DNA of 64,000 bases, taken from Escherichia coli (GTDB taxonomy: Bacteria > Pseudomonadota > Gammaproteobacteria > Enterobacterales > Enterobacteriaceae). The translations under genes and the position numbers were made by a program. A model generated the notes under the pieces. The model did no database searches. It was not told the DNA's origin and saw only the letters and a program-made list of their open reading frames with translations. The stretch lies in the NCBI RefSeq assembly GCF_003334765.1, contig NZ_QOWT01000002.1; one strand, given 5' to 3'. Positions 1 through 64,000 of this stretch are shown here, piece after piece. Numbering within the stretch: the stretch's first letter is position 1; each line of letters opens with the position of its first letter.

Positions 1-493
<493 letters not shown>

Positions 494-599
494 TTAAATA
501 TCGAGATAACGATCACAAAAACAACAATATGAAAATTGTTCGAGGAGTGAAAGGCAAAAAAACGGCCTCCCGATAGGGAAGCCGTAGCAAAGTGCGCGT

Positions 600-745
600 G
601 TTTTTATGCCGGATGCGGTGTAAACATACGTGGCAGTGCTATGTAGGCATGATAAGACGCTTCAGCGTCGCATCAGGCATAGGTTGCCGGATGCAGCGTA
701 AACGCCTTATCCGTCCTACGGGGTGGTGTTGTTCGTATAAGGCGT
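600..745. repeat. REP/BIME-like palindromic repeats (GCCGGATGCGGCGTAAACGCCTTATCC-type)
   Basis: Several copies of the gccggatgcRgcgtaaacRcct motif seen directly between gatY and fbaB. Confidence 0.6.
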
Positions 746-746
746 A

Positions 747-1799
747 TCAGGCGATAGTAATTTTGCTATCGAGATAAACGTCCTGCACGGCGTTAATCAG
801 TTTCACGCCGTCAGCCATCGATTTCTTGAACGCTTTACGTCCAAGAATCAGCCCCATTCCGCCAGCGCGTTTGTTGATAACCGCAGTACGCACTGCATCA
901 CTGAGGTCAGTTTCACCGCCCGCAGCACCGCCGGAGTTTATCAACCCAGCCCGGCCCATATAGCAGTTAGCTAACTGATAACGCACCAGATCAATCGGGT
1001 TTTCGCTGGTTAACTTGCTGTACACGCGATCGTCGGTATAACCGTAATTAATCGCTTTATAACCGCCGTTATTTTCCGCCATTTTCTGTTTGACGATGTC
1101 CGCGCCAATGGTCGCCGCCAGATGGTTCGCCTGACCAGTCAGGTCGGCGGAAACATGGTAATCAACGCCATCTTTCTTAAAGGCGGAGTTACGCAAATAG
1201 GCCCACAGCACTGTCACCATGCCCAGCTCGTGCGCACGTTCAAAAGCCGCAGAAATTTCTTCAATCTGGCGACGTGACTCTTCCGAGCCAAAATAGATAG
1301 TCGCACCAACCGCAACCGCGCCCATGTTGAACGCCTGCTCCACGCTGGCATACAGCGTTTGATCGTAGGTATTCGGGTAACTTAGCGTCTCGTTGTGATT
1401 AAGTTTGACGAGGAATGGAATGCGATGCGCATAACGCCGCGATACCGACGCCAGCACGCCGTAAGTTGACGCCACACAGTTACAGCCCGCTTCGATCGCC
1501 AGTTCAACAATGTTTTTCGGGTCAAAGTAGAGCGGGTTAGCAGCAAATGAAGCTCCGGCAGAGTGCTCAACGCCCTGGTCAACCGGCAGAATAGAAAGAT
1601 ATCCTGTGCCAGCCAGACGCCCGGTGTTGTACAACGTCTGCATATTACGTAACACCGCAGGCGGGCGATTATTGTCAATCATCACGCGGTCTACGTAGTC
1701 ATGTCCGGGGAGATAAAGCTGGTCAGAAGGAATAGTCATACAACGGTGCTGTAAAAGGTTGTCGGCGTCTTTGCCAAGCAACTGCGCAATATCTGTCAT
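747..1799 (-). CDS. fbaB: Fructose-bisphosphate aldolase class I
   Basis: ORF 747..1871; internal Met giving [16 protein letters not shown]... matches the remembered 350-aa FbaB N-terminus; ATG at 1797-1799 (minus). Confidence 0.9.
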
Positions 1800-2055
1800 T
1801 ACTATGCTCCCGTAAATTCCGATTGGATATCGGCTATGGATTTTCCTGGCCCGCCTTTTGCGGGCAATCATAATCCTGGTCGTTACGGGCGAGTTTTTCC
1901 ATCTTTTGGATGTTTTTTCAGCGTTTTCTGTTGGCTCGATTCATCAGAAAAAATGTTAGCGCGGTCAAGTTTTCACCGCAAAGGTATTTAAAAGGTATTA
2001 TTAAGTGGTATTGTCATCGCGTACCTTACATTACCTGTCATGAAGGAATTAAAAG

Positions 2056-3333
2056 ATGAAAACAACAGCAAAGCTGTCGTTCATGATGTTTGTTGAATGG
2101 TTTATCTGGGGCGCGTGGTTTGTGCCATTGTGGTTGTGGTTAAGTAAAAGCGGTTTTAGTGCCGGAGAAATTGGCTGGTCGTATGCCTGTACCGCCATTG
2201 CGGCGATCCTGTCGCCAATTCTGGTTGGCTCCATCACTGACCGCTTTTTCTCGGCGCAGAAAGTGCTGGCGGTATTGATGTTCGCAGGCGCGCTGCTGAT
2301 GTATTTCGCTGCGCAACAGACCACTTTTGCCGGGTTCTTCCCGTTACTGCTGGCCTACTCGCTAACCTATATGCCGACCATTGCGCTGACTAACAGCATC
2401 GCTTTTGCCAACGTGCCGGATGTTGAGCGTGATTTCCCGCGCATTCGTGTGATGGGCACTATCGGCTGGATTGCCTCCGGTCTGGCATGTGGTTTCTTGC
2501 CGCAAATACTGGGGTATGCCGATATCTCACCGACTAACATCCCGCTGCTGATTACCGCCGGAAGTTCTGCTCTGCTCGGTGTGTTTGCGTTTTTCCTGCC
2601 CGACACGCCACCAAAAAGCACCGGCAAAATGGATATTAAAGTCATGCTCGGCCTGGATGCGCTGATCCTGCTGCGCGATAAAAACTTCCTCGTCTTTTTC
2701 TTCTGTTCATTCCTGTTTGCGATGCCACTAGCGTTCTATTACATCTTTGCCAACGGTTATCTGACCGAAGTTGGCATGAAAAACGCCACCGGCTGGATGA
2801 CGCTCGGCCAGTTCTCTGAAATCTTCTTTATGCTGGCATTGCCGTTTTTCACTAAACGCTTTGGTATCAAAAAGGTATTATTGCTTGGTCTGGTCACCGC
2901 TGCGATCCGCTATGGCTTCTTTATTTACGGTAGTGCGGATGAATATTTCACCTACGCGTTACTGTTCCTCGGTATTTTGCTTCACGGCGTAAGTTACGAT
3001 TTTTACTACGTTACCGCTTACATCTATGTCGATAAAAAAGCCCCCGTGCATATGCGTACCGCTGCGCAGGGGCTGATCACGCTCTGCTGCCAGGGCTTCG
3101 GCAGTTTGCTCGGCTATCGTCTTGGCGGTGTGATGATGGAAAAGATGTTCGCTTATCAGGAACCGGTAAACGGACTGACTTTCAACTGGTCCGGGATGTG
3201 GACTTTCGGCGCGGTGATGATTGCCATTATCGCCGTGCTGTTCATGATTTTTTTCCGCGAATCCGACAACGAAATTACGGCTATCAAGGTCGATGATCGC
3301 GATATTGCGTTGACACAAGGGGAAGTTAAATGA
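2056..3333 (+). CDS. yegT: Nucleoside permease, NupG/XapB-family MFS transporter
   Basis: 425-aa ORF, highly hydrophobic multi-TM protein; position and sequence consistent with E. coli YegT. Confidence 0.88.
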   Translation: MKTTAKLSFMMFVEWFIWGAWFVPLWLWLSKSGFSAGEIGWSYACTAIAAILSPILVGSITDRFFSAQKVLAVLMFAGALLMYFAAQQTTFAGFFPLLLAYSLTYMPTIALTNSIAFANVPDVERDFPRIRVMGTIGWIASGLACGFLPQILGYADISPTNIPLLITAGSSALLGVFAFFLPDTPPKSTGKMDIKVMLGLDALILLRDKNFLVFFFCSFLFAMPLAFYYIFANGYLTEVGMKNATGWMTLGQFSEIFFMLALPFFTKRFGIKKVLLLGLVTAAIRYGFFIYGSADEYFTYALLFLGILLHGVSYDFYYVTAYIYVDKKAPVHMRTAAQGLITLCCQGFGSLLGYRLGGVMMEKMFAYQEPVNGLTFNWSGMWTFGAVMIAIIAVLFMIFFRESDNEITAIKVDDRDIALTQGEVK

Positions 3334-4334
3334 AAACAGAACGTATTCTCGGTGCTCTTTATGGGCAGGCGTTAGGGGATGCGATGGGGATGCCCTCCGA
3401 GCTTTGGCCACGCAGCCGCGTTAAAGCACACTTTGGCTGGATTGACCGTTTTCTTCCTGGACCAAAGGAGAATAACGCGGCCTGTTATTTTAACCGCGCC
3501 GAATTCACCGACGATACCTCGATGGCGCTGTGTCTGGCGGATGCGTTACTGGAACGTGAAGGCAAGATCGATCCGGATCTGATTGGGCGTAATATTCTCG
3601 ACTGGGCGCTGCGTTTCGACGCCTTTAACAAAAACGTACTAGGTCCGACCTCGAAGATTGCGCTTAACGCCATTCGCGACGGTAAACCCGTTGCTGAACT
3701 GGAAAACAACGGCGTGACCAACGGCGCAGCGATGCGCGTCTCGCCATTAGGTTGTTTGCTTCCGGCGCGTGATGTTGATTCCTTTATTGATGATGTAGCG
3801 CTGGCGTCCAGCCCGACCCATAAATCCGATCTGGCGGTTGCAGGCGCGGTAGTCATCGCATGGGCGATTTCTCGTGCCATTGACGGAGAAAGCTGGTCAG
3901 CGATTGTTGATTCCCTGCCTTCAATTGCGCGACATGCACAGCAAAAACGCATCACTACGTTCAGCGCCTCACTGGCGGCGCGGCTGGAGATTGCGCTGAA
4001 AATTGTGCGCAATGCCGACGGCACCGAATCCGCCAGCGAACAGCTTTACCAGGTCGTTGGCGCAGGTACCAGCACTATTGAGTCCGTTCCGTGCGCCATT
4101 GCGCTGGTTGAACTGGCACAAACCGACCCGAATCGCTGCGCCGTCCTGTGCGCTAACCTTGGCGGCGACACAGACACCATCGGTGCTATGGCGACGGCAA
4201 TTTGCGGCGCGTTGCATGGCGTTAACGCTATCGATCCTGCGTTAAAGGCGGAACTGGATGCGGTAAATCAGCTTGATTTCAACCGCTATGCCACAGCGCT
4301 GGCGAAATATCGTCAACAACGGGAGGCGGTATGA
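3330..4334 (+). CDS. yegU: ADP-ribosylglycohydrolase-family protein
   Basis: 334-aa ORF; ATGA start/stop overlap with yegT; N-terminal GQALGDAMGMP motif typical of ADP-ribosylglycohydrolases. Confidence 0.85.
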   Translation: MKTERILGALYGQALGDAMGMPSELWPRSRVKAHFGWIDRFLPGPKENNAACYFNRAEFTDDTSMALCLADALLEREGKIDPDLIGRNILDWALRFDAFNKNVLGPTSKIALNAIRDGKPVAELENNGVTNGAAMRVSPLGCLLPARDVDSFIDDVALASSPTHKSDLAVAGAVVIAWAISRAIDGESWSAIVDSLPSIARHAQQKRITTFSASLAARLEIALKIVRNADGTESASEQLYQVVGAGTSTIESVPCAIALVELAQTDPNRCAVLCANLGGDTDTIGAMATAICGALHGVNAIDPALKAELDAVNQLDFNRYATALAKYRQQREAV

Positions 4335-5296
4335 GCGGCGCTCGATTACACACGCTGCTGCCTGAATTAACCACGCGTCAGTCGGTGATGGTCGTCGGCG
4401 CGGCGGTCATTGACGTGATCGCCGACGCTTATGCCCTCCCCTGGCGTGGGTGCGATATCGAACTGAAACAGCAGAGCGTTAACGTTGGCGGCTGCGCACT
4501 GAATATTGCCGTGGCGTTAAAGCGCCTCGGCATCGAAGCGGGTAATGCCTTGCCGCTCGGTCAGGGCGTGTGGGCGGAGATTATTCGCAACCGGATGGCA
4601 AAAGAGGGCTTAATCAGCCTGATCGATAACGCCGAAGGTGATAACGGCTGGTGTCTGGCGCTGGTTGAGCCGGATGGCGAACGCACTTTTATGTCATTCA
4701 GCGGTGTTGAAAATCAGTGGAATCGCCAGTGGCTGGCGCGATTAACCGTTGCGCCTGGCAGCCTGCTCTATTTTTCCGGTTATCAACTGGCCTCGCCCTG
4801 CGGCGAATTGTTAGTGGAATGGCTGGAAGAGCTGCAAGACGTGACGCCGTTTATCGATTTTGGCCCACGTATTGGCGATATCCCGGATGCATTACTGGCG
4901 CGGATCATGGCCTGTCGACCTTTAGTGTCGCTCAATCGTCAAGAGGCTGAGATTGCCGCCGAACGTTTTGCTTTATCCGCAGAGATAACAACACTTGGCA
5001 AGCAATGGCAGGAGAAATTTGCCGCGCCGTTGATCGTTCGTCTCGATAAAGAAGGCGCATGGTATTTCAGCAACGACGCTTCTGGCTGCATTCCGGCATT
5101 TCCAACGCAAGTTGTCGACACCATTGGGGCGGGCGACAGTCATGCCGGTGGCGTACTTGCCGGGCTGGCCTCTGGTCTGCCACTGGCGGATGCCGTATTA
5201 CTGGGCAATGCAGTGGCGTCGTGGGTTGTCGGGCATCGGGGCGGTGATTGTGCGCCAACGCGCGAGGAACTACTCCTCGCACACAAAAACGTATAG
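4331..5296 (+). CDS. yegV: PfkB-family sugar/nucleoside kinase
   Basis: 321-aa ORF overlapping the yegU stop by 4 nt; C-terminal DTIGAGDSHAGG motif typical of the ribokinase/PfkB family. Confidence 0.85.
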   Translation: MSGARLHTLLPELTTRQSVMVVGAAVIDVIADAYALPWRGCDIELKQQSVNVGGCALNIAVALKRLGIEAGNALPLGQGVWAEIIRNRMAKEGLISLIDNAEGDNGWCLALVEPDGERTFMSFSGVENQWNRQWLARLTVAPGSLLYFSGYQLASPCGELLVEWLEELQDVTPFIDFGPRIGDIPDALLARIMACRPLVSLNRQEAEIAAERFALSAEITTLGKQWQEKFAAPLIVRLDKEGAWYFSNDASGCIPAFPTQVVDTIGAGDSHAGGVLAGLASGLPLADAVLLGNAVASWVVGHRGGDCAPTREELLLAHKNV

Positions 5297-6016
5297 ATCG
5301 CTGCGACAGTGGCTAATGCTGTACTCAATAGGCCGTTGCTGTTGGTCAAGCGCCACTTGCTTGATCACCAGCACCGGTATTTTGCTATCTAACTGAATAT
5401 GTGACTGAAACTCGGCATCCGGCATCCGGGCGCTAACGCGGGAACGCGTACGTTGTGGGTAAATGTGCTGGCTGCGGAAATAGTCATAAAGTGAAATCCC
5501 GATGGCATCAACATCATGAATTAAATGCGCCGGAACCCACGATTCCTCAATCGATACCGCATCTTCATCGACATAGCGAATACGCTTAAGCAAAAAGACA
5601 TCACTTCCTGCTTCGACCGCCAGCTGCTGCGCGACTTCTTCGGGACATTTCACGACACGCTTGTTAACCCATAGCGTATCGGGCTTTTTCCCGCGCAATA
5701 CCACCTGCTGAGAAAAACCTCGCGCTTCTTTCAACGAGTATTCGAAGATGTTGTTGATCTGCGTGCCGTAACCGCGCGAACGCGTCACCACACCCTCTTC
5801 TTCCAGCGCCTGCATCGCCTTGCGCACCGTAATGCGCGAAACGCCGGTTAACTGACTTAAATCACGCTCACCGGGCAAAATATTGCCATGCTCCAGCACC
5901 CCGCTGCGCACGGCATTTTTTACCGTTTCGGCAAACTTAATATAAAGCGGCGTGTTATCCGCCGCTAAAATACGCTCGTTCAGTTGGGCAATCAGCTGGG
6001 TATGCGCTTGTTCCAT
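5270..6016 (-). CDS. yegW: GntR/HutC-family transcriptional regulator
   Basis: 248-aa ORF; N-terminal winged-helix segment (LPGERDLSQLTGVSRITVRKAMQALEEEGVV) plus UTRA-like C-terminus. Confidence 0.88.
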   Translation of the reverse strand: MEQAHTQLIAQLNERILAADNTPLYIKFAETVKNAVRSGVLEHGNILPGERDLSQLTGVSRITVRKAMQALEEEGVVTRSRGYGTQINNIFEYSLKEARGFSQQVVLRGKKPDTLWVNKRVVKCPEEVAQQLAVEAGSDVFLLKRIRYVDEDAVSIEESWVPAHLIHDVDAIGISLYDYFRSQHIYPQRTRSRVSARMPDAEFQSHIQLDSKIPVLVIKQVALDQQQRPIEYSISHCRSDLYVFVCEE

Positions 6017-6067
6017 TTGTCTTTTTCCTGCCGGGGAGTCTGGTGGGAGTATATCACTGCTTCTTAT

Positions 6068-6886
6068 TTAAGGCGTTTCTTTAATCCCATCAACGAATGC
6101 CTGCAACTCCTCCACCGTGCCATTAAATACATTAAAATCCACCGGACCATTGATGCCATCTACCTGTCCACGGTCGGAATGCTGCCAGAAGCGCCAGGCC
6201 ATTCCGTCATTGTCCGGACGACGTTGATAGTAGTGAGCCACCCACCACGGATATTCATTGAAATAGCCCGCCAGATTGGTGTGATAAAAAACGGCTCCTG
6301 AGTAAATAATCGGCTTTTTCCCCGTACTTTTTTCGACCATTTTTAGCCACTGACTTACCCGCTTGCGTAATTCTTTTGCCGATAATTTTCCCCGTTCTTC
6401 TACGTCCAGCACGGCAGGGAAATCGCCTTGTGAGAAATCCACCGTTTGCAGAAATAATCTCGCCTGAACTGAAGCGGATACCGACGGGGAGAAATAATGA
6501 TACGCCCCACGCAGCAGGCCATTTTCGCGGCTTAGTTGCCAGTTACGCGAAAAATAGGGGTCCACCAGCTTTTCGCCTTCCGTCGCCTTAATAAAAGCAA
6601 ACTGTAAGCGGATACCGTTGTCGCGCATTTTTGCCACCCGCTGCCAGTCGATCCGCTCCTGCCAGCGCGAAACATCTATTCCGTGAATGGTGTAACTGGC
6701 AGGAATGCGAATAGCGAAAGATTTAACCGGGCGATAACCGTAGAAGTGGATGTAGTCTGTAATCTGAACTGCTGTCGAATAGAAAAAATTCACCGTCTGA
6801 CGCGGATAAATTGCAACGATGGAAATTAGCCCAAGAGCGCATAATAGAGAGGTGAGTTTTTTTCGACTGGTAATTCTTAGCTGCAT
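6068..6886 (-). CDS. yegX: Glycoside hydrolase family 25 (lysozyme-like muramidase), N-terminal signal/anchor
   Basis: ORF 6068..6895; start set at internal Met (MQLRITSRKK...); GH25-like YHGIDVSRWQ and DYIHFYGY motifs. Confidence 0.8.
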   Translation of the reverse strand: MQLRITSRKKLTSLLCALGLISIVAIYPRQTVNFFYSTAVQITDYIHFYGYRPVKSFAIRIPASYTIHGIDVSRWQERIDWQRVAKMRDNGIRLQFAFIKATEGEKLVDPYFSRNWQLSRENGLLRGAYHYFSPSVSASVQARLFLQTVDFSQGDFPAVLDVEERGKLSAKELRKRVSQWLKMVEKSTGKKPIIYSGAVFYHTNLAGYFNEYPWWVAHYYQRRPDNDGMAWRFWQHSDRGQVDGINGPVDFNVFNGTVEELQAFVDGIKETP

Positions 6887-6950
6887 TGGTTTCATCCCTG
6901 AATGTCAGTGCCAAAGGCTGACAATAACCAAAGCAGCTATAGTACGGTGC

Positions 6951-7751
6951 TCACCACCAGGCGTGGAAGTGGTGAACCGGACCAATACCGTGACCAACTT
7001 CCAGCGTGTCGGCCTGGGCTAACGCCGATGAAAGCCAGCTTTTTGCCTCCTGTACGGTGTCAGCCCAGTTTGTATGGCGCGGGCGTAGTGCAGCCAACGC
7101 CGCAGAGAGTGTACAACCAGTGCCGTGGGTGTTTTTGGTCATAATGCGCGGTGCGGTAAACCGTTGTTCACCCTCGCGGGTAAACAGCCAGTCCGGGCTT
7201 TGCTCATCATCCAGATGACCACCTTTCATTAGCACTGCGCCACAGCCCATCGCCAACAGCGATCGCCCTTGTTCCAGCATTTCCTGTTCGGTGCGCGCGT
7301 GTGGCGCGTCGAGCAAGGCGGCAGCTTCGGGCAAGTTTGGCGTTATTAATGAAACCTGTGGCAATAATCGACTGCGCAGCGTAGCAACCGCCGAAGGTGA
7401 AAGCAGCGGGTCGCCGCTTTTTGCCAGCATAACGGTGTCGAGTACCACGTTTTGGATCTGATAACGTTGCAACCGTTCTGCCACCGCTTCAACAATATCG
7501 GTTTCCGCCAGCATACCGATTTTAGTGGTATCGATTCGCACATCGCTGAACACCGAATCGAGCTGGGCGGCGACAAAATCAGGCTCAATGCGATACACCG
7601 ACTGTACGCCACGGGTATTTTGCGCCACCAGTGCAGTAATAACTGAGCAACCATAAGCGCCAAGTGCCGAGAAGGTTTTAAGATCGGCCTGAATCCCCGC
7701 ACCACCACTCGGATCAGTACCGGCAATCGTCAGAGCGTTAATTCGTTTCAT
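6951..7751 (-). CDS. thiD: Hydroxymethylpyrimidine/phosphomethylpyrimidine kinase
   Basis: 266-aa ORF; [27 protein letters not shown]... recognised as ThiD; overlaps the thiM stop by 4 nt. Confidence 0.92.
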
Positions 7752-8536
7752 GCCTGCACCTCCTGCGTCAATTGCCAGAGCGCATCAAGGAAATGTGGAA
7801 CAAAACTGCCTGGTCCCTCGCTTCTGGCGACTGCGCGTTCTCCGGCTTGTTTCATCCAGTGACAGGCAGATGCGACATTTTCCAGCGTATCGCCTGGTAA
7901 CGCACAGCAGGCAGCGACAACCGCCGATAATGCACAGCCAGTTCCTACCACTTTGGTCATTAACGGATCACCACCGTGAATACCAATGATACGATGTCCA
8001 TCGGTAACATAATCCATCTCGCCAGTGACCACGACGATTGCGCCAGTTTCCCGTGCCAGTGTTTGTGCAGCGGGTATCGCGTTAGCTGCGGCGTCAGTGG
8101 TATCCACTCCCCGTCCGCCATTAGCAATGCCAGCTAATGCCATGATTTCCGAAGCATTACCACGTATCGCTGCCGGTTTAAAAGATAAAAGTTCATGACA
8201 AAAATGGCGGCGATAATCGAGCGCACCCACCGCTACTGGATCAAGCGTCCAGGGTGTTTGAGAGCTTTTTGCTTGCTCAACGGCAGCACGCATCGCCTGA
8301 GCGCGTGGCTGCGTCAGTGTGCCAACGTTAATCAACAAGGCACTGGCGATAGCCGCAAACTGACTGGCCTCTTCGGTTTCGATAACCATCGCTGGCGATG
8401 CACCGAGCGCCAGCAAGGTATTGGCGGTAAAGGTTTGCACCACATCATTGGTCATGCAGTGCACAAGAGGGGAATGTTGGTGAAAAAGGTGTAACGCGTG
8501 CGCAGATTGCGCTGAACCCAGCAGGTCGACTTGCAT
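7748..8536 (-). CDS. thiM: Hydroxyethylthiazole kinase
   Basis: 262-aa ORF ([33 protein letters not shown]...) recognised as ThiM; first gene of thiMD. Confidence 0.92.
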
Positions 8537-8544
8537 AGTTTGCT

Positions 8545-8680
8545 CCTGCCATAACGTGAAGAAGCAATGACCTGGTGGTCCGTGACTTCCCTACGCTGGC
8601 ATTATCCAGATCAGGTGATACGGGTATTTCTCAGCCTTCACGCAGAAGGGCACCCCGAGTCGTTTGGTTGCGATGATAAA
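8545..8680 (-). promoter_or_regulatory. TPP (thi-box) riboswitch in the thiM 5' leader
   Basis: Minus strand reads GGGGUGCCCUUCUGCGUGAAGGCUGAGAAAUACCCGUAUCACCUGAUCUGGAUAAUGCCAGCGUAGGGAAGUCACG, the classic E. coli thiM TPP aptamer with the CUGAGA core, immediately upstream of the thiM AUG. Confidence 0.88.
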
Positions 8681-8758
8681 TCGCAGAGGAGGATGGTAAT
8701 GTCCAGCGCACGCGTTGTAAACGAGGAAAAACGGCAGTTTTACAATCGCGTTAATAAA

Positions 8759-9031
8759 TTATTTGATATATGAATCCAGCACCTTCAGAACGACATCCAG
8801 ATCTTCTTCACGTTTTAGCTCATCCCCCTGGTGAACGATGTGTTCCGTCAGATGACCTTTAATCACTTCCCGCATCAGACCGTTTACCGCGCCACGGATA
8901 GCAGCAATCTGTTGTAAAACTGCAGCGCATTCGTGCGGCTCGTCGAGCATTTTCTTGAGCGCCACGACCTGGCCCTGAATCTTACTGGCACGCGCTTTCA
9001 GTTTCTGTTTATCACGGATTGTATGAGACAT
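8759..9031 (-). CDS. rcnR: Ni/Co-responsive transcriptional repressor (CsoR/RcnR family)
   Basis: 90-aa [50 protein letters not shown]...; divergent from rcnA. Confidence 0.9.
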
Positions 9032-9079
9032 GGCAACACCTGGTTAACAAGAATATGAAAAATCATAGCACTATTAATC

Positions 9080-9114
9080 TACTGGGGGGTAGTATCAGGT
9101 ACTGGGGGGGAGTA
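9080..9114. promoter_or_regulatory. Tandem RcnR operator sites (TACT-G6/7-N-AGTA) in the rcnR-rcnA divergent promoter region
   Basis: tactggggggtagta (9080-9094) and tactgggggggagta (9100-9114) seen directly; match the published RcnR recognition motif. Confidence 0.8.
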
Positions 9115-9151
9115 GAATCAGATTGCCGAATTAATACTAAGAATTATTATC

Positions 9152-9976
9152 ATGACCGAATTTACAACTCTTCTTCAGCAAGGAAACGCCTGGTTCTTCA
9201 TCCCCAGCGCCATCTTACTTGGTGCGCTTCATGGCCTGGAACCAGGGCACTCAAAAACGATGATGGCGGCGTTTATCATCGCCATCAAAGGCACCATTAA
9301 ACAAGCGGTGATGCTCGGACTGGCAGCAACTATTTCGCATACCGCAGTGGTCTGGTTAATTGCCTTTGGCGGGATGGTGATCAGCAAGCTCTTTACTGCT
9401 CAATCAGCAGAACCGTGGCTCCAGCTGATTTCCGCAGTGATCATTATTAGCACCGCGTTCTGGATGTTCTGGCGTACCTGGCGCGGCGAACGCAACTGGC
9501 TGGAGAATATGCACGGGCATGATTATGAGCATCATCATCACGATCACGAACATCACCACGACCATGGACATCATCACCATCACGAACATGGCGAGTATCA
9601 GGATGCCCATGCACGAGCCCATGCCAATGACATTAAACGACGCTTTGATGGTAGAGAGGTCACCAACTGGCAAATTTTGTTATTTGGCTTAACCGGTGGC
9701 CTTATCCCCTGCCCGGCAGCAATTACCGTGCTGTTGATATGCATTCAGTTGAAAGCCCTGACACTGGGCGCAACACTGGTCGTCAGTTTCAGCATTGGCC
9801 TGGCGTTAACGCTTGTCACCGTAGGCGTTGGCGCAGCAATCAGCGTTCAGCAGGTCGCAAAACGCTGGAGCGGATTTAACACTCTCGCTAAACGCGCCCC
9901 CTATTTTTCCAGTCTGTTGATTGGCTTAGTCGGTGTGTATATGGGCGTACATGGCTTCATGGGCATAATGCGATAA
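9152..9976 (+). CDS. rcnA: Nickel/cobalt efflux permease with histidine-rich cytoplasmic loop
   Basis: 274-aa ORF; multi-TM; His-rich segment HGHDYEHHHHDHEHHHDHGHHHHHEHGEY. Confidence 0.9.
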   Translation: MTEFTTLLQQGNAWFFIPSAILLGALHGLEPGHSKTMMAAFIIAIKGTIKQAVMLGLAATISHTAVVWLIAFGGMVISKLFTAQSAEPWLQLISAVIIISTAFWMFWRTWRGERNWLENMHGHDYEHHHHDHEHHHDHGHHHHHEHGEYQDAHARAHANDIKRRFDGREVTNWQILLFGLTGGLIPCPAAITVLLICIQLKALTLGATLVVSFSIGLALTLVTVGVGAAISVQQVAKRWSGFNTLAKRAPYFSSLLIGLVGVYMGVHGFMGIMR

Positions 9977-10194
9977 CTCAATCCTTTAGGCTTGCATGTT
10001 ATCTTCAGCCCAGGATGATTCTTAAATCAGCTATTTCCGCTGACTCTCTGCTCGCTAAGGATGCTTTTAGGGCATCCTTTCATTTACACTTTTTACGAAA
10101 TCATGGGATCACTAACAAAATATCGCTTGTCAGTTATATTGTATGGCAGGAAAGATATGCGACTGATATTACAGATCCCCAAAGTGGAGAGTTT

Positions 10195-10533
10195 ATGACC
10201 ATTAAAAATAAGATGTTGCTGGGTGCGCTTTTGCTGGTTACCAGTGCCGCCTGGGCCGCACCAGCCACCGCGGGTTCGACCAATACCTCGGGAATTTCTA
10301 AGTATGAGTTAAGTAGTTTCATTGCTGACTTTAAGCATTTCAAACCAGGGGACACCGTACCAGAAATGTACCGTACCGATGAGTACAACATTAAGCAGTG
10401 GCAGTTGCGTAACCTGCCCGCGCCTGATGCCGGGACGCACTGGACCTATATGGGTGGCGCGTACGTGTTGATCAGCGACACCGACGGTAAAATCATTAAA
10501 GCCTACGACGGTGAGATTTTTTATCATCGCTAA
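10195..10533 (+). CDS. rcnB: Periplasmic Ni/Co homeostasis protein RcnB (YohN)
   Basis: ORF 10015..10533; start moved to internal ATG giving MTIKNKMLLGALLLVTSAAWA (signal peptide), about 112 aa. Confidence 0.82.
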   Translation: MTIKNKMLLGALLLVTSAAWAAPATAGSTNTSGISKYELSSFIADFKHFKPGDTVPEMYRTDEYNIKQWQLRNLPAPDAGTHWTYMGGAYVLISDTDGKIIKAYDGEIFYHR

Positions 10534-10560
10534 AAAAAGCCCCCTCATCATGAGGGGGAA
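10532..10560. terminator. Intrinsic terminator hairpin between convergent rcnB and yehA (T-tract on minus strand)
   Basis: GCCCCCTCA-tca-TGAGGGGG stem flanked by an A7 run on plus strand (U-tract for the minus-strand yeh transcript). Confidence 0.5.
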
Positions 10561-10614
10561 ATGCAGACACCTTGTTATTTTTTATTATTAGCCACTTGCT
10601 CGTCTTGCTTGTTA

Positions 10615-11649
10615 TTAGTCGTATTTCACGTTGATTAATGCGGTTGCCTCCAGTGCGCCAGATTTAACTTTGTTTGTATCGTAGACGTAGTAACTGGCTG
10701 TTATCGGAATTGAAACCGTTGTATCTGTAAGTTTTGACTTCGCCGCAACTTCCTTTAAATTTGTATATCCTTTACTGCTGTTAGTGATATTTAAAAGTGT
10801 GACTGGCGAACCATTACTTTCAAGAATAAATCCTACGCCATTATCTTCCGCACCTTTCAGTATTGTGTTGCTGTTGGTTAACAAGTCAGAACTTGATAAA
10901 TACACCTGCATTTTCCGTGATGTTTGATTTTGTTGACCTAATAAATTTTTACAACGCAGAATAATATCCCCTTGTTTACTATTTATTGTTGCTTTGTTAC
11001 CTGTGGCTGGTAATTGTGAAACGGGAATACTGTCTAAAGTAATTAATAAATCGTCCGGTTTGCAGGTTGTGGTTATCGGGTTGTATGACAATGTCAGATT
11101 AAAGGAATAGACACCTGCATTTTGTGCCAATGCATTTCTGTAGCTATTTACACATGCATCCCATGACTTGCCACCTAATAAACACAGTAGAAATTGTACT
11201 GCGGCACTCCCGCGTGTCGATGATGAAGCACTGGATAATGTCGCAACACCATTAATCATCACTGAACCGCCGCCCCCCGCAGAAACATTCACTTTTGCAT
11301 TACTGGCCGCAGGTGTCACCGTAACTGAATAACCACTGGTGAAACTGGTCTGATTATTTGACAACGTGATGTTGTTTTTATTGGTCCATTCAAAATGTAA
11401 ATTTAATTTTATGGTATCGTTATAAAGTCCAACAATAATATCCGACGGGCTCATAGGGGTGATAGTATTTGTACTTACGCATGACGAATCATTAAAATTA
11501 TGCTCATATGTCGCCATTTGTGTTTGAGTAAGTGCAAAATCCCCCTGAACAACCAAGTTGTGCTGAACAGATAACTCACTATAACATGCCGCATAGCTCA
11601 CAGGCATAACCATCATCATTAATATAAATAGCATTATGCGAATTTCCAT
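10615..11649 (-). CDS. yehA: Fimbrial adhesin-like tip subunit of chaperone-usher fimbriae
   Basis: 344-aa ORF with signal peptide; last gene of the minus-strand yehDCBA operon; Ser/Thr/Asn-rich beta-strand protein. Confidence 0.8.
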   Translation of the reverse strand: MEIRIMLFILMMMVMPVSYAACYSELSVQHNLVVQGDFALTQTQMATYEHNFNDSSCVSTNTITPMSPSDIIVGLYNDTIKLNLHFEWTNKNNITLSNNQTSFTSGYSVTVTPAASNAKVNVSAGGGGSVMINGVATLSSASSSTRGSAAVQFLLCLLGGKSWDACVNSYRNALAQNAGVYSFNLTLSYNPITTTCKPDDLLITLDSIPVSQLPATGNKATINSKQGDIILRCKNLLGQQNQTSRKMQVYLSSSDLLTNSNTILKGAEDNGVGFILESNGSPVTLLNITNSSKGYTNLKEVAAKSKLTDTTVSIPITASYYVYDTNKVKSGALEATALINVKYD

Positions 11650-11664
11650 AGAACCACCTGACTA

Positions 11665-14145
11665 TTACTGGCAAATATAATTTCTACTTTCATCAATCTC
11701 TTTACCGAAGGTGATTGTGCATGAAAGTCCTTGTTGCTTATCAATTGCCACATTAACCGATGGCGGTACTTCATTGGTGCGAATAAATAACTGACTTCCC
11801 TGGCCGACAACGCCAATATTATGACCATGGATATCATTGACTTCATAACCAAACGTTAATGATTGCCCATCTGCTCTTAACGCTTTTATAAACCATGGCT
11901 TGCGCTGATCGGTATCAAAATTAACCAGTACAACCGCGCCGCGATAAGGGGCGGCAATTTTCCGGTTGCCACGTAATTCTGCTTCGCTATCGCTTTGCGA
12001 CACATCCAGCATCAGGTGATTTTCCCGATAAGGTGTCATTCCGTCGTATATCACCACTCCATTACGGTTTGTTGTGCGATATTTTTGCCCATTGACATAA
12101 GCATCTTTAATTCCTGGCGCATTCATCACAGCAAACGTTTCGGAAAGACGGTTCGCCAGATTAACGCCACCCGACCAGGCGACAATGCCCCCTGAAACAC
12201 TGGCTCCAGCCTGTCGATAAGTACTCGACTGACTATAACTGCCATTCACTGTCGCAACCGGCGCGTTCCAGGTCAAATTCGCCCCAGCTGTCGTTTCATT
12301 TCCCTGATGTTGATGACTCAGGTTGACACCATAATTGAACTGATCCCGACTCCCTACTGTTCCTGATAATCCCGTATTATTTGAGGCAAACCCCTGATCA
12401 TCAAACGTCGTTGAGTTAGACATATATATTTGCCGACGAGGCGTCGAAACGTCATCACCCCAATCAAAGGGAATCGATATAAAAATATTAAAACGTTTCT
12501 CTTCATGATGATTCTCGTCATAAGCCTGGCTTGCCGCGAGGGTATAGCTTATCCGTCGCAGGTTGTTGGAATAACTCAACTGATAATCCTTACTACTGCC
12601 GCTACGCCCCCAGTAATCTCGCCATAACGTACTTAATGACACAGACCCCCAACCTTCTGGCAATGACTGGCTCATATTGGCGGAAAAGCTATTTTTGCGG
12701 CCAAAATCGTTCTGGTAATAATCGGCAATGTCATAGACATCGTTTTCATCACGGCGATAATTATCTTTGTTGTTTGCCCAAACGTGATCGTTAAATGTCC
12801 GGTAATCACGCGACGAATAACGCCAGGCCGCCAGACCAAAACGCGTCGACGTTTGGCTCACAAATTTGTTGTAGGCAATTTGATAACTTTGCCCGTCAAA
12901 CACATCGCCGTTGTCTTGTTTACTATGCGACTTAGTGGCATCGACGGAAATGGCACCAATGCGTGTATTCCAGCCAGCCCCCAAAGTAAACGCGTAATAA
13001 TTATTCGCGACCATCGAGCCACCATACAGCGTCAATAAATTATTAAAACCATACTGATAACCCGCCTGGACAAAATCACTTTGTTTGCTCGCCCCTTCAA
13101 TATGGCTACGACCCGCCGCTAAATCATATTTCGACACGCCGGGTTGCAGCATATTTGGCACCGCTGCATAAGGCACCAGATAGGTGGTTACCGAGCCGTC
13201 CGCCTCTTTCACGCTGACATCAAGATCTGCTCCACCACCGGCCAACTGCAAATCTGTAATCGCGAACGGGCCAGGAGGAACCTCTTTCTGATAAACGACA
13301 AAACCATTCTGTTCAATAGTTACCAGCGCGTTACTCTGAGCAATCCCCTGCACCCGTGGCGTAAAATTTTGTTTCGAGTTAGGCAACATCTGCATATCAC
13401 GAAACAACCGCACACCTCTGAAGCGAACAGAATCAAAAATATCGCTTGATGTGTACATATCACCCACGCGAAGCGTGCCGAGAAGTTGGGCAAATCCACG
13501 TTCCAGATACAGGGTATTGCTTTTCCACACCCCTGGATTGTTATTTGTTTTACTGAAACTGGCATCAGAATGCAGTTGCCACCCCAGTAAATTTAACCCG
13601 CTGTTAAAACGTACATATGTACTCTTGTTATTACCCGACGCTTTATAGTCGCTGTAATACTGACTCAGATAATAAGAGGTATAAAACGCATTAATACCCC
13701 GCTCCCAGTTTTCCGGTGGAACATAGCCACTTTCCAGTTCTTCCACCCAGGCCTGCGGGACACTGAAATCGAGACGAAAAACCCCGATATCCCAGGTATA
13801 GCTCCCACCCTGAACAAGTTGCTCAAATGTTAAACATTGCTTACCGCTGGCGAAGTTATCGCTATTAATGCCTAACCGCTTGATAACTTCTCTTGATAAA
13901 CATGTTTCTTGCGGGTTGTCTTTAACAATAATCTCATATTTCCCGCGCCATTGCTTATTGACATAAATATCGATGTCATACTGCCCCGGTAAGGGTTGAT
14001 TATCATCAAGACGAATATTTGCAACCTGCTGGTCTTTCATTCCACCTATCATAAAATGGGTATCAAAGGTTTCTTCAGCTGCATAAGCTTCAATGCCGAG
14101 CAATAACGCTACGATTGCTGATGCAAGTGGGGTCATTCTCAACAT
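11665..14145 (-). CDS. yehB: Outer-membrane fimbrial usher
   Basis: ORF 11665..14160 (about 826 aa from second Met MLRMTPLASA...); size and composition typical of FimD/PapC-type ushers. Confidence 0.85.
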   Translation of the reverse strand: MLRMTPLASAIVALLLGIEAYAAEETFDTHFMIGGMKDQQVANIRLDDNQPLPGQYDIDIYVNKQWRGKYEIIVKDNPQETCLSREVIKRLGINSDNFASGKQCLTFEQLVQGGSYTWDIGVFRLDFSVPQAWVEELESGYVPPENWERGINAFYTSYYLSQYYSDYKASGNNKSTYVRFNSGLNLLGWQLHSDASFSKTNNNPGVWKSNTLYLERGFAQLLGTLRVGDMYTSSDIFDSVRFRGVRLFRDMQMLPNSKQNFTPRVQGIAQSNALVTIEQNGFVVYQKEVPPGPFAITDLQLAGGGADLDVSVKEADGSVTTYLVPYAAVPNMLQPGVSKYDLAAGRSHIEGASKQSDFVQAGYQYGFNNLLTLYGGSMVANNYYAFTLGAGWNTRIGAISVDATKSHSKQDNGDVFDGQSYQIAYNKFVSQTSTRFGLAAWRYSSRDYRTFNDHVWANNKDNYRRDENDVYDIADYYQNDFGRKNSFSANMSQSLPEGWGSVSLSTLWRDYWGRSGSSKDYQLSYSNNLRRISYTLAASQAYDENHHEEKRFNIFISIPFDWGDDVSTPRRQIYMSNSTTFDDQGFASNNTGLSGTVGSRDQFNYGVNLSHQHQGNETTAGANLTWNAPVATVNGSYSQSSTYRQAGASVSGGIVAWSGGVNLANRLSETFAVMNAPGIKDAYVNGQKYRTTNRNGVVIYDGMTPYRENHLMLDVSQSDSEAELRGNRKIAAPYRGAVVLVNFDTDQRKPWFIKALRADGQSLTFGYEVNDIHGHNIGVVGQGSQLFIRTNEVPPSVNVAIDKQQGLSCTITFGKEIDESRNYICQ

Positions 14146-14160
14146 AGGCAGCTCCTGCAA

Positions 14161-14880
14161 TTAAATTTTGTCACTAATATAGTTGCCATGGTCATCGATA
14201 ATGGTCAGATGCCAGTTATTTGCATTATTACTTTTGACATTAACACTCTGACTTTCTAAGGGGGCAATCATAATAGTTTCATAATTGACTTTGACATTAT
14301 TAGCTTTGACATCCGAAATCGTCACCCAATTAGCTGAGTCATTTTTTATCACCAAACCATTGCCACTGCGATTTACCAGCAATTTTTTAAATGTCGCTTT
14401 ATTTACCGGAGCAATACCCGCTGGCCGGTAAAACAACTTAATTCTGTTTTGCATCGCAAACTTCAGTGCATTCTTACCTTCTTGCTCTGGACTATTTGGT
14501 GGAATATCCAGAACATTCAGATAAAAAATGCTTTCTTTATTAGTGGGCAGTTTATTCGGCATAATTTTGATTTTTACTTGCTGCCCGGAATTTGCCCCTA
14601 TTTTTGCCACTGGTGGCGTTAACATGAAAGGAACCTGAATTTTTTCTGGTGGTAATGACGTATCGCCATCATCAATCCACGCCTGCAGCAGCGAAGAACG
14701 GTTTCCCTGGTTCATCAACTGCACCATCACTTCTTTATTTTCTGCCGGGTAAATAATGCGCGTCCCGTAGATAACAATTCCGGCATGTGCAGGAAGGACC
14801 ATAGAAAAAATGAGTAAAGATAATAATCCTTTCATTTTAATGCCTCTTAAATTAAAAGGCCGCCATGGGATAGCGGCCAT
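14161..14880 (-). CDS. yehC: Periplasmic fimbrial chaperone (PapD/FimC-like)
   Basis: 239-aa ORF; signal peptide after internal Met (MKGLLSLLIFSMVLPAHA); true start may be the internal Met. Confidence 0.82.
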   Translation of the reverse strand: MAAIPWRPFNLRGIKMKGLLSLLIFSMVLPAHAGIVIYGTRIIYPAENKEVMVQLMNQGNRSSLLQAWIDDGDTSLPPEKIQVPFMLTPPVAKIGANSGQQVKIKIMPNKLPTNKESIFYLNVLDIPPNSPEQEGKNALKFAMQNRIKLFYRPAGIAPVNKATFKKLLVNRSGNGLVIKNDSANWVTISDVKANNVKVNYETIMIAPLESQSVNVKSNNANNWHLTIIDDHGNYISDKI

Positions 14881-14914
14881 GTTTATTACCTGGAGAAACT
14901 TACAATTTTATTTA

Positions 14915-15457
14915 TTAATCCTGCGCCACACGCATAACCAGAGAAGATAACACATCACCTGATTGCACTGAGTTATCTGTCAGTTTCAGGTATTTTGCTT
15001 TAAACGGAATAGCATATTGACCTTCCGCTGTTTTATAACTCTCAATGTTAAAAGGTGCAGAAACATCCAGGACATCGCTGTTATCACCTAAATAGAGATA
15101 GTAACCCACGGTATCGTTGCTACTGGCTATCGCCTTATCGTTACCGGTTATTTTATCGTTGGTAATCAACGAGAGTTTTACACCAGCAACTTCTTTCGGG
15201 CAGCTAATTTTTAACATGCTGCTGGTTACACCGACTGCATCATCATAGGTAGAATATTTAGCTTTACCTTCAAAGACACTGGTTGGTACAGTCGGCATAT
15301 TAATACTTACTGAATCACCACCCGCTTCGAATTTACACGGAGATTGTGCAATATTCCCCTTAATAGTTAATGTTCCGGTATCAACGTCTGCAGCAAATAC
15401 TCCAGCGCTCATAAAAAAAGAAGAAAAGACAGCGACAGCAATAATTGAACGTTTCAT
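14915..15457 (-). CDS. yehD: Major fimbrial subunit (pilin)
   Basis: 180-aa ORF with signal peptide MKRSIIAVAVFSSFFMSAGVFA; first gene of the operon, AT-rich upstream region. Confidence 0.85.
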   Translation of the reverse strand: MKRSIIAVAVFSSFFMSAGVFAADVDTGTLTIKGNIAQSPCKFEAGGDSVSINMPTVPTSVFEGKAKYSTYDDAVGVTSSMLKISCPKEVAGVKLSLITNDKITGNDKAIASSNDTVGYYLYLGDNSDVLDVSAPFNIESYKTAEGQYAIPFKAKYLKLTDNSVQSGDVLSSLVMRVAQD

Positions 15458-15680
15458 AATATGTTCCTTAATAAAATTTATTTTTGGTTGTTAAGAGTCT
15501 GTATCTCTTGGAAACAAATTTCTCACATCAAAAAAGTTGCCGCAATGTAAACACATTGTTTTATTGATTTAAAACAAATTAACCATTGCAATATAAATAC
15601 AACAAATATTTAAGAGTATTAACTATTTATCGCATCTATCAATTAATGTAGATTTATGTAAATGGTATTGTTGATATCAA

Positions 15681-15720
15681 TAAAAAAGCCGAAATCATTT
15701 ATATAAATGATTTCGGCTTT
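15681..15720 (-). terminator. Intrinsic terminator downstream of yehE
   Basis: Hairpin GCCGAAATCATTT-atat-AAATGATTTCGGC followed by a U-tract on the minus strand. Confidence 0.55.
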
Positions 15721-15749
15721 CTAAATGCAATTAAAATCAGGTTGCCAAA

Positions 15750-16031
15750 TTAATCGTAGCGATTTAACACGATTCGACGTTTGCTATCGCTACCTGCAAC
15801 AACCACTTCTGTCGTTACACCTTTGACGGGCGAAGAAAACAGATGACGGGTGTCAACATTATACGTTAACTGACCACAATGCTGTTGAGGTTGACCATTA
15901 ACCATAGCCATACTGCATGTTGGGGGACTGATCCTGCCATTAATCGCTAATGTGGCAGTCTCTGAAGAGAATGCGGGAGAAGCCAATCCATAGGCAAGAA
16001 AAATAATTCCTGACAGCCAATACTTATTCAT
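15750..16031 (-). CDS. yehE: Small secreted protein of unknown function (DUF2574-like)
   Basis: 93-aa ORF with signal peptide MNKYWLSGIIFLAYGLASPAFS. Confidence 0.75.
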   Translation of the reverse strand: MNKYWLSGIIFLAYGLASPAFSSETATLAINGRISPPTCSMAMVNGQPQQHCGQLTYNVDTRHLFSSPVKGVTTEVVVAGSDSKRRIVLNRYD

Positions 16032-16293
16032 TGAACGTTATCCCTGTAGTAAAGGTTATGCCTGGATAGAATGAGTGCATAACAAACTATAGCTGTACAT
16101 CCACTACACAGCCACGAAGGATGATAATGAAGCATTGCCTGTATGATCAATCGACTTTGTAGAGTTTCGGACGAAGGTCCGCAGAATATTCGCAGTATTA
16201 AATAAGTGTTCATTAATGCGGCAAAAACTAATACACCGCATCAATGTAACATCTCTGCGGTGTATGAAGAATAACCAGAATGGTTAATAGGCG

Positions 16294-17403
16294 TTAGACC
16301 GCGCGGAAGGAAATCTCGCCTGGAATGACTTCACCCTGCCAGTAGAGCTGAGCTGCAACGCGGTCAGCCAGCTGGCGGTAGATAGCGGTAAATTCGCTCT
16401 CCGGACGGCTGATAACCGTTGGCGTACCTTTATCGAGATCCTCACGTAAGGAGATGTGTAACGGCATCTGCCCCAGCAGCTGTGTATGGTATTTTTCAGC
16501 CAGTTTCTCTGCACCACCGGTACCGAAAATCGGTTCATGGTGACCACAGTTACTGCAAATATGCACACTCATGTTCTCGACAATACCGAGCACCGGAACC
16601 TCGACTTTCTCGAACATCACAATGCCTTTTTTCGCATCGATCAGCGCGATGTCCTGCGGGGTGGTGACCACGACTGCACCGGTTACTGGAATGTTTTGCG
16701 CCAGCGTCAATTGAATGTCACCGGTGCCTGGCGGCATATCAAGCACCAGATAGTCGAGATCCGGCCACAAGGTTTCCTGCAACATCTGCATTAACGCCTT
16801 GCTCGCCATCGGTCCACGCCACACCATCGCATTGTCGTCAGTGACCAGATAACCAATTGAATTGGTTGCCAGGCCATGAGACATAATCGGTGCCATATGG
16901 GTACCGTCCGGCGAAGTTGGACGCTGATTTTCTGCGCCCAACATTGTTGGGATTGATGGGCCGTAGATATCGGCGTCCAGAATGCCGACTTTCGCCCCTT
17001 CTGCCGCCAGCGCCAGTGCCAGGTTTACCGCCGTGGACGATTTACCCACGCCGCCTTTACCGGAACTCACCGCGATAATGTTCTTCACACCGTTAATTCC
17101 CGGCTGATTCTTCACGCGTTTCAGAGTGGCTATGTTATGCGACAGTTTCCAGTCGATAGCTTTCGCCCCGGTGATGCGCAGCAGTTCGGCGCTACATTGC
17201 TCTTTTAACTCTTCGAACGCGCTATGCCAGACAAACGGCATAACCAGTTCCACATGCAACGTGTCGTCCATCCAGGCGACATGGTGCAACGCTTTCAGCG
17301 TGGTGAGGTTATGCTTCAGGGTTGGGTGCTGAAAATTGGCCAGTGTCCCGGCGACCATTGCGCGCAAGGCTTCTGGTGATTTGGCCTGGGATTGTTCGTT
17401 CAT
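16294..17403 (-). CDS. mrp: Fe-S cluster carrier P-loop ATPase Mrp/ApbC
   Basis: ORF 16294..17433; start set to MNEQSQAKSPEALRAM...; Walker A SGKGGVGKS; C-terminal CSNCGH motif. Confidence 0.9.
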   Translation of the reverse strand: MNEQSQAKSPEALRAMVAGTLANFQHPTLKHNLTTLKALHHVAWMDDTLHVELVMPFVWHSAFEELKEQCSAELLRITGAKAIDWKLSHNIATLKRVKNQPGINGVKNIIAVSSGKGGVGKSSTAVNLALALAAEGAKVGILDADIYGPSIPTMLGAENQRPTSPDGTHMAPIMSHGLATNSIGYLVTDDNAMVWRGPMASKALMQMLQETLWPDLDYLVLDMPPGTGDIQLTLAQNIPVTGAVVVTTPQDIALIDAKKGIVMFEKVEVPVLGIVENMSVHICSNCGHHEPIFGTGGAEKLAEKYHTQLLGQMPLHISLREDLDKGTPTVISRPESEFTAIYRQLADRVAAQLYWQGEVIPGEISFRAV

Positions 17404-17534
17404 CCCGACTCCTTTTTTGTATAGATAAACCATCAGCTGATAGTTTACCTGAAGAATATAGAGAAGTACTTACTTAACATTTTCCCATTTGGTACTATCT
17501 AACCCCTTTTCACTATTAAGAAGTAATGCCTACT

Positions 17535-19568
17535 ATGACTCAAGTCGCGAAGAAAATTCTGGTGACGTGCGCACTGCCGTACGCTAACGGCTCAATCCAC
17601 CTCGGCCATATGCTGGAGCACATCCAGGCTGATGTCTGGGTCCGTTACCAGCGAATGCGCGGCCACGAGGTCAACTTCATCTGCGCCGACGATGCCCACG
17701 GTACACCGATCATGCTGAAAGCTCAGCAGCTTGGTATCACCCCGGAGCAGATGATTGGCGAAATGAGTCAGGAGCATCAGACTGATTTCGCAGGCTTTAA
17801 CATCAGCTATGACAACTATCACTCGACGCACAGCGAAGAGAACCGCCAGTTGTCAGAACTTATCTACTCTCGCCTGAAAGAGAACGGTTTTATTAAAAAC
17901 CGCACCATCTCTCAGCTGTACGATCCGGAAAAAGGCATGTTCCTGCCGGACCGTTTTGTGAAAGGCACCTGCCCGAAATGTAAATCCCCGGATCAATACG
18001 GCGATAACTGCGAAGTCTGCGGCGCGACCTACAGCCCGACTGAATTGATCGAGCCGAAATCGGTGGTTTCTGGCGCTACGCCGGTAATGCGTGATTCTGA
18101 ACACTTCTTCTTTGATCTGCCCTCTTTCAGCGAAATGTTGCAGGCATGGACCCGCAGCGGTGCGTTGCAGGAGCAGGTGGCAAATAAAATGCAGGAGTGG
18201 TTTGAATCCGGCCTGCAACAGTGGGATATCTCCCGCGACGCGCCATACTTTGGTTTTGAAATTCCGAACGCGCCGGGCAAATATTTCTACGTCTGGCTGG
18301 ACGCACCGATTGGCTACATGGGTTCTTTCAAGAATCTGTGCGACAAGCGCGGCGACAGCGTAAGCTTCGATGAATACTGGAAGAAAGACTCCACCGCCGA
18401 GCTGTACCACTTCATCGGTAAAGATATCGTTTACTTCCACAGCCTGTTCTGGCCTGCCATGCTGGAAGGCAGCAACTTCCGCAAGCCGACCAACCTGTTT
18501 GTTCATGGCTATGTGACGGTGAACGGCGCGAAGATGTCCAAGTCTCGCGGCACCTTTATTAAAGCCAGCACCTGGCTGAATCATTTTGACGCTGACAGCC
18601 TGCGTTACTACTACACTGCGAAACTCTCTTCGCGCATTGATGATATCGATCTCAACCTGGAGGATTTCGTTCAGCGCGTGAATGCCGATATCGTTAACAA
18701 AGTGGTTAACCTGGCCTCCCGTAACGCGGGCTTTATCAACAAACGTTTTGACGGCGTGCTGGCAAACGAACTGGCTGACCCGCAGTTGTACAAAACCTTC
18801 ACTGATGCCGCTGAAGTGATTGGTGAAGCGTGGGAAAGCCGTGAATTTGGTAAAGCTGTGCGCGAAATCATGGCGCTGGCTGATCTGGCTAACCGCTATG
18901 TCGATGAACAGGCTCCGTGGGTAGTCGCAAAACAGGAAGGTCGCGATGCTGACCTGCAGGCGATTTGCTCAATGGGCATCAACCTGTTCCGCGTGCTGAT
19001 GACTTACCTGAAGCCGGTACTGCCGAAACTGACCGAGCGTGCAGAAGCCTTCCTCAATACGGAACTGACCTGGGATGGTATCCAGCAACCGCTGCTGGGC
19101 CACAAAGTGAATCCGTTCAAGGCGCTGTATAACCGCATCGATATGAAACAGGTTGAAGCTCTGGTGGAAGCCTCTAAAGAAGAAGTGAAAGCAGCTGCCG
19201 CGCCAGTTACTGGCCCACTGGCAGATGATCCGATTCAGGAAACCATCACCTTTGACGACTTCGCCAAAGTTGACCTGCGCGTAGCGCTGATCGAAAACGC
19301 AGAGTTTGTTGAAGGTTCTGACAAACTGCTGCGCCTGACACTGGATCTCGGCGGTGAAAAACGCAATGTCTTCTCCGGTATTCGTTCTGCCTACCCGGAT
19401 CCGCAGGCACTGATTGGTCGTCACACCATTATGGTGGCTAACCTGGCACCACGTAAAATGCGCTTTGGAATCTCCGAAGGCATGGTGATGGCTGCCGGTC
19501 CAGGCGGGAAAGATATCTTCCTGCTAAGCCCGGATGCTGGTGCTAAACCGGGTCATCAGGTGAAATAA
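17535..19568 (+). CDS. metG: Methionyl-tRNA synthetase
   Basis: ORF 17526..19568; [29 protein letters not shown] (HIGH motif), KMSKS motif, zinc knuckle CPKC...CEVCG. Confidence 0.95.
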
Positions 19569-19577
19569 TCCCCCTTC

Positions 19578-19609
19578 AAGGCGCTGCATCGACAGCGCCT
19601 TTTCTTTAT
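19578..19609 (+). terminator. Intrinsic terminator after metG
   Basis: AAGGCGCTG-catcga-CAGCGCCTT stem followed by TTCTTTAT. Confidence 0.6.
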
Positions 19610-19708
19610 AAATTCCTAAAGTTGTTTTCTTGCGATTTTGTCTCTCTCTAACCCGCATAAATACTGGTAGCATCTGCATTCAACTGGATAAAATTACAGG
19701 GATGCAGA

Positions 19709-22700
19709 ATGAGACACTTTATCTATCAGGACGAAAAATCACATAAATTCTGGGCGGTGGAGCAACAGGGAAACGAGTTGCATATCAGTTGGGGAAAAGT
19801 TGGCACCAAAGGGCAAAGTCAGATAAAAAGTTTTTCAGATGCTGCGGCAGCGGAAAAAGCGGAACTTAAGCTGATTGCGGAGAAGGTGAAGAAGGGGTAT
19901 GTGGAGCAAGCGAAGGATAATTCTTTGCAACCTTCCCAAACGGTAACGGGCTCTCTCAAGGTAGCGGACTTATCCACCATTATTCAGGAACAACCCTCTT
20001 TCGTAGCAGAAACCCGTGCGCCTGACAAAAATACAGATGCTGTTTTACCGTGGCTGGCGAAAGATATTGCTGTCGTTTTTCCGCCCGAAGTTGTACACAC
20101 CACGTTAAGTCATCGCCGCTTTCCCGGAGTTCCTGTTCAGCAAGCAGACAAATTGACCCAATTACGTCGCTTAGCCTGTAGTGTGTCGCAACGGGATAAT
20201 AAAACAGCCACATTTGACTTCAGCGCCTGTTCTTTAGAATGGCAAAACACCGTCGCCCAGGCGATCAGTCAGATCGACGGCCTGAAAACAACACAGTTAC
20301 CATCACCAGTAATGGCTGTACTCACGGCACTTGAAATGAAATGCACAAGATATAAAGTGCGTGAGGATGTTATGGATCAGATCGTCCAGGAAGGCGGTCT
20401 GGAATATGCTACTGATGTAATAATACACCTTCAACAGATTGATATTGAATGGGATTATGCGAATAATGTCATTATTATTCTGCCGTCTGGCATTGCACCT
20501 AGCTACTTGGAGCAATATTCCAGATTTGAATTACGCCTACGTAAACATTTATCACTGACGGAAGAGTCTCTCTGGCAAAAATGTGCACAAAAACTTATTG
20601 CCGCAATTCCACATATTCCAGAATGGCGGCAACCATTAATTGCTTTGTTATTACCCGAAAAACCAGAAATTGCACATGAAATTGCCCAGCGTCTACTGGG
20701 GCAAAAAAAATTACCCTCGCTTGAGTGGTTAAAAATAGTGGCGACTGATGAGCACATTCTTGCCTCATTAGAAAAATATCACGAACCATATGCCATTTTT
20801 GATGATTACTATTGTGGTGCGATATGGTCAGCCACCGTATTACAGGAGCAAGGTGTTGCAGCCCTGCCCCGATTTGCTCCCTATGCCGCAAGTGACTACT
20901 GCGCCGATGTGTTGCGTCATATCAATCATCCGTTCGCATTGACACTGCTTATACGTGTAGCCGGGCAAACTAAACGCTGTCACGATCGGATGACGAAAGC
21001 CATTGCTGCGTTCCCACATGCAGCAATGGCGGCACTGACGGAACTTCTTGGGCAAAAAGAAGAGAACAGTTGGCGCATTATGCTAATGACAATGCTTATC
21101 TCACAACCAGCACTGGCAGAACAGGTCATTCCCTGGCTCTCGACACCCGCAGTTGCCGTACTGAAATCATGCCAGCAACAACTGACACAGCCCTCAAACC
21201 ATGCCAGCGCCGATCTACTGCCAGCCGTAGTAGTCTCCCCTCCCTGGCTTTCGAAAAAGAAAAAATCGCCGATTCCGGTGCTGGATTTAGCGCCATTAGG
21301 CATTGAGCCAATCTGTTATCTGACAGAAGAAATCAGTAATCAACTTTTGGCGAAATATATCTGGTATTCAAAACACATCACGGTTAGCCATGAAGAAAGT
21401 ACTACCAACCTGTTGGCAAGGATGGGTTTTCAACGACGGATCGCTGGTACATATATTAAAGCTCCCGAAGCGGTAGTTGAGGCATGGCTAAATGAAGATT
21501 ATTCAACCTTACTAAGTGAATTTAAGGTGTTTCATTCACCTACCGGGCATTATTGGCAGTTGGGGATTTTGACAACATTGCCGCTGGAGAAAGCAGTAAA
21601 AGCATGGAATGCCCTTACCCTATCTCCACATACCGATACCGAATACTCCATGTTACATTTTGGACTCAAAGGGTTACCTGGGTTAGTAAACTCACTTGCA
21701 CGCTATCCACAAGAAGCCTTGCCCATCACGAATTACTTCGCAGCGAGTGAGCTGGCTCCTGCCGTCGCCCGTGCCTTCAACAAACTGAAAACGCTACGCG
21801 AAAACGCCCGTAGCTGGCTGTTGAAATACCCGGAACATGCCCTTACCGGCCTGCTGCCTGCGGCGCTCGGCAAAGCCGGTGAAGCACAGGATAACGCCCG
21901 CGCTGCCTTGCGTATGCTTACCGAAAACGGTCATCAGCCATTACTGCAAGAAATCGCCCGACGTTATAACCAGCCGGAAGTAACCGATGCGGTGAACGCT
22001 CTGCTTGCGCTCGATCCCTTAGATAATCACCCGACAAAAATCCCCACTCTTCCGGCCTTTTATCAGCCATCGCTCTGGACGCGCCCGGTATTAAAAGCAA
22101 ATGCCCAATCACTGCCAGATAGCGCCCTCCTCCACCTCGGTGAAATGCTCCGCTTCCCTCAGGAAGAGGCTCTGTATCCGGGATTATTGCAGGTGAAAGA
22201 CGTCTGTTCCGCCGACTCACTGGCGGGATTTGCCTGGGATCTGTTTACCGCCTGGCAGACCGCTGGCGCGCCGTCGAAAGAGAGTTGGGCGTTCACTGCG
22301 TTAGGCGTTCTCGGTAACGATGACACCGCCCGCAAACTGACGCCATTAATACGCGCCTGGCCTGGTGAATCCCAGCATAAACGCGCCACCGTTGGGTTGG
22401 ATATTCTCGCTGCTATCGGTAGTGATATCGCCCTTATGCAGCTTAACGGCATCGCCCAGAAACTGAAATTCAAAGCATTACAGGAGCGGGCAAAAGAAAA
22501 AATTGCCGACATTGCCGAGAGCCGCGAACTCACGGTGGCGGAGCTTGAAGATCGGTTAGCACCGGATCTCGGTCTGGATGATAACGGTTCGCTGCTGCTG
22601 GATTTTGGCCCACGGCAGTTCACCGTCAGCTTTGATGAAACCTTAAAACCGTTTGTGCGTGATGTTTCCGGCAGCCGCCTGAAAGACCTGCCCAAACCGA

Positions 22701-23503
22701 ACAAAAGCGATGATGAAACGCGGGCGAACGATGCGGTTAACCGCTACAAATTGCTGAAAAAAGATGCGCGTACCATCGCCGCCCAGCAGGTAGCAAGGCT
22801 GGAATCCGCCATGTGCCTGCGCCGCCGCTGGTCGCTGGAAAACTTCCAGCTCTTCCTGGTTGAGCATCCGCTGGTTCGTCACTTAACCCGCCGTCTGATT
22901 TGGGGCGTTTATAGCGCCGAAAACCAGCTACTGGCTTGCTTTCGCGTAGCAGAAGATAACAGCTCCAGCACCGCTGACGATGATCTTTTCACCCTGCCGG
23001 AAGGCGATATCTCTATCGGCACTCCTCACGTTCTGGAAATATCACCAACGGATGCTGCCGCCTTTGGTCAGCTTTTTGCCGACTACGAACTGCTACCACC
23101 GTTCCGCCAGCTCGACCGTAACAGCTACGCCCTGACAGAAGCCGAGCGCAATGCCAGTGAACTGACCCGCTGGGCAGGCAGAAAATGCCCGAGTGGTCGG
23201 GTCATGGGGCTGGCGAATAAAGGCTGGATAAAGGGCGAACCACAGGATGGAGGCTGGATCGGATGGATGATCAAACCTTTGGGTCGCTGGTCGTTAATCA
23301 TGGAAATCGATGAAGGCTTTGCGGTAGGCATGTCGCCAGCCGAACTCAGCGCTGAGCAGCTCTTAAGCAAGCTGTGGCTATGGGAAGGCAAAGCAGAAAG
23401 ATATGGCTGGGGGAGTAATTCAACACAGGAAGCGCAGTTCTCCGTAATCGATGCCATCACCGCCAGCGAGCTAATTAACGATATTGAAGCCCTGTTTGAA
23501 TAA
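19709..23503 (+). CDS. molR: MolR: N-terminal WGR domain fused to a large YehI-like (DUF4132-type) body; intact 1264-aa form
   Basis: Single uninterrupted ORF; N-terminus MRHFIYQDEKSHKFWAVEQQGNELHISWGKVGTKGQ has the WGR signature; the remainder aligns by eye with YehI. Confidence 0.85.
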   Translation: MRHFIYQDEKSHKFWAVEQQGNELHISWGKVGTKGQSQIKSFSDAAAAEKAELKLIAEKVKKGYVEQAKDNSLQPSQTVTGSLKVADLSTIIQEQPSFVAETRAPDKNTDAVLPWLAKDIAVVFPPEVVHTTLSHRRFPGVPVQQADKLTQLRRLACSVSQRDNKTATFDFSACSLEWQNTVAQAISQIDGLKTTQLPSPVMAVLTALEMKCTRYKVREDVMDQIVQEGGLEYATDVIIHLQQIDIEWDYANNVIIILPSGIAPSYLEQYSRFELRLRKHLSLTEESLWQKCAQKLIAAIPHIPEWRQPLIALLLPEKPEIAHEIAQRLLGQKKLPSLEWLKIVATDEHILASLEKYHEPYAIFDDYYCGAIWSATVLQEQGVAALPRFAPYAASDYCADVLRHINHPFALTLLIRVAGQTKRCHDRMTKAIAAFPHAAMAALTELLGQKEENSWRIMLMTMLISQPALAEQVIPWLSTPAVAVLKSCQQQLTQPSNHASADLLPAVVVSPPWLSKKKKSPIPVLDLAPLGIEPICYLTEEISNQLLAKYIWYSKHITVSHEESTTNLLARMGFQRRIAGTYIKAPEAVVEAWLNEDYSTLLSEFKVFHSPTGHYWQLGILTTLPLEKAVKAWNALTLSPHTDTEYSMLHFGLKGLPGLVNSLARYPQEALPITNYFAASELAPAVARAFNKLKTLRENARSWLLKYPEHALTGLLPAALGKAGEAQDNARAALRMLTENGHQPLLQEIARRYNQPEVTDAVNALLALDPLDNHPTKIPTLPAFYQPSLWTRPVLKANAQSLPDSALLHLGEMLRFPQEEALYPGLLQVKDVCSADSLAGFAWDLFTAWQTAGAPSKESWAFTALGVLGNDDTARKLTPLIRAWPGESQHKRATVGLDILAAIGSDIALMQLNGIAQKLKFKALQERAKEKIADIAESRELTVAELEDRLAPDLGLDDNGSLLLDFGPRQFTVSFDETLKPFVRDVSGSRLKDLPKPNKSDDETRANDAVNRYKLLKKDARTIAAQQVARLESAMCLRRRWSLENFQLFLVEHPLVRHLTRRLIWGVYSAENQLLACFRVAEDNSSSTADDDLFTLPEGDISIGTPHVLEISPTDAAAFGQLFADYELLPPFRQLDRNSYALTEAERNASELTRWAGRKCPSGRVMGLANKGWIKGEPQDGGWIGWMIKPLGRWSLIMEIDEGFAVGMSPAELSAEQLLSKLWLWEGKAERYGWGSNSTQEAQFSVIDAITASELINDIEALFE

Positions 23504-23512
23504 GGAAAGAGC

Positions 23513-26500
23513 ATGGACAAGGAATTACCGTGGCTGGCGGATAACGCCCAACTGGAACTGAAATATAAAAAAGGCAAAACGCCGCTCAGTCATCGTCGCT
23601 GGCCGGGCGAACCAGTGTCCGTTATCACTGGAAGTCTCATCCAGACATTGGGTGATGAATTGCTACAAAAAGCTGAGAAGAAAAAAAACATTGTCTGGCG
23701 TTATGAGAATTTTTCACTGGAGTGGCAGTCCGCCATCACGCAGGCCATCAACTTGATCGGCGAACACAAACCCTCAATCCCGGCCCGGACAATGGCGGCG
23801 CTAGCCTGTATCGCGCAAAATGACAGCCAACAGTTGCTCGACGAAATCGTCCAACAAGAGGGGCTGGAATATGCGACTGAGGTGGTGATTGCACGCCAGT
23901 TTATTGCGCGGTGTTATGAGAGTGATCCTCTGGTAGTGACATTGCAGTATCAGGACGAGGATTATGGCTATGGTTATCGCTCAGAAACCTATAACGAATT
24001 CGATCTCCGACTGCGTAAGCATCTCTCTCTGGCAGAGGAAAGCTGCTGGCAGCGTTGCGCCGACAAACTCATTGCCGCACTACCAGGAATAACCAAAGTT
24101 CGCCGCCCTTTTATTGCGCTGATCCTCCCGGAAAAACCAGAAATAGCCAATGAGTTGGTAGGCCTTGAATGCCCGCGAACTCATTTTCATTCTAAGGAGT
24201 GGTTAAAAGTTGTTGCTAATGACCCCACAGCGGTGAGAAAACTCGAACACTACTGGAGCCAGGATATATTTAGCGATCGAGAAGCCAGCTACATGTCGCA
24301 TGAAAACCACTTCGGCTACGCGGCCTGCGCCGCCCTTTTGCGCGAACAAGGACTGGCAGCCATTCCGCGCCTCGCGATGTATGCCCATAAAGAAGATTGC
24401 GGCAGTCTGCTGGTACAAATTAACCATCCGCAAGTCATCCGCACCTTGCTACTGGTGGCTGATAAAAACAAACCCAGCCTGCAACGTGTAGCTAAATACC
24501 ATAAAAACTTCCCCCATGCGACGCTCGCCGCACTGGCAGAACTGCTGGCGTTAACAGAACCACCAGCCCGCCCTGGTTATCCAATCATCGAAGACAAAAA
24601 GCTGCCTGCACAGCAAAAAGCACGCGATGAATACTGGCGTACGCTGTTACAAACGCTGATGGCATCGCAGCCACAACTGGCAGCAGAAGTGATGCCGTGG
24701 TTAAGTACTCAACCCCAGTCAGTGCTGAAGAGTTATTTATCGGCACCGCCCAAACCGGTTATTGATGGCACCGATAACAGCAATCTGCCAGAAATCCTCG
24801 TTTCACCACCGTGGCGTAGTAAGAAAAAAATGACAGCTCCACGTCTTGATTTGGCACCGCTCGAATTAACTCCGCAAGTTTACTGGCAACCAGGCGAACA
24901 AGAGAGGCTTGCCGCCACTGAGCCTGCCCGTTATTTCAGCACGGAATCTCTTGCGCAACGCATGGAACAAAAAAGTGGACGAGTTGTATTACAGGAACTG
25001 GGTTTTGGGGATGATGTATGGCTGTTTCTGAATTATATACTCCCCGGAAAACTGGATGCTGCACGCAATTCACTCTTTGTTCAGTGGCATTACTACCAGG
25101 GGCGGGTTGAAGAGATCCTGAATGGCTGGAACTCCCCGGAAGCACAATTAGCAGAACAGGCGCTCCGCAGCGGTCACATAGAAGCGTTAATTAACATATG
25201 GGAAAATGACAACTACTCACATTATCGTCCGGAAAAGAGTGTCTGGAACCTGTATTTATTGGCACAGTTGCCGCGTGAGATGGCTTTGACCTTCTGGCTG
25301 CGTATCAATGAGAAAAAGCATCTGTTCGCGGGTGAGGACTATTTTCTCAGTATCCTCGGATTGGATGCGCTACCAGGTCTGCTGTTGGCTTTTTCACATC
25401 GTCCAAAAGAAACATTTCCGTTAATTTTAAATTTTGGCGCAACAGAACTGGCGCTGCCTGTTGCCCACGTCTGGCGACGTTTCGCGGCGCAGCGTGATCT
25501 GGCTCGCCAGTGGATTTTACAATGGCCGGAACATACGGCTAGTGCACTTATCCCTCTTGTCTTTACCAAACCCAGCGATAATAGCGAAGCCGCATTACTT
25601 GCCCTGCGTTTACTGTACGAACAGGGACATGGCGAATTGCTACAAACCGTGGCAAACCGCTGGCAGCGTACAGATGTATGGTCTGCCCTGGAGCAGTTGC
25701 TTAAACAGGATCCAATGGACATTTACCCGGCACGCATTCCAAAAGCCCCTGATTTCTGGCATCCGGCAATGTGGTCCAGGCCTCGACTTATCACTAATAA
25801 TCAGCCTGTTACCGGTGACGCTCTGGAAATTATCGGCGAAATGCTGCGCTTTACCCAGGGGGGACGTTTTTATAGCGGGCTGGAACAACTGAAAACGTTC
25901 TGCCAGCCACAAACGCTGGCAGCTTTTGCCTGGGATCTCTTCACTGCGTGGCAACAAGCTGGTGCCCCCGCAAAAGACAACTGGGCATTTCTGGCGTTAA
26001 GTCTCTTTGGTGACGAAAGCACGGCACGGGATCTGACGACACAGATCCTCGCCTGGCCACAAGAAGGCAAATCTGCCCGTGCTGTCAGCGGCCTGAACAT
26101 CCTTACCCTGATGAATAATGATATGGCGCTGATACAGCTGCATCATATATCGCAACGGGCTAAATCCCGCCCCTTACGTGATAACGCGGCGGAATTTCTT
26201 CAGGTGGTCGCAGAAAATCGCGGGCTAAGCCAGGAAGAGCTAGCGGACAGATTAGTCCCAACCCTGGGCCTTGATGATCCGCAGGCGTTGAGTTTTGATT
26301 TTGGTCCCCGGCAGTTTACCGTTCGCTTCGATGAAAACCTCAACCCGGTTATCTTTGATCAGCAAAACGTTCGCCAGAAAAGCGTTCCCCGTTTGCGCGC
26401 CGATGACGATCAACTGAAAGCGCCCGAGGCACTGACCCGACTAAAAGGGCTAAAAAAAGATGCTACTCAGGTGAGCAAAAACCTGCTCCCGCGTCTTGAA

Positions 26501-27145
26501 GCTGCCCTACGTACCACCCGACGCTGGTCGCTGGCAGATTTTCATTCTCTGTTTGTTAATCATCCCTTTACCCGTCTGGTTACCCAGCGATTAATATGGG
26601 GGGGTTATCCGGCAAATGAACCGCGTCGTTTACTCAACGCCTTTCGTGTGGCCGCAGAGGGGGAGTTCTGCAATGCGCAAGATGAGCCAATTGACCTGCC
26701 TGCGGACGCTCTGATTGGCATTGCCCACCCGTTAGAAATGGCAGTAGAAATGCGCAGTGAATTTGCACAGCTTTTTGCCGATTACGAAATTATGCCGCCT
26801 TTTCGCCAGTTGTCGCGCCGCACGGTGCTGCTCACACCTGACGAGTCAACCAGTAACAGCCTGACTCGCTGGGAAGGTAAATCCGCTACCGTTGGGCAAC
26901 TTATGGGAATGCGATACAAAGGCTGGGAGTCAGGCTATGAGGACACATTTGTCTATGACCTGGGCGAGTACCGGCTGGTCCTTAAGTTTTCACCCGGTTT
27001 TAACCACTACAATGTTGATAGCAAAGCGTTAATGAGCTGCCGTTCTCTTCGAGTGTACCGTGACAATAAATCCGTCACTTTTGCCGAACTTGATGTGTTT
27101 GATTTGAGTGAGGCGTTAAGCGCACCTGACGTCATTTTCCATTAA
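23513..27145 (+). CDS. yehI: YehI, large DUF4132-family protein, paralogue of the MolR body (no WGR domain)
   Basis: 1210-aa ORF starting 9 nt after the molR stop with RBS aggaaaga; multiple blocks conserved with MolR. Confidence 0.85.
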   Translation: MDKELPWLADNAQLELKYKKGKTPLSHRRWPGEPVSVITGSLIQTLGDELLQKAEKKKNIVWRYENFSLEWQSAITQAINLIGEHKPSIPARTMAALACIAQNDSQQLLDEIVQQEGLEYATEVVIARQFIARCYESDPLVVTLQYQDEDYGYGYRSETYNEFDLRLRKHLSLAEESCWQRCADKLIAALPGITKVRRPFIALILPEKPEIANELVGLECPRTHFHSKEWLKVVANDPTAVRKLEHYWSQDIFSDREASYMSHENHFGYAACAALLREQGLAAIPRLAMYAHKEDCGSLLVQINHPQVIRTLLLVADKNKPSLQRVAKYHKNFPHATLAALAELLALTEPPARPGYPIIEDKKLPAQQKARDEYWRTLLQTLMASQPQLAAEVMPWLSTQPQSVLKSYLSAPPKPVIDGTDNSNLPEILVSPPWRSKKKMTAPRLDLAPLELTPQVYWQPGEQERLAATEPARYFSTESLAQRMEQKSGRVVLQELGFGDDVWLFLNYILPGKLDAARNSLFVQWHYYQGRVEEILNGWNSPEAQLAEQALRSGHIEALINIWENDNYSHYRPEKSVWNLYLLAQLPREMALTFWLRINEKKHLFAGEDYFLSILGLDALPGLLLAFSHRPKETFPLILNFGATELALPVAHVWRRFAAQRDLARQWILQWPEHTASALIPLVFTKPSDNSEAALLALRLLYEQGHGELLQTVANRWQRTDVWSALEQLLKQDPMDIYPARIPKAPDFWHPAMWSRPRLITNNQPVTGDALEIIGEMLRFTQGGRFYSGLEQLKTFCQPQTLAAFAWDLFTAWQQAGAPAKDNWAFLALSLFGDESTARDLTTQILAWPQEGKSARAVSGLNILTLMNNDMALIQLHHISQRAKSRPLRDNAAEFLQVVAENRGLSQEELADRLVPTLGLDDPQALSFDFGPRQFTVRFDENLNPVIFDQQNVRQKSVPRLRADDDQLKAPEALTRLKGLKKDATQVSKNLLPRLEAALRTTRRWSLADFHSLFVNHPFTRLVTQRLIWGGYPANEPRRLLNAFRVAAEGEFCNAQDEPIDLPADALIGIAHPLEMAVEMRSEFAQLFADYEIMPPFRQLSRRTVLLTPDESTSNSLTRWEGKSATVGQLMGMRYKGWESGYEDTFVYDLGEYRLVLKFSPGFNHYNVDSKALMSCRSLRVYRDNKSVTFAELDVFDLSEALSAPDVIFH

Positions 27146-27205
27146 AACACAGCGGGCAGTGATGCGACTGCCCGTTATCTACACGACTTACCAGCGGGGA
27201 AAGCG

Positions 27206-27523
27206 ATGATCGTGCAAAAAGAGCTGGTTGCTATTTACGATTATGAGGTCCCTGTACCTGAAGATCCGTTTTCCTTCAGACTTGAGATCCATAAATGCCC
27301 TGAATTATTTACAGGTTCCGTCTATCGACTGGAGCGATTCCGGCTACATCCAACATTTCATCAACGTGATCGAGAAGATGCTGACCCGCTAATAAATGAT
27401 GCGTTGATTTATATAAGAGATGAGTGTAATGATGAGCGGAAATTACGAGGTGAATCACCTGAAACTGTAATAGCAATTTTTAATCGTGAACTACAGAATA
27501 TATTCAACCAAGAAATAGAATAA
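27206..27523 (+). CDS. yehK: Small protein of unknown function
   Basis: 105-aa ORF MIVQKELVAIYDYEVPVPEDPF...; lies between yehI and a terminator. Confidence 0.7.
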   Translation: MIVQKELVAIYDYEVPVPEDPFSFRLEIHKCPELFTGSVYRLERFRLHPTFHQRDREDADPLINDALIYIRDECNDERKLRGESPETVIAIFNRELQNIFNQEIE

Positions 27524-27692
27524 TATACTCTAAATAATTCAAATTGGTCCGATCCGGCGCAACGTCCCAATGGCCTGGATTATAAATCTCATTATCTTAA
27601 TTGCAACGGGGTCCAGCCGTGGTTATAATTCGTTCGTTGGAACACGATGTTGCACAGGCTGCGGTGTTGGGCCTGAAAATAGTAAATAAAAG

Positions 27693-27719
27693 AACCTGCC
27701 TCACCAGCAGGTTTTTTTA
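27693..27719 (+). terminator. Intrinsic terminator after yehK
   Basis: CCTGC-ctcacca-GCAGG stem followed by TTTTTTT. Confidence 0.6.
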
Positions 27720-27829
27720 TTTACTGTGATCTGCTTTCCAGATATTTTCCGCTCAAACAACTAATGCGCCAAACATTTATTGCGCGTAAAATATCGTTTA
27801 TTTCATTAATACATTTCAGGGATGAATAT

Positions 27830-28918
27830 ATGTCACCGCAGAATAATCATCTGCAGCGTCCGCCTGCCGCTGTGTTATACGCCGATGAACTGGCAAAATT
27901 AAAACAAAATGATAACGCACCTTGCCCGCCCGGTTGGCAGTTAAGTTTGCCTGCGGCCCGTGCTTTTATCCTTGGCGATAGCGCGCAAAATATTAGCCGT
28001 AAAGTGGTGATTAGTCCCTCTGCTGTCGAACGTATGTTAGTCACTCTTGCCACCGGGCGCGGTTTGATGTTGGTGGGGGAACCTGGCACCGCAAAATCTC
28101 TCCTGTCTGAATTACTGGCAACCGCTATTAGCGGCGATGCCGGGTTAACCATCCAGGGCGGGGCATCTACCACCGAAGATCAAATCAAGTATGGCTGGAA
28201 CTACGCCCTGCTTATCAATCATGGTCCGTCAACGGAAGCGCTGGTCCCTGCCCCGCTTTATCAGGGAATGCGCGACGGCAAAATCGTCCGTTTTGAAGAG
28301 ATAACGCGTACACCGCTGGAAGTGCAAGACTGTCTGTTAGGTATGCTTTCTGACCGGGTTATGACGGTGCCGGAACTCACCAGTGAAGCCAGTCAGCTCT
28401 ATGCGCGAGAAGGCTTTAATATTATTGCCACTGCCAATACCCGCGATCGCGGCGTCAATGAGATGAGTGCCGCGCTAAAGCGTCGCTTCGATTTTGAAAC
28501 TGTCTTTCCGATTATGGATTTCGCCCAGGAGCTGGAACTGGTCGCCAGTGCTTCGGCGCGTTTGCTGGCCCATAGCGGTATTCCGCATAAAGTGCCTGAC
28601 GCGGTACTGGAGTTACTGGTCCGCACCTTCCGCGATCTGCGTGCCAACGGCGAAAAGAAAACGTCAATGGATACCCTGACGGCAATTATGTCCACCGCTG
28701 AAGCCGTGAACGTGGCCCACGCAGTGGGCGTCCGCGCCTGGTTTTTAGCGAATCGCGCAGGTGAGCCAGCCGACCTGGTGGACTGCATTGCCGGAACCAT
28801 CGTCAAAGATAATGAAGAAGATCGCGCTCGTCTGCGCCGTTACTTCGAACAGCGTGTCGCCACACATAAAGAAGCTCACTGGCAGGCTTATTATCAAGCC
28901 CGCCACCGCCTGCCGTGA
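27830..28918 (+). CDS. yehL: MoxR-like AAA+ ATPase
   Basis: ORF 27764..28918; start set at MSPQNNHLQRP (362 aa); Walker A GEPGTAKS; Walker B/sensor region RFEEITRTPLEVQDCLLGML. Confidence 0.88.
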   Translation: MSPQNNHLQRPPAAVLYADELAKLKQNDNAPCPPGWQLSLPAARAFILGDSAQNISRKVVISPSAVERMLVTLATGRGLMLVGEPGTAKSLLSELLATAISGDAGLTIQGGASTTEDQIKYGWNYALLINHGPSTEALVPAPLYQGMRDGKIVRFEEITRTPLEVQDCLLGMLSDRVMTVPELTSEASQLYAREGFNIIATANTRDRGVNEMSAALKRRFDFETVFPIMDFAQELELVASASARLLAHSGIPHKVPDAVLELLVRTFRDLRANGEKKTSMDTLTAIMSTAEAVNVAHAVGVRAWFLANRAGEPADLVDCIAGTIVKDNEEDRARLRRYFEQRVATHKEAHWQAYYQARHRLP

Positions 28919-28928
28919 GGAAAGATGC

Positions 28929-39002: not shown

Positions 39003-39714
39003 GCGCCTGCACCAGCCTTTCAAACAGGCGGTCTGCGATGATCGCCGCCAGTGCCACCAGTAACGCCCCCTGGATCACATACGCGGTATTAAATCCGCTA
39101 AGCCCGATGATGATGGGCGTACCCAGCGTGCTGGCCCCTACCGTTGAGGCGATCGTCGCCGTACCAATGTTGATAATCACCGAAGTTCGCACGCCCGCCA
39201 GAATCACCGGAGCCGCCAGCGGTAGCTCGACCTTACGCAGTCGCTGACCACGACTCATTCCCATACCTTTCGCAACTTCTGTCACGCTGGCATCAATCGC
39301 TCCCAGCCCGGCAAGTGTCGCCTGCAGGACGGGCAGCACACCGTAAAGGATCAAGGCGATAATCGCTGGTTGCAGACCAAAGCCGATCACCGGAACGGCG
39401 ATCGCCAGCACTGCGACGGGCGGAAAAGTCTGTCCAACGGCGGCAATAGTTTCCACCAGTGGGCGAAATTCCGCGCCCCACGGGCGAGTGACAGCAATTC
39501 CGGCACCAGTGCCAATGATCACCGCAAACAAACTCGAAATTCCCACCAGCCAGAAATGAGCCAGTGCCAGAGCTGCAAAACTTTCTTGCTGATAAACGGG
39601 TCGTGGCAGTTGTGGGAACAAGGCAGCAAACAGCGGCTGGCTGTAAGGCAGCCAGAAAATCAGCGCCACAAACAGAGCAATGAGCCAGAACAGCGGATCG
39701 CGCAACATCTTCAT
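38983..39714 (-). CDS. yehW: ABC transporter permease (osmoprotectant uptake)
   Basis: 243-aa hydrophobic ORF in the yehZYXW operon. Confidence 0.88.
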
Positions 39715-39718
39715 ACGC

Positions 39719-40645
39719 TTACGCCTCCTCCAGCAGATCCTGAAAATGCAGCGTGCCGCAAGGCTGGCCCTGCGTGTTCATCACCGGCAGCACCTCGCAT
39801 CCCCGCGCGACAAACAGGGAGAGCGCATCGCGCAGCGTCATCTCTTCTGCCAGTGCCTCACCTTCTGCCCGTTCTTCGCGACGCACGTAATCCGCCACAC
39901 TACGTAACGAAAGCAGGCGCACCCCCAGTTCACTACGTCCAAAAAACTGGCGGACAAAATCATTCGCCGGACGAGTCAGCATCGTCAGCGGATTCCCCTG
40001 CTGCACCACTTCACCGTGATCCATCAATACCAGATGTTCTGCCAGCCTTAGCGCCTCATCAATATCATGAGTGACCAGCACAATAGTGCGCCCCAGCAAA
40101 CGGTGAATGCGCGTCATCTCTTGTTGCAACGCGCCGCGCGTTACCGGGTCCAGTGCGCCAAAAGGTTCATCCATCAGTAAGACTTGCGGATCGGCAGCCA
40201 GTGCGCGCGCCACTCCCACACGTTGCTGCTGACCACCGGAAAGCTGATGCGGATAACGCTCACGCAAATTTGACTCCAGCCCCAGTAGCGCCATTAATTC
40301 GTCGATACGATCGTCAATCCGTGCCCGCGACCATTTTTGTAATTGCGGCACGGTAGCGATGTTTTGCGCCACGCTCCAGTGGGGGAACAGGCCAATAGAT
40401 TGAATGGCATAGCCCATCCGGCGGCGCAACTCCAGTACTGGCAGCGAGCGAATTTCTTCTCCGGCAAAGCGGATCACGCCGCTGTCATGTTCCACCAGGC
40501 GGTTAATCATTTTCAGGGTGGTGGATTTGCCGGAGCCAGATGTGCCAATCAGCACCGAAAAACTCCCTTCCTGAAAATTGAGATTGAGATCGTTAACGGC
40601 TTTTTGTGCGCCGAACAGTTTGCTGACATGGCTAAATTCAATCAT
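39719..40645 (-). CDS. yehX: ABC transporter ATP-binding protein with C-terminal CBS-like region
   Basis: 308-aa ORF; Walker [13 protein letters not shown] signature LSGGQQQRV, Walker B LLMDEP. Confidence 0.9.
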
Positions 40646-41795
40646 TACGTTTCACCTTCAGCAGTGCGATAAGCAAATCGAACAGCGCGTCGGTAAGCAC
40701 CGCCAGAACAATTACCGGGATCACCCCCAGCAACACTAAATCAATGGCGCTGCTTAGCAGCCCCTGGAAAACCAGCGCACCAAAACCGCCTGCGCCGATT
40801 AACGCCGCAATCACCGCCATACCTACAGTTTGCACCATCACCACCCGCAGGCTGCGCAGAAATACCGGTAACGCCAGTGGTAACTGAACATGCAGGAATC
40901 GCTGCGCCCCGCTCATCCCCATCGCTCTGGCGCTCTCCAGCACATCGCGCGGGATCTGGTTCAAACCGACTACCACGCCGCGCACCAGCGGCAGCAAGGC
41001 ATAGAGCACCAGCGCAATCAGTGCGGGTGTCATTCCGGTTCCTGCTATGCCGAGCTTCCCCAGCCACGGAAAGGCCGTAACCAGCGCGGCAAGCGGCGCA
41101 ATCAACAGGCCAAAGAGCGCCACCGAAGGCACGGTCTGAATGACATTGAGCAGAGAAAAAATTGCCCCCTGCCGCGCAGTGGAAAAGTAGCACCAGATGC
41201 CCAACGGCACACCAATCACTAACGCAGGCAGCACCGCACCAAACAGCAACGTCAAATGCTGTGCCAGCGCGTCGTCAAACACATCCTGACGGTTGGCGTA
41301 TTCTTTCATTAGTGAGAGATCGTTAAGCGTGCCGGAGTACAGCAACCACAGCGGAATAATGGCAATCTGCATATGCAACAACCAGCGCCACAGCGGATGC
41401 GTGGAGATTCGGCGGATGGCATCGCTACAGGCCAGCAATGCCAGCGCCGCAGCCAGCCAGAAACCACTGCCGAGGCTGGTACGCGCCAGCGCACTGCCAT
41501 TTTGCGCCAGTTGGGTCGCCGCCTTTCCTGCTCCCCACACCAGCAATACGAAGACGAATTGCGCCAGAATGAGTGCAAAAATGCTGCCTTTTTTAGCGGG
41601 AATAAAACAGGCTGTCAGCCAGGCGCAACCAACGCCCACCAGCATCCAGATCGTTTGCGGCCACAGTTGCCAGAGATGACGCCCTTCACCCGAGACTAAA
41701 CGATTAGGCGCGTAACTGATAAACGGCAGCGCCGCTGCGATTGCCGTCAGCAACAGCAGCAGCGCCAGAACAGGATTAATACGTAGATAAGTCAC
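40638..41795 (-). CDS. yehY: ABC transporter permease
   Basis: 385-aa hydrophobic ORF; overlaps yehX start. Confidence 0.88.
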
Positions 41796-41801
41796 GGGAA
41801 A

Positions 41802-42719
41802 TTACTTCGTCCACCCTTTTTGTTTCAGGTAGTCGGCAGCCACTTTTTTGGCATCCAGTCCTTCCACTGCAATGCTGGCATTCAGTTGCTGCAATGTTTT
41901 TGCATCGAGGCTGGCGAAGACTGGCTGTAGCCACTGTGCCATTTGCGGATACTCTTTCAGCACCGACTCACGCACCACTGGTGCAGGCGCGTAGATAGGT
42001 TGCACGCCTTGCGGATCGCTTAAGGTTTGCAGCCCCAGCGCCGCGACCGGACCGTCAGTGCCGTAAGCCATTGCGGCATTAACGCCAGAAGTTTGCTGGG
42101 CAGCGGCTTTAATCGTTACCGCCGTGTCGCCGCCAGCCAGTGACAGTAACTGATCCTGATCGAGTTTAAAGTCGTAGGCTTTTTCAAACGCGGGTAACGC
42201 ATCGGCGCGTTCGATAAACTCTGCCGAGGCTGCCAGTTTGAAGGTGCCGCCCTCTTTCAGATAACGACTCAGGTCAGCAAGCGAAGTGAGTTTGTTTTTC
42301 TCTGCCACATCCTGACGCACGGCGATGGTCCAGGTGTTATTCGCTGGTGCGGGCGTCAGCCAGATTAACTTGTTTTGCTCTGCATCGAGTTTTTTGACTT
42401 TCTCGTAACCTTGCTGCGCGTTTTTCCATGCCGCATCGTTTTCATCTTTAAAGAAGAAAGCGCCATTGCCGGTATATTCCGGATAGATATCCAGTTCACC
42501 GGAAGTAATCGCCCCGCGCACCACAGGAGTCGTTCCAAGTTGCACTTTATTGACCGTTGGTACGCCGTGGCTTTCGAGTACTTGCAAAATGATATTGCCG
42601 AGCAGCGCGCCTTCGGTATCGATTTTTGAACCGACTTTAACGGGGGAAGCCGCGTGCAGCGGCAGGCTCACGGCTGCCAACAAAACCAGTGAACCTGCCC
42701 AGACCTTTGAGAGTGGCAT
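41802..42719 (-). CDS. osmF: Periplasmic glycine-betaine-binding protein OsmF (YehZ)
   Basis: 305-aa ORF with signal peptide MPLSKVWAGSLVLLAAVSLPLHA. Confidence 0.88.
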   Translation of the reverse strand: MPLSKVWAGSLVLLAAVSLPLHAASPVKVGSKIDTEGALLGNIILQVLESHGVPTVNKVQLGTTPVVRGAITSGELDIYPEYTGNGAFFFKDENDAAWKNAQQGYEKVKKLDAEQNKLIWLTPAPANNTWTIAVRQDVAEKNKLTSLADLSRYLKEGGTFKLAASAEFIERADALPAFEKAYDFKLDQDQLLSLAGGDTAVTIKAAAQQTSGVNAAMAYGTDGPVAALGLQTLSDPQGVQPIYAPAPVVRESVLKEYPQMAQWLQPVFASLDAKTLQQLNASIAVEGLDAKKVAADYLKQKGWTK

Positions 42720-42854
42720 GATGCTTTCCTCATTCTTTTACTGTTGTTTTCAGCGAATTAAGAGAAAAGCATAGTTGATAATGACAGAGTTAGCCTGAGC
42801 GGAAGGATTCAGTTGCAGAATCAGATAAATACTTAAAGGGCATATTTTGCCCGG

Positions 42855-42900
<46 letters not shown>

Positions 42901-42970
42901 GGCGAAAATTCAGCAAGTTAAGATATGAACATCAGGCAAAGGGCGCAAACGTCGCGCCCTTACTAAAGCA

Positions 42971-45268
42971 TTACAGCAACTCAAACTCGCCTTTCTTAAC
43001 GCGTGCGGAATCAGTGCCGATAAAGACATTGAACTTGCCAGGCTCGGCGTCATATTTCATCTGTTGATTCCAGAACTTCAGCGCCTCGATATCAATCGGG
43101 AAGCTAACGGTCTGAGTTTCGCCCGGTTTCAGGGTGATTTTCTCAAAGCCTTTCAGCTGTTTCACCGGACGACTCATGGAAGCCGTCACATCCTGCAAGT
43201 ACATCTGCACTACCGTGGCCCCTTCGCGTTTACCGGTGTTCGTCACCTGCACGCTGGCCGTCACTTTGCCGTCACGCTTCATGGTCGGCGCAGAAAGTTT
43301 CACATCAGAGACGGTGAAAGTGGTATAGCTCAGACCATAGCCGAACGGATAAAGCGCCCCGTTAGCTTCATCAAAATAACGCGAAGTGTATTTGTTCGGC
43401 TTGTCGGCATTATACGGACGACCGGTGTTCAGATGGCTGTAGTACACCGGGATCTGCCCGACAGAACGCGGGAAGGACATCGGCAGCTTGCCGGACGGGT
43501 TGTAATCGCCAAACAACACATCGGCAATTGCATTACCGCCTTCAGTCCCCGCAAACCAGGTTTCCAGAATCGCATCAGCCTGCTGATCTTCTTTCACCAG
43601 CGCCAGCGGACGCCCGTTCATCAGCACCAGCACCAGCGGTTTACCGGTGGCTTTCAGCGCCGCAATCAAGTCACGTTGGCTTTGCGGAATAGTAATATCG
43701 GTACGGCTGGAGGCCTCGTGCGCCATCCCCTGTGCTTCACCGACTACAGCCACCACCACATCAGATTGTTTCGCCGTCTGCACCGCTTCATCAATCATCT
43801 CTTGCGGCGAACGCGGATCGACTTTGACCGCTTCTTCATACTGATTCAGGAAATCGATAATGCCTTTGTCACTGGTAACGTTCGCCCCTTTGGCATACAG
43901 CACTTTACCGTTTTCACCGACGGCATTTTTAATCCCGGTCAGCACGGTCACGGATTGATCTGCAACACCTGCCGCCGACCAGCTTCCCATCACGTCACGC
44001 TTGCTGTCTGCCAGCGGGCCAACCACCGCAATGGTTGCGGATTTTTTCAGCGGTAACGTTTCGAGACGGTTTTTCAGCAACACCAGGCTTTCACGCGCCA
44101 CTTCACGCGCTTCTTTGCGGTGCAGGCGGCTTTCGGCATTGGTATCCACCGGGTCAGACTCTTTCGGACCGAGATGGCTGTATGGGTCGTTAAACAACCC
44201 CATATCATATTTAACGTTCAGTACATGGCGGGCAGCATCGTCCAGCTCTGCCATCGTCACTTTACCGGATTTAATCAACCCAGGCAGATACTTCGAGTAG
44301 TACTCGTCGCTCATACTCATGTTGATTCCGGATTTCAGCGCCACGCGCACCGCATCTTCCGGGTCTGCCGCCGTGCCATGTTTAATCAGCTCTTTGATTG
44401 CACCGTGATCGGAAACGGTGATGCCTTTAAAGCCCCACTGGTCGCGCAGAACATCTTTCAGCAGCCAGGAATCGGAGGTGGCTGGCGTGCCGTTCAGCGA
44501 GTTCAGCGCCACCATCACCGCGCCGCTGCCTGCGTCCAGCCCCGCTTTGTACGGCGGCATATAATCATTAAACAGGCGCTGCGGACTCATATCGACGGTG
44601 TTGTACTCTTTACCGCCTTCTACCGCACCGTATGCGGCAAAGTGTTTGACGCTGGTCATCACCGAGTAGCGATCTGCCGGGCTTTTACCCTGCATCGCTT
44701 CCACCATGGTTTTACCCATTATTGAGGTGAGATACGTATCTTCGCCAAAACCTTCGGAAGCACGTCCCCAGCGCGGATCGCGCGAGACATCGACCATCGG
44801 TGCCCAGGTCATATTCAGGCCATCATCTGCCGCTTCATAAGCAGAGACACGTCCGACCGTTTTCACTGCATCGAGGTTAAAAGACGAGGCCAGACCGAGG
44901 CTAATCGGGAACACCGTGCGCTGACCGTGCAGCACGTCGTAAGCAAAGAAAAGAGGAATTTTCAGGCGGCTTAATTCCATCACCTGATCCTGCATGGCGC
45001 GGATATCCTGACGGGTTACGGTGTTGAAAATCGCCCCAACCTGACCGTCTTTGATCATCTCGCGGATCGCCTCTTTCGGGTTATCCGGGCCGACGCTGAT
45101 TAAGCGCAGCTGACCAATTTTCTCATCAACTGTCATTTTCTTAAGCAGTTCGGTGACGAACGCATCCCGCGCTTCGGGCGTTAATGGATGGTTGCCGAAT
45201 AAATCATCCGCCAGTGCTGGCTGCAGGGCCAGACTCACCGCGATTCCTACTGAACATAGCCATTTCAT
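42971..45268 (-). CDS. bglX: Periplasmic beta-glucosidase (GH3)
   Basis: ORF 42971..45340; start set at MKWLCSVGIAVSLALQPALA (765 aa). Confidence 0.9.
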   Translation of the reverse strand: MKWLCSVGIAVSLALQPALADDLFGNHPLTPEARDAFVTELLKKMTVDEKIGQLRLISVGPDNPKEAIREMIKDGQVGAIFNTVTRQDIRAMQDQVMELSRLKIPLFFAYDVLHGQRTVFPISLGLASSFNLDAVKTVGRVSAYEAADDGLNMTWAPMVDVSRDPRWGRASEGFGEDTYLTSIMGKTMVEAMQGKSPADRYSVMTSVKHFAAYGAVEGGKEYNTVDMSPQRLFNDYMPPYKAGLDAGSGAVMVALNSLNGTPATSDSWLLKDVLRDQWGFKGITVSDHGAIKELIKHGTAADPEDAVRVALKSGINMSMSDEYYSKYLPGLIKSGKVTMAELDDAARHVLNVKYDMGLFNDPYSHLGPKESDPVDTNAESRLHRKEAREVARESLVLLKNRLETLPLKKSATIAVVGPLADSKRDVMGSWSAAGVADQSVTVLTGIKNAVGENGKVLYAKGANVTSDKGIIDFLNQYEEAVKVDPRSPQEMIDEAVQTAKQSDVVVAVVGEAQGMAHEASSRTDITIPQSQRDLIAALKATGKPLVLVLMNGRPLALVKEDQQADAILETWFAGTEGGNAIADVLFGDYNPSGKLPMSFPRSVGQIPVYYSHLNTGRPYNADKPNKYTSRYFDEANGALYPFGYGLSYTTFTVSDVKLSAPTMKRDGKVTASVQVTNTGKREGATVVQMYLQDVTASMSRPVKQLKGFEKITLKPGETQTVSFPIDIEALKFWNQQMKYDAEPGKFNVFIGTDSARVKKGEFELL

Positions 45269-45463
45269 ATGGATTTTTCTTCCTTTGTTGCCCGACGTGG
45301 CAGCGAAAATGGTGCAAAAACCGTAGTTTGCCATAAGCATGATGGAGAGAGAAAAAGAATGCTCAGTTTATTGTCTGAATTTTCAAAATATTCACTCGCT
45401 GAATTGTTATACAAGGCGCTATTCTAGTTTGTGATATTTTTTCGCCACCACAAGGAGTGGAAA

Positions 45464-47179
45464 ATGTCTTCCATGACAACAACTGATAATAAAGCCTTTT
45501 TGAATGAACTTGCTCGTCTGGTGGGTTCTTCACACCTGCTCACCGATCCCGCAAAAACGGCCCGCTATCGCAAGGGCTTCCGTTCTGGTCAGGGCGACGC
45601 GCTGGCTGTAGTTTTCCCTGGCTCACTACTGGAATTGTGGCGGGTGCTGAAAGCCTGCGTCACCGCCGACAAAATTATTCTGATGCAGGCCGCCAATACA
45701 GGCCTGACCGAAGGATCGACGCCAAACGGTAACGATTATGATCGCGATGTCGTTATCATCAGCACCCTGCGTCTCGACAAGCTGCACGTTCTTGGCAAGG
45801 GCGAACAGGTGCTGGCCTATCCGGGCACCACGCTCTATTCGCTGGAAAAAGCCCTCAAACCGCTGGGACGCGAACCGCACTCAGTGATTGGATCATCGTG
45901 TATAGGCGCATCGGTCATCGGCGGTATTTGTAACAACTCCGGCGGCTCGCTGGTGCAACGTGGCCCGGCGTATACCGAAATGTCGTTATTCGCGCGTATA
46001 AATGAAGACGGCAAACTGACGCTGGTGAACCATCTGGGGATTGATCTGGGCGAAACGCCGGAGCAGATCCTTAGCAAGCTGGATGATGATCGCATCAAAG
46101 ATGACGATGTGCGTCACGATGGTCGTCACGCCCACGATTATGACTATGTCCACCGCGTTCGTGATATTGAAGCCGACACGCCCGCACGTTATAACGCCGA
46201 TCCTGATCGGTTATTTGAATCTTCTGGTTGCGCCGGGAAGCTGGCGGTCTTTGCAGTACGTCTTGATACCTTCGAAGCGGAAAAAAATCAGCAGGTGTTT
46301 TATATCGGCACCAACCAGCCGGAAGTGCTGACCGAAATCCGCCGTCATATTCTGGCTAACTTCGAAAATCTGCCGGTTGCCGGGGAATATATGCACCGGG
46401 ATATCTACGATATTGCGGAAAAATACGGCAAAGACACCTTCCTGATGATTGATAAGTTAGGCACCGACAAGATGCCGTTCTTCTTTAATCTCAAGGGACG
46501 CACCGATGCGATGCTGGAGAAAGTGAAATTCTTCCGTCCGCATTTTACTGACCGTGCGATGCAAAAATTCGGTCACCTGTTCCCCAGCCATTTACCGCCG
46601 CGCATGAAAAACTGGCGCGATAAATACGAGCATCATCTGCTGTTAAAAATGGCGGGCGATGGCGTGGGCGAAGCCAAATCGTGGCTGGTGGATTATTTCA
46701 AACAGGCCGAAGGCGATTTCTTTGTCTGTACGCCGGAGGAAGGCAGCAAAGCGTTTTTACACCGTTTCGCCGCTGCGGGCGCAGCAATTCGTTATCAGGC
46801 GGTGCATTCCGATGAAGTCGAAGACATTCTGGCGTTGGATATCGCTCTGCGGCGTAACGACACCGAGTGGTATGAGCATTTACCGCCGGAGATCGACAGC
46901 CAGCTGGTGCACAAGCTCTATTACGGCCATTTTATGTGCTATGTCTTCCATCAGGATTACATAGTGAAAAAAGGCGTGGATGTGCATGCGTTAAAAGAAC
47001 AGATGCTGGAACTGCTACAGCAGCGCGGCGCGCAGTACCCTGCCGAGCATAACGTCGGTCATTTGTATAAAGCACCGGAGACGTTGCAGAAGTTCTATCG
47101 CGAGAACGATCCGACCAACAGCATGAATCCGGGGATCGGTAAAACCAGTAAACGGAAAAACTGGCAGGAAGTGGAGTAA
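45464..47179 (+). CDS. dld: FAD-dependent D-lactate dehydrogenase
   Basis: ORF 45431..47179; start at MSSMTTTDNKAFLNELARLVG with RBS aaggag (571 aa). Confidence 0.9.
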   Translation: MSSMTTTDNKAFLNELARLVGSSHLLTDPAKTARYRKGFRSGQGDALAVVFPGSLLELWRVLKACVTADKIILMQAANTGLTEGSTPNGNDYDRDVVIISTLRLDKLHVLGKGEQVLAYPGTTLYSLEKALKPLGREPHSVIGSSCIGASVIGGICNNSGGSLVQRGPAYTEMSLFARINEDGKLTLVNHLGIDLGETPEQILSKLDDDRIKDDDVRHDGRHAHDYDYVHRVRDIEADTPARYNADPDRLFESSGCAGKLAVFAVRLDTFEAEKNQQVFYIGTNQPEVLTEIRRHILANFENLPVAGEYMHRDIYDIAEKYGKDTFLMIDKLGTDKMPFFFNLKGRTDAMLEKVKFFRPHFTDRAMQKFGHLFPSHLPPRMKNWRDKYEHHLLLKMAGDGVGEAKSWLVDYFKQAEGDFFVCTPEEGSKAFLHRFAAAGAAIRYQAVHSDEVEDILALDIALRRNDTEWYEHLPPEIDSQLVHKLYYGHFMCYVFHQDYIVKKGVDVHALKEQMLELLQQRGAQYPAEHNVGHLYKAPETLQKFYRENDPTNSMNPGIGKTSKRKNWQEVE

Positions 47180-47216
47180 AAATTACGGATGGCAGAGTAT
47201 CGCCATCCGAATTCAC

Positions 47217-48149
47217 TTAATCGTTCTGTGCCGTCTGCCCCGCCGCCGCCATTTGGGCGGCTTTTTGTTTTTTATAGCTCAACGCTGCTGCCGGCACAGG
47301 CATCACTTTACCGGTTTCAATCCAGGTACGCAGGCGGCTGGCATCGGCAAAATGGGTATATTTGCCAAACGCGTCCATCACTACCAGCGCCACCGGTTTA
47401 TTATTGATAACCGTACGCATCACCAGACAATGGCCCGCCGCATTGGTAAAGCCGGTTTTGGTTAACTGAATATTCCAGTTATCGCGATACACCAGATGAT
47501 TAGTATTGCGGAACGGCAGCGTATACGTCGGATTAGAGAAGGTTGCCATATCTTCCCGGGTAGTACTTAACTGCCCGATCAACGGATATTGTTTGCTGGC
47601 AATGAGCAGTTTGGTTAAGTCACGGGCAGTTGAAACGTTATGCACCGACAATCCGGTAGGTTCAACAAAGCGCGTGTTGTTCATTCCGAGCGATTTCGCT
47701 TTCGCATTCATTGCCTTAATAAAGGCTTTGTAACCACCGGGATAATGGTGCGCAAGGCTTGCCGCCGCGCGGTTTTCTGAAGACATCAGCGCCAGCAACA
47801 GCATATCTTTACGGCTGATTTCGCTATTCAGTCGTACGCGCGAATAGACCCCTTTCATCTCCGGCGTCTGGCTGATATCCACTTTTAGTTTTTCATCCAG
47901 CGGCAGTCGTGCATCCAGCACAACCATCGCGGTCATTAATTTGCTGATAGACGCAATCGGACGCACCAGATCCGGGTGGTTCGAATAGATCACTTTGTTG
48001 GTATTCAGATCAACAATCATCGCGCTACCGGAGGCAATTTCCGGTTGTGAAGCGGTGGTAGCGGCTGCCGTTTTCGCAACGGCCTGCGGTGCAAAAGGCA
48101 CAGCCAGCATCAGGGCCAGGCTAAATAAAGAAACTCGAAATTTCGGCAT
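47217..48149 (-). CDS. pbpG: D-alanyl-D-alanine endopeptidase PBP7
   Basis: ORF 47217..48158; signal peptide; SISK active-site motif ([13 protein letters not shown]). Confidence 0.85.
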
Positions 48150-48322
48150 GATGAGCATTCAGATAGTGGTTCACGCGCACGGGTTGCGCACCGCCGGAGT
48201 AAGGATTTACTGAGGCTAGCGACGCCATCATAACGAGCAAAAAGTGCGATCGTCAAAGGAGAATCGTGAGGAAATGCTGCATTGCTGACATTTACGCCAG
48301 CAATGCAACGTCAAAGAACTTT

Positions 48323-48910
48323 CTAGAACAAACGATAACCGTAGCCCCATAGTATAACGGTTAGGGCGAGCAGCACTTCCAGTACCAGCACGCCAATCGC
48401 CAGCGTCGAACTAGAGAAGCTAAGGCCTTCCTCTTTGTTGATATTCAGGAAGCTCGGAATACCAAGGTAAAGCAGGTAGCCGGTGTAAAACAGCGCCACC
48501 GTGCCGACCAGCGCACACAACCAGACCAGTGGATAAAGCGCCACCAGACCGCTTAAAAACAGCGGAGTTGCAACGTAGCCCGCGAAGACCATGCAGTGCG
48601 CAAGTGACGGACGCTGCGGATAATTACGCGCCATCCACCAGATGACCCGCCCCATCACCGCGACCCCAGCCAGCATAACGCCGTAAAACAAGACAGCCAG
48701 CGCCAGTCCGGTAAACCAGGATAACTTCAGGATAGTGCCATCGCCAAAATTCCAGCCAATCTGTGTAGTGCCAATGAAGGCGCAAATCACCGGAATCGCC
48801 GCCATCAGCAAAACGTGGTGGGTGTAATGGTGAGAAATCGTTTCGTTTTCGCGATTAATCACCTGCATTTCACGATCGGGATGGGAAAACAGTCCCCAGA
48901 CATGGCTCAT
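48323..48910 (-). CDS. yohC: Inner membrane protein (Yip1-family)
   Basis: ORF 48323..48934; start at MSHVWGLFSHP; multi-TM. Confidence 0.78.
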   Translation of the reverse strand: MSHVWGLFSHPDREMQVINRENETISHHYTHHVLLMAAIPVICAFIGTTQIGWNFGDGTILKLSWFTGLALAVLFYGVMLAGVAVMGRVIWWMARNYPQRPSLAHCMVFAGYVATPLFLSGLVALYPLVWLCALVGTVALFYTGYLLYLGIPSFLNINKEEGLSFSSSTLAIGVLVLEVLLALTVILWGYGYRLF

Positions 48911-49079
48911 ACCGCCCCCTTGTTGTGAGTTCATGAACCTGACAGTTCAAGTATAAGTCAGCTTGTGATTATTTTTTGTTCGCCCATGTAATTTTCACTG
49001 TCTGATGAACGTCCTTTTTCAGCGTGAATGATTCACAGGGTGTATGCTTACTGGCAACCAAAGGGAGACAGACTGGCCT

Positions 49080-49658
49080 ATGGATCTCAATACACTTATC
49101 TCACAATATGGTTATGCCGCGCTGGTGATCGGTAGCCTGGCGGAAGGTGAAACCGTGACTTTGCTGGGAGGCGTTGCGGCGCATCAGGGGCTATTAAAGT
49201 TCCCGCTGGTGGTACTTTCTGTGGCGCTTGGCGGCATGATTGGCGACCAGGTGCTCTATCTGTGCGGGCGGCGGTTTGGCGGCAAGCTGTTACGCCGTTT
49301 CTCGAAACATCAGGATAAAATTGAGCGGGCGCAGAAACTTATCCAACGCCATCCGTATCTGTTTGTCATTGGTACGCGCTTTATGTATGGCTTTCGGGTG
49401 ATTGGCCCGACGCTGATTGGTGCCAGCCAGCTGCCGCCGAAAATCTTTCTGCCGCTGAATATTCTCGGCGCATTTGCCTGGGCGTTGATTTTTACCACTA
49501 TTGGTTACGCTGGTGGTCAGGTGATTGCGCCGTGGTTGCACAATCTCGACCAGCATTTGAAGCACTGGGTCTGGTTGATTCTGGTCGTGGTTCTGGTGGT
49601 GGGCGTGCGCTGGTGGCTGAAACGACGCGGGAAGAAAAAGCCGGATCATCAGGCGTAA
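49080..49658 (+). CDS. yohD: DedA-family inner membrane protein
   Basis: ORF 49044..49658; start at MDLNTLISQYGYAALVIGSL. Confidence 0.8.
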   Translation: MDLNTLISQYGYAALVIGSLAEGETVTLLGGVAAHQGLLKFPLVVLSVALGGMIGDQVLYLCGRRFGGKLLRRFSKHQDKIERAQKLIQRHPYLFVIGTRFMYGFRVIGPTLIGASQLPPKIFLPLNILGAFAWALIFTTIGYAGGQVIAPWLHNLDQHLKHWVWLILVVVLVVGVRWWLKRRGKKKPDHQA

Positions 49659-49787
49659 AACCATTGCCCTGGATAAGGCGTTCGCGCCGCATCCGACATC
49701 CGGAGTACCATGCCTGATACGACGCTTGTGCGTCTTTTCATGCCGACCAAAATATTACCCAATGAAATATCCACGCACCTCACTGCG

Positions 49788-50549
49788 CTATTCTGGGTTG
49801 AACTGTGGATTCGCCAACATAAAGCCGCCATCCACTATCAACGACTGCCCGGTGGTGTAATTTGCGCCCTCCGAACAAAGCCACACCACCAGGCTGGCAA
49901 TCTCATGCGTTGCGCCAAAACGCCGCAAGGGAATCGAAGGCTCCGCGTCGGGCTTCACGTCGCTGTCATCCATGCCATTCATTGGCGTGGCGATCGCCCC
50001 AGGCGCGACTGCGTTCACCAAAATCTTATGCCTGACCAGCTCCAGCGCCATCGCTTTGGTTAACCCACCGAGCGCATGTTTAGCGGCTGTGTAGGCGCTG
50101 GCATCCGGCAGCGGCGTATGTTCATGTACCGACGTAATGTTGATGATGCGACCGCCCTGCCCTTGTTTCACCATCTGACGAGCCGCAATTTGCGAGCATA
50201 AGAATGCACCATCGACATCAACGGTAAAAATCTTGCGCCACTCATCAAAAGCCATATCAAGAAACGGCGCTTTGGTCATTGCACCCGCATTATTCACCAG
50301 CACATCAATGCGCCCCAGCCGTTGAATGAGTTTCTCCAGCGCCAGTGCCCCTTCTGGTAGATTGCCGAGATCCAGCTGCACGATCTCCGCACGTACGCCG
50401 TGGCTAACTACCTCACGCGCGGTATCTTTTGCCCCTTCTTCATCTGAGTGCCAGGTAATACCAATATCAAACCCCTGCTGCGCCAGTAATAACGCGCACT
50501 CTTTGCCGATCCCCGAATCGGAGGCGGTAATAATCGCAACCTGTGCCAT
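49788..50549 (-). CDS. yohF: Short-chain dehydrogenase/reductase
   Basis: ORF 49788..50561; start MAQVAIITASDSGIGKECA (Rossmann TGxxxGxG), NAG and YxxxK motifs. Confidence 0.85.
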   Translation of the reverse strand: MAQVAIITASDSGIGKECALLLAQQGFDIGITWHSDEEGAKDTAREVVSHGVRAEIVQLDLGNLPEGALALEKLIQRLGRIDVLVNNAGAMTKAPFLDMAFDEWRKIFTVDVDGAFLCSQIAARQMVKQGQGGRIINITSVHEHTPLPDASAYTAAKHALGGLTKAMALELVRHKILVNAVAPGAIATPMNGMDDSDVKPDAEPSIPLRRFGATHEIASLVVWLCSEGANYTTGQSLIVDGGFMLANPQFNPE

Positions 50550-50601
50550 CGAGTTCTCCACTTAACGCTGAATAAACGTTAAGTATAGAAGGCGCATATC
50601 A

Positions 50602-64000: not shown

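Follow-up and report, generated by a model that had tools for sequence, protein, structure and literature searches.

The 306-nt spacer between yehK and yehL (27524-27829) in the 64,000-nucleotide stretch of Escherichia coli DNA analyzed here (the window) holds a complete small-RNA gene, orzP, rather than a yehK 3′ UTR followed by a yehL leader. Very probably, this spacer is the orz-only remnant of a zor-orz type I toxin-antitoxin module whose OrzP RNA is now an orphan, while the hairpin between yehI and yehK is a separate element under selection. A first-pass annotation of the raw sequence had proposed two transcription units, molR-yehI(-yehK) and yehLMPQ. Instead there are three, molR-yehI-yehK, orzP and yehLMPQ, since the promoter-driven orzP lies between the other two. 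The same annotation had put the spacer at about 300 nt and suggested that it might hold a small RNA, which proved right.

The window carries the molR-yehI-yehK-yehLMPQ cluster of E. coli. From the ORF list, molR (19709-23503) is followed on the plus strand by yehI, which encodes a 1210-aa DUF4132 protein (23513-27145), by yehK (105 aa, 27206-27523) and by yehL, the first gene of yehLMPQ, which encodes a 362-aa MoxR-type AAA+ ATPase (27830-28918; start as in RefSeq for K-12 and others). These calls agree with RefSeq for E. coli records of identical or nearly identical sequence, including K-12, and the yehI-yehK gap measures 60 nt (27146-27205), the length already reported for it. An 801-nt query around the region under study was 100% identical to strain 214-4 and matched 5248 of 5426 complete E. 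coli genomes, and an orz-containing query found a single place in the 100%-identical genome. We observed that molR is intact here, with a 1264-aa ORF, where the K-12 MG1655 annotation of the same region lists yehF and a pseudogene, yehH. None of MolR, YehI, YehK, YehL, YehM, YehP (VWA) and YehQ (SWIM) matched a PADLOC defense model (19709-34337), and a literature search on the function of yehLMPQ returned nothing relevant.

YehK evolves fast for this cluster, with non-synonymous codon differences at least as numerous as synonymous ones (3:0 and 6:0 in comparisons among E. coli; 10:10 and 24:19 in comparisons with other Escherichia), unlike YehL, which is about 99% identical at the protein level. 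The yehK gene is frameshifted in strain JJ1886, and in several strains its product has another length or is labeled ‘hypothetical protein’. A YehK search of genome contigs returned only three Escherichia loci from outside E. coli.

The evidence for orzP begins with an Rfam scan, in which RF02083, the OrzO-P family, matched the plus strand at 27643-27718 with 101.3 bits (E = 2e−17) against a gathering score of 60 bits. The match covers model positions 1-76 of 76 without truncation and is the only one to this family in the 64-kb window, and its site, between yehI/yehK and yehL, is the chromosomal site of the family in Escherichia. Upstream lies a promoter with a −35 TTGCAA at 27601-27606, a 17-nt spacer and a −10 TATAAT at 27624-27629 (plus strand, promoter scan). 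Given a −10 element that ends at 27629, the predicted start is near G27636, and alignment to other OrzP and OrzO copies likewise outlines an antitoxin gene of about 84 nt at 27636-27719. This predicted length agrees with the roughly 85 nt published for sRNAs of this family (PMC2887945), and the gene has both its own promoter and an intrinsic terminator. The 5′ end of the RNA (27636-27655), which in a complete module serves as the seed that pairs with the zorP mRNA, reads GUUGGAACACGAUGUUGCAC, the OrzP type and not the OrzO type.

Other signals in and around the spacer were set aside. Weak Rfam matches to the Thr, Trp and Phe leaders and to STnc370 all fell on the orzP terminator hairpin, far below their cut-offs, and are look-alikes. 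A 39-aa ORF at 27570-27689 was treated as spurious, having no Shine-Dalgarno sequence, an ATG that is absent in EHEC copies and an overlap with the promoters and orz; a 42-aa ORF at 27601-27729, which also overlaps the promoters and orz, was treated in the same way. The remaining above-threshold Rfam matches in the window are all on the minus strand and comprise two naRNA4 (REP-type) elements (646-716 and 59883-59960), a TPP riboswitch (8571-8667) and a Peptidase-S11 RNA motif (48154-48234).

The intrinsic terminator of orzP occupies 27693-27719 on the plus strand, exactly the coordinates assigned to a canonical terminator in the first-pass annotation. Its stem pairs 27693-27699 with 27707-27713 around a CTCACCA loop and can be extended from 7 to 13 pairs, and its seven T's (U7) lie at 27712-27718. 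Located 170 nt beyond the yehK stop codon, it forms the second hairpin of the RF02083 model. A simple consensus scan flagged this hairpin on the minus strand only, probably due to pairing between an A-run and the T-run that takes up the T tail, so its function on the plus strand rests on the Rfam structure match together with K-12 Term-seq. In the curated K-12 Term-seq set of Adams et al. 2021 (PMC7815308), the only plus-strand 3′ ends listed for 2.193-2.212 Mb (about 19 kb) are 2204485 and 2204446, both classed as ‘orphan’; the Rho-dependence column, shown for 2204446 alone, reads ‘No’. Anchored on the yehL ATG (K-12 2204596 = window 27830), 2204485 falls at window 27719, the base after the U-run, and 2204446 at 27680. 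A 3′ end therefore exists in vivo, in another strain (K-12), at the point near 27719 where the first-pass annotation expected one. It belongs to the unannotated sRNA and not to yehK. The terminator that had been placed ‘after yehK’ is thus functional and does separate the upstream from the downstream yeh genes; it is orzP's and not yehK's own. It would also be the first stop for read-through out of molR-yehI-yehK. The second K-12 end lies inside OrzP, just past the first stem-loop, and suggests a shorter form of about 45 nt, produced by processing or by premature termination.

The locus and its RNA have been described before. Fozo et al. 2010 placed z3289/z3290 and their sRNAs between yehI and yehL (PMC2887945), and Wen et al. 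[quoted passage not shown] A 2024 study in mSystems reported that orz-only strains, with 27-29 nt of the zor 5′ UTR still in place, account for about 30% of E. coli, that both promoters have the hexamers TTGCAA/TATAAT, 99-100% conserved in orz-only loci (its Table 3), and that MG1655 is itself orz-only, its OrzPmg RNA being detected by northern blot and dRNA-seq and the northern signal being lost in a promoter/5′ deletion mutant (PMC11264685). The window is very close to the K-12 MG1655 OrzPmg locus, with the same position between yehK and yehL, the same 306-nt spacer, the same deletion junction, which spares about 28 nt of the zor UTR, identical promoters, the same terminator and 82 of 84 transcribed bases in common. 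Three differences separate the two spacers, none in the promoters, seed or terminator: two are in the first stem-loop (window C27662 vs T and G27669 vs A) and one is past the terminator (C27749 vs T). At 27662 and 27669 the window bases match Escherichia whittamii, so the window allele is probably the older form. Because its orz promoter is identical to that of K-12, where the northern blot shows the RNA, the allele carrying C27662 and G27669 is presumably expressed as well.

What distinguishes this locus from a complete module is the loss of the toxin. In the EHEC-like strain NIID080884, the spacer is 1239 nt long and contains two tandem units, each with zor on the minus strand and orz on the plus strand, and its 29-aa minus-strand ORFs, MDTLTQKLTVLIAVLELLVALLRLIDLLK and the T3S variant of it, are ZorO and ZorP. 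From the zor promoter through orz to yehL, the window and copy 2 of this strain can be aligned base for base, and the window lacks the whole segment that runs from the yehK stop codon to about nucleotide 28 of the zor 5′ UTR. Alignment to the two zor-orz copies places the relic of the zor mRNA 5′ UTR, about 28 nt, at 27544-27571 on the minus strand, with a probable start at about 27571 judged from the published length of 174 nt for the zor 5′ UTR. The zor promoter itself is an intact relic on the minus strand (−35 TTGCAA at 27606-27601, 16-nt spacer, −10 TATAAT at 27584-27579) with 10 of 12 matches in the promoter scan and identity to EHEC copy 2; its −35 hexamer is palindromic and is shared by the divergent zor and orz promoters. 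The deletion junction lies at about 27541-27544 and shows TTCAAA/TTAAA microhomology. A deletion between short TTAAA-like repeats would thus have removed the zor ORF together with its 5′ UTR, except for about 28 nt of the latter, leaving the back-to-back promoters and the whole antitoxin gene. In strains with the complete module, the OrzP 5′ end pairs with the zorP 5′ UTR and blocks toxin synthesis; here the remaining gene would yield an OrzP-allele RNA of about 84 nt, transcribed from TTGCAA-17-TATAAT and ending at 27693-27719.

We found no Zor-like ORF in the spacer or in the whole window, where the same search recovered one in each of four comparison Escherichia (the EHEC-like strain, the cryptic-clade genomes E1V33 and MOD1-EC7003, and E. 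whittamii). A complete zor-orz module comprises a divergently oriented gene that encodes Zor, a hydrophobic toxin of 29 aa, and an Orz RNA whose 5′ end is complementary to the toxin 5′ UTR over 15-19 nt. Neither is present in the window, in which the complement of the OrzP seed, at up to 3 mismatches, matched only the orz gene itself; with no target in the 64 kb, the OrzP RNA is an orphan. RNAduplex comparison of OrzP with both strands of the whole window, the gene's own antisense excluded, gave a best non-self hit at 31026-31150 (−48.8 kcal/mol, z about −3.6 among 5112 windows) that is at chance level, and the yehL leader and yehK were unremarkable as partners. In common with the complete module, the locus has an sRNA of the same sequence and structure family, two divergent promoters and the same chromosomal position; what it lacks is the 29-aa toxin ORF with its ribosome-binding region, the site at which Orz pairs and the terminator of zor. 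It is the antitoxin half only and not a toxin-antitoxin system. In its general arrangement zor-orz has been compared with tisB/istR-1 and shoB/ohsC, in which the sRNA is likewise divergent from the toxin gene and pairs with a long toxin 5′ UTR (PMC2887945); the sequences are unrelated and the toxins different. Antitoxin-only shoB/ohsC loci are known from just two strains, compared with about 30% for orz (PMC11264685).

The orz-only state is widespread and derived. By our own count, among 5426 complete genomes 5232 carry orz and 3395 carry zor, with about 34% orz-only; sequences at least 99% identical to the window over 151 nt were found in about 329 of 5234 records. A longer spacer, of 0.6-1.2 kb, occurs in about 63% of E. 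coli genomes, where it contains either a single complete zor-orz pair or two, and zor runs convergently towards yehK. Full zor-orz modules also occupy the same site in E. whittamii (two copies) and in E1V33 and MOD1-EC7003 (one each), which makes the short spacer the derived, deleted state. The toxins outside E. coli proper are identical or near-identical 29-aa peptides, and one E. whittamii copy has the change Q6R (MDTLTRKL...). We also noted that in zor-carrying strains the distance from the yehK stop codon to the zor terminator hairpin (AGGGGGAAACGGTATTCCCCCT; 2991-3012 and 3599-3620 in locus L001), which has a weak U tail on the zor strand, is only about 65 nt, so that yehK and zor are closely convergent there and may affect one another.

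Downstream of the terminator, 110 nt (27720-27829, plus strand) precede the yehL ATG, a distance that had been estimated at roughly that figure. In two cryptic clades its identity to the window is 95-96%, whereas third codon positions of yehL reach 78-88%. It may serve as a yehL leader, a promoter or both. Its last 75 nt or so (27755-27829) are almost invariant across Escherichia species, including E. whittamii, and more so than yehL synonymous sites; an imperfect GCGC...GCGC inverted repeat lies at about 27766-27786, and the block could be an operator or promoter for yehLMPQ. A Shine-Dalgarno sequence, AGGGA, is located at 27818-27822, and a candidate −10, TAAAAT, at 27787-27792 has a poor −35; no site in the 110 nt passed the consensus promoter scan. 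The Cappable-seq, SMRT-Cappable-seq and Kim 2012 tables contained no entry for yehL or yehK start sites or operon calls. Since the orzP terminator would end the read-out from molR-yehI-yehK, yehLMPQ would have to run from a weak-consensus promoter, probably within these 110 nt, or from read-through. An in-frame ATG at 27764 was rejected as the yehL start: it has no Shine-Dalgarno sequence, the codons that it would add include the rare ATA and AGG, and the differences seen there are 3 non-synonymous vs 1 synonymous.

The hairpin in the yehI-yehK gap is a distinct element. The first-pass annotation had recognized a GC hairpin here, and it is present, about 5 nt from the position given (27153-27174, not about 27157-27180). 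Its core is CGGGCAGT-GATGCG-ACTGCCCG, with the stem formed by 27153-27160 and 27167-27174 and the loop by 27161-27166; two additional pairs bring the plus-strand stem-loop to 10 pairs at 27151-27176. It starts 8 nt after the yehI stop codon, folds at −18.3 kcal/mol (z = −5.5; none of 200 shuffles was as stable), matches no Rfam family and has no leader ORF. We compared it across 12 sequences picked for divergence, covering two cryptic clades, E. whittamii and seven further E. coli lineages that include K-12, an EHEC strain and JJ1886. None of the 16 stem columns varies, compared with 31 of the 44 other gap columns (Fisher p = 4.5e−7), the latter being made up of 5 of 6 loop positions and 26 of 38 others. 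The loop changes in sequence (GATGCG, GATGCA, GATTCG, AACCAT) and keeps its length, no variation affects the TTAT(C) 3′ of the stem, and two lineages have A-U in place of the outer G-U pair. An invariant stem with a variable loop indicates that the element is under selection. In strain R4, homology to the window stops about 20 nt past the hairpin and gives way to unrelated sequence, so that the hairpin is kept and yehK is missing or displaced.

Attenuation of yehK by this hairpin, as had been proposed, found no support. The stem is followed by UUAUCUAC and not by a U-run, and the sole competing downstream pairing, of 4-5 bp, is absent in E. whittamii, leaving no conserved alternative structure. 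Stabilizing intercistronic stem-loops and weak internal terminators occur within operons, for example the malE-malF REP hairpins. The likeness to these lies in a stable, GC-rich hairpin a few nt past the upstream stop codon, with no strong U-run, between co-oriented genes; the window hairpin is not a REP or otherwise repeated element and the resemblance is positional only. Most likely it is an intercistronic RNA stem-loop that acts as a 3′-end barrier or weak terminator, in which case it would lower yehK expression relative to yehI and would not be a switchable attenuator. K-12 Term-seq calls no 3′ end at the hairpin, but the whole operon appears to be silent there, or too weakly expressed for this absence to carry weight (PMC7815308).

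No compensatory double substitutions were seen in the stem among the 12 sequences, so selection on an RNA structure and on a DNA palindrome are indistinguishable by this comparison. It is conceivable, though we consider it unlikely, that the palindrome works instead as DNA or as a backstop terminator on the minus strand for transcripts that run from the zor promoter through yehK. As DNA, it would be a site for a dimeric regulator with 8-bp half-sites and a 6-bp spacer of free sequence, a version we hold to be similarly doubtful. Half-sites that are invariant around a spacer that varies in sequence and not in length do form an operator-like pattern, yet the palindrome is unique in the 64-kb window and there is no sign of a regulon. 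For the terminator version, the hairpin is followed on the minus strand by CUGUGUUUUA and is flagged as terminator-like by the scan, and the intact zor promoter relic points towards it. Against this, it is the plus-strand TTAT(C) flank that is invariant, the U-rich tail of the minus strand is lost in E. whittamii, and K-12 Term-seq calls no minus-strand 3′ end here (PMC7815308). The element is also GC-rich and sits between two co-oriented genes only 60 nt apart.

The two-unit architecture as originally drawn, with the terminator owned by yehK or its operon, the preceding 170 nt as yehK 3′ UTR, the following 110 nt as yehL leader and the hairpin as an attenuator of yehK, is very improbable. It draws on real features, namely a genuine terminator downstream of yehK on the same strand with a K-12 3′ end, which yehK read-through would reach, and a strong, conserved hairpin ahead of yehK. 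However, the 76 nt up to and including the terminator match a curated sRNA family over their whole length, a consensus-like promoter stands immediately upstream of them, and deletion of the promoter/5′ region in K-12 abolishes the RNA (PMC11264685). The Term-seq ends, too, are ‘orphan’ with no yehK-associated signal (PMC7815308), and the hairpin lacks the U-run, conserved alternative pairing and leader peptide of an attenuator. Ownership of the terminator by yehK is thus largely refuted, and an orz-only remnant remains the preferred reading of the spacer. A different matter is whether that remnant still does anything. It may be a dead relic, in which a recent and neutral deletion left a functionless orz whose only effect is incidental termination between two yeh operons; we regard this as a serious possibility that falls somewhat short of probable. 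OrzP has no target in the window and no local mRNA stands out as a pairing partner, and the published work reports no phenotype-defining function, its authors calling a toxin-less antitoxin harmless (PMC11264685). Yet about one E. coli genome in three is orz-only, with promoter hexamers 99-100% conserved and a highly conserved transcribed region, the RNA is expressed in K-12, and the window allele retains ancestral bases found in E. whittamii. We think it rather unlikely that the orz-only locus has been kept for a new role, acting in trans on other mRNAs or conferring immunity to incoming DNA that carries zorP, together with a zor relic that fires antisense as far as the hairpin. The relic does point into the 3′ end of yehK, and any transcript from it, with a start estimated at about 27571, would be antisense through the whole of yehK towards the hairpin. 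Such antisense transcription into yehK is a possibility suggested by the promoter sequence; the K-12 Term-seq set lists no minus-strand 3′ end in the yehK/hairpin region (PMC7815308).

The importance of these observations is mainly one of annotation. The stretch between yehK and yehL carries no annotated feature in RefSeq records, K-12 among them, so that anyone working from the annotation or from the bare sequence will take the orzP terminator to be that of yehK. At the center of the region is an orphan antitoxin sRNA gene, known from earlier work and missing from RefSeq, in itself an ordinary finding, and the new points are minor: a hairpin under selection, a conserved block upstream of yehL and possible antisense transcription from the zor promoter into yehK. 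For the biology of the locus, three transcription units replace two, and the architecture varies among strains, with a spacer of 0.3, 0.6 or 1.2 kb. If the zor relic does fire and orz-only loci are kept for a role of their own, antisense transcription from the relic and the orzP terminator would alter the expression of molR-yehI-yehK and yehLMPQ in orz-only as compared with zor-carrying strains.
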